A DNA stretch of 64,000 bases from Alphaproteobacteria bacterium. Lineage in GTDB: Bacteria; Pseudomonadota; Alphaproteobacteria; GCA-2731375. The position numbers were made by a program, and so were the translations under genes. The notes beneath the pieces were generated by a model. The model was not told the DNA's origin, did no database searches, and was given only the letters and a program-made list of their open reading frames with translations. Below, in pieces: positions 1-64,000 of this stretch (the stretch's first letter is position 1; each line of letters opens with the position of its first letter). The stretch spans positions 1-64,000 of the forward strand of contig CBDDBZ010000030.1 in assembly GCA_965225945.1 (NCBI GenBank), written 5' to 3'.

Positions 1-970
1 TCGACAATAGAGACGAGCTTTGACCGCCAGTTGTTCTAAACGCAATCAATCCGCATGAGTTGGCTTCTCCAAATACCTCAGCAAGCACTTCGCGAACGTG
101 GTGCAAATTGTCATCCGATATCTGGACAAATATCGAGCCATATTCAGAAAGTAACTCCTTCGCCATCAGTAGACGATCACGTAGATATGTCAGGTAAGAG
201 TGCAGCCCGAGTTCCCACGTGTCCCGGTAGGCTTTGACCATCTCTGGCTCGCGAATCATTTCATCGTCGGAACCGTGCTTGACGCTGTTCTTGCGGACGA
301 AGGGCTGGAAGTTCGATCCGAATTTCACCCCATAGGGCGGGTCGAAGTAGAGCATCTGCACCTGACCGCCCATGCCCTCGTATTCGAGGAGGGAGTTCAT
401 CACCTGAAGTGAATCGCCCAGCACGAGCCGGTTGGTCCACGGACCCTTGTGCTTGTAGGCGTCGAGCTTGTCGGCAATGTCGAGGTCAACGTCACCGAAG
501 AGATCGAGCGTGGTGCCGCGCGCCTTGTGAGATTGCAGGGTCTCCAGAATCGCCTGCGTGGAATGGCGCTCGTGGACGAAGAGCGGCAGCGTTGGCACGC
601 TGACCTGCTGTCGCTCAGCCTTTCCGCTCCAGTTGAGGAAGGGTTTGGTCAGGCTGCGCAGCCGCGCGGCGCACTGTGAGAGCGAGGTGAAGCGCTCCTC
701 GGTCCCCTGCCAAACCCGCGGTTCGGCGAAAACCTTGTCCTCTCCCTTCTCGGCGGCCTCGGCGATCATTCCGAGCAGCCACTCGGCGAAAGCCCGATCG
801 GCGCTCTCGTCCCAAAAAAGCTCCGGCGCAAGACTGGAGTCGTAGCGGTAGGTCCGGGGCGGCTTCTTGTGGGCAAACTGCGCCTCGACGCCAACGTCGG
901 GGCGCTGCACGGATTCCTGCGTGTGCTTGTAGGGAGATGCTGGAGCTTCTCGAATCTCTTTCTGCGCCAT
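1..970 (-). CDS. Site-specific adenine DNA methyltransferase, type III RM Mod-like (5' part; runs off window)
   Basis: Not in the ORF track because it is edge-truncated. Manual translation from ATG 970: MAQKEIRE...YRYDSSLAPEL...WTNRLVLGDSLQVMNSLLEYEGMGGQVQMLYFDPPYGVKFGSNFQPF...AYRDTWELGLHSYLTYLRDRL...GSIFVQISDDNLHHVREVL. DPPY motif IV is present. Confidence 0.85.
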   Translation of the reverse strand, partial: MAQKEIREAPASPYKHTQESVQRPDVGVEAQFAHKKPPRTYRYDSSLAPELFWDESADRAFAEWLLGMIAEAAEKGEDKVFAEPRVWQGTEERFTSLSQCAARLRSLTKPFLNWSGKAERQQVSVPTLPLFVHERHSTQAILETLQSHKARGTTLDLFGDVDLDIADKLDAYKHKGPWTNRLVLGDSLQVMNSLLEYEGMGGQVQMLYFDPPYGVKFGSNFQPFVRKNSVKHGSDDEMIREPEMVKAYRDTWELGLHSYLTYLRDRLLMAKELLSEYGSIFVQISDDNLHHVREVLAEVFGEANSCGLIAFRTTGGQSSSLLS

Positions 971-1214
971 GAAACCGTGCCCTTATATTCTGTTCGTTGC
1001 GTTTTCGAGGACCGCGCTGCGGCCTCCGGGAAAATGTTGGTAGAGAGCGGTGACCAAGGTGCCGAGGACGAACGGCGCCCCAACTAGTGCCCCCTGTCTG
1101 CGTATACTTGCCCGCCCAGTACGCGTCACCGAGCTACACTGATCCCTGACCCATCGTCCTTTCCCTCGTTTGCTGTCTCGGAGATTGCTTATAGCATCGC
1201 CGTTTCGGTCTGGC

Positions 1215-1526
1215 CTATGCCGCCTCCCCCGTGCCGGCGGCGCCCTTCTCCACCCGCCGCTTCAGGATACCGGACGGCCGGAAGACCGCCACCCGGCGCG
1301 GCGAGACCGCTGCCGGTTCGCCCGTTTTCGGATTCCTGCCCATTCGCGGCCCCTTGTCGCGCACCATGAATGTGCCGAACGAGGAGATCTTCACCGTCTC
1401 CCCGGCCGTCAGCCGCTCCGCGATCGTCTCGACGAAGCCCTCCACGAGCGCCGCCGGCTCGTGGCGCGTCACTCCCACTTCGTCGCGGACGGCATCCATC
1501 AGATCGGCTTTCGTCACCGTCGCCAT
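1215..1526 (-). CDS. Integration host factor alpha-like / HU family DNA-binding protein (island copy)
   Basis: MATVTKADL...VKISSFGTF..R.K..RMGRNPKTGE...PRRVAVFRPSGILK is the HU/IHF signature. The real start is the internal ATG at 1526 of ORF 1215..1925. Confidence 0.85.
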   Translation of the reverse strand: MATVTKADLMDAVRDEVGVTRHEPAALVEGFVETIAERLTAGETVKISSFGTFMVRDKGPRMGRNPKTGEPAAVSPRRVAVFRPSGILKRRVEKGAAGTGEAA

Positions 1527-1712
1527 GGCGGAATATCCCTTCCATCCCCACCACCATATTCGGCTCGCAAGACCGGTCAAACCGCGGGTTTGCCGCCGTG
1601 GACGGCTGCGCCGGTGGCCAAAGTCTCGGCGATGCCTCCCAGGCCGGCCTGTCGTTCCGGAGACAAGGAGACACCGCCGCCCCGGTCGTCTCTCAGGCTC
1701 GCACCGGGACCC

Positions 1713-1964
1713 TTGGGTCCGGGCGCGGATCCGAAGAAGGTCGAGATCGAGGTCAACGGCAACAAGGTCGAGATGCTCGAAGGACCGGCGTCGGGGCAGG
1801 AGATCAAGCAGGAGGCAATCAGGCAGGGCGTCGGGATCAAGGAGAACTTCGTTCTCCAGCAGGAGATGCCGAACGGCACCGGCAAGGTCATCGGCGACGA
1901 CGACAAGGTGGTCATCCGCGAGCATCTCAGCTTCACAGCCATCGAACCCGACGACAACAGCTGA
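1713..1964 (+). CDS. Ubiquitin-like (beta-grasp, multiubiquitin-type) protein ending in -PDDNS
   Basis: KKVEIEVNGNKVEMLEGPASGQEIK..A...G.....FVL........KVIGDDDKV.I.....F fits the pattern of prokaryotic multi-ubiquitin domains. The stop overlaps the next ATG (TGATG). Start uncertain (TTG 1713 or ATG 1632). Confidence 0.7.
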   Translation: MGPGADPKKVEIEVNGNKVEMLEGPASGQEIKQEAIRQGVGIKENFVLQQEMPNGTGKVIGDDDKVVIREHLSFTAIEPDDNS

Positions 1965-2365
1965 TGCGGGGTGACGGTGTGAAGGCGGAGATCGGCGAGG
2001 CTATCGAGGAGTTGAAGCGGGCCTTTCCCTCCTCGGAGTTCACGGTGAGCGAAGACGGGCAGGGAGGGGCCCGCGTGGTGGTCGAGTGCGTGGCAATCGG
2101 CGCGCGCTACGAGCCCGAGCAGTCCTGGCTGGGGGGCCACATTCCCGCTCAGTATCCCTATGCCGACATCTATCCGGTGTTCATGGACGCCGCGGTGCGG
2201 CGTCGGGACGGCAAGGCCTTCGAGGCGCCGATCACGGCGGGGCATAAATTCTGCGGGCGCCCGGCAATCCAGATTTCCCGGCGGAACAACCGGATCCAGA
2301 ATTCCGGGCAGACCGCCGTGGCCAAGTTCCTGAAGATCCTCGACTTCCTGGAAAAGGTCCAATGA
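1964..2365 (+). CDS. Prokaryotic E2/UBC-fold protein (Prok-E2 family E-like)
   Basis: 133 aa with ..IPAQYPYADIYPVF (UBC P-x-x-YP motif) and QISRR. Lies between the Ubl and E1 genes with overlapping stop/start codons on both sides. Confidence 0.65.
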   Translation: MRGDGVKAEIGEAIEELKRAFPSSEFTVSEDGQGGARVVVECVAIGARYEPEQSWLGGHIPAQYPYADIYPVFMDAAVRRRDGKAFEAPITAGHKFCGRPAIQISRRNNRIQNSGQTAVAKFLKILDFLEKVQ

Positions 2366-3742
2366 AAAGCGAACCGACATGCGACGTCGCGATCAGGGAA
2401 GGGGATCACGACCGCCTGATGGCGCATCTCTATCCGGGCGACGGCGACGAATACGGCGCGGTCCTACGTGCGGGGGTCGTGTTCTGCGGCGCCGGGCTGG
2501 GGACGGACTCGCCTGCTGGTCAATGCTGTGGAGCCGGCGCGGGTGGGGACGGACTACGTTCCCGGAAAATACGGCTACCGCGCGCTGGCGCCGACATTCA
2601 TCCACCGGCAGATCGTGCGATGCCGGGACGAGCGCATGGCCTACCTGGCGGTGCACAATCACGGTTCGGACACGTCGGTACGCTTCAGCAAGGTCGACAT
2701 GGACTCGCACGAGCGAGGCTATCCGGCATTGCGCGATATCGGCAAGGGCGTGCCGGTGGGCGCGCTGGTCTTCGGGCGGCGTGCGGTGGCTGCGGACATC
2801 TGGATGCCGGACGGCACGCGCCGGGCACTCGGGTCGTACCGAATTGTCGGACGCACCATCAGAAGGCTCTATCCCAACCCTCAGCGGGCGACTAAGGCGG
2901 GCACCGGCTTCGATCGGCAGGTGCGCATGTTCAGCAATGCCGGGCAGGCCGTGCTGGGGGCGAGTAAGGTAGCGGTGGTGGGGCTGGGTGGCGTCGGCTC
3001 CATGGTCGCGGAATATCTGGCGCGCCTCGGCGTCGGACAGCTTGTTCTGGTCGATATGGACGTCATCGAGGACACTAACCTGTCCCGGGTCGTCGGCGCG
3101 ACGCCCACGGATGTGGTGACCGGGAAGTTCAAGACGCAGATCGCCGTGCGGCACCTGCGGGAAGCAAGACCGGATATTCGCGTGGACGCGATACGGGACG
3201 ACGTTGCGAACGACGCGGTCGCGATGAAGCTGCGGGACTGCGATTTCATTTTCCTGGCAGCGGACTCCATGCGGGGCCGGCTCGTGGTGAACGCGCTGGT
3301 GCACCAATATCTGATTCCTGCAGTGCAGATGGGCGCCAAGATCAGGCCGGGCGCGGGCGGCTCGATCGAGGAGGCCATGTGCGCGGTCCGGCAGCTGCGG
3401 CCGGGAACGGGGTGCCTCTGGTGCAACGGGCTGATCGATGGAACGCAGCTGGCGATCGAGGCGAAGACGGACGAGGAACGCAAGGCCCAGGACTACGGTG
3501 TAAGGGAGCCAAACCCCAGCGTGATCACGCTCAATGCCGTGGCTGCGGGACAGGCGGTAAACGACTTCTTGTTCGACTTCCTTGATTTGCGGTCGGAGGG
3601 CGGCGATGCGGTGTATCAGCACCATCATTTTCTGCGGCATACCGTGCAAAACGTGGTTCCTCGCAAGGACCAGAACTGCCGGGAGTGTGGAAGACGGCTG
3701 GGCATGGGCGACGCGATAGACCTGCCGACAGCGACGGGATGA
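2362..3742 (+). CDS. JAB/MPN peptidase - ThiF/E1 adenylation enzyme fusion, with a +1 frameshift near 2470-2505
   Basis: The N-terminus (HLYPGDGDEYGAV, JAB Glu) is in the 2362 frame and the rest is in the 2468 frame. JAB motif: HNH.......FS..D. ThiF motifs: GLGGVGS, DMD.IEDTNLSR, K, CDFIFLAADS, Zn pairs CLWC and CREC. Confidence 0.85.
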
Positions 3743-3865
3743 GTTTGACCGTGATCGTAGACCTCGGGAGGCAGGCTCCGGGAGGCGTTCGTGCGGCTCC
3801 GAAGAACGACCGGGTGGCGGTCGCCGGACCGGGGTCGAAGGCGCTAGAGAAGGAGGGGTTCGACT

Positions 3866-4591
3866 GTGAGTGAAAGGGGGGCGGGCGGCAGCCGTGACGG
3901 CGAGCGCCGGTGGTTCGAGTCACTGCCGGACGGCCGGTCGTGGGCGGCGCTGTGGAGCGCATACGTCCGTTGCGGCTGTAGGGCAATCTGGTCCATGGAG
4001 GCTGAGTGCCCGGTTTGCGGCAAGGCTCCGCCGAAAGAGGAGTGGGTGGTGGTGCGGGACGCCGACGGCACCGAGTACCGCGTGCCTCCGGTGTTCAACG
4101 GCGCTGACGGCAGATACGCGGACTGGACATGGCTGCGCATGCTGGAAGGGGAATGGCGGAGGCCGGTGGACGCGGGGCTGTACGGTTCGATCCCTGAGGC
4201 CCATCGGCCGTCGGCGCGCGCCATCGTGGTGCTCGTGTTCTGGAGCTACTTCGAGACGCGTATCGAGAGACTGTTTCGCGAGACGGCGAATGTGGTGCCT
4301 GCGCAGGTGTTGGATCATCTCCTGGAGCGCCATTCCTCTGTCGGCGCGCGGATGGACAGGCTCTACAGGGTGGTGTTCTCGTCTACCTACCGGGCCGATC
4401 TCAATAACCTTGGATATGGGTGCGTGGCGGCGCTGCTCAAGAAGGTGGAACAGTGCCGAAACAGGTTCACTCACGGCCACCCGGAAGCGATCGACGACGC
4501 GCTGGTCGAAGAGCTGGTGGCGGGCCTGAGGGATGAGCATGAGGGTTGGATCGCCGTGTTCAACAGGCGTCTAAGCGAGGCTCGCAAGTGA
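3866..4591 (+). CDS. Zn-finger plus HEPN-like (Rx4H) domain protein, putative RNase effector
   Basis: N-terminal CGC...CPVC. The helix VLVFWSYFETRIERL is followed by RNRFTH (R-N-x3-H). Confidence 0.55.
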   Translation: MSERGAGGSRDGERRWFESLPDGRSWAALWSAYVRCGCRAIWSMEAECPVCGKAPPKEEWVVVRDADGTEYRVPPVFNGADGRYADWTWLRMLEGEWRRPVDAGLYGSIPEAHRPSARAIVVLVFWSYFETRIERLFRETANVVPAQVLDHLLERHSSVGARMDRLYRVVFSSTYRADLNNLGYGCVAALLKKVEQCRNRFTHGHPEAIDDALVEELVAGLRDEHEGWIAVFNRRLSEARK

Positions 4592-4636
4592 TCGGTCACA
4601 GCCATCCGTGGCGGGAACAGGCATTGGAAAACGGAT

Positions 4637-4834
4637 CTAGGCGGGGTCTATAGGAGTAACATGAAGAGCTATGCTGTTTCCGAAGCGCGACCTCGATGCT
4701 CTCACGGATTCATTGGCCAAGTGAGCATGGCGCGCGGTGGATTGCCGCTGGGTGTGACCGAACAGTTTCCCGATTATCGGGACACTTTCACCGAGCGCTT
4801 AATCACTCGACGCAAAGGAGTGCCGGATGTGACG
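4637..4834 (-). pseudogene. Degenerate 3' end of a tyrosine integrase
   Basis: Manual translation RHIRHSFASSD*ALGESVPIIGKLFGHTQRQSTARHAHLANESV...* matches the HxLRH...LGH...T.RY box. It has an internal stop and the catalytic Tyr is replaced by His. Confidence 0.75.
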
Positions 4835-4995
4835 CGGGCGGCGGACAACGGGTTGGGCGTGGCCGGTGAGTCGGACGTTCAATACGACTATTGGCCTCTT
4901 CCAGGATACCCGACAGCGGGGGCCCTCGGAGGCTTATTCCAGAGACCGTGGCAGCATCGGACAAGGCGACCGTGAACAGGAGGGACCGGATAATC

Positions 4996-5901
4996 ATGTG
5001 GGCCGAAGCTATTGAACTCGTGTCGCAGCAAGTGGTGGCCATCCGTACCCTGGAGTGTTCCGGAACCGGTTTCATCAGCTTCGGTCGACAGCGCGGGACA
5101 CGAATCGTTGCCACCGCCCAGCACGTGATCGAAGCCGCAATTGACAACAGCGATCTGATCCAGATTTCGAGTGGTCGACGGATCCTGACATTGGGAAACG
5201 CCGGCCTGAATATGCGGTTTCTCCACAAGACCACTCCGGGCGTGGACTCGGCCATTTTAGCCTTCATTACGCAGGATCTTCCTCGGCCGGCCGTTCCTAT
5301 CTTGGACCCTGCGAGTCCTGAGGAGGTGGAACAAGTCAAGGTAGGCACGGAGGTCGGGTGGCTCGGATTCCCGGCGCTAAGGACCGTTGCTGAGCGGCTC
5401 TGCTTCTTCTCGGGCAGGATCAGCCTAGTCGATCCCGCTGGTCGATTTCTCCTTGACGGAACGAATGTCCAAGGGTGCAGCGGCGGTCCGGCTTTCTGCG
5501 TTACGCCTGACGGCCCTCGGATTATCGGAGTCGTCACAGGCTACTTCCCCAACGAGAACTTCAGGGGGGCTATGGGCGAACGCGCTGGCTTGGCCCCTGG
5601 ATTGACGGCGATCGCGGACGTTACCAACTACAAGAGTCTCGAGGGGGCTCTCAACCAGCTTCCCGACAACAAGGGTGAGGAGAAGACGGCCAGCATCAAA
5701 CTCGATAAATGTGCCAAGTGCGGGGCCGATCTCGTGAGGGGGACATACCCTGGAGATGATCAAACACCGACACTGCTGTGTAGCGAGGGCTGCGGTCCCT
5801 TGATCGACTTGATAGATGAAGTTTTGGTCAACGCATTTCCTGGTGGAGTACGTGGGTTCAATCAAATGCTTTACGAGGGGCACGAGCGTGTCATGAAGTG
5901 A
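4996..5901 (+). CDS. Trypsin-like serine protease with C-terminal Zn-ribbon-like domain
   Basis: Catalytic triad motifs ATAQHV, DSAIL, GCSGGP. The C-terminus has CAKC...CSEGC. No signal peptide. AGGAGG lies upstream. Confidence 0.8.
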   Translation: MWAEAIELVSQQVVAIRTLECSGTGFISFGRQRGTRIVATAQHVIEAAIDNSDLIQISSGRRILTLGNAGLNMRFLHKTTPGVDSAILAFITQDLPRPAVPILDPASPEEVEQVKVGTEVGWLGFPALRTVAERLCFFSGRISLVDPAGRFLLDGTNVQGCSGGPAFCVTPDGPRIIGVVTGYFPNENFRGAMGERAGLAPGLTAIADVTNYKSLEGALNQLPDNKGEEKTASIKLDKCAKCGADLVRGTYPGDDQTPTLLCSEGCGPLIDLIDEVLVNAFPGGVRGFNQMLYEGHERVMK

Positions 5902-5991
5902 TTACCCGCGGACGCACTCTACGAGCATGGTATGCCGGCAGACACTAGTCCTGATCGATAAGTTCGTATGCATTGCGGGAAACCCCAACAC

Positions 5992-6084
5992 GTCATGGCC
6001 GGGCTTGTCCCGGCCATCCACGCGTTCTCCCAGCGTCCGATGGGTCTGGCTGAGCGAGATGCCCGGAACAAGTCCGGGCATGAC
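5992..6084. repeat. Alphaproteobacterial CGTC/GTCA-tagged REP-like palindromic element
   Basis: gtcatggccgggcttgtcccggccatc ... gatgcccggaacaagtccgggcatgac: two hairpin arms that are also inverted repeats of each other. Confidence 0.8.
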
Positions 6085-6332
6085 GATGGGATTGGATGGT
6101 TCGTGTGGGTCAGACGCCCACTCCGAAGTCATGCGAACTACGGAAACAGGACACTAGGCGATCAGCACTTCCTGTCCACCGGGCTTGTGGGCGCAACGTA
6201 TTTCCAAGCGTCGGCCTAGGTCGGGCGGCCCTTTGTGCAACAAGAGGATGTAGAGATGTTTCAGGACGCATGCCGTCGGCTTGTTCCGGTTGTCACACCC
6301 ATAATGTCCATCTGGCGGACAAAGGACGGGAC

Positions 6333-7980
6333 GGGTGTGGGTCTGGTGTGGCAAACGTAAGTTATTGAAGTAGCGCGATTTCGCTGTCGAAACGGACGGC
6401 CGGAAACGGGGTTTCGTGACAATCGGCCATCCCAGGGGAGGATTTTGTCACGCCGACAGGGCCGAGCGGGGGAAGGTGGGGACGCTCCGTACCGCAAGAG
6501 ACGGTAGGATGCTGTGTGGAGAAGCCCAATATCAGGAGCGTTCCCATGTCAGTATCCCGCTCTCCGGCACCCTCGTCCATCGATCTTTCCGGCGTGCCTG
6601 CCCGGGTCGCCGAGGCGGTCGCCCAGGTGGTCGCAGTCTGTCACGAGCAGTTTCGCTCGGACCCGTGTCCCGAGGCGTTCGAGGAGGCGGAGTTGCGGGT
6701 GCGTGAGACCATGAACGCGCTCGCTTGTGAGCTTCTGGGCGCCGTCATCGAGAAGCGGGACGACGGCGCGTCCCGGATCGAGCGGGACGGGCAGAGCTGG
6801 TTCCGGGTGGCGGCGACGCCGAGGACGATCATGACCTCGCTCGGTCCGCTGACCTACCGGCGTGCCCGTTACCGTAGCGGCGCAAGCGGGTCATCGCCGG
6901 TGCCGGTCGACGAGAGCCTGGGTCTCGTCGACGATTACCTGACGCGGCCGGCGGCTCAGCTCGGTCTGCTGATGATGGGTCACTGCACGGCGCGGGAAGC
7001 GGCGGCGTTCTTTGCGAAGATCGGCGGCATGACGCCGTCGGTGAGCACCCTGCAGCGCCTGACACGGACCATGCACGAGCGCTGGGAGACCCTCGGCCCC
7101 GAGACGCTGGACAGCATCCGTGACGCCGAGGGCGTACCGCACGAGGCGGTCAGCGCCTCGGTGTCGCTCGACGGCGTCATGGTGCCGCTGCGGGCCGGCG
7201 AGGACGGCCGTGCCGAGGCCTCCTGGCGCGAGGCCGCCTGCGGCACGGTTTCCTTCCACGACGCCAGGGGCGAGCGTCTGAAGACCCTCTATCTCGGCCG
7301 CATGCCGGAGAGCGGCAAGGTCACACTGAAGGCGCAGCTCGCAAGCGAAGTCGCACATATCAGGCAGCTGCGCCCCGACGTCAGGATCGTCGCTATCGCC
7401 GACGCCGCCGCCGACAATTGGACCTTCCTGGAGACCCTGTCGCCCGAAACCGAGGTCATCGACTTCTGGCATGCCTGCGAACATCTCCGAACGGCATCCG
7501 ACCATGCGGTGGTCTCCGACTGGTTCGAGAGGTACCGCGAGGTTCTGCGTCACGACCCCTGTGGCGTCGACAAGGTGATCCGGGCGTTGCGCCACCTTCG
7601 TGATAGCGCAAAGCCGGATCGGGCCGAGATCGAACGGGAACTCGCCTTCTTCCGCAAGCACCGCCAGCGCATGCGCTACCACGCCCTGAAGGCAGAGGGC
7701 GTCGCCATCGGCTCAGGCGTGGTCGAGGCGGCCAACAAGACCCTGGTGACCCAGCGCATGAAGCGCTCCGGCATGCGCTGGCGGATCGCCAGCGGGCAGG
7801 CTGTGCTGACCTTCCGCGCCCTGATCAAATCCGCTCGCTTCGACCGGGCATGGAAGGCCATCATCGGCGCAACCGACACACCGGCCAACGACAACATCAA
7901 TCCCTGTGCCGTCATCGCCATCGCTGCCTGAACTCAATGAACGAAGCCGCTGCTATCAATGCCATACGAGACTCGCACCC
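6333..7980 (+). mobile_element. ISKra4/ISLre2-type insertion sequence (IS256 superfamily)
   Basis: Imperfect 20-bp terminal IRs gggtgtgggtctggtgtggc / gccatacgagactcgcaccc enclose one transposase. No target duplication. Confidence 0.75.
6546..7931 (+). CDS. ISKra4-family transposase
   Basis: Motifs SLDG, ADAA..NW, DFWHACEH, IGSGVVE.ANK...RMKRSGMRW. RBS aggag lies before ATG 6546. Confidence 0.8.
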   Translation: MSVSRSPAPSSIDLSGVPARVAEAVAQVVAVCHEQFRSDPCPEAFEEAELRVRETMNALACELLGAVIEKRDDGASRIERDGQSWFRVAATPRTIMTSLGPLTYRRARYRSGASGSSPVPVDESLGLVDDYLTRPAAQLGLLMMGHCTAREAAAFFAKIGGMTPSVSTLQRLTRTMHERWETLGPETLDSIRDAEGVPHEAVSASVSLDGVMVPLRAGEDGRAEASWREAACGTVSFHDARGERLKTLYLGRMPESGKVTLKAQLASEVAHIRQLRPDVRIVAIADAAADNWTFLETLSPETEVIDFWHACEHLRTASDHAVVSDWFERYREVLRHDPCGVDKVIRALRHLRDSAKPDRAEIERELAFFRKHRQRMRYHALKAEGVAIGSGVVEAANKTLVTQRMKRSGMRWRIASGQAVLTFRALIKSARFDRAWKAIIGATDTPANDNINPCAVIAIAA

Positions 7981-8804
7981 CTTAGGGATCGGGAGGCTGG
8001 AAGGCTACAAGCCCAAGAAAGGACAGACATTCCCTCGGTTCCGGGAAAAGGAAGTCGAGCTTGGGGAGCTTCTTTGTCGCATCGGCTATCCGCTCCTGCA
8101 CAAGGATTTCCGCGTGTTCGAGTCGAAATGGTCTCCCGACAAGGGCTTCCAAACAACGATGCAGGACGCTGCGCCTCCCGTGTTTGTGAACGAGGCGCTA
8201 GTCAGCAGGTTTGTGCGCTTGATTGACCGGATTACCGGCAAGGTCAGTGGGTGTTGGATCGAGACGAGTTCTCCGGGGCTCAAAGGACAGAGCGGCGGAC
8301 CGTTAACGGACAGTGTCGGGTTGATTTGTGGCATCCAAGTCAAAACGACGCCATATCCACTTGGTTTCAGAGATAACGAAGTCCTGTACGTCGGACGTGC
8401 AGTGCGCGTCGACACGGTTCGCAATTTTCTCGACGTACACAACGTCGAGTACCTCACCGGATAAACGACGCTCGCAGTACGTCGACGGCTAGGAGGGGTT
8501 GCACAAACGAATTCTATGGTGAACTGACCATAGTGCTTGGCGGCACGCCATCTTTGCCGGATTCCGGGGAACTGGCCGCGCTCGTCGACACGGTCGAGCA
8601 CGGACTTGCCGGACGAAACCGGGTCGGGCTGAGCAACACGCCGCAAGGAATCGTGTAACCATACGCCGAGGATCGCGGAATACTTGGGCCTGAGTTTGAC
8701 GGCAGGCAGTGCCGGTTGAAGCTCAGGGGTGTTGACGGTTATCGACCGGAATCCTGAGGCCGTGGTCAAGGCGCTAGGCGAGGGTGGCGACGGCGGACGG
8801 CGGG

Positions 8805-9340
8805 TCATTTCCTCGCGTCGTGAGAAGCGTGCGCGTCATCGGGAGTTAGATTCCCCCCGATGCTCCCGGTGATCCGGGCCGCGGCGGTCTGGATCGAGTC
8901 CCGCGCCAGGTGCGCATATCGGGCGGTCGTCTGGACCTGGGTGTGACCAAGCATTTCCGATCACCGGCAACCCCTCGCCGAGCGCCAGCGCACGCGACGC
9001 AAAGCTGTGTCTCAAATCATGGATCCGCACGTCGGCGAGCTCGGCCCGCGCCCGGATGCGCCGCCAGGGGTGCTGAAGGTCGGTCAGATGGCTGCCCGGC
9101 TTCCGGCCCGCGATCACCCACGGGTTGTCCTCGTCGCGGGGCAGGCCCTCCAGCAGCCGCGCCGCAGAGGGCGCCAGCGGCACCGCGCGCCCCCCAGTCT
9201 TGGTGTCGGGAAGCCGGAGTTCGCCCGCATCCAGGTCGACATGCTCCCACCGCAGCTTCTGAATCTTCGACAACCGGCAGCCCGTCAGCATCAGAAGTCG
9301 GATCGCCGCCACCGCAGAGCGGGTCGCTGGAGGCGTCTCG
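8805..9340 (-). pseudogene. Tyrosine recombinase/integrase catalytic-domain fragment (5'-truncated, frameshifted)
   Basis: LLMLTGCR...KTG...HDLRHSFAS, then a frameshift near 8955; the alternative frame gives LGHTQVQTTARYAHL ending at TGA 8805. Confidence 0.85.
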
Positions 9341-9344
9341 GATC

Positions 9345-10146
9345 GGTCGTCAGCATCAACGGCTTCATGTTCTACGACCATCTGTGCGGGGAGTGGGGTG
9401 CCGGAGCCGTCGACCTGGTGGTCCATGTGCACCGATGCTCCGTGCCGGACGCGCTGGCCTTCCTCTCGGAACTGCAGGGCCACTCCCGCCGCACGGCACA
9501 TCGTCTCTGCCCACGGGCGCCGAGCCCGCTCAAGCCGGCGCGATCGCAGCGTCAATGGCCGCAGGTGCAACGCTACCTCGTCGACCAGCGCGGCCTCTCG
9601 CCCGTGCTCGTCGCCTTGTGCCGAGACCTCGGCCTCCTCTACGCCGACCACCAGGCCAACGCCGTGTTCCTCTGCCGAAATGCCGCCGGTGAGGAAACCG
9701 GCACCCAGATCCTCCCCACCGGCGCTCAGCGTTCAGGGTCGGGCACTGCCAGAAAACTGGCGCCTTCCCCGCTCACGCCGGGAAGCTTCTGGATGTCCTG
9801 GGGGACCGAGTGGCAGCTCACCGTGCTCATCGCAAAGAACGCCATCGACGCTCTGTCGGTCCTATCCCTCCAGCTCGTGCCGGCCACGCGCAAGGGATGT
9901 GCCGTGGTCTCCACCGCTGCCGTCCCGGCAACCATCCCCATCTGGATCGAGGCCTGGAACCCCCGCCGAATCTACTGTGCCTACGACGCCACGCGCGACG
10001 GCGATGACGCCGCGCAACGGCTACTCCGAAGGGACAACAGGGTCGTCCGCGTCCGGCCCGCCCTCGACGGCGACGACTGGAACGACACGCTCATGCGAGA
10101 CCACCTCGGCGAACCGTTGGAGACCGATGATCGGCGGATAAGCTGA
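9345..10146 (+). pseudogene. DUF3991/TOPRIM-domain primase-like protein of mobile elements, 5'-truncated
   Basis: G.GAVDLV, YL...RGL, YAD...NAVF, AIDALS, AYD...GD.AA, DWND motifs. It has no own start codon; the upstream part of the ORF is antisense integrase. Confidence 0.65.
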
Positions 10147-10601
10147 TCCGCTGCCGCCCGATCACGGCCGAAACAACCTACAAAATCCTGCCCTCGTCAC
10201 CGTCCTTACGGCGGCGGCGCGCAACCGTCAGCCCAAGACAACGCCCCGCGCCGGAACTTCAGCGAATAAGCGCGCTTCTACGCCATCGTTAACAAGCACC
10301 GCCGTCGCCTTGTGCAAATTCTCGGTGGAGGTCTAAATCGCCACGAGGTCCGAAAATTCAAGAACCGCTGCGATGGTCATTCTGTTGAGCGTGGTTTCCT
10401 CGGTGACAACCGCAGGTTGAGGCGGCTGGCGCAAGGCCGCCCAAACTCGCCGCGCGTGTTAGGCGATCCCTCCGCCACCAGCAGCTTTATCCAGCCGGCA
10501 TGTTCCATCGCCGCCAGCATACGCCCCAACTCGCGCCGGCTGTCGATGTCGCCGCAGATCTCGCAATGAGTGGCTGAAACCGGGATCGCTTAGCCCCGCC
10601 A

Positions 10602-11365
10602 CTAGGATCCGTATAGCCCATAATCCCTGCCTGACTTTCGTCCAAACTCCCATGCCGCTCTCCTATTTTCCTCAAATTCCTCCCCTTTCTCGAACGCCTT
10701 AAGTGCAATACCAAAGCTCAAGAGTCCTCGATACATGTAGTTCCAAAAATCATTCCTGTATTCCTTATGGCGACTCGTTCCAAGAATGCCATTTGTGTGA
10801 AATCTGGGCGGATTCCCAAAATAGATATCCATGATTTGGTCAGATGCACCGTGCAAGTATCCCGAATACATTTTGCTGACCGTTCTTGCCGCCTCTGGAC
10901 CGCTTCCCGATTTGTCGTCAGATATCTTGCCGTCCAAATAGGATCGAATCTTTTTTCTGGGAATCACTGGACGTTTTTGGGTAGAAGACATTGCGGTTTC
11001 GGCGTCGAATTCCTCTTCATAGAACGCAACCAGATATCTCTCATGCAGCTCAGAAATGTCATCGTGGATGATCGCTAACGACAAAAACATCACATCTTCG
11101 TTAAATTCATCAAGCATTCGATGTAAGGACGCCTGTTCCTGCACGAATCCATGTTCAACAAGCAACCTCGCGGCACGAAGACCACTTATTATTCGAACCA
11201 GTTTCTGAACAATCGCCTGCTGGATAGTTGGTCCTCGAATCGATACGCTATAGATTCCTCGTCTCCAATTTTTCTGTTCCTCTGCACCGGGTGGGGCAAC
11301 ATGAGGAGAAGAAGCGATAACGTTCGATCCATATGGTCCAACGCGTCATCGTAGCTTTCCTCCAT
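10602..11365 (-). pseudogene. Low-GC hypothetical protein (DUF5677-like), frameshifted near 11225
   Basis: ORFs 11189..11401 and 10602..11165 join by a 1-nt shift into ..YRFED/IQQAIVQKLVRIISGLRAARLLVEHGFVQEQ..R...E...YSGYLHG. RBS before ATG 11365. Confidence 0.55.
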
Positions 11366-11507
11366 ATCTTTTCCCTTTCTATAAGTGGAGCTGCACGACA
11401 TGGCTTCCCGTGCGTCTAGGAATAGCCAAGGGAGTCTGACCCGTCTCCGCCTGCCCGGTCCCTGTCGCGGGAACCGCCCAAAGCAGCTAGCGCCGGTAGA
11501 TCCTGGC

Positions 11508-11765
11508 TCAGACGGGGTTCCACATGCGAAATACGGGACTTTGCCCGAATCGCCTCTGGAACGCGGCGAAAATGTCGTCCACCAGCTTCATGCTCTCACC
11601 GGTGTCGCCCGCGACGGCACCCATCACCACCCTTACCGGTTCCAGCTGCAAGGCACCTGTAGGCGGGAGCCACTGTCCCCGGCCTTCCAGGACGGTCAAC
11701 CCGGCTTGGAAGGGCGTGGTGATCGTGTCCGCAAGGAAGCCGTGCCACTCAACGCTCTGGTTCAC
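11508..11765 (-). pseudogene. DUF3574-like protein fragment
   Basis: EW.GFL...IT..F..GLTV.EG.GQW...E...RFGQ..V pattern. The N-terminus appears degenerate. Confidence 0.5.
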
Positions 11766-12005
11766 GTGCGTCCCCCGTGTCAGTTCAGTGAGGGAGTCCC
11801 AAGCTGTAGCCGTAACTCGTGCGCGACGAGCCCGGTCCGTTTGACCGTCACGACATCACTAGTTCCGACAACAAGCAAAACCCGCCTGGGAGGACTCCCA
11901 CCGTCCTTGTCCAAGGCATGCCACCACCCTGCCGCCACACAGAGCTCCCGGTCATTTCGGCTGGTGCTCGAAGTCCTGAAACATGCAGGTGCTCCGACAC
12001 GGGAA

Positions 12006-12659
12006 TCACTCGTTTCCCACTCGGTTCCCTGATTCGTTGAAGAAATACTGGCCCAGCACGAGGTTTACTCCACGCTGGATGAATTTTCTCTCCCCACCTT
12101 CATCTCGCCTTCCTGCCGCGGCAGAGAGATAGAAACGATACTGCCCGACATCAAACCTCCAACGGTAGGCTGTTTTCGGTGTAGCCCAACCCGCATGAAC
12201 GGCTTGCAGCTCGGCTATCGCCATGACCAGGGAAACAGGGTTGCCGTCCGCCCGCCGCCACAGATTATCGTCACCCAGGAACGAGGTTCTGTCGCAGTTG
12301 GAGAACTGCCAGCCGTCGTTGTCAATCAGCTCCCGGCGAGAGCCGTATGGATGGGTATGGAAATCGCCCAGCAAGGAAAGGTGCGGCGACCAGTGCTTGA
12401 CGATATCGTCCTGCAGAGCGATCACGTCGGAGAACACGTCCGCGCGATCGTTGGCGACCTGCGCCGACACGCATACACTTATCCGGTCGACATGCACATG
12501 TTCGGTCCCGCCGTCCGGGCCGGACCGGCGGAACCCCCACAGGTGAGCGTAGGTCTCTACCGCTTCGCGGCCGTCGTCGTTGCCGAATGCGTAAGCTTCG
12601 CATGCGGCCAGTACCATGCTTTCCAGCGCGCGTTCGGATATCGTCATCTCGATGGTCAC
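12006..12659 (-). CDS. Stand-alone JAB/Mov34/MPN+ metallopeptidase
   Basis: ETYAHLWG (catalytic Glu), LLGDFHTHP and FSNCD complete the E-HxH-S-D motif. Confidence 0.75.
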   Translation of the reverse strand: MTIEMTISERALESMVLAACEAYAFGNDDGREAVETYAHLWGFRRSGPDGGTEHVHVDRISVCVSAQVANDRADVFSDVIALQDDIVKHWSPHLSLLGDFHTHPYGSRRELIDNDGWQFSNCDRTSFLGDDNLWRRADGNPVSLVMAIAELQAVHAGWATPKTAYRWRFDVGQYRFYLSAAAGRRDEGGERKFIQRGVNLVLGQYFFNESGNRVGNE

Positions 12660-12746
12660 GGGTCCGAAGTCCTAGAAGAAAGTGCGTTCGCAGAAGCGGT
12701 GGGCGCCCGAGCCATAACCTGTCATGCCATTGGGGTAGTCGCAATG

Positions 12747-14195
12747 GCGATGTCCCGCCCAATGTTGAAAAGTGCGAGATAGGCATCGTCTGATCGAGAG
12801 GCTACGCGGCCACCTCGATGTCTTCAATGACGGACTTTGCTCCGGCCTTTCTCACCGCCTCCCGCAGGGCGGCGTCAAGGACGGGGAGCTGGCGGTAGGC
12901 CTTGAGGCGGCGGAAGGTCTTTTGCGCCTCCAAGAGGCCGGCGGCGGTCCAACGCAGCGCCATCTCGGCGTTGCGCCAGCGCTTGACGTTCCGCTGCACC
13001 GTCCGGACGGTGCCGATCGCGTTCTCGATGGCGTTGGTGCAAGCCAGCGAGTGTCGAAGTTGCGGCGGGAGGCCGAGCCGGATCACGGTCAGGATCTCGT
13101 CCAGGCCCTCCAGGATCGAGCCCGAGACGCCGGGTGCGTCATGCTCCAGACGGCGGGCGAGGTTGCGCAAGAGCCGTTCGGCCTTGGCCGCGTCGTCCTG
13201 CTGCCAGGCCTGCCGCAAGACCTTCCTGACGCCGGCATGGAGGCTCTCGTCCAGCCGGTCCGTGATGTTGCGCCCCTTGTGCACCTGGCAGCGCTGGAGG
13301 GCCGCCGCCCGCCCGAAGGTCCGCCGGATCGCCTTCGAGAGCGCCTTGGCGCCGTCGACGATGTAGAGCCGAGGCCGTTCGGGATCGAGACCGCGCTCGA
13401 TCAGGTTGTCGAGCATGGCTTGCACCGTGGCCGCGTTCTCCGTCGCGCCCTCGGCCAGGCCCAGCACGTGCTTCGCGCCGCCGGTGTCGATGCCGATCGC
13501 CGCCACCATCAGGTGATCGCCGACATGGAGCCCGTCGATCTGGAGCACCACGAGATCGAGATCGTCGAGCGGGCTCGCCAGCCAGGCCTTCAGCTTGCTT
13601 CGCGTCAACGCCACGAAACGGCGCGAGACCGCCGACTTCGAGGTTGCGTCACCCGATGCCGCCGGCAGATCGCCGCCCGCATCGTCCGGCAGGCGCACCG
13701 CGCGGGCATACTTGCGGGTCGAGACGTTGATCACCATCAGATTCATCGCCCAGGCTTGCAAGAGTTCGGGTTCCGACAGCAGCTCCCAACTCGGCAGGCT
13801 CATCTCCCGACCCGCGAAGTCCCGCACCCGAGGGCGCTCGACCTTCACTTTGCCGCCGTGGTAGGCGATCTCGCTCCGGGTCGTGCCCCATCGATGGCCC
13901 TTGCGCTCGCCCGAGCGGGCGTGGCGCGAACCGCACAAGGCTTCCGCGTCCGCCGACATCATCTCGTTCAAAGACTCGAGGCCCGCCAAAAGGCAGAAGC
14001 GATCGACGCTCATGCGCAGATCGTCGAAGGCCTCCGGCATCGATGGCAAGAGCCGACAGGATGGTTCCGAGGAACGGTCGTTGCGTGTAGTCTTGGTCAT
14101 GGCGTCGTTCTCCTTGATGGAATCAGCACCCAGAGCCTAGCGGCTCCAGGCGGACGACGCCTACTTCAGCTTTTCAACAGAGCCCGGGACATCCC
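12747..14195 (-). mobile_element. IS256-family insertion sequence
   Basis: IRs gcgatgtcccgcccaatgttgaaaag and (rc) gggatgtcccgggctctgttgaaaag. No flanking direct repeat. Confidence 0.8.
12802..14100 (-). CDS. IS256-family transposase
   Basis: Motifs QIDG, VDGAKAL, QRCQVHK, TNAIEN. Confidence 0.9.
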   Translation of the reverse strand: MTKTTRNDRSSEPSCRLLPSMPEAFDDLRMSVDRFCLLAGLESLNEMMSADAEALCGSRHARSGERKGHRWGTTRSEIAYHGGKVKVERPRVRDFAGREMSLPSWELLSEPELLQAWAMNLMVINVSTRKYARAVRLPDDAGGDLPAASGDATSKSAVSRRFVALTRSKLKAWLASPLDDLDLVVLQIDGLHVGDHLMVAAIGIDTGGAKHVLGLAEGATENAATVQAMLDNLIERGLDPERPRLYIVDGAKALSKAIRRTFGRAAALQRCQVHKGRNITDRLDESLHAGVRKVLRQAWQQDDAAKAERLLRNLARRLEHDAPGVSGSILEGLDEILTVIRLGLPPQLRHSLACTNAIENAIGTVRTVQRNVKRWRNAEMALRWTAAGLLEAQKTFRRLKAYRQLPVLDAALREAVRKAGAKSVIEDIEVAA

Positions 14196-15072
14196 GCTCC
14201 CGGCGTGCATGCTGTCGGTTCGACCAGGTAGTGGCCACACATCTGCACGAAGCGCCGGTTGAACGCGCGCTCCTTGCCGATGAGGACGGTCTGCACCGCC
14301 GTCTTCATGTTGTGGTAGATGCCTCGCCGGCAGGCACCCTGGAACAGCCGGAATGCCCGGTCGTGGGCGTCGAACACCATCTCCTGGCTCTCGCGCGGAT
14401 AAGCGCGGACGAAGAACATTGCTCTCGCGCGGATAAGCGCGGACGAAGAACATTCGGCTGTGGCACAGCCGGACGTGCGCGACCTTGACCTTGGTCGTCA
14501 CCCCCGCCAGCACCACGTACTCGTGGCTCCAGTCGAACTGATAGGCCTCGCCCGGCGAGAACACCAACGGCACATAGGTCTGCGCCGTCGATGCCGAACG
14601 GCGCCACCGCCACGCCTTGGCGTAGCGCCGCCACGCCTTGGCGTAGCGCCGCACCGCGTCGTAGCCGCCGCCATAGCCCAGACCCTCGAGGGCTTCGGAG
14701 ATCCGTAGCAGCGTCAGCCGCTCCCGCTTCGACTTGGTCTCGTTGGCCTCCAGCATCCGCTCCAGCTCGGCCGTCCACGGCCCCAGCTTCGGCATCGGCT
14801 GGACCCGCCGGTCGTAGGTGAACGCCGTCGCCTGCGAACAGATCACCTTGCGCACCGTGTTGCCCGAGACCTTCACGTCCCGCACGATCTCCTTGATCGG
14901 CTTCCCCTTGACGAAATACTCCCGCCGGATCCGCGCTATCGTCTCCACGACCAACATCCCCCACCACCTCGTCCGCCCAAAAACGAGGTGACTTGGACTA
15001 GCCAGGCTCAGGGGGTCAAATTTGGACGCCGATCACCCCTCAACAGGGGTCAACTTTGCACGCCGTTCCACA
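14196..15072 (-). mobile_element. istA: IS21-family element, left end plus truncated and frameshifted istA (ATG 14957)
   Basis: MLVVETIARIRR..., PGEAYQFDW and RAYPRE motifs. The TG-starting left end has repeated ttgacccc units (15012-15072). Cut by IS256 at 14195. Confidence 0.85.
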
Positions 15073-15808
15073 CGCCAGGTTGGGATAGATCCGATAGCTA
15101 TGCTTCGAGTCCGTGGTCGCCGGCGCGAAGCTCCGTCGACGCAGGCATAGCAGATTGTCCTCGCGCATCAAACGCAGCACCCGCTTGTGGTTGACGCTCC
15201 AGCCCTCGCGCCGCAACAGCGCCCCGATCCGCCGATAGCCGTAATGTTTGTTGTCGATCGCCAGGCGCTGGAGCTTATCGCGTAACGCCGTTTCCTCAGC
15301 CCTCGGCCTCGATGCCCGCCAATGGCGGTGAAAGCTCGATCGGCTCAGCCCCATCAGATCGCACATCCGTCCCATGCTCAATCCGCCTTGCCGCCGCGAC
15401 CCGGCCCGGACGAGGCCGAAGACGCGCTCCCGCCAGAGCGACCGTTCGCTCCGCGGCAGCTCTCCGAGAGCCGCAAGGCTTGCCTGAAAAAATCCGCTTC
15501 CAAGGCCTGCTGGCCGACCTTCCGCTCCAGCTCGGCGATCCGCCGGCGCGCCAGGCTCAGGGCATCCGGCCGGACCGCCGGAACAGCACTTTCGGACCCG
15601 GCGCGGAGGCATCGCGCCACTCGTAGAGCAGCTTGCGCCGGACCTCGAGCTCGCGTGACAGCGCCGAGACGTTCTCGCCCGACTCCATCCGCGCCAGCGC
15701 CGACAGCTTGAAGTCTCGGCTGAAACGCCGTGCACCTTTTCGTTCCATCAGTTCCTCCTCGGAAGAACTGTCACTCATTTCTCTGTGTCAGGACAGGGGT
15801 GCGGTCCA
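15073..15808 (-). mobile_element. IS3-family element, left end with damaged orfA and truncated orfB
   Basis: orfA RRFSRDFKL...LLYEWR...IAELERKVGQ and orfB YGYRRI.ALLRREGW.VNHKRV.RLMRE..L. End sequence tggaccgcacccctgtcctgacaca. Cut by IS21. Confidence 0.85.
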
Positions 15809-15814
15809 GTAGAT

Positions 15815-16178
15815 TTCCGGGGACAGTTACCGGTTTTCCCCGGCTATGCCGCCGTGTCGTCCTCCGCTCGGTTTTTTCGCGGTCGGCCGGGGCGGCGGGG
15901 GCGGCCGGGGCGCAAGCGTCGGCATCAGGATCAGATGAACGTGGTTCGGCACCAGGCAATAGGCCCAGCAGGCGACGCCCGTTCGCGTGCAGGCCTCGGC
16001 CAGCACCTCGAGATAGGCCCGGTAGTCCGCCTCTTCGAAGAAGGTCTCCATCCGCCGGACGCCGCGCTGCGTCACCTGAAGCGGCTCGCCCGGAACCACC
16101 ACTCGTGCCATCCGTGCCATGGGGTAACGTTAAGCGAATATCGTGAGGGCATCAAGAAATCGGTAACTGTCCCCGGAA
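15815..16178 (-). mobile_element. Internally deleted REP-associated (Y1/HUH) tyrosine transposase element with 22-bp terminal inverted repeats
   Basis: ORF 15827..16120 MARMARVVVPG...TQRG.RR..TF...WAYCL.PNHVHLI. IRs at 15815-15836 and 16157-16178 match at 21/22 and contain GGGGACAG. Confidence 0.75.
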
Positions 16179-16194
16179 TTGTCCCCGGAATTCG

Positions 16195-16530
16195 CGGGGC
16201 TTCGACCTCGGGCCCCCGCTCGAGGCCCCGGTCAAGGTCTTCGAGGGGAGTGCCGGCGAGGCCGCCGCCGCCTTCCCCCGGCACTTCAACGTCGCCGTCG
16301 CGTTGAGCCTCGCCGGGCTCGGCTTCGCGCGCACAAGAGTCGAGATCTGGGCCGATGCCGGCATCGCCGGCGCCGTCCACCAGGTCGCCGTGCAATCGGA
16401 CGCGATCGAATTGGAGCTGATCAGCCGCAACCGGCCGTCGGCCACCAATCCGCGCACCTCGCGCGCCGTGGCGCCGAGCGTGATGGCGGCGCTTCGCGGC
16501 CTGGCGAGCTCGGTTCAGGTGGGGAGTTGA
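16195..16530 (+). pseudogene. C-terminal fragment of L-aspartate dehydrogenase (NadX/DUF108-like)
   Basis: VFEGSAGEAAAAFP..FNVAVALSLAGLGFARTRVEIWAD...NPRTS...SVMAALR. The 5' half was removed at the RAYT element end. Confidence 0.7.
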
Positions 16531-16747
16531 CGGCCGCCCGGGGCCGCGTCGCTCCGCCCTTGACCTCGGGTTCCGAAACCGGTTCACGCGACATCCGGAG
16601 GGAGGGCTGGTGCCGCCGGCTCGGGCGAGCGCGCGACACGTCTCCTCGACAAGAACCGCGTCCATGTAACCAGGGAGGAAGGCAAGATACAAGACCTGAC
16701 CCCATATCGTTGGGCCCAACACTCCTAGCACACGAGGGAGAAAGCGG

Positions 16748-17730
16748 ATGAAGGTTGTTTCAGTGACAAATTACAAGGGTGGTGTCGGAAAGACGACGAC
16801 TACTGCCAACTTAGCGGCGGAGCTAGCGTGGAGGAACCGGAAGGTATTGCTTCTTGACTTAGACGCTCAATCAAGCTTGACATTTTCGTTCGTTCGACCT
16901 GATTTCTGGGAGAGTAACTTGGCGGAAGACGGAACTATAAAGGCGTGGTTTGACTCCTTCAACACGGGTACATCTATCTCTCTTGAATCGCTTGTTATTG
17001 AACCAGAGACTGTTAAGGGTCGCCTGAAGGCGCACGGCGGCCTTTTTCTTATACCATCACATTTAGGCCTCATTAATTTTGACCTTGAGTTGGCTACTGA
17101 ATTAGGTGGCGCAAGCTTGAAGCAATCTAAAGCTAACTTTCTCAAGGTACACAGACGGCTATTGGATGGGATTAAGGATCTAGACTCAGATAGTTACGAC
17201 ATAATCCTTATTGACTGCCCTCCAAACTTCAACATTGCCACGAAGACGGCAATTGTTGCGAGTGATGAGATTTTGATCCCCGCAAAGCCTGACTACCTAT
17301 CTACCTTGGGGATCGACTACCTAATTCGAAACCTGAGTGAGTTGGTCAAAGATTACAATGAGTACGCAGAACTTGACGCAGGCGATGCCGTAGACACAAT
17401 TCAACCCAACGTTTTAGGCGTTGTGTTTACCATGATGCAGATTTATAGTGGGGAGCCAATCTCAGCCCAACGCCCGTACATTTCTCAAACGCCCGTACAT
17501 TTCTCAAACGCCCGTACAAGAGTCTAGGTGTTTCGGTTTTTGACGCTTGGATTCGTGAAAACAAGACGCTCTTTTCGAACGCGCCAGAATAAAACAAGGC
17601 GCTCTTTTCGAACGCGCCAGAATATGGTGTGCCGGTAGTACTGAAGACCTTTCCTCAAGACACCTACCGTAACGTTGTCAATGAGTTGGAGGGAATTGTT
17701 TCCGAGTTTGAGCTCCGAGCAGGAATCTAG
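16748..17730 (+). pseudogene. ParA/MinD-family ATPase, 3' end disrupted by tandem duplications
   Basis: Motifs KGGVGKTT, DLDAQ and IDCPP. Removing the duplications at 17469-17518 and 17558-17623 restores ..RENKTLFSNAPEYGVPVVL..ELRAGI* ending at 17730. Confidence 0.85.
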
Positions 17731-17752
17731 ATCGAAAAGTGATGACAGGGTT

Positions 17753-18207
17753 ATGGAGGCAAAAATAAAAGAGATAATCTTGGCCCTTCTTGCCGATCTT
17801 ATGAGCCAAATTCGCGGACTCGATGAACGCGAGTTATCAGAGGTTCTTGACTTGACGGCCGTGCGCGTGTGGAGGTACGTATCATTCGGAAGAAGGGCTC
17901 TTCGGCAAGCAAGAGGCGTAGTGAATTATCTGATCATAGATTGCTGGAAGTTGCGGAAAGTCTAAAGCTTATGGACACGCGAGAAGAGGGTCGTCGGCTG
18001 CTGGAAGATTCGACTGACACTAAAGATGATGTTGTGCGATTGGCAAGGCACTTGGATGTGCCATTTCAGAAAAGCGACACAACAGAGCAGATCAAAGCTC
18101 GTGTCATCGAAACAACAATCGGATAAAAGCTCCGGTCAGCTGCTATACAAGGCCAAGCTAAGTCAACGCAAAGTGACAAAAAAGCGAAAATTAGCGAACC
18201 ATCCTAA
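17753..18207 (+). pseudogene. Small hypothetical partner of parA (frameshift and nonsense codon)
   Basis: A 5-bp duplication (cttga, 17846-17855) links ORF 17675..17965 to ORF 17869..18126. The frame continues past TAA 18124 as KLRSAAIQG to 18207. Confidence 0.55.
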
Positions 18208-18418
18208 GGTTCAAGGTCCAGGTCTTGAATCTTGAATTCCAAGCTCCGACCGGATCTCCTCGAGTTCACCACACCCCGCCGTCGTTCTCATGGAGGAGGG
18301 TCGCCCGGGTCGGCGGCGGGGACCGGCGATGTGTGCAAGGCAGAATTTCTGTACTCCGGTTTCAGACCCCGCGACCGAATTCAGAATTCAGCGCCGATGC
18401 CATGAACCCCGAAGGCGT

Positions 18419-19210
18419 CTACGCCGCGCGCAGCGCCTTCAGCTTGATCAGCATCGAGAGCGTGCGCTCGAACCCGCGGTCGAGAGTCGCGGCGTGGCGG
18501 TGCAGCCGTTCCAGCGCCGCCTCGTCGAGGGCGCTGGCGAAGAGGTGATCGCGGATCAGATCGCCATGCACCAGCACGGCGCGGCGGGATTCGAGCGCCG
18601 GCAGGAGCGTCTCGTCCAGCCACGCGAAGAGCGATGGCTCGTTCCGAGGGCCGCAAGGGGGCTCCGCCGCCACCCGGTACCAGGCCTCGCGCGACTCCCG
18701 ATCGAGACGCCGCTCGATGCCGCCCTCGGTGGCGCGGGCGCCGTCGGCGTAGCGCCGCGCCGCGCGCGCCGCCTCGAGCCGGGCGTCGAGCGCGCAGAGG
18801 GCCTCCCGCCGCCCCGCCTGGTCCAGGCGCAGGACGTCGCGCACGGCGTCGGGCGCGACGCGGGAGATGTCCGAGACCAGGAGCAGCGGCGTCGCCAGCC
18901 AGGCCGAGTCGCCGGAGGTGACGTGGGAGGCGCCGTCCGAAGTATTGCGCCGCAGGCAGTCGTGGTGCGCCGCGTCCTCCGCCCGCCGCAGCCGGCCGCG
19001 GCGCCAGAGGATGTCCGCCAGCTCCTCGACCAGATGGCTTTCCGTCGGTCCGGCGGGGGCGTGCTCGCCACGAAGCTGCTCCAGGAGTTCGGCGCGCTTC
19101 GCCGCGTTCTCCCAGGGCAGCACCGGCGCGGCGCTGGCGAGACCATGCCGCGTCGCGTTCAGCCGCCGGGGCACGGGTAGGGTCGGCTCGGAGGGCGATG
19201 GCTCGGACAA
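18419..19210 (-). CDS. Hypothetical protein (NAxxHGL...P.E..LVEELA...WR..R family, often in mobile regions)
   Basis: Long helical ORF with host-like codon usage. Start uncertain (TTG near 19210). Confidence 0.5.
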   Translation of the reverse strand: MSEPSPSEPTLPVPRRLNATRHGLASAAPVLPWENAAKRAELLEQLRGEHAPAGPTESHLVEELADILWRRGRLRRAEDAAHHDCLRRNTSDGASHVTSGDSAWLATPLLLVSDISRVAPDAVRDVLRLDQAGRREALCALDARLEAARAARRYADGARATEGGIERRLDRESREAWYRVAAEPPCGPRNEPSLFAWLDETLLPALESRRAVLVHGDLIRDHLFASALDEAALERLHRHAATLDRGFERTLSMLIKLKALRAA

Positions 19211-19812
19211 GGGCTGGACTCGTCGATAAGAAATTTCGATAGCGGCAATAATCCGCCAGGTAGGAAATCTAGTGTCAAAATACAACCTTTCCAGCGGGAA
19301 AAAGTATTTCTATATATGCGGTATTAATCATCTAGGGCCCGAGAGGGCTTTTTTGCAGAACGAAGCTCGTCCGGTTGGGGGCGAAGCTGGAACGGCGTTG
19401 AATTTCAATATCTTGATGAATTTTGGAATATTCGGATCGCATTATAACCGCGCTCGAAAACGTCGTCATCCGGGATGACGCGCGGCAATTCGGCGCATTT
19501 TAGCCCCGCCTAGAGCACTTTCCGACCAGGTTGAAACCTTCGGTGGGCCTCCCGCGCCCCTGCATCGTTTCGGGGGACGGTTTATCATTTTCTAGGCGTC
19601 GCTGGGACCGTGAGGCATCACCGTTCGGAGGGCCGCCCTGGATCGCCTCGGTGGTTCGCGCTTCGCGACATTTTGGGGTGATCCGCTCGTCGCGACGATG
19701 CAGCGCGCGCGATCCCGTCGGACCAGATCGCACGCCTGCGTCTCCACAAGATTCGGATGGCGCTTCCGCGCCGCGCGCCCGATCATGGCGTCGGAAACGC
19801 GGGAGGTAGCGG

Positions 19813-20535
19813 ATGACCGGGACGACGGCGGCGGCCGAGGCGCGGCTCGCGCGGCTCGATTGGCGGAAAATCGAGGTGATGCTGGCGGGCGAGGGCCACG
19901 CGCGGACCGGACCGCTGCTGAGCGCGGACGCGTGCGAGGCCATCGCCGGGCTGTTCGACGACGACGGCCGCTTCCGCGCCACCATCGAGATGGCGCGCCA
20001 TGGTTATGGCGAAGGCCGCTACCGCTATTTCGCCGAGCCGCCGCCATCGCCGGTGGGTGAGTTCAGAACCGCCTTCTACGCCCGCCTGGCGCCCATCGCC
20101 AACGCCATGACCGCCGCGATGGGGCGCGAGGAACGCTATCCGGCGAGCCTCGCCGCCTTCCGCCGGCGCTGCCATGAAGCCGGTCAACGGTGCCCGACGC
20201 CCCTGCTGCTGCGCTACGAGGCGGGCGGTTACAACCGGCTCCACCGCGATCTTTACGGCGAGCTGTCGTTTCCCCTCCAGGTGGCGATCTGCCTCTCGCG
20301 CCCCGGCGTCGACTTCACCGGCGGCGCCTTCCTTCTCGTGGAGCAGAGCCCGAGGCGGCAATCCAGGGGCGAGGCCATCGACCTGGCCCAGGGGGAGGCG
20401 GTCATCTTCCCGACCTTCGAACGCCCCGTCCAGGGTCGGCGCGGGACCTACCGGGCCGCCATGCGGCACGGCGCCAGCCGCGTCCTCACCGGGCGACGCC
20501 ACGTCCTGGGGTTGATTTTCCACGACGCCGCCTGA
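19813..20535 (+). CDS. 2OG-Fe(II) oxygenase (DUF2086-like)
   Basis: Motifs YNRLHRDLYGE..FP.Q, GG.F, MRHG.S, IFHDA. RBS ggagg. Confidence 0.85.
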   Translation: MTGTTAAAEARLARLDWRKIEVMLAGEGHARTGPLLSADACEAIAGLFDDDGRFRATIEMARHGYGEGRYRYFAEPPPSPVGEFRTAFYARLAPIANAMTAAMGREERYPASLAAFRRRCHEAGQRCPTPLLLRYEAGGYNRLHRDLYGELSFPLQVAICLSRPGVDFTGGAFLLVEQSPRRQSRGEAIDLAQGEAVIFPTFERPVQGRRGTYRAAMRHGASRVLTGRRHVLGLIFHDAA

Positions 20536-20559
20536 GCGGCGAACAGCAAGGAGCCCTCG

Positions 20560-20636
20560 CGCGGGCCGACGAGGCGCTTCGCCTCCTCGCCGAGCGCCGC
20601 GCGATCGGCCGCGTCGTGCTGACGATCGGGGATTGA
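20560..20636 (+). pseudogene. Short C-terminal relic of a quinone oxidoreductase/MDR-family gene
   Basis: LARADEALRLLAERRAIGRVVLTI* resembles the MDR C-terminus. No N-terminal part is present. Confidence 0.35.
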
Positions 20637-20744
20637 AGACGCTCGCCCGGTGGGCCGCGCGAGCGGCAACCATCGATGACTCCGACGAGGGCAACGCGCT
20701 GGCCGGCCTATGCCCCCCCCGAGCCATTGGCTACACTCGCCGCC

Positions 20745-21413
20745 ATGCGGCGGCTCTATCAGTATTGGCTCTCTCCGTTCTCCCGAAAGGTCCGAATCGT
20801 CTTGAACGAGAAAGGCCTGGAATACGAGATGGAGGTCGAAAAATTCTGGGAGCGGCGGGACGAGTTCCTCATCCTCAACCCCGCCGGCACCGTGCCCGTG
20901 GTGATCGAGCCCGAGGGCACGATCCTGGCCGACAGCCAGGCGATCTGCGAATATCTGGAGGAAACGTTTCCCGAACACCCCCTGCTCGGCTCGACACCGG
21001 CGGTTCGCGCGGAGACCCGGCGCCTGGTCGCCTGGTTCGACCAGAAGTTTCACCGCGAGGTGACCCAGCACCTGCTGCAGGAAAAACTGCTGAAACGCTT
21101 CATGGAGATGGGCGAGCCGAATAGCGAGCTGATCCGCGCGGGCGCCACGAACATCGCCTACCACCTGAAATACATCGGCTATCTGGGGGAACGGCGAAAC
21201 TGGCTCGCGGGCGCGGATTTCGGTCTCGCCGATATCGCCGCGGCGGCGCAGTTGAGCTGCCTCGACTACCTGGGCGACGTGCCCTGGCAGGCCGACGAGG
21301 GGGCCAAGAACTGGTATGCCCGGGTGAAGTCCCGACCCAGCATGCGGGCGATCCTGGCCGACCACATCCCCGGCCTGCCGCCGCCGCGCCATTATGCGGA
21401 CCTGGATTTCTGA
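20745..21413 (+). CDS. fzlA: Glutathione S-transferase-family FtsZ-binding protein FzlA
   Basis: GST motifs SPFSRKVR, LNPAG.VPV and DS.AI.EYL, with the conserved C-terminus YADLDF. Confidence 0.75.
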   Translation: MRRLYQYWLSPFSRKVRIVLNEKGLEYEMEVEKFWERRDEFLILNPAGTVPVVIEPEGTILADSQAICEYLEETFPEHPLLGSTPAVRAETRRLVAWFDQKFHREVTQHLLQEKLLKRFMEMGEPNSELIRAGATNIAYHLKYIGYLGERRNWLAGADFGLADIAAAAQLSCLDYLGDVPWQADEGAKNWYARVKSRPSMRAILADHIPGLPPPRHYADLDF

Positions 21414-21418
21414 GCCTC

Positions 21419-21898
21419 ATGGGGGGGACTTCGGGCCGCCTCGACCTGACCGGGCTGGAGGCGACGGCGCGCGTGGCGGGCCGCCTCGCCACGGCCTGGC
21501 ATCCCGGTGACGTGGTGACGCTCGCCGGTCCGCTCGGCGCCGGCAAGACCACCTTCGCCCGCTTTCTGATCCGCGCCATGGGCGTGGCGGAAGAGGTCCC
21601 GAGCCCGACCTTCAACCTCGTGCTGGACTATGGCTGCCCCCGGGGCGAGATCCGCCATTTCGACCTGTTTCGTCTGAACGCGCCGGAAGAGGCCTTCGAG
21701 CTCGGCATCGAGGAGGCCTTCGAGGAAGCGCTTGTGCTGATCGAATGGCCGGAGCGGATCGCCGAATTGTTGCCGAGGTCGCGGCTGGATCTGGTCCTCT
21801 CGAGCGGGGAAGGCCATGAGGACCGCGATCTCGCCTGGCACGCCTGGGGCGAGGGCGGCGGGCGCTTGGCGGCGGCGCTCGCGGGAGCGCAGGCGTGA
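21419..21898 (+). CDS. tsaE: tRNA threonylcarbamoyladenosine biosynthesis ATPase
   Basis: Motifs GPLGAGKTT, VPSPTF, HFDLFRL, LIEW. Confidence 0.95.
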   Translation: MGGTSGRLDLTGLEATARVAGRLATAWHPGDVVTLAGPLGAGKTTFARFLIRAMGVAEEVPSPTFNLVLDYGCPRGEIRHFDLFRLNAPEEAFELGIEEAFEEALVLIEWPERIAELLPRSRLDLVLSSGEGHEDRDLAWHAWGEGGGRLAAALAGAQA

Positions 21899-22866
21899 GC
21901 AACGAGGGGAGAATCGTCGATTTTCTCGCCGGCCAGGGTTTGGCGAAGGCGGCAATGACGATGCTGGCGGGCGATGCCTCGGCCAGGCGCTATTGGCGCC
22001 TGGTCGAAGCTGGCTCCGGGACGCACATTGTGATGGATGCCTCGGCCACCGGCGATCTCGCGTCATTCCGGCTGGTGGCGGGCTTGCTCGCAGACCTCGG
22101 GCTCGCCGTCCCCGAGATCCGCGCCGTCGACCCGGCGGCCGGGCTCGCCCTGATCGAGGATTTCGGCGACGCGCTGTTCGCCGATCTATGGGCTGGCGGC
22201 CAGCCGCCGGAAGTGCTGTTCGACCTCGCGGTCGACGTGCTGATCGCGCTTCACCGGCGCTTCGACCCTGCCTCGGCGCCGGCGTTGCCGCGCTACGACG
22301 CAGCGCTGTTCCTGGCCCAACTCGAGCTCTTTGTGGCGCAGATGGAGGTCACGTCCGACGCGGCCCGGGGCGCGTTCTCGGGGCTCTGGGCCGAACTTCT
22401 GGCGACGGCCACGGGCGTGCCGAGCTCGCTGCTGCACCGCGACTACCACGCCGGCAACCTGGTCCGGCGCGAGGGGGAATCGGGCATCGCCGCCTGCGGT
22501 ATCCTGGATTTCCAGGACGCCGGCCTCGGCCCGATCACCTACGACCTCGCAAGCCTGGTGGAAGACGCGCGCCGCGACGTCGCGCCCGCGCTGCGGCGGC
22601 GTGCCGTCGCGCGCTACCTCGCGGCCTTTCCGGCGATCGACGCCCGGGGCTTCGAGCGCTCCCTCGCGATCCTGGCGCTGATGCGCCATTTGCGCGTGGT
22701 CGCGGTCTTCCTGCGCCTCGCGAGGTGCCACGGCAAGACCGGCTATTTGGTCCATCTGCCGAGGCTCTGGCGGCTGATCGAGGGGCACCTGGCGCGGCCC
22801 GAGTGCGCCGCGCTCCGCGACTGGTTCGACGCCAACGTGGCGCCGCCGCGCTATTCGCCGATCTGA
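21895..22866 (+). CDS. amgK: Aminoglycoside-phosphotransferase-family kinase (AmgK-like MurNAc/GlcNAc kinase)
   Basis: Motifs GDASARRY.R, EDFGD, HRDYH..NL, LDFQDA..G...YDL.SL. Coupled to tsaE. Confidence 0.75.
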   Translation: MSNEGRIVDFLAGQGLAKAAMTMLAGDASARRYWRLVEAGSGTHIVMDASATGDLASFRLVAGLLADLGLAVPEIRAVDPAAGLALIEDFGDALFADLWAGGQPPEVLFDLAVDVLIALHRRFDPASAPALPRYDAALFLAQLELFVAQMEVTSDAARGAFSGLWAELLATATGVPSSLLHRDYHAGNLVRREGESGIAACGILDFQDAGLGPITYDLASLVEDARRDVAPALRRRAVARYLAAFPAIDARGFERSLAILALMRHLRVVAVFLRLARCHGKTGYLVHLPRLWRLIEGHLARPECAALRDWFDANVAPPRYSPI

Positions 22867-23675
22867 AGCAGCAGCGCGCGCTCTCGCGCCGCCTCGAAGC
22901 AATGGAGAAAGACCAGGGAGCCGGCGAGGAAATAGACGATGTTGAGCGCCAACGCGCGCAGCATCAGGCCGGCCTCGAAAGTGCCGTCGATCAGCAGCGC
23001 CCGCATGCCTTCGAAGACATGCGCGCTCGGTAGTGACCAGGCGATCGGCTGCAGCCATTCGGGCAACGTCGCGATCGGATAATAGATGCCGCTGATCGGC
23101 GCCAGCGCGAACACCGCCGCCCAGGCCAGGCTCTCCGCCCCGAGCCCGAGCCGGAGCACCATGCCGGAAATCGCCAGTCCCACCGCCCAGCCCATGGCGA
23201 TCAGGTTGAAGAAGAAGGCGACCAGCGCCAGCCCCATGCCATAGACCGAGAAATCGAACAGCACCATGGCGAAGAGGCTGGTCGGAATCGCCCCGATCAG
23301 CGTGCGAAAGAGGCTGATGGTGACCAGCGCCGCGATCATCTCCACCGGCCGCAATGGGCTGGTGAAGAGGTGGCCGAGATTGCGCGACCACATCTCCTCC
23401 AGAAACGAGATCGAGAGGCCGATCTGGCCCCGGAACAACACGTCCCAGAGCAGCACGCCGGCGAGCAAAATGCCGAAGGTCTGGGCGATATAGGACGAGT
23501 TGGTGGCGAGAAACTGGGTGAGGAAGCCCCAGAGAATCATCTGCATCGTCGGCCAGTAGGCGAGCTCCACGATTCTAGGCCAAGAGCCGCGCAGCAGATA
23601 GAGATAGCGCCGCACCAGCGCCCCCACTCGGCCCGGCGAATAGGCGGGATTGCGGCGCTCGAGGCGCGCGCTCAT
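22851..23675 (-). CDS. ABC-2 type transporter permease
   Basis: About six hydrophobic segments and YYP...LP.WLQ. Coupled to the ATPase gene. Confidence 0.85.
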   Translation of the reverse strand: MSARLERRNPAYSPGRVGALVRRYLYLLRGSWPRIVELAYWPTMQMILWGFLTQFLATNSSYIAQTFGILLAGVLLWDVLFRGQIGLSISFLEEMWSRNLGHLFTSPLRPVEMIAALVTISLFRTLIGAIPTSLFAMVLFDFSVYGMGLALVAFFFNLIAMGWAVGLAISGMVLRLGLGAESLAWAAVFALAPISGIYYPIATLPEWLQPIAWSLPSAHVFEGMRALLIDGTFEAGLMLRALALNIVYFLAGSLVFLHCFEAARERALLLQIGE

Positions 23676-24424
23676 TCGGCGGCACCCCGGGCCCGCCCCC
23701 GCCCCTGGGCGATGTCGAGAAAGACCTCCTCCAAATTCCGCCGGCCATAGCGCTGGATCAGCTCCCCGGGCGCGCCCCGGTCGACGATCCGCCCGGCGCC
23801 CAACATGATCACCTCGTCGGCGAGCATCTCCACCTCCACCATGTTGTGGGAGGCGAACAGGATCGTCGCCCCGCTGTCGCGCCGCCAGGCGAGCAGGACA
23901 TCGCGGATCCAGGACGCCGATTCCGGATCGAGGGAGGCGGTCGGCTCGTCCAACAACAGCACATCAGGCTGGTTCACCAGGGCCTTGGCGAGCGCGACCC
24001 GGGTCTTCTGCCCGGCCGAGAGAGAGCCGGTGCGCCGCCCCAACAATTCGACGATGCGCAGCCGTTCGGCCACCACATCGACCGCCCGGCGGCGCTCCAC
24101 CATGCCGTAGAGTTGGGCATAGACAGCCAGGTTCTCGGCCACGCTCAAGCGCTGCGGCAGCTCGACATAGGGCGAGGAAAAGTTCATCCGGCCCAGCACC
24201 CGGTGGCGCCGGCGCGCCATGTCGGTGCCCAGGACCTCGATCCGCCCGGCGCTCGGCTTGACCAGGCCCAGCAGCATGCCGATGGTGGTGGTCTTGCCGG
24301 CGCCGTTGCCGCCCAGAAGCGCCGTCACGCCGCCCATGGGCACGGTGAAATCAATGCCGTCGACCGCGACGACATCTCCGAAGCGCTTGGCCAGGCCCTC
24401 GGCGACGATGGCGTTCTCGGACAT
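23672..24424 (-). CDS. ABC transporter ATP-binding protein
   Basis: Motifs GGNGAGKTT, LSAGQ, LLLDEPT, SH. Confidence 0.95.
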   Translation of the reverse strand: MSENAIVAEGLAKRFGDVVAVDGIDFTVPMGGVTALLGGNGAGKTTTIGMLLGLVKPSAGRIEVLGTDMARRRHRVLGRMNFSSPYVELPQRLSVAENLAVYAQLYGMVERRRAVDVVAERLRIVELLGRRTGSLSAGQKTRVALAKALVNQPDVLLLDEPTASLDPESASWIRDVLLAWRRDSGATILFASHNMVEVEMLADEVIMLGAGRIVDRGAPGELIQRYGRRNLEEVFLDIAQGRGRARGAAE

Positions 24425-24495
24425 AGGCCACTATCGCCCGCGCGCCGGCGATGTCCAGCCTCCAACCGAGAGCCAATCCAGCGAAGGCGAAAGGA

Positions 24496-25926
24496 TCACG
24501 CGGCCCAAATCGCGGGCCGGCGATCGATCCAGGGCCGCGCGCGCTCCAACTGGCCGGCGAGGCTCAGCAGCGTCGCTTCGGCGCCGAAGCGGGCGGCGAA
24601 CTGCACCCCCACCGGTAGGCCGTCGTCGCTCCAATGGAGCGGCAGGGTGATCGCCGGCTGGCCCGAGAGGTTCTGCTGCGGCGTGAAGGAGATGTAGCGG
24701 AACAGCCGGTCGTAATAGTCGTCGATGTCCTCCGTCGTCATCACCAGGGCGCCGAGCGGGACCGGCCGTTCGGCGAGCGTCGGGGTCAACAAAATGTCGT
24801 AATCCTCGTGGAACTCGGCGAGCTTGCGGCCGAAGGCGTGAATTTCCTGCAAGGTTGCGAGATAGTCGGGCGCGGCGATGCGCGCGCCCTCCTCCGCCGT
24901 CAACCGGGTGATCGGCTCCAATTCGTCGGCGCGGGGCGGACGGCCGAGCGCCGCCTCGCGGCGAGAGAGGTTGAGCCGTGCGTTGACTCCGCCGAAACGA
25001 CGCCACGCGGTGGCCATCCACTCGAAATCGATCTCCGGATCGGCCGCCTCGACCTCGTGGCCGAGCTCCGCCAGCAGGGCCGCCGTCGCGTCCACGGCAT
25101 CGCCGCAGGCCGGATCGAGGCGCTGGTCGGCGCGCACGCGTTTCGAGACCGCGACGCGCAAGCGGCCCGGCTCGGCGCCGACGGCCTCGGCGAAGGGGCC
25201 CTCGCCGCTCGGCGACCCGTTCGGCGCGCCGAGCTCGGGGCCGGCCATCGCATCCAGGAAATGCGCCGAATCGCGGACCGTGCGGGCGACCACGTGACCG
25301 ACGCTGATCAGGCTTTCGCCGAGATCGGGCCCGACCGGCATGCGGCCTCGGGTGGTCTTGAGGCCGACCAGGCCACAAGCGGAGGCCGGGATGCGGATCG
25401 AGCCGCCGCCGTCGGTCGCGTGCGCGGCCGGCAACACGCCCGCGGCGACAGCGGACGACGAGCCGCCGCTGGAGCCGCCACAGCTGCGCGTCACGTCCCA
25501 CGGGTTGGGCGCGGGGCCATGCGCCACCGGTTCCGTCGTGGCGCAGAGGCCGTATTCCGGCGTGTTGGTCTTGGCCATGACGACCAGACCGGCGCGCTTG
25601 TGGCGGATCACCAGCTCGCTGTCGTGGTCGGGGACGAAATCCGCGTAGAAGCGGCTGCCCTGGCGCGTCGGCACGCCCGCGTAGAACAGGTTCAGGTCCT
25701 TCAGCATGAAGGGGACGCCGGCGAAGGGACCGTCGGGCACGCCCGCTTCGAGAGTGCGGCGCGCCTCGGCCTCCATCTCGTGCACGACGGCGTTGAGATC
25801 CGGCTGCACCCGGCGCATACGCATCAGCGCGGCCTCCAGCACCTCCTCGGCCGTCACCTCGCGTTTGCGGATCAACTCCGCCAGCCCGACCGCGTCATAA
25901 CGCGAATATTCCGCAAACCCCGCCAT
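24496..25926 (-). CDS. Amidase signature family protein
   Basis: Motifs [26 protein letters not shown] gggaggg before ATG 25926. Confidence 0.92.
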
Positions 25927-25981
25927 CTCTCGCCCTCCCGATGATCGTGGTGACAAGGCTAGTCGAGGCCGACGACGCATG

Positions 25982-26089
25982 CTAGGGCGCTTCGCGTTCG
26001 AAGCCATACGCCGGGCCCCTGCCGCGTGCGGCGATCGACAAAGACGGGCGGGGGAGCGGGCGGGTTCGACCCATCTTGAAACGCTCTAG
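25982..26089. repeat. ~108-bp CTAG-bounded MITE-like intergenic repeat
   Basis: Ends ctagggcgcttc / gaaacgctctag form a 10/12 IR. The right CTAG supplies the MFS stop codon. Confidence 0.45.
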
Positions 26090-27507
26090 CCCCGCCGCTC
26101 CTCGACCGGCAGCAGCAACAGAAATCCGGCGACGAGAAATAGCGGCAGCACGGCGATGCCGGCCCGTTGGCTTTCGAAGGCGGCGGTCAGAGTGGCGATC
26201 AGGAACGGCGCCAGGAACGCGGTGGCGCGTCCCGACAGCGCGAAGAGGCCATAGAATTCGGTAATCATCTCGCCCGGCGCCAGTCGCGCGACCATGGTCC
26301 GGCTCGCCGCCTGCAGCGGCCCGCCGAAGAAACCGAGCAGAATGCCGAAGGCGAGGAAGACCCGCTCCGCCAGGGTCGGGAAGAAGCCAGCGTCCGGCGG
26401 GGCGTCCGGCGCGATCTCGACCTCCTCGGTGAGCACGAAGAAGATGGTGTGGCGCGCCATGCCGTCCGCCAGTGGCGCCGTCGAGATCGAGACGACGCCG
26501 AGCGTCGCGAGCAGAATGCCGGCCAGCGCGATCTGGATCACCCGCTTGGAGCCGAGCCAATCGTCGAGCCAGCCGCCGAGGATGGCGCCGAGGGCGGCGA
26601 AGACCAAGAGGATGATGCCGAAGACGCCGAGCGTCACCGTCGTCCACTCGAAGGCGCCGGCGGCGTAGATGCCGCCGAAGGCGAAGATCGCCGTCAGCCC
26701 GTCCTGGTAGAGCATCCGGGCGACGAGAAAGCGCCAGAAGTTGGCCTGCGCGCGGGCCTGGCGGAGCGTCGCGAGGAGCCGGCGGAGCCCCTCGCCCACC
26801 GCCCGCCCGAGCCCTCGCCCGCTCGGGCGCTCATCCGGCGTGAAGAGGAATAGCGGCGCCACGAACACCACGACCCAGAGCCCCGAGAGCGGACCCACCA
26901 TGCGGTCGTGTTCGTGCGCCACCTTGTCGAGACCGAACCAAGGCGCCTCCGGCAGACTAAAGCCGAACAGCACGACGAAGAGCGCCAGCAGCCCGCCGAC
27001 GTAGCCGAGCCCCCAGGCGCGCCCCGAAAGCCGGCCGATCTCCGGCCCCGGTACGAGGCCGGGGAGCATGGCGTTGTTGAAGATGGTGGAAAATTCCGCC
27101 CCCAGCGTCGCCAGCACCACCAGTGCCAGGATCGGCCAGAGGGGCGCTCCCGGCACCGCCCACCAGAGGCCGGTGCAGGCCAGGACGAGGACCGCTTGGA
27201 AGCCCCCGATCCAGGGCTTGCGAGGGCCGTGCGCGTCGGCGACCGCGCCCAGGATCGGGCCGAACACGGCGATGGCGAGGCCGGCGAGACTTTGCGCATA
27301 ACCCCATTGCGCCTGGCCGAGCACCGCGTCGCTGACCACCGTGGTGGCGAAGTAGGGCGCGAAGATGAAGGTGGTGACGAGGGTGAAGAACGGCTGGTTC
27401 GACCAATCGAACATGGCCCAGCCGAAGCGGCCGAGCCGGCCGGCGTCGGGCGCCGTCCCGTGGCGGCGTCGTCCGGCCTCAGGGTTCCGTTGGCGCTTCC
27501 CCGTCAT
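26086..27507 (-). CDS. MFS transporter (ATG22/UMF1-like)
   Basis: Motifs W.MFDW, G..AD..G.RK and FYGLF.LSG; about 12 transmembrane segments. Confidence 0.88.
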   Translation of the reverse strand: MTGKRQRNPEAGRRRHGTAPDAGRLGRFGWAMFDWSNQPFFTLVTTFIFAPYFATTVVSDAVLGQAQWGYAQSLAGLAIAVFGPILGAVADAHGPRKPWIGGFQAVLVLACTGLWWAVPGAPLWPILALVVLATLGAEFSTIFNNAMLPGLVPGPEIGRLSGRAWGLGYVGGLLALFVVLFGFSLPEAPWFGLDKVAHEHDRMVGPLSGLWVVVFVAPLFLFTPDERPSGRGLGRAVGEGLRRLLATLRQARAQANFWRFLVARMLYQDGLTAIFAFGGIYAAGAFEWTTVTLGVFGIILLVFAALGAILGGWLDDWLGSKRVIQIALAGILLATLGVVSISTAPLADGMARHTIFFVLTEEVEIAPDAPPDAGFFPTLAERVFLAFGILLGFFGGPLQAASRTMVARLAPGEMITEFYGLFALSGRATAFLAPFLIATLTAAFESQRAGIAVLPLFLVAGFLLLLPVEERRG

Positions 27508-27600
27508 GTAGGGCCTCTTCCCCGCCGGCGAGGATTTTTTCGCGATTTGTCGCCGCCCGGGTCATGCCGTCCTCTGAATGGCGTGTGCCGGAGCGGCGCT

Positions 27601-27879
27601 TTACGGCTCCCGCCGACCGCCGACGAAGCTGACGCCGTCGGGGCCCACCGTTTCGCTGTGGACGCGGTCCGCCGCCATGGTGAATTGGTCGCCGACCTCG
27701 AAATGGCGGCTCTCGCCCTCGACGGTGATGTGGAAGTCGCCGGCGGTGACCAGCCCCAAGACATGGAAGTGATGCGCGTGGTCCGCCATTTCGCTCGAGG
27801 GCTCCATCGACTTGGTCCCGACCTCGTAGCCCTCGGCGGCGAGCTTCGCCTCGAATTCGGAAATCCGCTTCGCGTCCAT
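27601..27879 (-). CDS. Small cupin-domain protein
   Basis: HAHHF...V.AG...I and GD.F...A...HSE..G motifs. RBS gaggagg. Confidence 0.75.
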   Translation of the reverse strand: MDAKRISEFEAKLAAEGYEVGTKSMEPSSEMADHAHHFHVLGLVTAGDFHITVEGESRHFEVGDQFTMAADRVHSETVGPDGVSFVGGRREP

Positions 27880-27974
27880 CCTTGGCTTCCTCCTCGAAGA
27901 TGATGGTCGGGCGCGTAGTCTACACGAACCCCGAGTCCGACGGCCATGCCTCGGCCGGGCGCCGCCCGGGCCGG

Positions 27975-28009
27975 TTGACTCCAGTCGGAAAAAAGAACAA
28001 AATACGAAC
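27975..28009 (+). promoter_or_regulatory. SOS promoter of imuABC: -35 TTGACT plus alphaproteobacterial LexA box GAAC-N7-GAAC (27995-28009)
   Basis: gaacaaaatacgaac lies upstream of imuA in an AT-rich patch. Confidence 0.85.
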
Positions 28010-28075
28010 ATTCAATGCGGCAAATGCCGGAACGAGAGGCGCGAAGCGCCCGAGAAGAGAAGAGGAGACGCGAGC

Positions 28076-28915
28076 GTGTCCGAAGGGTCCTTCGACCGTC
28101 CCCGGCTTCGCGTCGTGCCGGCGCCGGCGGTATCGCCGCCGTCGGCTCGCGCGAGCGCGGGCGCGACCAAGATGCGGGTGCTGGCGGCGCTCAGGCGGCG
28201 GATCGAGGCGATCGAGCGGCCGGCGCTCGGCCGCGGCGGGGCGGCGGCGCTCGGCTTCGGGGTCGCGGCGATCGACGCCGTGCTGCCGGAGGGTGGGCTG
28301 CGTCCGGCCGGCCTGCACGAGTTTCTGGGCGCTGGCGGAGCCACGGCGCTGGTGGCGGCGCTGGCGGCCCGACGGCTGGCCCGAGATGGCCGGGGCCCGG
28401 TGCTCTGGTGTCTCGATAGCGCGAGTTTTTATCCCCCCGGCCCCTATCCCCCCGGCCTCGCCGCCTTCGGCCTGGGGGCGGAGCGCTTGATCCTGGTCCG
28501 GGCGCGGGCGGGGCGGGAGGTTCTCTGGGCGATGGAGGAGGCCTTGGCCGCCGGCCGCGTGGCGCTGGTCGTCGGCGAGGTGGCGCGCCTCGATTCCACG
28601 GCCGGCCGGCGCCTGCAGCTCGCGGCGGAGGCAGGCGCCACGCCGGCCCTGCTGCTGCGCCGCCCAGACGCCGCCACCACGCTCGGGGCGCTGACCCGCT
28701 GGCGGGTGGGAAGTGCGCCGAGCGGCCCGGCCGCCCATGCGAGCGGCCTCGGCGCCCCCCGCCTCGCCCTGGAACTCCTACGCGCCCGGGGCGGTGCCCC
28801 CGGTGCCTGGCTGATCGAGTGGAACCATGCGACGCGTTCTTTCTCTCTGGTTGCCGTACTGGTCGACCGAGCGGTCGAGGCGGCGCCCGCGGGCGCCCGC
28901 GCCGCCCGGGCCTGA
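28076..28915 (+). CDS. imuA: ImuA (RecA-like mutasome accessory protein)
   Basis: ID..LP.GGL....LHE, YPPGL..FGL, LWAMEEAL, RRLQLAAE. Confidence 0.9.
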   Translation: MSEGSFDRPRLRVVPAPAVSPPSARASAGATKMRVLAALRRRIEAIERPALGRGGAAALGFGVAAIDAVLPEGGLRPAGLHEFLGAGGATALVAALAARRLARDGRGPVLWCLDSASFYPPGPYPPGLAAFGLGAERLILVRARAGREVLWAMEEALAAGRVALVVGEVARLDSTAGRRLQLAAEAGATPALLLRRPDAATTLGALTRWRVGSAPSGPAAHASGLGAPRLALELLRARGGAPGAWLIEWNHATRSFSLVAVLVDRAVEAAPAGARAARA

Positions 28916-30410
28916 CGCGCCGGACACCCCCCTGGTCCTCTGGGAGGCGAGGCGGGGCACCCAGCGCGTCGTCCGGCTGAACGCCGCCGCCCAGGCCCTC
29001 GGCTTGCACGCGGGGATGCGGCTCGCCGATGCCCGCGCCATGCTGCCCGAGCTTCGGGTCCGGCCCCTGGCGGCGGCGGCCGACCGGGCCGCGCTCGACC
29101 GTCTCGCCGCCTGGTGCGAGCGTTACAGCCCCTGGGTCGCGCCCGACGGCGAGGACGCCATCCGCCTCGACGTCACCGGTGTTGCCCATCTCTTCGGCGG
29201 CGAGGCGGCGCTGGCCCGCGACCTGGAGGCCCGCCTCGCCGATTTCGGCCTCACCGCCCGGGTGGCGATCGCCGATACGCCGGGTGCTGCCTGGGCGCTC
29301 GCCCGCCATGGCCCGGCCTCGGCCCGCCTGGCGCCCCCGGGGGCGCTGAGGGCCAGCCTCGCGTCCCTGCCGGTGGCGGCGCTCCGCTTGCCGGCGGCGA
29401 CGGTGGAGGATCTGCTGCATCTGGGCCTCGCCCGGATCGAGCCCTTGACCCAGATGCCCTCGGCGGCGCTCGCCACGCGCTTCGGCCCGGCGCTGGCGGC
29501 GCGGCTCGACCGAGTGCTGGGCCGCGTGGCCGAGCCGATCTCGCCCGAGCGCCCGCCACCCCGCTTGCTCCGCCGCCTGGTCTTCGCCGAGCCGATCGGC
29601 ACGCCGGGCGACATCGCGCAGGCCGCCGGCCGACTGGCCGAGGCGCTTTCGGCGGATCTGGCGCGGGAGGGACTGGGCGCCCGGCGGCTCGAGTTCTCGC
29701 TCTATCTCGCCTCCGGCGGCATCGAGCGTGTGGCCGTCGGCTGCGCCCGGCCGAGCCGCGATCCCGCCCACCTTCGCCGCCTGTTGGAGGCGCGGCTGGG
29801 CGGTCTCGCCGCCGGCTTCGGGGCCGACGTGATCACGCTCGCGGCGACGGCAACGGAGGCGCTGGCGGCCCATCAGCTCGACTTTCACCGTCTCGCCCCC
29901 GCCGACGATTCGGCGGCCCCGGCGCCACCGCTCGACCGCGACCCCGAGCTCGGCCTGTTGATCGACCGGCTGGGCAATCGCCTGGGGCTGGCGAACATCA
30001 CCCGCCCGGCGCCGCGCGAGAGCCATCTACCGGAGCGCGCGGTCCGCATCGTCGCCCCGCTCTCCCCGCCCCGGGGCGGCGGCTGGGACGCGGAATGGGC
30101 CCGCCCGGTCCGCCTGCTGCCGGCGCCGGAGCCGGTGGAGGTGGTGGCCGAGGTGCCGGACGGACCGCCGGCGAGCTTCCGCTGGCGCGGCCAGGGCTAC
30201 CGGATCGCGCGGGCCGACGGGCCGGAGCGGATCGCGCCCGAGTGGTGGCGCCCGGCCGGGCGTGGCGGGCGCGGCGGGCGGACCCGCGATTATTACCGGC
30301 TGGAGGACGAGACGGGCGCCCGCTTCTGGGTCTATCGCGACGGCCTCCACGGACGAGCCGAAAGCGCGGCCTCGCCGCCGCGCTGGTACCTGCACGGCTT
30401 CTTCGCCTGA
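28827..30410 (+). CDS. imuB: ImuB (inactive Y-family polymerase)
   Basis: G..LADARA, YSP.VA.DG, LDVTG..HLFGGE, GPERIAPEWW, RDYYR.ED..G.RFW, W.LHG. Confidence 0.93.
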   Translation: MRRVLSLWLPYWSTERSRRRPRAPAPPGPDAPDTPLVLWEARRGTQRVVRLNAAAQALGLHAGMRLADARAMLPELRVRPLAAAADRAALDRLAAWCERYSPWVAPDGEDAIRLDVTGVAHLFGGEAALARDLEARLADFGLTARVAIADTPGAAWALARHGPASARLAPPGALRASLASLPVAALRLPAATVEDLLHLGLARIEPLTQMPSAALATRFGPALAARLDRVLGRVAEPISPERPPPRLLRRLVFAEPIGTPGDIAQAAGRLAEALSADLAREGLGARRLEFSLYLASGGIERVAVGCARPSRDPAHLRRLLEARLGGLAAGFGADVITLAATATEALAAHQLDFHRLAPADDSAAPAPPLDRDPELGLLIDRLGNRLGLANITRPAPRESHLPERAVRIVAPLSPPRGGGWDAEWARPVRLLPAPEPVEVVAEVPDGPPASFRWRGQGYRIARADGPERIAPEWWRPAGRGGRGGRTRDYYRLEDETGARFWVYRDGLHGRAESAASPPRWYLHGFFA

Positions 30411-30440
30411 GGCGCCGCGCGATGCCCCCCGCACCCTTCA

Positions 30441-30551
30441 CCGTCATCGCGAGGCGCGAAGCGCCGTGGCGATCCAGGGCGGCGCCCCCATCCTCGACGC
30501 CCCGGGCGCGGCATCGCCGCCTGGATCGCCACGCTTCGCTCGCGATGACGG
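30441..30551. repeat. CGTC-tagged REP-like long hairpin
   Basis: Outer stem ccgtcatcgcgag/ctcgcgatgacgg and inner stem cgtggcgatccagg/cctggatcgccacg. Confidence 0.85.
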
Positions 30552-30606
30552 AGGAGGGGACGATGACGGAGGCGGAGATGTCGACGCTCGTGCCGGGGGA
30601 GGGGAC

Positions 30607-30894
30607 ATGAAGCAGCCCGCCGTCTACATCATGGCGAGCCGTCGAAACGGTACCTTGTATACCGGAGTGACATCGGACCTGCCGAAGCGCGCTTTTCAAC
30701 ACAGAAAGGGATTGGGAGGCGGTTTCGCCACCCGATACGACTGCAACCGGCTCGTCTACTACGAGCTACATGGCGATATGGGCGCCGTGATCGGTAGAGA
30801 GAAGCAGATCAAGAAAGGATCGCGAACCAAGAAACTCGCCCTCATCGAAGACATGAACGCAACGTGGAGGGACCTCTATGACGATATCGTCTGA
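30607..30894 (+). CDS. Small GIY-YIG nuclease (YhbQ/UPF0213-like)
   Basis: AVYIMAS.RNGTLYTGVTSDL.KR..QH...LVYYE...REKQIK...R.KK..LIE..N..W.DL. Lower GC than its neighbours. Confidence 0.9.
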   Translation: MKQPAVYIMASRRNGTLYTGVTSDLPKRAFQHRKGLGGGFATRYDCNRLVYYELHGDMGAVIGREKQIKKGSRTKKLALIEDMNATWRDLYDDIV

Positions 30895-30924
30895 GGCCCC
30901 CCACCGTCATCGGATGCCGCGTCG

Positions 30925-33900
30925 ATGAGCATGCCCCCCGCCTACGCCGAGCTCCATGTCACCAGCAACTTCAGCTTCCTGGAGGGCGCCTCGCACCCGG
31001 AGGAGCTGATGGTGAGCGCCGCCGCGCTGGGCCTGGAGGCGATCGCGATCACCGACCGCAACAGCCTGGCCGGCGTGGTCCGGGCCCATGTCGCGGCGGA
31101 GAAGGCCGGCATCCGCCTGATCGTCGGCGCGCGGCTGGATTTTCAGACGGGGGAGGAGGGGGCGGAGGACGAGACCTTCTCCCTGCTGGCGCTGCCGACG
31201 GACCGGGCGGCCTACGGCCGGCTCTCGCGCCTGATCACCCTCGGCCGTCGCCGCGCGCCCAAGGGGGAATGCCGGCTCGGCCTCGCCGACTTGGCCGAGC
31301 ACGAGGAAGGGCAGATCCTGCTGGCCTTGCCGCCCGACCACCCCGACGACGGCTTCGCCGCCCGCCTCGCCGCGCTCGCCCGCAGACGGCCGGGCGATTG
31401 CTTCCTCGCCGCCGCCCATCGCCACCGGGGCGACGACGCGGCCCGTCTGGTGGCGCTGGAGGCCTTGGCGAGGCGCGCCGGTGCCCCGCTCGTCGCCTGC
31501 AACGACGTCCATTACCACGTCGCCGAGCGGCGCCCGCTGCAGGACGTGGTGAGCGCGATCCGCCACCGAACCACCGTCGCCGAGGCGGGCTTGCGCCTCG
31601 CCGCCAACGCCGAGCGCCATCTGAAGCCGCCGGACGAGATGGCCCGCCTCTTCGCCGCCCACCCCCAAGCGATCCACCGCACCGTCGAGATCGCCGCGCG
31701 CTGCCGCTTTCGCCTGGACGAATTGCGCTACGAATACCCGGCCGAGCCGGTGCCGGCGGGAGAGACGGCGCAAGGAGCGCTCGAACGGCTGACCTGGGAG
31801 GGGGCCAGGGAACGCTACGGCGCCGACGTGCCGGCGCGGGTGGCGGCGATGCTCGAGCACGAGCTGGAGCTGATCGGCGAACTCGACTACGCGCCCTATT
31901 TCCTGACCGTCCATGACCTGGTCCGCTTCGCCCGGGCGCGTGGCATCCTCTGCCAGGGCCGGGGCTCGGCCGCCAACTCCGCCGTCTGCTACTGCCTCGC
32001 CATCACCGCCGTCGACCCCAGCCGGCTCGATCTCCTGTTCGAGCGCTTCATCAGCGCCGAGCGGAACGAGCCACCGGACATCGACGTCGACTTTGCCCAC
32101 GAGCGCCGCGAGGAGGTGATCCAGTACGTCTACCGGAAATACGGCCGGGACCGCGCCGGCCTCGCCGCCACGGTGATCAGCTACCGGGGCCGCAGCGCCA
32201 TCCGCGAGGTCGGCAAGGCGATGGGCCTCTCGGAGGACGTGGTCGACGCACTCGCCCGCAATCTCTGGGGCCGGGGGGTGGAGGACGTGGAGGAAGACCG
32301 CGTGCGCGAGCTCGGCCTCGACCCTAGGGAGCCGACGCTGGCCATGACGCTGCGTCTGGCGGCGAGCCTGATCGGCTTTCCCCGCCACCTCTCCCAGCAC
32401 GTCGGCGGCTTCGTCATCACCCGGGGGCCGCTCTCGGAGGTGGTGCCGGTCGAAAACGCGGCGATGGAGGACCGCACCGTCATCGAGTGGGACAAGAACG
32501 ACCTCGCCGCCCTCGGCATGCTGAAGATCGACCTACTGGGGCTCGGCATGTTGACCTGCATCGACAAGGGCCTCGCCCTGCTCGCGCGCCATCACGGCCT
32601 CGATCTCGACCTCGCCGCCGTCCCGGCGGAGGACCCGGCGGTCTACGACATGCTCTGCCGGGCCGATTCCATCGGCGTCTTCCAGGTCGAGAGCCGGGCC
32701 CAGATGACCATGCTGCCGAGGCTCCGGCCGCGCGACTTCTACGACCTGGTGATCGAGGTGGCGATCGTCCGCCCGGGGCCGATCCAGGGCCAGATGGTAC
32801 ATCCCTATCTCCGCCGCCGGGCCGGTAAGGAAGCGGTGGTCTTTCCCTCAGCCGAGCTGGAGGCAGTGCTGGGCAAGACGCTGGGAGTGCCGCTCTTCCA
32901 GGAGCAGGCGATGCGGATCGCCATCGTCGCCGCCGGCTTCAGCCCCTCCGAGGCCGACCAGTTGCGCCGCGCCATGGCGACCTTCCGGCGGAGCGGCACC
33001 ATCCACACCTTCCGGGTGAAGATGATCGAGGGCATGGTGGCGCGCGGCTACGAACACGACTTCGCCGAGCGCTGCTTCAAGCAGATCGAGGGCTTCGGCG
33101 AATACGGCTTCCCCGAGAGCCATGCCGCGAGCTTCGCGCTGCTGGTCTACGTCTCCGCCTGGATGAAGTGCCACTACCCGGCGGTCTTCGCCTGCGCGCT
33201 CTTGAACAGCCAACCGATGGGCTTCTACGCGCCGGCCCAGATCGTCCGCGATGCGTGCGAGCACGGGGTCGAGGTCCGGCCGGTCGATGTCGGCCATTCG
33301 ATGTGGGACAACACGCTGGAGGATCGTGGCCCCGGCGCCGGCCCGGCGCTCCGCCTCGGCTTCCGCCAGGTGAAGGGCTTGCGAGAAGAGGAGATGCGCC
33401 GCCTGGAAACCGCCCGCGGCGCCGGCTGGGCCGATCTCGCCGACTTGAAGCGTCGGGCCGAGTTGCCGCTTCCCACCATCGAGCGCCTGGCCCGGGCCGA
33501 CGCCTGCAATTCCCTCGGGCTCGACCGGCGCCGCGCGCTTTGGGCGGCGAAGGCGCTAGAGGCAAGAGCGCTGCCCTTGTTCGAGCACGCCGCGCTCGGA
33601 TCGCCGCCGCCGCGCGCCGCCGACCGAAGCGCCCTGCTGCTGGCGGAGATGCCGGCCGGCCAGCAGGTGATCGAAGACTATCGCGCGCTCCGCCTCTCGC
33701 TGAAGGCACACCCGCTCGCCTTCCTGCGCCGGGCCTTGACGGCGGAGGAAGTGGTGCCCGCCGACGTTCTGGCCGAATTGCCGGCCGGCCGCCGAGTCAA
33801 GGTCGCCGGTCTGGTGCTGGTGCGCCAACGCCCGGGGAGCGCCCGCGGCGTGATCTTCGCCACGCTGGAGGACGAGACCGGCGTCGCCAACGTCATCGTC

Positions 33901-34161
33901 CGCACGGCCATCTTCGAGCGTTATCGCCGTATCGTGCTGGGGGCCCGGCTGCTGCTCGCCGAGGGCCGGGTGGAGCGCGAGGGGATCGTCGTCCACGTGC
34001 TGGCTAGCCACCTCGCCGACCGCTCCGACCTGCTGGAGCATTTGGCCGAGGCCGGCGTGCCCAGCCCGCCACTGGAGCCCCCCCTCGCGCCCGCCGACGT
34101 GGTCAAGCACCCCATGTCCGACCCCCGCACGGCCCTTCCGAGCGGGCGCAATTTCAGGTGA
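30925..34161 (+). CDS. dnaE2: Error-prone DNA polymerase DnaE2 (ImuC)
   Basis: PHP domain, GRGSAANS, PPDIDVDF, GFPESHA and C-terminal GRNFR. Confidence 0.96.
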   Translation: MSMPPAYAELHVTSNFSFLEGASHPEELMVSAAALGLEAIAITDRNSLAGVVRAHVAAEKAGIRLIVGARLDFQTGEEGAEDETFSLLALPTDRAAYGRLSRLITLGRRRAPKGECRLGLADLAEHEEGQILLALPPDHPDDGFAARLAALARRRPGDCFLAAAHRHRGDDAARLVALEALARRAGAPLVACNDVHYHVAERRPLQDVVSAIRHRTTVAEAGLRLAANAERHLKPPDEMARLFAAHPQAIHRTVEIAARCRFRLDELRYEYPAEPVPAGETAQGALERLTWEGARERYGADVPARVAAMLEHELELIGELDYAPYFLTVHDLVRFARARGILCQGRGSAANSAVCYCLAITAVDPSRLDLLFERFISAERNEPPDIDVDFAHERREEVIQYVYRKYGRDRAGLAATVISYRGRSAIREVGKAMGLSEDVVDALARNLWGRGVEDVEEDRVRELGLDPREPTLAMTLRLAASLIGFPRHLSQHVGGFVITRGPLSEVVPVENAAMEDRTVIEWDKNDLAALGMLKIDLLGLGMLTCIDKGLALLARHHGLDLDLAAVPAEDPAVYDMLCRADSIGVFQVESRAQMTMLPRLRPRDFYDLVIEVAIVRPGPIQGQMVHPYLRRRAGKEAVVFPSAELEAVLGKTLGVPLFQEQAMRIAIVAAGFSPSEADQLRRAMATFRRSGTIHTFRVKMIEGMVARGYEHDFAERCFKQIEGFGEYGFPESHAASFALLVYVSAWMKCHYPAVFACALLNSQPMGFYAPAQIVRDACEHGVEVRPVDVGHSMWDNTLEDRGPGAGPALRLGFRQVKGLREEEMRRLETARGAGWADLADLKRRAELPLPTIERLARADACNSLGLDRRRALWAAKALEARALPLFEHAALGSPPPRAADRSALLLAEMPAGQQVIEDYRALRLSLKAHPLAFLRRALTAEEVVPADVLAELPAGRRVKVAGLVLVRQRPGSARGVIFATLEDETGVANVIVRTAIFERYRRIVLGARLLLAEGRVEREGIVVHVLASHLADRSDLLEHLAEAGVPSPPLEPPLAPADVVKHPMSDPRTALPSGRNFR

Positions 34162-34179
34162 GCGTGGCGTTCGCGCGGC

Positions 34180-34617
34180 TCACGCCGCGCGGAAGGTCAG
34201 GTCGATGGTCCAGCCGAGACTGGCGAGCGCCGCCTCGAGGCGGTCGATCTTGGTGTTGTGCTTCAGGTCACGCATGCGGCGGATCTCGGGCTCGCCGACG
34301 CCGAGGCGCCTGCCGAGCGTGACGTTGTTGATTCCGGCTTCGATCATCGCCAAGTGCAGGGCAATCTTGGCCGCGACCAGTGCGGAAGGCACCACCACCA
34401 CACGACCCTTGGCCGGGCTCGGCGGCGGGATCTCCAGGCCGTCGTCGATGCGAAACGCCAGGGCCACCTCCAGGCAGTCGACGGCTTGGTCGAGAGCATC
34501 GACGCGGTCCTCGCCGAAGGTCAATGCCTCGGGCAAATCCGGAAAGGCGACGTTGACGGCGCCGTCGTCCTCGGTGGTGAGGTCGACGGGGTAGCTGAAA
34601 CGAGCGGATCGAGGCAT
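34180..34617 (-). CDS. hicB: HicB-family antitoxin with C-terminal HTH
   Basis: V.FPDLPEALTFG...A, IP.PS, KIAL and an HTH region. Confidence 0.88.
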   Translation of the reverse strand: MPRSARFSYPVDLTTEDDGAVNVAFPDLPEALTFGEDRVDALDQAVDCLEVALAFRIDDGLEIPPPSPAKGRVVVVPSALVAAKIALHLAMIEAGINNVTLGRRLGVGEPEIRRMRDLKHNTKIDRLEAALASLGWTIDLTFRAA

Positions 34618-34626
34618 GTCGTCCTC

Positions 34627-34842
34627 CTAGAGATCGCGCGGGTTTATGCTGAGCTGCCGGCACATGGCGCGGAACGTGCCGGCGGCGATGTCGCGGTGGT
34701 GGCCGGTCGACAGCACGGTTCGCCGATCACCGTAGTAGACCCTCACGTGGGAGCCGCGACCGTGGTCCGTGTCGACCCGCACCGCGACGCCGTTGCGGCG
34801 GGCGAGGCGACGAAGGCGACGGAGGAATTCGGTGGCGTTCAC
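34627..34842 (-). CDS. hicA: HicA-family toxin
   Basis: 71 aa from GTG with G.GSH and GT...M..QL, directly upstream of hicB. Confidence 0.85.
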   Translation of the reverse strand: MNATEFLRRLRRLARRNGVAVRVDTDHGRGSHVRVYYGDRRTVLSTGHHRDIAAGTFRAMCRQLSINPRDL

Positions 34843-34852
34843 GAATGTGAAA

Positions 34853-34870
34853 TCGTACGTAATTGTACGA
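34853..34870. promoter_or_regulatory. Putative HicB operator
   Basis: Near-palindrome tcgtacg-taat-tgtacga just upstream of hicA, with another tgtacga half-site near 34896. Confidence 0.45.
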
Positions 34871-34973
34871 ATATCAAGCTCTATATCGCATTTTTTGTAC
34901 GAGGCGGTAATTGTGGTGCGCGCCTGCGGTGATGTGTCACTCCGGCAGCTCGCTCCGCCCGCCCAGCATCGCC

Positions 34974-36014
34974 TCAACCCTCCCGTCCGAAGATCTCGCG
35001 CAGCCAGGTGCCGATCTCGGCGATGACGAAGTCGCCCGCCGGCATGACGGCGGTCAGCACCGTGCAGGCGTGCATCAGCCCGCTCCATTCGCGGTGCACG
35101 GTCTCGACGCCGGCCGCCTCCAAGCGCCGGGCATACTCGGCGGCCTCGTCGCGCAGCGGATCGAAACCGCAGTTCATCACATAGGCTGGCGCCAGCCCTG
35201 TGAGGTCTTCCGCCAGGCCGGGCGAGGCGCGCAGGTCGGCCTTGTCCGCCGCTTGGTTCAGATACCACTCGAGATAGAACTGGATGCGGTCCCTGGGCAG
35301 GATCGGATCGGCGGCGAATTCCCGGTGGCTGGGGCTGTCGAAATGCAGGTCGGTCGCGGGGTAGATCAGCACCTGGGCGAACGGCGTGGGCCCGCCCGCC
35401 CAGTGCGTCTGCTGCGCCACCACCGCCGCCAAGTTGCCGCCGGAGCTGTCCCCGGCGACGGCAATCCGATGCTCGTCACCGCCCAAGCCGGCGACGTTCT
35501 CGACCAGCCAGCCGAAGGCGGCAAGGCAATCTTCGACCGCGGCGGGAAACTTGTGCTCCGGCGCCAGGCGATAGTCGAGGGCGACCACCAGGCATTCGCC
35601 GGCCAGCGCCAGCTTGCCGCAGAAGGCGTCGTGGGTGTCGAGATCGCCCTGGATCCAACCGCCGCCATGGTAGTAGGCGACCACCGGCAAGGGGCCTTCG
35701 GCCGCCGGCCTGGCGGCGTAGAGGCGGGCGCCGAGCGGTCCCGCCGGTCCGGGGACCGTCAGCTCTTCCTTGCGCGGCAGCGGTGGGTGCGGCCGCTCCC
35801 AGAGCGCCACCAGATTGCGAAATTGCGCCCGCGCCTCGCTCGGGCTCGGCATGTGGCCCGGCACTCGGAGCCGGGTGGCGACGTCGGCGACGACCTGTGC
35901 CTTGGCCGCCATCACCCGCGCGCCGGAACGCCGCCGCCGGCCCAAGAGCCAGAGCGGCGCCAGCCATTCCGGCATCTCGGCGAGGCGCAGGCGGGCCCGC
36001 GTGGCGGCGGTCAT
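34974..36014 (-). CDS. Alpha/beta hydrolase, HSL-family esterase/lipase
   Basis: Motifs HGGG, DYRLAPEH.FP, GDSSG, DPLRD and the catalytic H. Confidence 0.92.
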   Translation of the reverse strand: MTAATRARLRLAEMPEWLAPLWLLGRRRRSGARVMAAKAQVVADVATRLRVPGHMPSPSEARAQFRNLVALWERPHPPLPRKEELTVPGPAGPLGARLYAARPAAEGPLPVVAYYHGGGWIQGDLDTHDAFCGKLALAGECLVVALDYRLAPEHKFPAAVEDCLAAFGWLVENVAGLGGDEHRIAVAGDSSGGNLAAVVAQQTHWAGGPTPFAQVLIYPATDLHFDSPSHREFAADPILPRDRIQFYLEWYLNQAADKADLRASPGLAEDLTGLAPAYVMNCGFDPLRDEAAEYARRLEAAGVETVHREWSGLMHACTVLTAVMPAGDFVIAEIGTWLREIFGREG

Positions 36015-36086
36015 GGCGCGATCTCCCCGAAGTTAAGCAGGGACCGCATGGAGCGGCGACCCGGCCCGAGTTGCATTTGAATTGTA

Positions 36087-36110
36087 TATGTAGCCTAATT
36101 GTGCTACATA
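36087..36110. promoter_or_regulatory. Putative DinJ/RelB operator palindrome
   Basis: tatgtagc-N8-gctacata upstream of the antitoxin gene. Confidence 0.6.
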
Positions 36111-36127
36111 ACCACTACAAAGGAATT

Positions 36128-36397
36128 ATGGATACGATGGCAAAAACATCAACCGTTCGCGCTCGCGTGGAGCCTGAGCTCAAAGACGCGGTCGAGGGCG
36201 TGTTCTCGCGGCTCGGCCTTACGACAAGCGACGCGATCACGCTTTTCCTCAATCAGGTCGCTCTTGTGGACGGTCTCCCCTTCCCTGTCCGGATTCCCAA
36301 CAAACAAACACGGAGAGCTATCGCCGACGCGAAGGCCAACAGGGGTATGAAGACTTTTGAAACTGCCGAGGAACTTTTTAAAGAACTTGAAGATTAG
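36128..36397 (+). CDS. dinJ: RelB/DinJ-family antitoxin
   Basis: VRARV...LK...VF..LGLT.SDAI.LFL.Q.....LPF...IPN. Confidence 0.88.
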   Translation: MDTMAKTSTVRARVEPELKDAVEGVFSRLGLTTSDAITLFLNQVALVDGLPFPVRIPNKQTRRAIADAKANRGMKTFETAEELFKELED

Positions 36398-36406
36398 CGG
36401 TATTTT

Positions 36407-36676
36407 ATGCGACAGATTTCACGGCAGAATAAGTTCAAACGAGATTTCAAAGTAGCAGGGCGACGAGGAAAAGATTTAACAAAGCTCAAGGAAGTAATTG
36501 CTCTTTTAGTTGTAGACGGTGCCCTGCCCCCTACGCTATTCCCGCATAAACTTTCCGGTGAGTTTTCCGGTCTATGGGAATGCCACATAGAACCTGACTG
36601 GCTCCTCATTTATGATGTCGACGAAGAGGAGTTGAATCTGATCCGTACCGGCACTCACTCCGACTTGTTTGAGTAA
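36407..36676 (+). CDS. yafQ: YafQ-family mRNA interferase toxin
   Basis: H.LSG......ECHIEPDWLLIY and RTGTHSDLF. Confidence 0.93.
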   Translation: MRQISRQNKFKRDFKVAGRRGKDLTKLKEVIALLVVDGALPPTLFPHKLSGEFSGLWECHIEPDWLLIYDVDEEELNLIRTGTHSDLFE

Positions 36677-36737
36677 ATAACACCAACCGACGAAAGTCCT
36701 GACCGCTCCGCGCCTTGGCCGCCATCACCCGTTCGCT

Positions 36738-36795
36738 CGGATAAAGGGACACAATACTTATCCTCACTAGGATAAGTATTGTGTCCCTTTATCCG
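36738..36795. repeat. Perfect 27-bp AT-rich inverted repeat (4-nt loop) between convergent genes
   Basis: cggataaagggacacaatacttatcct-cact-aggataagtattgtgtccctttatccg. Confidence 0.9.
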
Positions 36796-36827
36796 CCTCT
36801 CCGCCCGAATGGCCGCTGGACGCGCCT

Positions 36828-37004
36828 CTACTCCCGATCCTCGTGCGCCACCTCGCCCATCAGGCGGGCGGCGGTGCGTTCCACCTCGGCCCGGCGCTCG
36901 GGCTCCAGCGTCCAGCTCGTGCAGGGCAGCGTGCGGGACTGGAGCCGCATGACATAGCGCAAGATCTTCTTGGCCAGAGTTCTGGGCGGCGGCGGTTGCC
37001 GCAC
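36828..37004 (-). CDS. Possible small hypothetical protein downstream of hslO
   Basis: 58-aa ORF from GTG with plausible codon usage and no recognisable motif. Confidence 0.25.
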   Translation of the reverse strand: MRQPPPPRTLAKKILRYVMRLQSRTLPCTSWTLEPERRAEVERTAARLMGEVAHEDRE

Positions 37005-37032
37005 GCTCGGGCTCTCGCTCGATTCCTGCGAC

Positions 37033-37977
37033 TCAGGCACCGGAGAAGGCCGCCGGGTCGAAATCGTATTTGGAATTGCAAAATTCGCAGGTGACATCGA
37101 GCCGCCCCTCGGCGGTCAGATCGCCGATCGCCTCGGCCGATAGCGCTTGCAGCATTCGCTCGGCCCCGAGCCGCGAGCAGCGGCAGCCGAAGGCGAGCGG
37201 ATGCGGCTGGAAGACCCGTACACCGTCCTCGTGATAGAGCCGATAGAGCAACTCGTCGGCCGAGAGGCCGGGGTCGAGCAACTCGGCGTCGTCGACCGTC
37301 GCCATCAGGGTCACCGCGCGGCGCCAATCCTCCTCGCTCACCGTCCGGTCGGGCTCCGCGCCGCGCGCCAGCATCGCCGGATCGCCTTCCGGCAAGCGCT
37401 GCACCATGATCGCGCCGGCCCGCCAGCACGCCCCACCTTCGTCGTTCGCGATCCGCCGGGTGGCGATCCGGATCGCGGTCTGCACCTGCTCGGAATCGCG
37501 GAAATATTTGTGCGCACACTCGGCCAGCGTCGCCCCCTCCAGCGGCACGATCCCCTGATAGCGCTCGGTCTCGTCGCCCTGGTCGACGGTAAAGGCGAGG
37601 TAGCCGCCGCCCATCAGACGCGGCACCGGGAGATCGTGGAGCGCCTCGAGAGCGCCGAGTTCGGTGAGCGCGGCATCGTCGTATTGCACATAGCCCCGGA
37701 GCTTGCCCTCGCTGGTGCAGTCGACCACCAGCATCGGTGCGATGCCGTCGCCCTTGGCTTGGAGGGAAAATACGCCGTCGTACTTCAGCGCCGCCGCCAG
37801 GATCGCGGCCAGCGCGATCGCCTCGCCCAACAGGCGCGCGATCGGCGGCGGATAGTCGTGCCGGCGGACGATTTCGTCGACCGTCGGGCCGAGGCGAACC
37901 AAGCGTCCCCTCACGCCGGCCGCCTCGACCTGAAAGGGGCGGACCAGATCGTCCCCGCCCACGGGCACAGGGCTCAA
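37033..37977 (-). CDS. hslO: Hsp33 redox-regulated chaperone
   Basis: YQGIV.L, YF..SEQ and the Zn motif CRC...CEFC. The TTG start overlaps the argF stop. Confidence 0.93.
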
Positions 37978-38900
37978 CCGAGACACCAGGAGAGGATACC
38001 TTTCTGCGCGTGCAGGCGGTTCTCGGCCTGGTCCCAGACGATGGACCTGGCTCCGTCGATGACCTCAGGCGTCACCTCTTCGCCCCGGTGCGCCGGCAGG
38101 CAGTGCATGAACACCGCGTCCGGCCGGGCGAGCGCCATGCTACGGGCGTTGATCTGATAGGGCGCCAGCATGTTGTGGCGGTCGCTCGACTCGCCGTCGT
38201 GCATCGAGACCCAGGTGTCGGTGACGACGCAGTCGGCGCCATCGAGCGCCGCCTCGACGTCGCCCGTGACCTCGACGTCCGCGCCCTCGGCCCTGGCCCG
38301 AGCCAATGCCGCCTCGGAGGGACGCAGCTGCTCCGGCGTCGCCAGCCGAAGCGCGTAGCCGAAGCGGGCCGCGCCCTGAATCCAGGTGTTCGCCATGTTG
38401 TTGCCGTCACCCGTCCAGGCGACGAGCTTGCCGGCGATGGCGCCGCGATGCTCCTCGTAGGTCATCACGTCGGCCATCAGTTGACAGGGATGGGTCTCGT
38501 CGGTGAGGCCGTTGATCACCGGTACGGTGGCGTGCGCCACCATCTCCGCCAGCACGTCGCGCCCGTGGGCTCGGAGCATGATGATGTCGACGTAACGCGA
38601 GAGCACGCGGGCGGTGTCGGCCACGCTCTCGCCCCGGCCGAGCTGCATGTCGGCGGTATTGGCGATGAGGGTCTGGCCGCCGAGCTGGCGCATCGCGACA
38701 TCGAAGGAGATGCGGGTTCGCGTCGAGGGCTTGTCGAAGACCATGGCGAGCAGCCGGCCTTCCATCGGCCGGCTCTCGTCCACCGCCGCCTTGCCCTTGT
38801 CGCCGCGCGCCGCCTTGCGCGCCTTGGCTTCGTCGAGGATGTCGCGCAGGGTCTCGCCGTCCAACGCGTCGATGTCGACGAAATGGCGGATGTCGCTCAT
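37974..38900 (-). CDS. argF: Ornithine carbamoyltransferase
   Basis: Motifs STRTR, HPCQ, WVSM, HCLP. Confidence 0.96.
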
Positions 38901-40072
38901 TGGCTGAGCTTCTCGCAGACCCGCTCCAGGGCGAGCATCGCTTCCTCGACCTGGGCCTCCTCGATGGTCAAGGGCGGCAGGAAGCGAACCACATTGTCGC
39001 CCGCCGGCACCGCCAGCACGCCCTCCTCGCGCAGCGCGGCGACCACGTCGGTATGGGTCGGCTTGGTCTTGAAGCCGACGAAGAGGCCGCGCGCGCGGAC
39101 GTCCTCGATGACGCTGTCGTTGCGCTGGCGCAGACCCTCCAGCCGGTCGGCCAGCTTGGCGCCAATTCGCTGGACATGGTCTAGGAAGCCCTCCTCCAGC
39201 AGCACGTCGAGCACCGCGTTGCCCGCCGCGACGGCCATCGGGTTGCCGCCATAGGTCGAGCCGTGGGTACCCGCCACCATGCCCTTGGCGGCGTCGGTCG
39301 TCGCCATGCAGGCACCGAGCGGGAAGCCGCCGCCGATGCCCTTGCCGAGGGTGACGATGTCCGGGCTGGCGCCGGTCCATTCATGCGCCAACAGCTTGCC
39401 GGTCCGGCCCATGCCGCTCTGCACCTCGTCGAGGATCAGCAGCAGGCCGTGCTCGTCGCACAGAGCGCGCAGGCCCTCCAGCAGCCCATCGGGCAGGATG
39501 TTGATGCCGCCCTCGCCCTGCACCGGCTCGATCATGATCGCCGCCGTCGCCTCGCCGATCGCCGCCCGGGTCGCCGCCAGATCGTCCCAGGGGACGTGAT
39601 CGAAGCCGTCCACCTTCGGCCCGAAGCCGTCCAGGATCTTGGCCTGGCCGGTCGCCGCCATGGTGGCCAGCGTGCGGCCGTGGAAGCAGTTCTCGAAGGT
39701 GATGACGCGGAAGCGTTCCGGCCGGCCGTCGACGTGGTGATAGCGTCGGGCCATCTTGATCGCGCATTCGTTCGCCTCGGCGCCCGAATTTGCGAAGAAC
39801 ACGGTGTCGGCGAAGCTGTTGGCGGTCAGCCGGTCGGCCAGGCGCTCCTGGCCGGGGATTCGATAGAGATTGGAGACGTGCATCAGCTCGCCCGCCTGGC
39901 GCCGGAGCTCGGCGACCAGGTGGGGATGGCTATGGCCGAGGCAAACCACGGCGATTCCGGTGGCGAAATCGAGATAGCGCGCCCCCTGGTCGTCCCAGAG
40001 ATAGGCGCCCTCGCCCTTCACGAACGCGACGTCCGTGCGGGCATAGGTCGGAAGCACGGCGGATGTGACCAC
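38897..40072 (-). CDS. argD: Acetylornithine aminotransferase
   Basis: Motifs [40 protein letters not shown]. Confidence 0.95.
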
Positions 40073-40394
40073 GTCTCTGCTCCAATCAAAAACGCGGCGC
40101 CGGGAGCGCCGCAGAGCCTACGGGAACCGGTAAATAAGCGGCCCGAGACGGCGAATGTCAACCATGCGCTCGCCGGCTATTCCACCCGCGCCGAGGCCGC
40201 CTGCGACGCCACGTCTCTCATGCGAGAGTGACCAAGCAATCCGGATGGACAGACGTGCATCGACAGGAGGCGCAAAAACGGCTTGACCCGAGAAGCGGAA
40301 TTAGACGACCCATGGATGGTACCCGCGGGCGTGGTCGGGCCGGCGGAGCGGGCCGGCTTCAAGGCCTTTCGAGTTTGACTCCGAGGATAGGGTG

Positions 40395-40661
40395 ATGGGC
40401 AAGAAGATTCTGATCCATCTCTTGTTGATTGCGATCCCGTTCCTGGTCTGGTTCGCCTATGCCTGGCTGCGCCAGCGGGCCAAGGCGCGGGGCCAGGTCT
40501 GGCGGGACGCGCCGTTCCTGGCTCTGCTGGCGATCGGGCTCGCGATCTCGACCGGGGCGCTTTTCTTACTCGACGCCTTTGAAGGCGCGCCTCCGGGCAG
40601 CACCTATGTGCCGGCCCATGTCGACGAGCAGGGGGAGATCGTGCCCGGCCGTTTCGAATGA
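40395..40661 (+). CDS. Small two-TM membrane protein (DUF6111-like)
   Basis: Two hydrophobic stretches and C-terminal YVPA....G.IVPG.F. Coupled to the cca gene. Confidence 0.65.
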   Translation: MGKKILIHLLLIAIPFLVWFAYAWLRQRAKARGQVWRDAPFLALLAIGLAISTGALFLLDAFEGAPPGSTYVPAHVDEQGEIVPGRFE

Positions 40662-41890
40662 ATACGCGCAGATGCGACGGCGCGCTCGCGACCCGGATCC
40701 CGCCGCCCGCCTGGATGCGGACCCGGTCCTGCCGAGCGGTGATGCGGGCGCTCATGGCCGAGGGCCACGTCGCCCGCTTCGTCGGCGGCTGCGTCCGCGA
40801 CACCATCGCCGGCCGCCCGGTCCACGACGTCGACATCGCCACCACGTCGCCCCCGCGGGTGAACGTCCGCCTGCTGGGCGCGGCCGGCATCAAAGTGGTG
40901 CCGACGGGACTCGGGCACGGCACGGTGACGGCGGTGAGCCGGGGCACCCCTTACGAGGTGACGACGCTCCGCGTCGACGTCGAGACCTTCGGCCGCCACG
41001 CCCGGGTCGCCTATACCGAGGATTGGCGGGCCGACGCGACGCGGCGCGACTTCACCATGAACGCTCTCTACGCCGATGGCCGGGGTCGGGTGTTCGACTG
41101 GTTCGGCGGCATCGAGGATCTCGCGGCCGGGCGAGTGCGCTTCGTCGGCGAGGCCGACCTCCGAATCGCCGAGGATCGCCTCAGGGTGCTGCGCTACTTC
41201 CGCTTTCACGCCTGCTACGGCCGAGGCCGGGCGGATGGCCGGGCCCTAATAGCCTGCCGGCGGGCGGCGGGCACGCTGGGCGAATTGTCGGGCGAGCGAA
41301 TCCGCCAAGAGCTGCTGAAGTTGCTGGCGGCAGCCCGCCCCGCCCCCGCGCTCCGCCTGATGATCCGCCTTGGCCTCTTGGGCGAGGTGATCGCGGCCCC
41401 GATCGACCTCGAAGCGCTCGCCCGGTTGCGCCGGCTGGAGCCCGACCCGCCCGACCCGCTGTTGCGCCTGGCCGCTCTGATGCGTGGCCAAGGCGCGGCG
41501 ACGGGCGCGCGAGTGGCGGCGCGGCTGCGCCTCTCCAGTCGCCAGCGCGATCGCCTGCTCGCTTTGCTGGCGCCCGAGAACGCGATTTCGGCGCGGGCCG
41601 GGGTCGCTGAGACCCGGCGGCTGGCGCACCGTCTGGGGCCGGAGCTGGCGCTGGATCTGGCCCGTCTCGCCGGCGCCGGGCGGGCGGCGCGGGTCGCCAG
41701 CGAGACACCGCCCCCGCCGTTTCCCCTGAGGGGTCGGGACATCCGCGTCCTCGGCCTCGCCTCGGGCCCGGCGATCGGCGAGCTGCTGGCCGAGATCGAG
41801 GCCTGGTGGATCGACGACGACTTCCGGCCCGACCGCCGCGCCTGTCTGTCGCGGCTGCGCGAAATCGTGACCTCGCGACGTGCGGGATAA
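40658..41890 (+). CDS. cca: CCA tRNA nucleotidyltransferase / poly(A) polymerase family
   Basis: Motifs VGGCVRD, DVDIAT, RRDFTMNA, ED.LR.LR.FRF, ERI..E. Confidence 0.9.
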   Translation: MNTRRCDGALATRIPPPAWMRTRSCRAVMRALMAEGHVARFVGGCVRDTIAGRPVHDVDIATTSPPRVNVRLLGAAGIKVVPTGLGHGTVTAVSRGTPYEVTTLRVDVETFGRHARVAYTEDWRADATRRDFTMNALYADGRGRVFDWFGGIEDLAAGRVRFVGEADLRIAEDRLRVLRYFRFHACYGRGRADGRALIACRRAAGTLGELSGERIRQELLKLLAAARPAPALRLMIRLGLLGEVIAAPIDLEALARLRRLEPDPPDPLLRLAALMRGQGAATGARVAARLRLSSRQRDRLLALLAPENAISARAGVAETRRLAHRLGPELALDLARLAGAGRAARVASETPPPPFPLRGRDIRVLGLASGPAIGELLAEIEAWWIDDDFRPDRRACLSRLREIVTSRRAG

Positions 41891-41894
41891 GGAC

Positions 41895-42449
41895 TCAGTT
41901 GCCGGCCTTGATTAGGCGGCCCTTGGCGCTGCGGACGGTGGTGCCGTCGACGATGCGGAGAAATTCCAGCTTCATGAAGCCGCCGGTGAGCGTGCGGCGA
42001 TAGACCTGTAGCTCCGCTCGCCCGTCGGCGGCGATCTGCATCACGTTCACCACCAGGGTCTGGCCGTCGATATAAGCCCAGGCGTAGGCGCCGTCGTCGA
42101 GCAACGGATCGCGCGACGGCCCGGCCCGCCAGACGCCGGCACGGACCGGCTGGAAGTCGAGGGTGGTCTCCTTCAGGACCTCGGTCGGGTTGCTCGGGTC
42201 GCCCTTTTGGCGCTGCACGGTACGCCAGGCGAGGGTGAAGCCGCCGCCCGACGATCGGACCTCGACGCCGATGTCGCGCGCCGTCAACTGGAAGTTGACG
42301 CTGATCCGGCTTTCGGAGATGGCGTTGCCTTGCCACGTGCCGAAGAAGGCGGCGATCGGCGCTGGTGCCGCCATCGCCTGGCCGGCCCCACCGGCGACGA
42401 GGCCGAGAATGACGACGAGCGCCACCGCGCCCTGGTTCCGGGTCCGCAT
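41895..42449 (-). CDS. Secreted hypothetical beta-rich protein
   Basis: Signal peptide ending in AMA; the mature part starts F.G.W.G. Confidence 0.7.
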   Translation of the reverse strand: MRTRNQGAVALVVILGLVAGGAGQAMAAPAPIAAFFGTWQGNAISESRISVNFQLTARDIGVEVRSSGGGFTLAWRTVQRQKGDPSNPTEVLKETTLDFQPVRAGVWRAGPSRDPLLDDGAYAWAYIDGQTLVVNVMQIAADGRAELQVYRRTLTGGFMKLEFLRIVDGTTVRSAKGRLIKAGN

Positions 42450-42497
42450 CCGTTCTCTCCCTGAAAATCGAGCCCGCAGTGTAGCCAAGCGCCGGCG

Positions 42498-43352
42498 TCA
42501 GGGCCAGGCGACGTCGGGCGGCAGCGACATCAGGATCGCCTCGGCGTTGCCGTCGGTCCGCAGGCCGAAGCGCGTGCCCCGGTCGTAAAGCAGATTGAAC
42601 TCGACGTAGCGACCGCGACGGAAGCGTTGATGGGCCCGCTCCTCGGCGCTCCAGCTCCGTTCCATGTGGCGGCGGACCAGCACGGGATAGACCTCTTGGA
42701 AGGCCCGCCCGACGTCGCGGGTGAAGGCGAAGTCCGCCTCCCAGTCGCCGCTGTCGAGATCGTCGTAGAAGATACCGCCCACGCCGCGCGGCTCGTCGCG
42801 GTGCGGCAACCAAAAATATTCGTCGCACCACTTGGAGAATCGAACGTAGTAGTCGGCGCCGTGCGCGTCGCAGGCGGCGCGAAGGCTTGCGTGGAAGCGG
42901 GCGGTGTCGCCGTCGTCGGGGGTGATCGGGTTCAGATCGGCGGCGCCGCCGAACCACGATTTGGTGGTGACGATATGGCGCGTGTTCAGGTGCGCCGGCG
43001 GCACGTGCGGCGAGCGGGGATGCATCACCACGCTGATGCCGCTGGCCCAGAAGCGGGCATCCGCCTCGGCCCCTGGAATCTCCTTGGCGAAGGGTTCCGA
43101 GAAGACGCCATGGACGGTCGAGATGTTCACACCCGCCTTCTCGAAGACCCGGCCATGCAGCATCGACATCTCGCCGCCGCCGCCGCCCTCCCGCGACCAG
43201 GCCTCGGCTTCGAAGATGCCCGGCGCCAGCCGCTCGGCCTCGGGCACCGCGTAGTCGCGCTCGATTTCCTCGAAGCTCGCCACCAGATCGTCGCGAAGCT
43301 CGCGAAACCAGCTCCGGGCCGCCTTCTGGCGCGGGGTTTCCTCGGGTTCCAT
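42498..43352 (-). CDS. hemF: Oxygen-dependent coproporphyrinogen III oxidase
   Basis: Motifs FEKAGVN.S.V.G, WFGG..DL.P, RGVGGIF.D, RGRYVEFNL.YDRGT.FGL. Confidence 0.97.
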   Translation of the reverse strand: MEPEETPRQKAARSWFRELRDDLVASFEEIERDYAVPEAERLAPGIFEAEAWSREGGGGGEMSMLHGRVFEKAGVNISTVHGVFSEPFAKEIPGAEADARFWASGISVVMHPRSPHVPPAHLNTRHIVTTKSWFGGAADLNPITPDDGDTARFHASLRAACDAHGADYYVRFSKWCDEYFWLPHRDEPRGVGGIFYDDLDSGDWEADFAFTRDVGRAFQEVYPVLVRRHMERSWSAEERAHQRFRRGRYVEFNLLYDRGTRFGLRTDGNAEAILMSLPPDVAWP

Positions 43353-43834
43353 CACGACCTCCTATTCCCCCCCTCCGCCGGCGGAAAGCCGCCGGTCCGA
43401 CGCAACGCCTCGCCCAGCACCATGGCGGCCGCCACCACCACGTTGAGCGAACGCGCGCCCGGCCGCATCGGCACCCGGAGACGGGCATCCGCCGCCTCGT
43501 GCACGGCCGCCGGCACGCCCGAGCTCTCGCGGCCCAGCAGCAGGACGTCGCCGCGCGCGAAGGCGAAGCCCATGTAGATATCACTGGCACGGGTCGTCAA
43601 CAGGACGATTCGTCCCACCCTCCCCGCCCGCGCCGCCCGGAAGGCCTCCCAGTCGGCATGGCGGACGATCTCGGCCAAGGGCGCATAGTCCATCGCCGCC
43701 CGCCTCAGCTCGCGCTCGGTGAAGACGAAGCCGGCGGGCTCGATGACGTCGAGCGGTACGCCCAGGCAGGCGGCCAAACGGATCAGACCGCCGGTGTTTC
43801 CGGGAATGTCGGGTTGATAGAGCGCCAAGCGCAT
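43352..43834 (-). CDS. trmL: tRNA (cytidine/uridine-34 2'-O)-methyltransferase, SpoU family
   Basis: Motifs P.IP.NTG, RRA.MDY, G.ES.G, RSLN. Confidence 0.92.
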   Translation of the reverse strand: MRLALYQPDIPGNTGGLIRLAACLGVPLDVIEPAGFVFTERELRRAAMDYAPLAEIVRHADWEAFRAARAGRVGRIVLLTTRASDIYMGFAFARGDVLLLGRESSGVPAAVHEAADARLRVPMRPGARSLNVVVAAAMVLGEALRRTGGFPPAEGGNRRS

Positions 43835-43999
43835 TTCGTCCCTTACCTTTCACCCATGGCCAGCCGGTCGGCGGCATCGATCGGGCTCGGCACGCGCTGC
43901 GTCATCGCGTCGCAGCACGGGCGTCGGGTAGACAAATCCTTGGCAGCATGACAAATAAACCCGCCTGAGGATCCATGCAGGACATCTGGGGGTGTGATC

Positions 44000-44518
44000 A
44001 TGGCGGATGATGGCGTCACGCGCCGCGACTTCATCTATGTCGCCGCCGTCGGGATGGGCGCGGTCGGCACCGGGCTCGCGGTCTGGCCGTTCGTGCATCA
44101 GATGAACCCGTCGCAGGACGTGCTTGCACTGTCCTCGATCGAGGTCGACATCTCAGGCATCGAGGTGGGGCAGGCGATCAAGCCGAAATGGCGAGGCAAG
44201 CCGGTCTTCATCCGCCGCCGCACCAAGAAGGAGATCGAGCAGGCCCGCGCCGTGCCGCTCGCCGACCTCCCCGATCCCGAGAGCGACCAGGACCGGGTCA
44301 AGAAGGACCGCGACGAATGGCTGGTACTGATCGGCGTCTGCACGCATTTCGGCTGCATACCCCTGGGCCAGCAGGGTGAGTACGGCGGCTGGTTCTGCCC
44401 CTGCCACGGCTCGCACTACGACACCTCCGGGCGGATCCGCAAGGGACCGGCGCCGCGCAACCTCGACGTGCCGCCATACCGGTTCAGCGAGGACGGCACC
44501 ACGATCTTGATCGGCTAG
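44000..44518 (+). CDS. petA: Cytochrome bc1 Rieske Fe-S subunit
   Basis: Tat signal RRDF, CTHFGC and CPCHGS. Confidence 0.96.
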
Positions 44519-44532
44519 GGAGACGCCGGCGC

Positions 44533-45777
44533 ATGCCCTTGTTCAACAACGACAATCCGGTCGTGAAGTGGATCGAGTACCGATTGCCGGTGTTCAGCTT
44601 CGTCGACGCCCACCTGATCGACTATCCGACCCCGAAGAACCTCAACTACTGGTACAACTTCGGCTCCATCGCCGGCATCATGCTGGTGGTGCAGATGGCC
44701 ACCGGGATCGTGCTGGCGATGCACTACCAGCCGCACGCCGATCTGGCCTTCGATTCCGTCGAGCACATCATGCGCGACGTGAACTACGGCTGGCTGATCC
44801 GCTACATGCACTCCAACGGCGCCTCGATGTTCTTCATCGCGGTCTACATCCATCTCTTCCGCGGGCTCTACTATGGCTCTTACAAGGCGCCGCGCGAGAT
44901 CCTCTGGTGGATGGGCATCGTCATCCTTTTTCTGATGATGGGGAGCGCCTTCATGGGCTACGTGCTGCCCTGGGGACAGATGAGCTTCTGGGGCGCCACC
45001 GTGATCACCAGCCTGTTCTCTGCCCTGCCGCTGGTCGGCGAGCAGATCGTGACCTGGCTGTGGGGCGGCTTCTCGATCGACAACCCGACGCTCAACCGCT
45101 TCTACAGCCTGCATTACCTGTTTCCCTTCGTGCTCTGCGGCGCGGTCTTCGTGCACCTGTGGGCGCTGCATCACCGCAAGTCGAACAACCCCACGGGCCT
45201 CGACATCAAGGGCCCCCAGGACACCATTCCCTTCCACCCCTACTACACGGTGAAAGACATCTACGGGATCGCCGTCTTCGGCATCTTCTTCAGCGTCTTC
45301 CTGTTCTTCATGCCGAACGCGCTGGGCGAGGTTGACAACTACATTAAGGCCGACCCGCTCTCGACGCCGGCCCATATCGTGCCGGAGTGGTACTTCCTGC
45401 CGTTCTACGCGATCCTCCGCTCGATCCCGCAAAAGCTGCTGGGCGTGATCGCCATGGGCGCCTCGCTGATGGTCCTCTTCGTGCTGCCCTGGCTCGATAC
45501 CAGCGGGGTCCGTTCGGCCACCTTCCGCCCGGTCTACAAGCAGCTCTTCTGGATCTTCTTCGTCACCTGCATCGTGCTGGGCGTGGTCGGCGCCAACCCG
45601 GCGGAGGGCATCTGGCTGGTGATCGGCCGGATCTTCACCGCCATCTACTTCCTGTTCTTCCTCGTCCTGCCGATCGTCGGCTGGCTCGAGCGGCCGAGAC
45701 CCTTGCCGGCGGGCATCGCCGAATCGGTGCTGGCGAATTCCGGTGGCGGCGAGGCCCTGAGCGAGGGGAGGGCATGA
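44533..45777 (+). CDS. petB: Cytochrome b
   Basis: Heme-ligating His residues, [14 protein letters not shown] and PEWY. Confidence 0.97.
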
Positions 45778-46544
45778 TGGGCAGGTTCGGATTGTTCTTG
45801 GCCGCCGTTGGCCTGATGCTCGCGGGCGCGACCTCGGCCCCGGCCGCCGTCGAGTCACCGCCGCTCAGGAAGGCCGAACTGGCCCACATGAACCCCTTCG
45901 CCAGCTACGACCTGGCGGCGGTGCAACGCGGCTTCCAGGTCTATAACGAGGTCTGCGCAGCCTGCCACTCGGTGCAGTACCTCTACTACCGCAACCTCGG
46001 CGAGATCGGGCTTTCGGAAGCCGAGGTGAAGGCCATCGCCGCCGAGGCGACGGTGATGAACGAAGAAGCCAATGAGGACGGGGAGATGTTCGAGCGGCCG
46101 GGCAAGCCCTCGGACCGCATCGTCAAGCCGTTCGAGAACGATGCCGCGGCCCGGGCCGCCAACGGCGGCGCCCTGCCGCCGGACCTCTCGTTGATGGTCA
46201 AGGCCCGCAAGGGGCATGAGGACTACGTCTTTTCGCTCCTCACCGGCTACGCCGATCCACCGGCCGATCTCGAGATACGGGAGGGGATGAGCCACAATCC
46301 GTACTTCTCCGGTGGAATGATCGCCATGGCGCCGCCGTTGAGCGAGGACGCGGTCGAATACGCCGACGGCACCAAGGCGACGGTGGATCAGATGGCGCGC
46401 GATGTCGTCACTTTCCTCGCCTGGGCCTCCGAGCCGACCTTGGTCGAGCGGCGCCAGATGGGCACCAAGGTGATCATCTTCCTGGTGATCTTCTCGGCTC
46501 TGATGTACGCGGTGAAGCGCAAGGTCTGGGCCGACGTTCACTAG
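45774..46544 (+). CDS. petC: Cytochrome c1
   Basis: Signal peptide, CAACH, PPDLS and a C-terminal TM anchor. Confidence 0.96.
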
Positions 46545-46580
46545 GGGATTTCACCCCCCGATGGGGTCGGGCGCCCGGGC

Positions 46581-47162
46581 ATGATCCGCCCGCTCTACGA
46601 CTGGACGTTCCGGCTCGCCGGCCATCGCCGCGCGAGCTGGGCGCTGGTCGCCATCGCCGTGGCCGAAAGCTCGGTCTTCCCGATCCCGCCCGATCTGCTG
46701 CTGATACCGATGGTGTTGGCGGATCGTGCCCGGGCCTGGTGGCTGGCGACGATCTGCACCGTCTCATCGGTGCTGGGCGGCCTCGGCGGCTACTACATCG
46801 GCGCCTTCCTGTTCGAGGCGGTGGCCAAGCCGCTGCTCGAGTTCTATGGCCACGGCGCCGCCTTCGACGAGTTTCGCGCGCTGTACGGCGAGCACGGCGC
46901 CTGGGTAGTCTTCACTGCCGGGGTGACGCCCTTCCCTTACAAGGTCATCACCATCACCAGCGGCGTGGTGGCGCTGTCGCTGCCGACCTTCATCATCGCC
47001 TCGATCGTGGCCCGGGGGCTCCGTTTCTTCATCGTCGCGGGGCTCCTCTGGTGGTTCGGACCGCCCATTCGCGATTTCATCGAGAAGCGCCTGGGCCTGG
47101 TGTTCGTGGTCCTGTTGATCCTGCTCATCGGCGGCTTCGTGGCGGTCGAATGGCTCCTCTGA
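46581..47162 (+). CDS. YqaA/DedA (VTT domain) membrane protein
   Basis: Motifs ESS.FPIPPD, TPFPYK, RG.RF. Confidence 0.88.
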   Translation: MIRPLYDWTFRLAGHRRASWALVAIAVAESSVFPIPPDLLLIPMVLADRARAWWLATICTVSSVLGGLGGYYIGAFLFEAVAKPLLEFYGHGAAFDEFRALYGEHGAWVVFTAGVTPFPYKVITITSGVVALSLPTFIIASIVARGLRFFIVAGLLWWFGPPIRDFIEKRLGLVFVVLLILLIGGFVAVEWLL

Positions 47163-47586
47163 TAGCACTGGAGAAATCCCTCGACTCCCCCTCCCGCAGC
47201 CAATCATCGCGAAGCTACTATCCCATGGGTGGTTGCGTGGGAATGCGGCGAGCGGGGGAAGCGGCGGCTGCGGAGATCGCCATAATTCCAGATCGGCTAT
47301 TGCTTTTTGCCGCCGAGAGGCTAATTATCCCTCTGGTACGCGGTCGGTCGTGGCGACAGTCGATCGATTATTGCCTGGGCCGCTCCTCCAACCACCGGTA
47401 ACGATCCCTACGGCCCCGTCAGAACCGGCATCCATTCGCCGGGTCATCGCCAGCCCGGTTCATCGTCCCTCCGATCCACCCGACACGGTCGCTGCGGGGC
47501 GGACAAGCGAAAGCGGCGATCCGTCGCCTCGCCAAGCCGATCCTCCCAAAAGCCGATCCTCCCAAAGAACGTAACGGTATTTCCAA

Positions 47587-48843
47587 ATGCACCTCCAGGA
47601 ACTCAAGCGCAAAAACCCGACGGACCTGCTCTCCTATGCGGAGGAGCTGGAGGTCGAGAACGCGAGCTCGCTCAGGCGTCAGGACATGATGTTCGCGATC
47701 CTGAAGCAGCTCGCCGAAAAGAACGAGGAAATCACCGGTGGTGGCGTCCTGGAGGTTTTGCAGGACGGCTTCGGCTTCCTTCGGGCGCCGGAATCGAACT
47801 ATCTGCCGGGACCCGACGACATCTACGCCTCGCCCTCGCAGATCCGCCGCTTCGCGCTTCGCACCGGCGACACGGTCGAGGGCCAGATCCGCGCGCCGAA
47901 GGACGGCGAGCGCTATTTCGCCCTCCTCAAGGTCAACGAAATCAACTTCGAGGATCCCGAGGAGACCCGCCACAAGGTCCATTTCGACAGCCTGACACCG
48001 CTCTACCCCGACCAGCGGCTGGTGCTGGAGCGGACGGACGTGCCGGACGATGATTTGTCGGTCCGGGTCATCGACCTGACCTCGCCGATCGGCAAGGGCC
48101 AGCGAGGGCTGATCGTCTCGCCGCCCCGCACCGGCAAGACGGTGCTGTTGCAGAACATCGCCCACTCGATCAGCGCCAACCATCCCGAGGTCTTTCTGAT
48201 CGTGCTGCTGATCGACGAGCGGCCCGAGGAAGTGACCGACATGCAGCGCTCGGTCGACGGCGAGGTCATCAGCTCGACCTTCGACGAGCCGGCGCAGCGT
48301 CATGTGCAGGTGACGGAGATGGTGATCGAAAAGGCCAAGCGCCTGGTCGAGCACAAACGTGACGTGGTGATCCTGCTGGACTCGATCACCCGCCTGGCCA
48401 GGGCCTACAACACGGTGGTGCCGTCTTCCGGCAAGGTGCTGACCGGTGGCGTCGACGCCAACGCCCTGCAGCGCCCCAAGCGCTTCTTCGGCGCCGCCCG
48501 CAATATCGAGGAAGGCGGCTCCCTCACCATCATCGCCACGGCGCTGATCGACACCGGCAGCCGCATGGACGAGGTGATCTTCGAGGAGTTCAAGGGCACC
48601 GGCAATTCGGAGATCATTCTCGACCGCAAGCTCGCCGACAAGCGGACCTTTCCGGCCATGGACATCACCAAGTCGGGCACCCGCAAGGAGGAACTACTGG
48701 TCGACAAGGGCGAGCTCGCCAAGATGTGGGTGCTGCGCCGGATCCTCAATCCGATGGGCACGGTGGACGCCATCGAATTCCTGACCGACAAGCTGAAGGC
48801 GACCAAGAGCAACAAGGATTTCTTCGATTCGATGAATACCTGA
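47587..48843 (+). CDS. rho: Transcription termination factor Rho
   Basis: Motifs [28 protein letters not shown]. Confidence 0.98.
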
Positions 48844-48936
48844 TAGCGAGTTCCTGTTAAATTTGCTTCGCTTCGCTTCACGGGTACTTTTCACCGATCG
48901 ACACCCGAGGGACATGGCCCTCGAGGGCGCTTCCCC

Positions 48937-50184
48937 TCAGGCCGTCCGCATCAGTGCCGGCAGGTCGCCGGCCATGGCGCTCGCGCGGCGCTCGAAGAAG
49001 CGCTTCAGGGGTCCGATCCGCTGCACCGTGGCGAGGCCGAGGCCGCGGGCCAGGCGCAGGGGTCCGATATCGTTCGAAAACAACCGATTGAGCCCATCCG
49101 TCATCACCAACATGGCCAGCGCGTCGGCCCGCCGGTGGCGCTGATAGGCCTCCAGCCCCTCGGCCGCGCCGAGGTCGAGTCCGACCCGCGCCCGGTCCTT
49201 CAGGATCTCCACCAGCCAGGCGACGTCGCGATAGCCGAGATTGAGGCCCTGGCCCGCCAGGGGATGCATGGCATGCGCCGCGTCGCCCACCAGCACCAGG
49301 CGGCGGTCGATATAGCGCTCGGCATTGGAAAGGCCGAGGTGATGGCGCCACCGGGGACCGACCGGCTCGATCCGACCCAGATGATCGCCCGCGCGGTCCG
49401 CTACCTCGGAGCGGAACGCCGCGTCGTCGAGCTCGAGCATGGCCTCGGCCACGCCGGCGCGCTCGGTCCAGATCATGGAGGAGCGCCGATCCGTCATCGG
49501 CAGCAGGGCGAAGGGACCGCCGGAGAGAAAATGCTCCTTGGCGATGCCGTGGTGCGGTTCCGCGTGGCGCAGGGTGGCGACCAGCGCCGCTTGGGGATAG
49601 CGCCAGGCGAGACAATTGATCCCCGCCGCCTGGCGCAATTGCGAGCCACGCCCGTCCGCCGCCACCAATAGGGGCGCGCGGAGCACGCAGCCGTCGGCGA
49701 GCGTGAGCTCGACACCGTGAGGCCTGCGCGAGATGTCCCGGATTTCGACCGGCGCGAGCAGGCGGGCACCGTCGCTGGCCGCCACCGCGTTTTCCAACGC
49801 GGCGCGCAGATGACGGTTCTCCACCATGAAGCCGAAGGGCCGCTCGCCGACCTCGCGGTGGTCGAAATGGAGGAAGAACGGTGCCCGACCGTCGGCGACA
49901 CGGATCTCGAGGATCGGCTCGGCCACCGCTGCCAGCCCGCGCCAGACGCCGATCGCATTCAGCATGGTCTGAGTGCCGAGAGCAATGCTGGTGACCCGCC
50001 CGTCGAAGCCGCCCTCGGCGATCGCCGCCGGCGCCTGTCGCTCGACGACGATCGCTTCCAGCCCCGCCTCGGCCGCGGCCCGGGCCAGCGCCATGCCGAT
50101 CAGACCACCGCCGACGATCGCCAGATCGGCGCCGAGCACCCGCGTCGTGCCGCGTTTCGGCGCTTCGTTCGCGTTTCTGGCCAT
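48937..50184 (-). CDS. UbiH/UbiF/UbiL-family FAD-dependent ubiquinone hydroxylase
   Basis: Motifs GGGLIG, ADG..S, GDAAH..HP.AGQGLNLG.RD. Divergent from glnK, as ubiL often is in alphaproteobacteria. Confidence 0.9.
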   Translation of the reverse strand: MARNANEAPKRGTTRVLGADLAIVGGGLIGMALARAAAEAGLEAIVVERQAPAAIAEGGFDGRVTSIALGTQTMLNAIGVWRGLAAVAEPILEIRVADGRAPFFLHFDHREVGERPFGFMVENRHLRAALENAVAASDGARLLAPVEIRDISRRPHGVELTLADGCVLRAPLLVAADGRGSQLRQAAGINCLAWRYPQAALVATLRHAEPHHGIAKEHFLSGGPFALLPMTDRRSSMIWTERAGVAEAMLELDDAAFRSEVADRAGDHLGRIEPVGPRWRHHLGLSNAERYIDRRLVLVGDAAHAMHPLAGQGLNLGYRDVAWLVEILKDRARVGLDLGAAEGLEAYQRHRRADALAMLVMTDGLNRLFSNDIGPLRLARGLGLATVQRIGPLKRFFERRASAMAGDLPALMRTA

Positions 50185-50244
50185 GCGCCAGCTTCGCGCC
50201 CGCGCGCTCGCCTGTCCACCGTCGCGCAGGTCTCTTCGCGTCGC

Positions 50245-50290
50245 TGCCTATAATTCAGCACAAACCAAATTTACGCCTAACAAATGGGCA
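50245..50290. promoter_or_regulatory. Two degenerate NtrC-type enhancer sites for glnK-amtB
   Basis: tgcctataattcagca (50245-60) and cgcctaacaaatgggca (50274-90; GC-N11-GC), about 30 bp apart. Confidence 0.45.
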
Positions 50291-50324
50291 CAAAGTTGTC
50301 CATGGATGCCGGTCAAATAGCGCC

Positions 50325-51506
50325 TAGTGTCCTGATCGATAAATTAATATGATTATGTCTCTATTTGTTTGCAGGAGGCGCGATTGATGGCGAGAGTGGC
50401 GGTGACGATCTCTTTGAGCGATGACGAGCGCGCCGAATTGGAGGCGCTGTCTCGTCGTCGCAAGACCTCGCAGGGGCTTGCGCGGCGGGCTCGGATCGTC
50501 TTGGCGGCGGCGGAAGGGTTGGAGAACAAGGAGATCGCCGTTCGTCTCGAGGCGAGCGCGGACACCGTGGGCAAGTGGCGTCGCCGCTATGCGGCGGAGG
50601 GCCTCGACGGTCTGTACGACGAACCCCGCCCCGGCGCGCCGCGTCAAATCGGCGATGACGCCATCGCGGAAGCGGTCCGGCTGACGCTGGAAGAGACGCC
50701 GCCGGACGCGACCCATTGGAGCCTTCGCTCGATGGCGCGGGCGAGCGGCCACGCGCCCTCGACCATTCATCGCATCTGGCGGGCCTTCGGCTTGCAGCCG
50801 CATCGCTCGGAGACCTTCAAGCTGTCGAGCGATCCCTTCTTCGTGGAGAAGGTCCGCGACATCGTCGGTCTGTATTTGGCGCCGCCGGATCGTGCCCTGG
50901 TTCTCTGTGTCGACGAAAAGAGCCAGATCCAGGCCTTGGACCGTTCCCAGCCCCTCTTGCCGATGCGCCCCGGGCAGGCGGAGCGGCGCAGCCACGACTA
51001 CAAGCGCCACGGCACGACCTCTCTCTTCGCGGCCCTCGACATCGCCACGGGAGAGATCATCGGCAAATGTTTCCCGCGCCATCGGGCCCGAGAGTTCCGC
51101 AAATTCCTCGACCTCGTCGAGGCGAACGTCCCTGGTGATCTCGACATCCACATCGTCATGGACAACTACGGGACCCACAAGACCAAGGCGATCCGCGACT
51201 GGTTCGCCAAACGGCCGCGCTGGCAGGCCCATTTCACACCCACCAGCGCCTCCTGGCTCAACCAGGTCGAGCGCTGGTTCGGGCTGCTGACCGACAAGCA
51301 GATCAGGCGCGGCGTCCATCGCTCCACCAAGGAGTTGGAGCGCACCATCCTCGACTACATCGACACGACAAACCAGAACCCCAAACCCTTCAAATGGACC
51401 AAATCCGCCGATACATCCTCGGCGCCATCCAGCGCTTCTGCCTCCGAACAATCGAAATCGCTGAACAGCAGGCGAAAATCATGCGAACTTCGGAATCGGG
51501 ACACTA
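50325..51506 (+). mobile_element. IS630-family insertion sequence at a CTAG site
   Basis: IRs tagtgtcctgat / atcgggacacta, with TA at both ends inside CTAG. Confidence 0.9.
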
Positions 51507-51511
51507 GATGA
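50387..51511 (+). CDS. IS630 transposase (1-nt deletion near 51412 alters the C-terminal tail)
   Basis: DDE motifs VDEKS, MDNY, WLNQVE.WF. The other frame after KWTKSAD reads ILGAIQRFC...SESGH* ending in the IR. Confidence 0.88.
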
Positions 51512-51526
51512 TAATAACGTTTGAAA

Positions 51527-51572
51527 TATCAATACGTTGACTAAGTTCATCCCGTCTCGGCACGGTTCTTGA
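51527..51572 (+). promoter_or_regulatory. IHF site plus sigma54-type promoter of glnK-amtB
   Basis: tatcaatacgttg matches WATCAANNNNTTR (51527-39). cggcacggttcttga is GG-N10-GA, a -24/-12 variant (51558-72). Confidence 0.6.
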
Positions 51573-51631
51573 AAAACATGAGGGGACGGCGAAGACCGGC
51601 GTCGCCAGGCGTCACGAGGGGAGAGACAGCG

Positions 51632-51979
51632 ATGAAACTCGTCACGGCCGTGATCAAGCCGTTCAAGTTGGACGACGTCCGCGAGGCCTTGACCGCGATC
51701 GGTATCCAAGGCCTGACGGTCTCGGAAGCTCGGGGCTATGGCCGCCAGGGGGGTCACACGGAAATCTATCGGGGTGCCGAATACGCCGTGAACAACCTGG
51801 CGAAAATCCGTCTCGAGGTCGCGGTGTCGGACGAGATGGTCGAGCGGGTGGTCGACGCGATCATCGCCGCCGCCCGCACCGGGCAAATCGGCGACGGCAA
51901 GATCTTCGTCCACGACCTGGGCCAGGCGGCCCGAATCCGCACCGCCGAGCGCGACCAGGACGCCCTTTCAGCCTGCTGA
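51632..51979 (+). CDS. glnK: PII nitrogen regulatory protein
   Basis: IKPFKLDDVREAL, YRGAEY (Tyr51) and GDGKIF. Upstream of amtB. Confidence 0.92.
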   Translation: MKLVTAVIKPFKLDDVREALTAIGIQGLTVSEARGYGRQGGHTEIYRGAEYAVNNLAKIRLEVAVSDEMVERVVDAIIAAARTGQIGDGKIFVHDLGQAARIRTAERDQDALSAC

Positions 51980-52005
51980 AGCAAACAAAACGGAAAGGAA
52001 CTCCG

Positions 52006-53295
52006 ATGCGCATCAATTCTTTTCGCCCGGCCGCCGCGTTGACCTCGGCGCTGGTCGCTGGGCTCTGGGCGGGCCCCGCGGCGGCCGCCGAGCTCAACAG
52101 CGGCGACACCGCCTGGATGCTGACCTCGACCGCCATCGTCCTGATGATGACGATCCCGGGCATCGCCCTCTTCTACGGCGGCATGGTCCGTAAGAAGAAC
52201 GTGCTCGCGACCCTGATGCAGAGCTTCGCCACTTGCTGCCTCGCCACCGTGATCTGGATGGTGATCGGCTATTCCCTCGCCTTCGGCGGCGAGGGGGCGT
52301 TCCATGGCGGCTTCTCCAAGATCTTCCTGGCCTCCATGACCAAGGAGGCGATGAGCGGGAGCATCCCGGAAAGCGTCTTCATGACCTTCCAGATGACCTT
52401 CGCCATCATCACCCCGGCGCTGATCACCGGTGCGGTGGCGGAGCGGATGAAGTTTTCCGCGCTCATGGTCTTCATCGGCCTCTGGTCGATCCTGGTCTAT
52501 GCGCCGATCGCCCACTGGGTTTGGGGCGAGGGCGGTTTCCTCGCCGCCGCGGGCGTGCTCGACTTCGCCGGCGGCACCGTCGTGCACATCAATTCGGGCG
52601 TCGCGGCGCTGGTCGTCTGCATCATGCTCGGCAAGCGGCTTGGCTATGGTCGCGAGAATCTAGCGCCGCACCATGTCGGGTTCACCGTCATCGGCGCCTC
52701 GCTGCTCTGGGTCGGCTGGTTCGGTTTCAATGCCGGCTCGGCGCTGGCGGCCGACAATGGCGCCGGCATGGCCATGGCGGTGACCCAGATCGCGACCGCG
52801 ACCGCCGCCCTCGCCTGGATGGCGGTGGAGTGGATCCGGGACGGCAAGCCGAGCGTGCTCGGCATCGCCTCGGGCGCGATCGCCGGTCTCGTCGCGATCA
52901 CGCCGGCGGCCGGCTTCATCGCCCCCGGCGCCGCCCTGGTCCTGGGCGCGATCGCCGGCGTGGTCTGCTACTGGGCCGTCACCTGGCTCAAGCTCAAGCT
53001 CGGCTATGACGATTCGCTCGACGTCTTCGGCGTCCACGGCGTCGGCGGCATCGTCGGCGCGCTGCTGACCGGCGTGTTCGCCAGCGAGGCGATCGGCGGC
53101 ACAGCGGGCCTCCTGGAAGGCAACGCCATGCAGGTGGTGAAGCAGGCCGAGGGCATCGCCGCCATCATCGTCTACACCGCCGTGGTCTCGGCGGTCCTGA
53201 TCAAGCTGATCGACCTGGTGATGGGAATCCGGGTGGACGAGGATAGCGAGCGCGAGGGTCTCGATATTCGCCTCCACGGCGAAAGCGTGATGTGA
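52006..53295 (+). CDS. amtB: Ammonium transporter
   Basis: Motifs DFAGGTVVH, GWFGFNAGS and DDSLDVFGVHG (twin-His intact). Confidence 0.96.
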   Translation: MRINSFRPAAALTSALVAGLWAGPAAAAELNSGDTAWMLTSTAIVLMMTIPGIALFYGGMVRKKNVLATLMQSFATCCLATVIWMVIGYSLAFGGEGAFHGGFSKIFLASMTKEAMSGSIPESVFMTFQMTFAIITPALITGAVAERMKFSALMVFIGLWSILVYAPIAHWVWGEGGFLAAAGVLDFAGGTVVHINSGVAALVVCIMLGKRLGYGRENLAPHHVGFTVIGASLLWVGWFGFNAGSALAADNGAGMAMAVTQIATATAALAWMAVEWIRDGKPSVLGIASGAIAGLVAITPAAGFIAPGAALVLGAIAGVVCYWAVTWLKLKLGYDDSLDVFGVHGVGGIVGALLTGVFASEAIGGTAGLLEGNAMQVVKQAEGIAAIIVYTAVVSAVLIKLIDLVMGIRVDEDSEREGLDIRLHGESVM

Positions 53296-53376
53296 TCCCA
53301 ATGCTGGCGGCGGGGCGGCTCGGCGCCGCCCCGCCGGCCAAATTCGAGGCCCTCGTTCGAACCGGAACAAACCACG

Positions 53377-53406
53377 AAGAGCGAGGCCTGGGACCTCCCT
53401 CTTTTT
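53377..53406 (+). terminator. Putative intrinsic terminator after amtB
   Basis: Stem aagagcgagg / cctccctctt (one mismatch) running into TTTTT. Confidence 0.45.
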
Positions 53407-53545
53407 ATGCTCGACGCGAGCTTTCAGCCGCAAGCCCTTGTGTGGACAGTGAGATGTGGATACAGTATATTCTCGGCGTTTAGGTTATGTTCGCTATCGG
53501 GCGAATCGCTCCGCGAATGGGTGCGAATCACTTCGGGTCACGGCC

Positions 53546-54736
53546 ATGTTCAACCCTCGTCTCGGCCTCCTTCCCGACTATCCCTTCGAGCGCCTGCGCG
53601 GCCTGCTGGACCATCTGCCGCCGGCCGAGGGCGTGGAGCAAATTTGGATGAGCCTGGGGGAGCCGCGCCATCCCTACCCCGACCTGGTCGCCCAGACGAT
53701 GGCGGAAAACGCCCATCTCTACGGCAAGTATCCGCCCAATCGCGGCACCCCGGCGTTGCGCCAGGCGATCGCCGAGTGGCTCCGGCGACGCTACGCCCTG
53801 CCGGAGGGGCTGATCAGCGCGGACGCGAACGTGGTCGCCATCTCCGGCACCCGCGAGGGCCTCTTCATGTGCGCGCTGATCTATGTGCCGGAGGAAAAGG
53901 CGGGCGGCCGGCCGACGGTGCTGATGCCCAATCCCTTCTACCAGTGCTACGCGGGCGCGGCCTTGGCGGCGGGGGCGGAGCCGGTCTATCTGGCGACGCC
54001 GAGGGCGGCGAATTTTCTCCCCGACCTCGACGCCCTCGACGAGGATCTGCTGGCGCGCACCGCCCTCTTCTACCTCTGTTCGCCCGCCAATCCCCAAGGC
54101 ACGATGGCCGACGCCGGCTATCTCGAACGCTTGCTCGGACTCGCCCGGCGGCATGAATTCGTCCTGGCGATGGACGAGTGCTATGCCGAGATTTACACTG
54201 CGGAGGCGCCGCTCGGCTGCCTCGAAGTCGCCGAGCAGATGGGGGGCTCGCTCGACAACCTGTTGGTTTTCCACTCGCTTTCCAAACGCTCCAACGTGCC
54301 GGGACTACGTTCCGGCTTCGTCGCAGGGGATGCAGGCTTGATCGCCCGCTTCGCCAAGATGCGCGACTATGGCGGCAATCCGGCGCCGCTTCCGATCGAC
54401 GCGACGGCGACCGCGCTCTGGCGCGCGGAGAGCCACGTGGTCGAGAACCGCCGGCTCTACCAGGAGAAGTTCAACCTCGCCGAGCAGGTGATCGGCAATC
54501 GCTTCGGCTTTTACAAGCCCAAGGGCGGCTTCTTCCTCTGGCTCGACGTCGGCGACGGGGTCGAGGCGACACGCGGGCTGTGGACCGAGGCGGCACTCCG
54601 GGTTCTGCCGGGGGCCTATCTCACCGCCGATGTCGCGGGCGAGGAAAACGCGGGCACACCCTATATCCGCCTCGCCATGGTGCACGACCGGGAGACCACG
54701 GCGGAGGCGCTGCGTCGCCTCGCCGAGGTGCTCTAG
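53546..54736 (+). CDS. Class I/II PLP aminotransferase (DapC-like)
   Basis: Motifs YPF.RL, CSPANPQG, DECY.EIY, SLSKRS..PGLRSG. Confidence 0.88.
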   Translation: MFNPRLGLLPDYPFERLRGLLDHLPPAEGVEQIWMSLGEPRHPYPDLVAQTMAENAHLYGKYPPNRGTPALRQAIAEWLRRRYALPEGLISADANVVAISGTREGLFMCALIYVPEEKAGGRPTVLMPNPFYQCYAGAALAAGAEPVYLATPRAANFLPDLDALDEDLLARTALFYLCSPANPQGTMADAGYLERLLGLARRHEFVLAMDECYAEIYTAEAPLGCLEVAEQMGGSLDNLLVFHSLSKRSNVPGLRSGFVAGDAGLIARFAKMRDYGGNPAPLPIDATATALWRAESHVVENRRLYQEKFNLAEQVIGNRFGFYKPKGGFFLWLDVGDGVEATRGLWTEAALRVLPGAYLTADVAGEENAGTPYIRLAMVHDRETTAEALRRLAEVL

Positions 54737-54739
54737 CGC

Positions 54740-57121
54740 ATGATCCGCGCGCGAAATCGCCGGATGGGGGTCCGTGAGATGAGCGAACTAGGTGGCCTTG
54801 GACGTCTGACCTTGCTGCCGGCGGGTGCGGCGCCCTTTCTTCGCCGCCGCGCGGGCGAGTTCGCCGGCCTCGGCGCCCTGGCCCTGGCGGCGACCTTGGC
54901 CCTGGCGCTCGCCAGCTTTGAGGCCAGCGATGCGAGCTGGAACACCGCCGGCGGCGGAACGATTGCCAACTGGCTCGGCGCGCCGGGGGCACTGACCGCC
55001 GATCTGCTGCTGCAGGCGATCGGCCTCGCCGCGGTACCACCGATCCTGGTTCTGTTCGTCTGGTCCTGGCACCTCTTGTCGCATCGCGGAATCCGCCGTT
55101 TCGGCTGGCGGCTGGCGGCGCTCGCAATCGCGGTCGCCACCGCCGCCGTGCTGGCCGCGAGCGTGGCGACGCCCGCCGCATGGCCGCTGGCCAGCGGTCT
55201 CGGTGGCGTCGGCGGCGACCTCGCGGTCCAGGGCATCGGGCACCTGGCCGCGGCCTTCGGCTTCGTTCCCCGGCCGCAGGCGATCGCCGTGGGCGCGAGC
55301 GGCCTGGCGCTCGCCGCCGGGCTCCTGGCCTTGGGGCTCGACAGAGGCGAATGGCTGGGCGTCGGGCATGGCGTGGCGGGGCTCGCTCGGATCGCCGTCG
55401 CTCTCCTCGCCCAGCCGGCTCGGCTCGGCCGGGGCATTCGGGCGCGCCTCGCGCGTCGCCGGGCGCCGCTCGCCGAGGACGGCGGGGGCCAGGCGACGCC
55501 GACTCGAGCCCGGCCCGCGCGCCGTGTCGCCAAGTCGAAAGTGCGGGAGACGCGCGGCAAGCGAGCCGAGGCGGCCGATCAGTCCAGCCTGGATCTGGGA
55601 CCGGTCGGCGACTATCAGCTCCCACCGCTGAGTCTCTTGGCCGAGCCGGACCCGGGGAATCGCGGCACCGCCGTCAACGAGGAAGCGCTGGAGCAGAACG
55701 CCCGCATGTTGGAGTCGGTGCTGGACGACTACGGTGTCCGCGGCCGCATCATCAAGGTCCGGCCCGGCCCGGTGGTCACGCTTTACGAACTGGAGCCGGC
55801 GCCCGGCACCAAATCGAGCCGGGTCATTGGCCTCGCCGACGACATCGCCCGCTCTATGAGCGCGATCTCGGTCCGTGTCGCCGTGGTGCCGGGGCGCAAC
55901 GTCATCGGCATCGAATTGCCCAACCTCGACCGCGAGGACGTGCTGCTGCGCGAACTTCTGGCCAGCAACGACTTCGAGGATCCCCAGATCGCCCTCGGCC
56001 TGGCGCTCGGCCGCGACATCGGCGGCGCGCCCGTGCTGGCCGACCTCGCCCGAATGCCGCACCTGCTGATCGCCGGCACCACGGGGTCGGGCAAGTCGGT
56101 CGCCATCAACACCATGATCCTCTCGCTGCTCTACCGCCTGCCGCCGGAGCGTTGCCGGATGATCATGATCGATCCGAAGATGCTGGAACTGAGCGTCTAC
56201 GACGACATCCCCCATCTCCTGACCCCCGTGGTGACCGATCCGGCCAAGGCCGTCGTCGCGCTGAAGTGGACCGTCCGCGAGATGGAGACCCGCTACAAGG
56301 CGATGGCGCGGCTCGGCGTGCGCAACATCACCGGCTACAACCAGCGTCTGGCCGAGGCCCGCGACAAGGACGAGAAGCTGACCCGAACGGTGCAGACCGG
56401 CTTCGATCCCGAGACCGGCAAGCCGATTTTCGAGCAGCAGTTGCTCGAGCTGGAGCCGTTGCCCTTCATCGTCGTCGTGGTCGACGAGATGGCCGACCTG
56501 ATGATGCTCGCCGGCAAGGACATCGAGGGCGCGATCCAACGCCTGGCGCAGATGGCGCGGGCCGCGGGCATTCATCTCATCATGGCGACGCAACGGCCCT
56601 CGGTCGACGTCATCACCGGGACCATCAAGGCCAACTTCCCGACCCGCATCTCTTTCCAGGTGACCAGCAAGATCGACAGCCGCACGATTCTCGGCGAACA
56701 GGGTGCCGAGCAGCTTCTGGGCCAGGGTGACATGCTCTACATGGTCGGCGGCGGCCGGGTCACCCGAGTGCACGGTCCCTTGGTCTCGGACGGCGAAGTC
56801 GAGCGGATCGCCACCTACCTCCGGGGCCAGGGGGAGCCGGACTATCTCGACGCGGTGACCGAGGACGACGGCGAGGGTGGCGGCGAGGGGTTTGCGGGCG
56901 CCGACATGGGCGGCAGCGGCGACGAGTTCTACGACCGCGCCGTCGATGTCGTCGCGCGCCACCGCAAGGCCTCCACCAGCTTCGTGCAGCGGCAATTGCA
57001 GATCGGCTATAATCGCGCCGCCAACCTGATCGAGCGGATGGAGGACGAGGGCGTGATCGGCCCACCGAATCACGTCGGCAAGCGGGAAATCTTCGTCCGC
57101 GATCCGAGCGAGGACTTGTAG
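54740..57121 (+). CDS. ftsK: DNA translocase FtsK
   Basis: 4TM N-terminus, [21 protein letters not shown] and a gamma domain. Start may be 54779. Confidence 0.96.
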
Positions 57122-57139
57122 TCGGAGACGCCGGACGCC

Positions 57140-57820
57140 ATGATTCCCACCGGCCCGGGCGAGCAGCGAGGAGGTGCGCGCGTGGCACGATCATGGCTAC
57201 GACAGCTGGGCCGGAGCCTGCTCGTGGCGTGTCTCTGGCTCGGCCTCGCGAGCGCGGCCGCCGGGGCGGAGCTCGGTGAGGCGGACAAGGCGGACGTTGC
57301 CCGTATCGCCGCCTATCTGAACGATGTCCGCTCGCTGAAGGCGCGCTTCATCCAAGTCGGCCCCAACGGCGAGCTGGCGCAAGGCGACCTCTATCTCCGC
57401 CGCCCGGGCCGGCTGCGTTTCGAATACGACCCGCCGAGCCCCCTGCTGCTGGTGGCCGACGGCTTTTGGCTCATCCTGCAAGACAAGGAGCTGGAGCAGG
57501 TGAGCCGCTGGCCGGTGAACGACACGCCCTTGGGCGTGCTGGTCGCCGACGATATCGAGCTCGACGGGCGGCGCACCCGGGTCACCGAGGTCGGGCGCCG
57601 CGCGGGCGTGTTGACGGTGACACTGATCGACCGGGAACGGCCAGACGAGGGCTCGGTCACCCTGGTGTTCTCAGACTCGCCGCTCAGGCTCCGGCAGTGG
57701 CGGATCGTGGATGCGCAGGGCGGGGTCACCAACCTCTCCTTGCAGCGGACCCAGCTCAATCCGAAGCTCGATCCCGAACTCTTCGTCTTCACCGATCCCG
57801 AAGGGACCTATGATCGTTGA
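57140..57820 (+). CDS. lolA: Outer-membrane lipoprotein carrier LolA family
   Basis: Signal peptide, F.Q, RPGRLRFEY, TPL, W...D.QG. Follows ftsK. Start uncertain. Confidence 0.85.
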   Translation: MIPTGPGEQRGGARVARSWLRQLGRSLLVACLWLGLASAAAGAELGEADKADVARIAAYLNDVRSLKARFIQVGPNGELAQGDLYLRRPGRLRFEYDPPSPLLLVADGFWLILQDKELEQVSRWPVNDTPLGVLVADDIELDGRRTRVTEVGRRAGVLTVTLIDRERPDEGSVTLVFSDSPLRLRQWRIVDAQGGVTNLSLQRTQLNPKLDPELFVFTDPEGTYDR

Positions 57821-57937
57821 TGCATGATCCGCTCCCGACGGTTGGATCGCGGGCGCGGGGCGGATAGGATGCGGACCCGTTCGAGCGAATCATGCCGCGT
57901 ATGGCCGGCCCTGGGCAGGCGTAGTCGGGAATTGGGT

Positions 57938-58750
57938 ATGAGCGAGGCGACCCTCCGGCCCTTGGTCGGGATCATCACCAACTACAAGGACGGGGATCAC
58001 CACGTCCATCACGCCGTCAGCGACACATACGTCCAGGCGGTGGCGAGCGCGACCAGCGGCGTGCCCGTCGGCCTGCCGGCGCTGGGCGACGGCTTCGACG
58101 CCGAGGGCTGGCTCGCCCACCTCGACGGCGTGGTGCTGACGGGCGGTGCCTCCAACATCGAGCCGCATCGCTATGACCAGGAGGTTCGCGACGGCGACGA
58201 GAGCGAGCGCGACGCGATGCGCGATGGCAGCGCGATCGCGCTGGTCCGGGGCGCCGTCCGGCGCGGCGTGCCGCTGCTCGGGATCTGCCGGGGCATCCAG
58301 GAAATGAACGTCGCCCTCGGCGGCAGCCTTTATCCGCTGCTCCATCAAGTCCCCGGGCGTCGCGATCACCGCCGCCAGCGCGACCAGCCCCGGGAGGTCC
58401 AGTTGGCGCCCCGCCACCGCCTACGCTTGACGCCGGGCAGCCTGATGGCGGCCATCGCCGAGGCGGAGGAGGTGGTGGTCAACTCGCTCCACGGCCAGGG
58501 GATCGACCGTTTGGCGCCCGGACTGCAGGTCGACGGCGTGGCCGACGACGGCACCATCGAGGCGGTCTCGGCGCCGAGCGCGCCGGGCTTCGTTCTGGGC
58601 GTGCAGTGGCATTGCGAGCATAGCCCCGAGGCGACGCCGCTCCACGGCAAGATCTTCGCCGCCTTCGACAAGGCGATCCGGGCGCACGCCCTCGCGCGTT
58701 CCGCCGGCGCGGACAAGCCGCGAGCCCTGCCGGTGCGAGCGGCGCAATGA
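57938..58750 (+). CDS. Peptidase C26 gamma-glutamyl hydrolase (PuuD-like)
   Basis: Motifs DG..LTGG, LGICRG.Q, VNSLHGQ, GVQWHCE. Confidence 0.88.
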   Translation: MSEATLRPLVGIITNYKDGDHHVHHAVSDTYVQAVASATSGVPVGLPALGDGFDAEGWLAHLDGVVLTGGASNIEPHRYDQEVRDGDESERDAMRDGSAIALVRGAVRRGVPLLGICRGIQEMNVALGGSLYPLLHQVPGRRDHRRQRDQPREVQLAPRHRLRLTPGSLMAAIAEAEEVVVNSLHGQGIDRLAPGLQVDGVADDGTIEAVSAPSAPGFVLGVQWHCEHSPEATPLHGKIFAAFDKAIRAHALARSAGADKPRALPVRAAQ

Positions 58751-59796
58751 CCGAGGCGGCGGTCCAGGACGCCCGGCGCGCCTTCTACGAGCGGATCGCC
58801 ACGCGCCACATGACGCCGCTATGGGAGGTCGTGCACCAACTGGTCTCGTCGGCGCCATCGCCGGCGGCCGAGCCGGTGGTGTGGCGCTATGGGGATATTC
58901 GCGACGATATCTTGGAGTCCGGCGGGTTGATCACTGCCAAGGAGGCGGTGCGCCGCGTCCTGGTGCTGGAGAACCCGGGTCTCGCCGGCACCAGCCGCGT
59001 CACCGACACGCTCTATGCCGGAATGCAGCTCATCCTGCCGGGAGAGGTGGCGCCGGCGCACCGCCATTCTCAGAGCGCGCTCCGCTTCGTCATCGAGGGC
59101 GAGGGCGCCTATACCGCCGTCGAGGGCGAGCGGGCCTATATGGCGCCGGGCGACTTCGTCATCACGCCGACGTGGTGCTGGCACGACCACGGCAACGAAA
59201 GCGAGGCGGCGATGATCTGGCTCGACGGGCTCGACATCCCGATCGTCGCCCTGTTGCGCGCGACCTTCGCCGAGCCCTATCCCGAGGACGCCCAGGTCGA
59301 GAGCCGACCCTCCGGCGATTCGCTGGCGCGTTACGGCGCCGGCCTGCTGCCGGTCGACCATGAGGCACGCTCCCCGGTCTCGCCGCTCTTCCACTATCCC
59401 TTTGAGCGCACCCGCGAGGCGCTGGAGACCATGCGCCGGCGCGAGGCCTGGGACCCCTGCCACGGCCTGAAGCTCCGCTACGTCAATCCGGCGACCGGCG
59501 GTCCGGCGATGGCGACCATCGGTACCTTCATGCAGCTCCTGCCCAAGGGCTTCGCCGGCGAGGACTACCGCTCGACCGACGGCCAGGTGTTCTCCGTGGT
59601 CGAGGGCCGGGGCCGGACAGTGGTCGGCGCGACGGTGCTGGAATGGGGCCCGCGCGACACCTTCGTCGTGCCCGCCTGGGCCCGTCATCGCCACCTCGCG
59701 GACGCCGACGCGGTCCTGTTCAGCTTCTCCGACCGACCGGTGCAGACGGCGCTCGGCCTCTGGCGCGAGGCGCGCGGCAACGGCGGCGACGGATGA
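58747..59796 (+). CDS. gtdA: Gentisate 1,2-dioxygenase (bicupin)
   Basis: Motifs RRVL.LENPG, APAHRHSQSALRF, WHDH, WLDGLD.P, YVNPATG. Confidence 0.88.
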   Translation: MTEAAVQDARRAFYERIATRHMTPLWEVVHQLVSSAPSPAAEPVVWRYGDIRDDILESGGLITAKEAVRRVLVLENPGLAGTSRVTDTLYAGMQLILPGEVAPAHRHSQSALRFVIEGEGAYTAVEGERAYMAPGDFVITPTWCWHDHGNESEAAMIWLDGLDIPIVALLRATFAEPYPEDAQVESRPSGDSLARYGAGLLPVDHEARSPVSPLFHYPFERTREALETMRRREAWDPCHGLKLRYVNPATGGPAMATIGTFMQLLPKGFAGEDYRSTDGQVFSVVEGRGRTVVGATVLEWGPRDTFVVPAWARHRHLADADAVLFSFSDRPVQTALGLWREARGNGGDG

Positions 59797-60410
59797 GCGA
59801 TTCGTTGGCTTCCGGCGACGGCGAGCCCCCCCTCGACGATGAGGAAGACCTGGATCTCGGCGAATTTCCGGGGCTCCGCGCCCTCGCCAGGTTTGCCCGC
59901 TTGGTCCCCGATCTCGGCTGGTTCCAGAACCTCGGCAACGAGTTGGACGAGGACGAAATCGAATGGGCCGAGGCCTATCTGGCGGAGATGGGCTTTCCCG
60001 ACTCGACCGTGGCCCCCGTCGGCGACTGGGAGGAGGCGGCGGCCGCCGCCGCCAGCGCCGACTGGAACAGCCCCTGGTGGGAGGCGGAGGAGGGGCTTCG
60101 CGCCGCGCTGATGGTGGAGGCCTGCGCGCGGATCGGCGAGGAGCGGCTGGAAGTCGCGTTGGCCCACCTCGCCGCCCGAGCCGCCGACGCGATCCGAGTC
60201 GGGGCCGAGGTGGCCGCCGCCCGAGACGGCGTAATCGACGAGGAGTTGGTGCGCGCCGCCGCCGGCGCCGCCGCCCAGGCCGCGCATCAGGCGGCACTGG
60301 TCCTCGCCGCCGAGATCGAGGACGAGCATCCCTTCGCTCTCAAGTTCCGCCTCTTCGAGACCGGCCGCTGGCCCATCGGCCTCACCGGCCACAGTTTTCA
60401 TCTCTACTGA
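59793..60410 (+). CDS. Acidic hypothetical protein
   Basis: ATGA-coupled to gtdA. C-terminal HPF..KF.LF..GRWP.G. Confidence 0.7.
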   Translation: MSDSLASGDGEPPLDDEEDLDLGEFPGLRALARFARLVPDLGWFQNLGNELDEDEIEWAEAYLAEMGFPDSTVAPVGDWEEAAAAAASADWNSPWWEAEEGLRAALMVEACARIGEERLEVALAHLAARAADAIRVGAEVAAARDGVIDEELVRAAAGAAAQAAHQAALVLAAEIEDEHPFALKFRLFETGRWPIGLTGHSFHLY

Positions 60411-60472
60411 ACGGGAGTGTTCATGTCCCCGGTGACGCTCACATTCACCCACGCTGCCTCGGGCGGCGCCTG

Positions 60473-61276
60473 ATGTCCAAACTCCGGCTCGCCACCTGGA
60501 ACATCAACTCGGTCCGTTCCCACATGGACGTGGTGGAGCGCTTCGTCGCCGCCGAGACGCCGGACATCCTCTGCCTGCAGGAGACCAAGGTCGCCGACGA
60601 GCGGTTTCCCTTGGCACCCTTCCGCAAGATGGGCTTCGCCCACCATGCCATCCACGGCCAGAAGGCCTATCACGGGGTCGCCGTCTTCTCGCGCACCCTG
60701 CCGCTCGACAAGGTCACGCGGCGGCAATGGTGCGACAGCGCCGACGCCCGTCATCTCCACTGCCGGATCGCCGACGGGATCGAGTTGCACAACTTCTATG
60801 TTCCCGCGGGCGGCGACGTTCCCGATGTCGAGGGGAACGACAAATTCCGTCACAAGCTCCAGTTCATGACCGAGGTCACGGACTGGTTCCGCCGCCGCAA
60901 GCGCCGCGCCAATCGCTTCGTCCTGGTCGGCGATCTGAACGTGGCACCACTGGAGAGCGACGTCTGGAACCACAAGCAACTGCTGAAGGTGGTGAGCCAC
61001 ACGCCGATCGAGGTCGAGCACATGGCCCGTTGGCGGGCCAGCCACGACTGGGTCGACGCCGTCCGCCAGCTGATCCCGCCGGAAGAAGTGCTCTATAGCT
61101 GGTGGAGCTACCGGGCCCGCGACTGGGAGGCGGCGGACCGGGGCAGACGACTGGACCACGTCTGGGTGACGCCGGCGCTCAGCGGCGCGATCCGCGAGGC
61201 GCGCGTCGTCAAGGCCGCGCGCGGCTGGCCGAAGACCAGCGACCACGCGCCGGTGGTGGTCGATCTGGAGCTCTGA
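60473..61276 (+). CDS. xth: Exodeoxyribonuclease III
   Basis: Motifs ATWNINS, LQETK, GDLNVAP, YSWWSY, SDHAP. Confidence 0.95.
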   Translation: MSKLRLATWNINSVRSHMDVVERFVAAETPDILCLQETKVADERFPLAPFRKMGFAHHAIHGQKAYHGVAVFSRTLPLDKVTRRQWCDSADARHLHCRIADGIELHNFYVPAGGDVPDVEGNDKFRHKLQFMTEVTDWFRRRKRRANRFVLVGDLNVAPLESDVWNHKQLLKVVSHTPIEVEHMARWRASHDWVDAVRQLIPPEEVLYSWWSYRARDWEAADRGRRLDHVWVTPALSGAIREARVVKAARGWPKTSDHAPVVVDLEL

Positions 61277-61344
61277 CGGCAACTGCACCGTACGGCTCGT
61301 TTTCCACTCGGGCCGTGTGACTTCCGTCACTCGAGCCTATCGCT

Positions 61345-61365
61345 GCCGGCCCTCGGGGGGCCGGC
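61345..61365. terminator. GC hairpin between convergent genes
   Basis: gccggccc-tcggg-gggccggc, with no clear U-tract. Confidence 0.35.
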
Positions 61366-61386
61366 GCGGCTTCCAGCCTCAGACGG

Positions 61387-61875
61387 TCAACGATTGACGT
61401 ACATGTGATAGCGCCCGGGCGCCACCGCCTCGGGCGTTTCCATCGCCTCGAAACCAGCGGCCTCCATCACCTGATCGGCAACCACGATGGCGCCGGGCGC
61501 AAGCAAGCGCGCGAGCCTCGGCGCAACCCATGCGGCAAGCGCCACCGACGCCGCCTTGTCGCCACCGCCGATATCGCAATGTGCCAGCACCGCCGGCGCG
61601 CCAATCCGCGCCACGGCGTCCGGAAGGGTGTCTTGGATCTCGCCCAGGAGCATGTGGGCAGCATCCGGAATACTGTCCGGATGCGCGGCCACCTGGCGGT
61701 CGAAGACGAAGATTTCACGATCCGGCATGCGCTCGCGGAGATGGTCGAAGGTGCGGCCGTTGCCGAGTCCGAGTTCGAGCACCGGTCCGCTCCGCGCGCC
61801 GACCAACGAGACCGCCAGGTCGAGGCAGGCGCGCTGGGCTTTCAGGCGGCGGATGAAGGAGTCGAGGCGGCTCAT
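61387..61875 (-). CDS. Small class I SAM-dependent methyltransferase-like protein (Methyltransf_17-like)
   Basis: MSRLDSFIRR and VLELGLGNGRT.DHLR. Confidence 0.8.
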   Translation of the reverse strand: MSRLDSFIRRLKAQRACLDLAVSLVGARSGPVLELGLGNGRTFDHLRERMPDREIFVFDRQVAAHPDSIPDAAHMLLGEIQDTLPDAVARIGAPAVLAHCDIGGGDKAASVALAAWVAPRLARLLAPGAIVVADQVMEAAGFEAMETPEAVAPGRYHMYVNR

Positions 61876-62348
61876 TGATCCGTCGCGGCGCTGGCTTTTG
61901 CCAGGCGTTGATTGGCTTCCGAGAGCTGCAGGTTGGTCTGTTCCAGGCGGCGCGCCAGCTCACGCATGATCTCGATCCCCATTTCGGGGAATTCGGTTAT
62001 CATGCGGAAGAACAGGTCCTTGGAAATTTTCAGGGTCTCGAGTTCGCCCGTGGCCCGGATCGTCGCCGTTCTGGGCACGTCGATCAGAATGGCGATCTCG
62101 CCGACGAATGCGTTCTTCGAGACATGCGCGACCGTGAGTGGCCCGTTCGGCGTATCGATGATGACGTCCGCCTCGCCGCGCACGATGACGTAGGCGGCAT
62201 CGCCGATATCACCCTGGCGGAAAATGTCCTGCTGGGCGGGATAGGTCAGCCGTTCACTGGTGAACGCCAGCAATTTGAGCCGCGAGGGCTCGATGTTGGC
62301 GAAGAGCGGTACGCTCCGCAGCAACTCGACTTCTTCGCTCAGGCTCAT
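61872..62348 (-). CDS. Stand-alone cyclic-nucleotide-binding domain protein
   Basis: IF.QGD.GD..Y.I..G and GEIA.L...PRTAT. No HTH. Confidence 0.9.
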   Translation of the reverse strand: MSLSEEVELLRSVPLFANIEPSRLKLLAFTSERLTYPAQQDIFRQGDIGDAAYVIVRGEADVIIDTPNGPLTVAHVSKNAFVGEIAILIDVPRTATIRATGELETLKISKDLFFRMITEFPEMGIEIMRELARRLEQTNLQLSEANQRLAKASAATDQ

Positions 62349-62372
62349 GGTCTCGCTCCGGGTTCCATTGAA

Positions 62373-64000
62373 TCACTCTTGACTCAACAACTTGTTAAAG
62401 AACGTCCCCTCGACGTTCAGTTCGGCGAAGCTGCCCTGCTCGACGATCTTGCCTTGGCGCATCACGATCACATGATCGAAATGCTCGCCATCACGGGCGC
62501 GATGCAGGGCCCAGATCAGCGCCTTGTGTTCGAACGTTTCCAACAGACCCTCCATTATGCGGGTCTGACTGGCGCCGTCCATGCCGCTGGTGGGCTCGAA
62601 CAGCAACAGCACGTCGGGACGCTTGAGCGTGGCCCGCGCGAGCGCGAGCCGTTGCCGTTGCGCGCTGCTGAGACGCGCCCCGGCTATGCCTACATTGTAT
62701 TGCAGACCCACCTCGGCAACGGTGTGACGCAGGTCCAGCTCGCTGATCACCTCTCGGATCAGCACGCCGACCCGCTCCTGCGCCTGGGCCTGGCCGTAGG
62801 CCACTTTGCCGAATAGAATGTTGTCCTGTAAATTCGCGGCCCGATTGTAGCTCTCCCGATCAAAGAACTCGATCGCGCTCCGTAGTTCATCCGGCAGGTT
62901 TTGCGCGAAGATTTCGCGCGCGTCCAAGATCTTGGTCTGAAATTCGGCATCGACCAGGCCCAGGCGATGGCGCGCCGGCACCAGGACGAACGGTAGCGAA
63001 ATCAGGGTCGAGCGCTCGGCCATGCCGAGGGCTCGCAAATTGTCGCGATCGGCCCGTTGCAAGAGGTTCTGCAATTCCGGCAGTCCATCCGCCGAGACGA
63101 AGCTGAACTGTTGAAAGAGTTCGTGGTCCGGCGGTAGGTCGGCGAAGAGCTCGACCATGGTCGCCGCCAATTGATAGCCGACCTGGAGGAACTTTTGGAT
63201 CAGGCCCGCGTCCTCGAGGACCTCGAGGACGTACTCGTTGGCGGCCAAATGGTCGGAATCGAAGTCGTCGGTGACCGGGTTGCCGAACAGCAGGTTCTCG
63301 CCGACGCTGGCGTTGGAGTTGTAGCGATCGCGGTCGAAGGTCTCCACCAGGGGCGCGATCTCGGGGTCGATCAAACGCTCGCGCAACCGGGTCCTGGCGC
63401 TCATGATCTGCTCCGCGACATCGGCCCGCCGATCGGGATCGATGGTGCCCCGGAGGCCGAATTCGTAGATGTCCTCCGACATTCCCAACATCTCCAGGAC
63501 CTCGAGCGCGCGGGCCGTCAGGCCGGGCAGGTCGCCGACGTCGGCGGAGCCGTAGTCGGTCCAGTCTGCCTCGATGTCATGGTCGATATTGCCGGAGCGC
63601 TGTGCCTCCGAGACATAGTGTGCTCGCTCGCTCGCCGCCGTGCCCTGATAGGTGTGCTCGACCAGCGGTCGATGGCGCAGGCCGAAATACAGATTGTTGG
63701 CGATCGAGCCGGCGAAGATGAAGGAATTCTGACCGACATAGGCGGTCCGACGCCCGACCACGGCCTCGGGCGCGACGGTGAAGTCGACGCCGCCGACGGC
63801 GAGCGAGCCGCGATCGGGGTCGAGCAGGCGGGCGAGCGTGAGCACCAGCTCTTCCCGGCCGCTGCCGGGCGGGCCGATCAGCGCCACCCGACGATCGAGC
63901 GGCACGCGGGCGGAGACGCCGTCGAGCACGGCGATGTCCTGGTCGTCGCGCCACGTCACGTTGGCCAGCGCGATCTCGCCCCGGAGTGGCTCGATGCTCT
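62373..64000 (-). CDS. ABC transporter ATP-binding domain with large insertion and degenerate motifs (3' part; starts beyond window)
   Basis: Walker A-like GPPGSGRE, Q-loop YVGQ, signature-like LSSAQRQR, Walker B-like LLLFEPT and G.IVEQG. Confidence 0.8.
   Translation of the reverse strand, partial: SIEPLRGEIALANVTWRDDQDIAVLDGVSARVPLDRRVALIGPPGSGREELVLTLARLLDPDRGSLAVGGVDFTVAPEAVVGRRTAYVGQNSFIFAGSIANNLYFGLRHRPLVEHTYQGTAASERAHYVSEAQRSGNIDHDIEADWTDYGSADVGDLPGLTARALEVLEMLGMSEDIYEFGLRGTIDPDRRADVAEQIMSARTRLRERLIDPEIAPLVETFDRDRYNSNASVGENLLFGNPVTDDFDSDHLAANEYVLEVLEDAGLIQKFLQVGYQLAATMVELFADLPPDHELFQQFSFVSADGLPELQNLLQRADRDNLRALGMAERSTLISLPFVLVPARHRLGLVDAEFQTKILDAREIFAQNLPDELRSAIEFFDRESYNRAANLQDNILFGKVAYGQAQAQERVGVLIREVISELDLRHTVAEVGLQYNVGIAGARLSSAQRQRLALARATLKRPDVLLLFEPTSGMDGASQTRIMEGLLETFEHKALIWALHRARDGEHFDHVIVMRQGKIVEQGSFAELNVEGTFFNKLLSQE

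Follow-up and report, generated by a model that had tools for sequence, protein, structure and literature searches.

Must a ubiquitin-like protein (Ubl) end in glycine to be activated and conjugated? To our knowledge, nearly all such modifiers are considered to require a Gly at the C-terminus, from ubiquitin, ThiS/MoaD and SAMPs to Bil and Bub. Cap2/Cap3 and MccB/PaaA are precedents for E1-family enzymes acting on ends other than Gly-Gly. The question is raised here by an operon near the start of a 64,000-nucleotide stretch of alphaproteobacterial DNA (hereafter the window), in which a Ubl ending in serine is followed by an E2 and a JAB-E1 fusion. The original prediction read this operon as a variant conjugation pathway that activates a non-Gly terminus.

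A probably inactive operon in the window

Direct reading of positions 1713-3742 bore out the predicted chain of three genes, in which the gene of a beta-grasp Ubl is followed by those of an E2 with the UBC fold and of a fused JAB-E1, joined via TGATG and ATGA overlaps (Table 1). The Ubl ORF is 83 aa long and ends in SFTAIEPDDNS followed by TGA. Its TTG codon at 1713 was rejected as the native start and is fortuitous, since similarity to 10 related loci begins only at 1715; the usual protein has 102-106 aa, and about the first 24 codons are missing from the window Ubl. The genes conserved upstream of intact copies (an HTH regulator, an ORF of ~71 aa and a protein of ~485 aa) are absent from the window copy, and a loose end at 1718 in the public run X1 bears the sequence that lies upstream in intact homologues.

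The suspected frameshift in the JAB-E1 gene is real and corresponds to a 10-bp insertion at 2499-2508, which is missing from 5/5 aligned homologues and whose 10 letters occur again ~44 bp downstream. Two public runs from a single sample contained related contigs without the 10 bp at 2499 (X1, depth 30.6 of 35.4; X2, 16.3 of 20.9), the best run sharing 0.43 of the words of the stretch and the contigs being short and mostly from relatives. The downstream frame is opened by GTG 2468 and covers most of the JAB without the catalytic Glu, together with the whole E1 domain. As the Ubl start and the promoter side were lost at 1715 and the JAB-E1 is frameshifted by the 10-bp insertion, the window copy is a decayed remnant and probably non-functional. 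No second copy of the operon was found in the window or in the window's genome.

Table 1. Features in and around the Ubl operon (window coordinates)
Feature	Position	Strand	Description
Methylase fragment	2-970	-	upstream of the breakpoint, in unrelated DNA
HU/IHF-like gene	1215-1535	-	upstream of the breakpoint, in unrelated DNA
Ubl gene	1713..1964	+	5'-truncated; beta-grasp domain and tail -SFTAIEPDDNS complete; stop TGA 1962-1964
Breakpoint	1715..1718	.	similarity to 10 related genome loci starts here; unrelated DNA upstream
E2	1964..2365	+	133 aa, intact; UBC fold closest to BubB; ATG 1964 overlaps the Ubl stop (TGATG)
JAB-E1 fusion (BubCD-like)	2362..3742	+	pseudogene here; ATG 2362 overlaps the E2 stop (ATGA); frame shifts at the insertion
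10-bp insertion	2499..2508	+	frameshifts JAB-E1; same 10 letters again ~44 bp downstream
Variable fourth gene (g4)	3866..4591	+	241 aa, apparently intact; N-terminal Cys4 ribbon, invariant C-terminal R-N-x-F-x-H-G
Trypsin-like peptidase gene	4891..5901	+	336 aa, possibly accessory

The serine end across the Ubl family

In a truncated and frameshifted copy, an unusual end could be an artefact of the window (e.g., a mutation private to this copy, a sequencing error or a pseudogene stop called wrongly), and the original prediction had itself cautioned that the Ser codon AGC is one transition away from GGC. The proposed tabulation of C-termini in homologous operons disposed of this caution. The end DDNS is present in 90/93 close Ubl homologues (the remaining 3 being frameshifted or truncated readings) and in 10/10 genome loci, and a DDNS-ending ORF directly precedes the E2 in 78/80 metagenome loci, of which one other has DDNS plus three residues and one is without upstream sequence. 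Among 88 homologous operons, the codon of the terminal Ser is TCN in 67 and AGY in 21, with all six Ser codons occurring, and is followed by TAA in 32, TAG in 32 and TGA in 24; this codon usage rules out a private mutation. With the same end in hundreds of independent sequences, an artefact is already refuted and retains a negligible probability. As judged from the sequences, the Ser end is a trait of the family.

When the Ubl profile was run against 1.84 billion representatives, 481 matched at E<=1e-3, and the ends of the best 150 were tabulated. The end motif of these 150 was DDNS in 100, DDHS in 7, DDKS in 3 and DDNA in 2, and their last residue was Ser in 118, Ala in 8 and Gly in 1. The penultimate residue was most commonly Asn; at least 15 had another one (H, K, D, S, T, V). 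Ten of the best 150 have 2-6 extra residues past the motif and five are Ubl-E2 fusions with the junction DDNS, DDDS or DDEAS; both extensions and fusions start right after the Ser, and in multi-domain Ubls the motif is carried on the last domain only. We also considered a programmed frameshift or read-through that would fuse Ubl to E2. This was rejected, because all three stops occur after the Ser and the E2 lies in all three frames relative to the Ubl in 78 metagenome operons (34/26/18); a single deleted nucleotide at locus L010, which shifts the start of the E2, further excludes recoding of the junction.

Fold and tail of the Ubl

The window Ubl was modelled with a pLDDT of 85.9 and shows the beta-grasp order of strands and helix, as had been predicted for the small ORF. 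Its closest folds are bacterial multi-ubiquitin proteins (9d5a by Foldseek, E 1.3e-3; 9cd2_B by VIA, Z 10.1, rmsd 2.3, 71 aligned), with ubiquitin and NEDD8 at a Z of about 8. The claim that the last Gly of the Ubl lies far from the end and within the predicted fold held: it is G61, 22 residues before Ser83, between the predicted strands 57-60 and 65-68. The tail has the length of that of ubiquitin, as model residues 10-83 align to ubiquitin 1-76 with Ser83 opposite Gly76, and residues 9-83 align to BubA 155-228 of 229. Against Pfam Multi_ubiq (PF14452), the window Ubl scored 22.1 bits, under the gathering cut-off of 24.5, and a PF14452 match is precomputed for many Ubl homologues, a Rhizobium plasmid relative scoring 113.7 bits. 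In a phylum sample the Ubl was found in 1/400 other genomes, which is too few to state a host range.

Conserved catalytic residues in the JAB-E1 and the position of the tail

The window JAB-E1 matches Pfam ThiF (1.7e-37), and its best solved relative is the Citrobacter BubCD (E 3.3e-24), to which both domains align in the same order. Invariant in 57/57 JAB-E1 proteins are the JAMM residues (E30, H95, H97, S106 and D109), GLGGxGS, D298, R303, the four Zn-binding Cys and the crossover-loop Tyr (Y375), which is aligned to the BubCD Tyr. From the CxxC to P-S-V-I-T-L-N, the crossover loop has no Cys in locus L009 or in the window.

The proposed check of whether the E1 accommodates the tail was made on a complex model of the Ubl with the E1 domain, which scored 0.75 (best of 3 controls, 0.01) and passed a mark that is reached by 116/157 solved complexes and 2/215 mismatched pairs. 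At least 94% of the contacts are common to the runs, with a partner pLDDT of at least 88. Tail residues 77-83 contact D298 and M300 of the adenylation motif in this model, which was built without ATP and gives no atomic view of the pocket. The pass may reflect likeness to the solved BubCD-BubA and ThiF-ThiS complexes.

Against the Ser as the activated residue stands the JAB itself, which is fully conserved even with an unfused Ubl that needs no processing. Conceivably, the JAB or the ~485 aa upstream protein (p485) trims the tail, e.g., by taking the Ser off and exposing the Asn, and the activation proceeds by Asn-dependent, MccB-like or succinimide chemistry or at another terminus. The invariance of the JAB catalytic residues in 57/57 proteins would be in keeping with such trimming, as would the prevalence of Asn at the penultimate position and the finding that the E1 domain has MccB and PaaA as solved relatives (E 5e-10 and 3e-4). 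However, BubCD is a far better E1 relative than MccB, and the penultimate residue varies among the best 150 representatives while the last one stays small. Moreover, extensions and E2 fusions always start after the Ser, and the tail matches the length of that of ubiquitin when the Ser is counted. On balance, we consider trimming unlikely, and activation of the Ser remains the preferred reading.

A cysteine-free E2 with an invariant serine

The E2 model (pLDDT 88.7) has its closest fold in Citrobacter BubB (9eae_C; Foldseek E 5.8e-4), and the comparison by VIA gave a Z of 12.8 with an rmsd of 2.8 over 123 aligned residues, the next chain reaching a Z of 9.1. The invariant residues of the family are D68, R99, Q103, S105 and R106, S105 being kept in 30/30 sequences, and Cys97 is not conserved. 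The E2 range 5-133 aligns to BubB 238-360 and places S105 within ~1 residue of BubB S333, an equivalence that rests on alignment ranges and the shared S-R motif and not on a residue alignment. Two residues past the Ser there is Arg in 26/30 sequences and V, A or I in the others; the His that is invariant in Type I Bub was not found there, and E2 catalysis may accordingly differ or be absent.

Solved structures were searched by sequence with the single E2, with the profiles of the E2 and of the Ubl and with a naturally occurring Ubl-E2 fusion, in each case without a match to BubA or BubB, so the link of the Ubl and E2 to these proteins came from fold comparison only. By hhalign, the E2 profile aligned to a DUF6527-linked E2 over residues 6-84 only (prob 91.6), which falls short of the Ser, and to a second DUF6527-linked E2 with a prob of 0.4. 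The window E2 scored 22.9 bits against Pfam Prok-E2_E (PF14462), under the gathering cut-off of 25, and a PF14462 match is precomputed for a few E2 homologues.

Cys-less E2 domains of this sort were read as inactive and RWD-like by Iyer et al. 2006 (PMC1779556), who proposed inactive E2-like domains for the operon type 6e. The E2 could likewise be a binder, with the Ubl tail as a docking or regulatory peptide and an E1 that adenylates another substrate or serves solely as a scaffold in the control of the variable effector, and no conjugation would take place. The missing Type I Bub His and a last gene that varies as an effector would are compatible with this possibility. Nevertheless, the Bub biochemistry shows that Cys-less enzymes do conjugate, with Tyr and Ser oxyesters in place of Cys thioesters and the JAB cutting BubAB after a conserved Gly (10.1101/2024.11.21.623953). 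In the present family no variation is seen in the Tyr, the Ser, the adenylation residues or the JAMM site, the motif is confined to the last Ubl domain and precursor-like extensions exist. A system devoid of conjugation thus appears improbable, and we continue with the Tyr/Ser cascade.

Relation to known systems

Type I Bub (Citrobacter BubAB, BubCD and BubE; Ye, Gong, Chambers and Corbett, 10.1101/2024.11.21.623953) resembles the present family in a JAB-E1 that matches in length and in the order of its domains and has a crossover-loop Tyr and no Cys in the loop, in the E2 fold (an invariant Ser followed by Arg), in a multi-ubiquitin-type beta-grasp Ubl of 1-3 domains that is fused to the E2 or separate, and in mobile-element, defence-like surroundings (here, e.g., ImmA/IrrE+HTH regulators on a Rhizobium plasmid). 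It differs in several respects. The Ubl end or E2 junction is [D/E][D/E]-N-S here and a conserved Gly in Bub, and the E2 carries S-R-R here and S-x-H in Bub. Our Ubl and E2 are undetectable against BubA and BubB by sequence, the module has its own upstream genes (the ~485 aa Cys/His protein and the HTH regulator), and BubE was not found. The search for DUF6527/BubE (PF20137) returned 0/37 downstream ORFs, 0/9 proteins of two plasmid operons and none in the window's genome (96.55% complete), and as a control recovered the family in 17/401 phylum-sample genomes. In all DUF6527-linked operons sampled (5/5), a Gly lies at the end or junction of the Ubl or close to it, with W-S-x-H in the E2. As no DUF6527/BubE was found and the C-terminal Gly is missing, the operon is assigned to a sister clade outside Bub as defined.

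Type II Bub (BubA, BubBD, BubE) shares the Tyr/Ser oxyester logic and the multi-ubiquitin Ubl, and its E. coli ZDHYS365 BubA is the top VIA match of the window Ubl (Z 10.1); unlike the present family it has an E2-E1 fusion, usually no JAB, DUF6527 and a Gly terminus. The operon type 6e (polyUbl, E2/RWD-like, JAB-E1 and Zn-binding protein Y; Iyer, Burroughs and Aravind 2006, PMC1779556) agrees in gene order, domain types and the Pfam families Multi_ubiq (PF14452) and Prok-E2_E (PF14462), the former matching many members here. In contrast, the metal-binding protein Y is absent here, the E2 of type 6e was called inactive, and a non-Gly terminus goes unmentioned in those parts of the article that treat this type. 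Bil (BilABCD) and eukaryotic ubiquitin/NEDD8 have in common with our family the Ubl-E1-E2-JAB cascade, and the Ubl fold and tail length are those of ubiquitin, whereas their enzymes use a catalytic Cys and multi-domain E1s on a C-terminal Gly. Type II CBASS Cap2/Cap3 and MccB/PaaA are alike in that an E1-like enzyme adenylates the C-terminus of a protein or peptide; Cap2, however, modifies the CD-NTase enzyme instead of a Ubl and uses Cys, and MccB/PaaA make small peptide antibiotics with no E2.

Proposed mechanism and significance

Taken as a whole, the window is best explained, with reasonable probability, as holding the decayed remains of an operon from a sister clade of Type I Bub that is mobile, widespread and hitherto undescribed and has a Ser-terminus Tyr/Ser cascade. 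As parts of this same explanation, the mature C-terminus of the Ubl would be the Ser of the conserved tail, in place of the Gly-Gly of ubiquitin, and the clade would activate this Ser. All comparative evidence agrees with the predicted conjugation pathway having a non-Gly terminus; activation of the Ser itself is what we infer from it. In the cascade so conceived, the E1 domain would adenylate the Ser alpha-carboxylate and the Ubl would be loaded as an oxyester on the invariant crossover-loop Tyr, handed to the invariant Ser105 of the E2 and moved to the target. The JAB would cut after the Ser in Ubl-E2 fusions or short-tailed Ubls and may also remove conjugates. By extension, and with somewhat less assurance, we lean towards hundreds of Ubl clusters at 50% identity being activated and conjugated via the C-terminal Ser of an acidic D-D-N-S tail by a Cys-free Tyr/Ser E1-E2 pair.

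In the family, Gly is replaced by Ser under strong selection while the catalytic residues of E1, E2 and JAB are kept. The Bub and Bil papers speak of processing as 'exposing the reactive C-terminal glycine' (Bub: 10.1101/2024.11.21.623953). In the literature searched, no description of a Ser-ended Ubl was found, and the published versions and the PDF supplement of the Bub preprint could bear on this novelty. If the clade does activate its Ser, no earlier natural Ubl cascade would have dispensed with the terminal Gly, and the unusual end may separate the system from Gly-specific E1s and also from the deubiquitinases that hosts, phages or Bub and Bil systems in the same cell possess. Adenylation of the Ser would show how the pocket of an E1 can take up a terminal residue with a side chain and would offer protein engineers a tagging system that is orthogonal by nature. 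It would likewise widen the search criteria for Ubls, because filters for a terminal Gly would miss the DDNS family.

Operon partners and genomic surroundings

The intact module consists of the ~485 aa protein, the ~71 aa ORF, a divergently transcribed HTH regulator, the Ubl, the E2, the JAB-E1 and a variable last gene. Invariant in p485 is a Cys/His pair. The last gene of the window, g4, is present in 11 sources including the window, and its motif, taken from an alignment of 8, makes it a candidate HEPN-like effector. Neither g4 nor p485 had a match in Pfam, NCBIfam or PADLOC, the last of which has no model for the Ubl, E2, p485 or g4. A PDB profile search with p485 gave no match, Pfam Peptidase_C39_2 appeared for 3/19 of its members at an E of about 0.06, and an Atlas search with g4 and p485 returned unnamed clusters and weak leads only.

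The original prediction had called the operon probably antiviral as it sits beside a restriction-modification methylase. This argument is weak, since the methylase side lies across the rearrangement breakpoint. The neighbours at other loci include AbiEii-like, HEPN-like, HEPN_Swt1-DUF499 and ImmA/IrrE+HTH genes and a conflict-system NTase, together with relaxase or plasmid settings, which suggests a candidate role in defence or conflict. With no BubE and with conserved partner genes of its own, the module should therefore be treated as a separate system in questions of defence or stress. The peptidase gene at 4891-5901 falls outside the stretch common to loci L001, L003 and L009, and at locus L017 a Trypsin_2 gene is likewise placed after the operon.

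Gene order and predicted folds

The best reading of the window is that it holds a decayed copy of a variant system of the Bub kind (bacterial ubiquitination-like operons) which uses a C-terminal serine. The original prediction of an operon of Ubl, E2 and JAB-E1 genes joined by stop-start overlaps was confirmed, because the directly read ORFs, domain matches, fold models and a solved BubCD relative concur. In Pfam, the Ubl ORF matched Multi_ubiq at 22.1 bits (cut-off 24.5) and the E2 ORF matched Prok-E2_E at 22.9 bits (cut-off 25), both below threshold. As predicted, the small ORF was modelled as a beta-grasp fold (pLDDT 85.9), closest to bacterial multi-ubiquitin proteins (top Foldseek match 9d5a, E 1.3e-3), with VIA structural-alignment scores of Z 10.1 against 9cd2_B (rmsd 2.3, 71 aligned), Z 9.8 against 9d59_A and Z about 8 against ubiquitin and NEDD8. 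The E2 was modelled as a UBC fold (pLDDT 88.7) nearest to Citrobacter BubB (Foldseek E 5.8e-4; VIA Z 12.8, rmsd 2.8, 123 aligned), with the runner-up chain well below at Z 9.1. For an intact JAB-E1 homologue (locus L009, 456 aa), the top solved relative was Citrobacter BubCD (E 3.3e-24), with the JAB and E1 parts aligning in the same order.

Features of the operon and of the region downstream of it in the window
Feature	Position	Strand	Description
Ubl ORF	1713-1964	+	83 codons; C-terminus ...SFTAIEPDDNS, then TGA
E2 ORF	1964-2365	+	133 codons; ATG overlaps Ubl stop
JAB-E1 gene	from 2362	+	ATG overlaps E2 stop
Long frame	2468-3742		ThiF at 1.7e-37 (Pfam)
10-bp insertion	2499-2508		Disrupts JAB-E1; absent from 5/5 aligned homologues
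Fourth gene	3866-4591	+	241 aa
Trypsin_2 peptidase gene	4891-5901		Weak LmuA-like PADLOC match, E 1.4e-5
ORF	6516-7931		471 aa; weak UPF0236 match
Second trypsin-like peptidase	7850-8464		Fragment
Phage integrase	8836-9651	-	Fragment

The terminal serine across homologues

The serine end is a family trait. The original prediction had allowed that close homologues might end in Gly and that the serine might be a private mutation or read error, and neither was borne out; DDNS terminates 90 of 93 homologues of 61-96% identity (89 PDDNS, one ADDNS), the other three being frameshifted or truncated readings. Searching 1.84 billion cluster representatives with a profile returned 481 proteins at E<=1e-3, and among the best 150 of these 481 the ends were DDNS in 100, DDHS in 7, DDKS in 3 and DDNA in 2, with a last residue of Ser in 118, Ala in 8 and Gly in 1, the others being fragments, extended forms or fusions. 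When metagenome contigs were scanned with an E2 profile, a DDNS-ending ORF immediately preceded the E2 in 78 of 80 loci; one other carried DDNS plus three residues and one had no upstream sequence. Across 88 operons, six Ser codons (TCG 21, AGC 19, TCC 19, TCT 15, TCA 12, AGT 2) and three Ubl stops (TAA 32, TAG 32, TGA 24) were used, and all three frames of E2 relative to Ubl occurred in the 78 metagenome operons (34/26/18). The homologue ends and the codon, stop and frame counts therefore exclude private mutation, read error, read-through and programmed frameshift.

Judged from sequence and structure comparison, the serine behaves like the terminal Gly of ubiquitin. Among the best 150 of the 481 representatives, 10/150 bear 2-6 extra residues beyond the motif, much as ubiquitin precursors bear extra residues past the mature end, and five are Ubl-E2 fusions in which the E2 part starts directly past DDNS, DDDS or DDEAS. 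Ubls with two or three beta-grasp domains carry the motif in the last domain only. Since Ubl model residues 10-83 align to ubiquitin 1-76, and 9-83 to BubA 155-228 (of 229), the tail has the canonical length when the serine is counted. One main rival is that the Ubl is trimmed to another end; the terminal residue is small (Ser, Ala, Gly) and the penultimate one variable (N, H, K, D, S, T, V), which argues against Asn-specific chemistry and hence against the Asn-specific form of this rival.

Conservation of the enzymes and the Ubl-E1 model

In 57 JAB-E1 proteins, the JAMM residues (E30, H95, H97, S106, D109), the GLGGxGS nucleotide loop, D298, R303, four Zn-binding Cys and the crossover-loop Tyr375, which aligns with the BubCD catalytic Tyr, were invariant. 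In the Bub preprint, the Ubl is joined to BubCD Tyr370 and BubB Ser333 through oxyester links, and BubAB is cleaved after Gly229 by the JAB domain (10.1101/2024.11.21.623953). The other main rival, a Cys-less E2 with a non-conjugating role, bears on the E2, whose sole Cys in the window is not conserved among 30 E2 proteins; D68, R99, Q103, S105 and R106 are invariant in the same set, and S105 lies roughly one residue or less from BubB S333, as placed from the VIA ranges only (5-133 against 238-360, BubAB numbering). By these residues, the enzymes of the Ser clade (operons whose Ubl ends in [D/E][D/E]-N-S) look Bub-like and putatively active. With a serine-using system, the Ubl would be adenylated at the serine and then passed on via Tyr375 and Ser105.

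A Ubl:E1-domain model places Ubl residues 77-83 in contact with E1 298 and 300, so that the tail is predicted to reach the adenylation motif. Its score of 0.75 (best of three controls, 0.01) expresses likeness to solved complexes and not binding, because similar complexes have been solved; the mark applied was attained by 116/157 solved complexes against 2/215 mismatched pairs. At least 94% of contacts agreed between runs, with partner pLDDT of at least 88.

Comparison with Bub operons

As defined, Bub operons do not include the Ser clade. The preprint compiled them via their DUF6527 gene (10.1101/2024.11.21.623953); DUF6527 was found neither in 37 ORFs downstream of Ser-clade operons nor among nine proteins of two plasmid operons, and had no match in the window's genome, the same search being positive in 17/401 phylum-sample genomes. 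We inspected five DUF6527-linked JAB-E1-fusion operons (three fused, two unfused), and all five have Gly at the Ubl end or junction (e.g., ...EAG-NQ, ...TFG-L). Their E2 motif is W-S-x-H, whereas that of the Ser clade is [I/V]-S-R-R and thus lacks the Type I His. If right, our reading describes a variant of the Bub kind with Ser in place of the conserved Gly; no description of a Ser-ended Ubl was found in the literature searched, which covered the text of the Bub preprint.

Two genes upstream of the Ubl, 65 loci (L009:3784-5274 and 64 others) encode a protein of ~485 aa that is absent from the window. Its Cys168 and His272 are invariant in 19/19 aligned sequences; it had no match in Pfam, PADLOC, NCBIfam or PDB, and 3/19 members gave a weak Peptidase_C39_2 signal (E about 0.06). 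Possibly this protein is a papain-like peptidase that stands in for the missing BubE.

Decay of the window copy

The window, which covers the opening 64 kb of contig CBDDBZ010000030.1, carries the single copy of the operon in a genome of 6.27 Mb on 39 contigs, and this copy is a decayed remnant. DNA similarity to ten related loci in genome assemblies (E1 amino-acid identity 82-92%) starts at 1715 and ends at 3742, or at ~4595 where the fourth gene is common. Homologous Ubls are mostly 102-106 aa, and in the window copy their ATG and roughly 24 initial codons are missing; the DNA upstream of 1715 is unrelated and encodes an HU/IHF-like protein and part of a methylase. The 10 bases inserted in JAB-E1 are also missing from related contigs of two sequencing runs of one sample (depth 30.6/35.4 and 16.3/20.9), which is not independent support because the window itself may come from this sample; the remaining depth of ~5 in both runs resembles that of window-identical pieces.

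Other copies are damaged too, with a split E1 in L006 and a short E2 in L004, and one Paracoccaceae assembly has two operon copies, both damaged. L002:6464-8233 reads as an E2-JAB-E1 fusion of 589 aa, and the reading of homologue P0096 runs from Ubl into E2 (...DDN-K-L-M...); both readings probably stem from indels or assembly errors, not from natural gene fusion.

Neighbouring genes and mobility

The neighbours point to a putative mobile, conflict-type system, because on a Rhizobium ruizarguesonis conjugative plasmid (Ubl end ...ADDDNS) the operon adjoins ImmA/IrrE+HTH regulators, a conflict-system nucleotidyltransferase and an N-6 methylase, and other upstream neighbours are HEPN_Swt1-DUF499 proteins, helicases and a MobA/MobL relaxase. 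An Xre/Cro-type HTH regulator (~120 aa) divergent to the Ubl is conserved in 74 loci (L024:2960-3325, minus strand, and 73 others), adjoined in some by a ~71 aa ORF; the window has neither, both lost at the 1715 breakpoint.

The last gene varies, being AbiEii-like nucleotidyltransferases in 10 loci, a Cys4-ribbon form with an invariant R-N-x-F-x-H-G in 11 sources including the window, and further forms elsewhere. In the window's fourth gene, four N-terminal Cys and the C-terminal motif, which we take to resemble the HEPN Rx4-6H signature, are invariant in 8/8 aligned sequences, with a weak HEPN_RiboL-PSP lead in Atlas (score 0.84).

The region just downstream of the operon is a decaying mobile region, with peptidase and integrase fragments and the UPF0236-matching ORF, possibly a transposase. 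The Trypsin_2 gene lies two genes past JAB-E1, as in an unrelated metagenome locus (L017:8309-9199).

Recent horizontal spread is suggested, because the operon proteins of the ten loci share 82-92% identity and come from assemblies assigned to Alphaproteobacteria, Paracoccaceae, Rhodospirillaceae, Candidatus Poriferihabitaceae, Gammaproteobacteria and Acidobacteria, and parts of the operon also turn up in sponge metagenome runs. The sole other genome match in a 400-genome phylum sample (L129, G368:C16) is a 241 aa Ubl ending ...NHEDS, which adjoins a UvrD-like helicase of 1121 aa whose N-terminal part contains an HExxH (ImmA/IrrE-like) segment.
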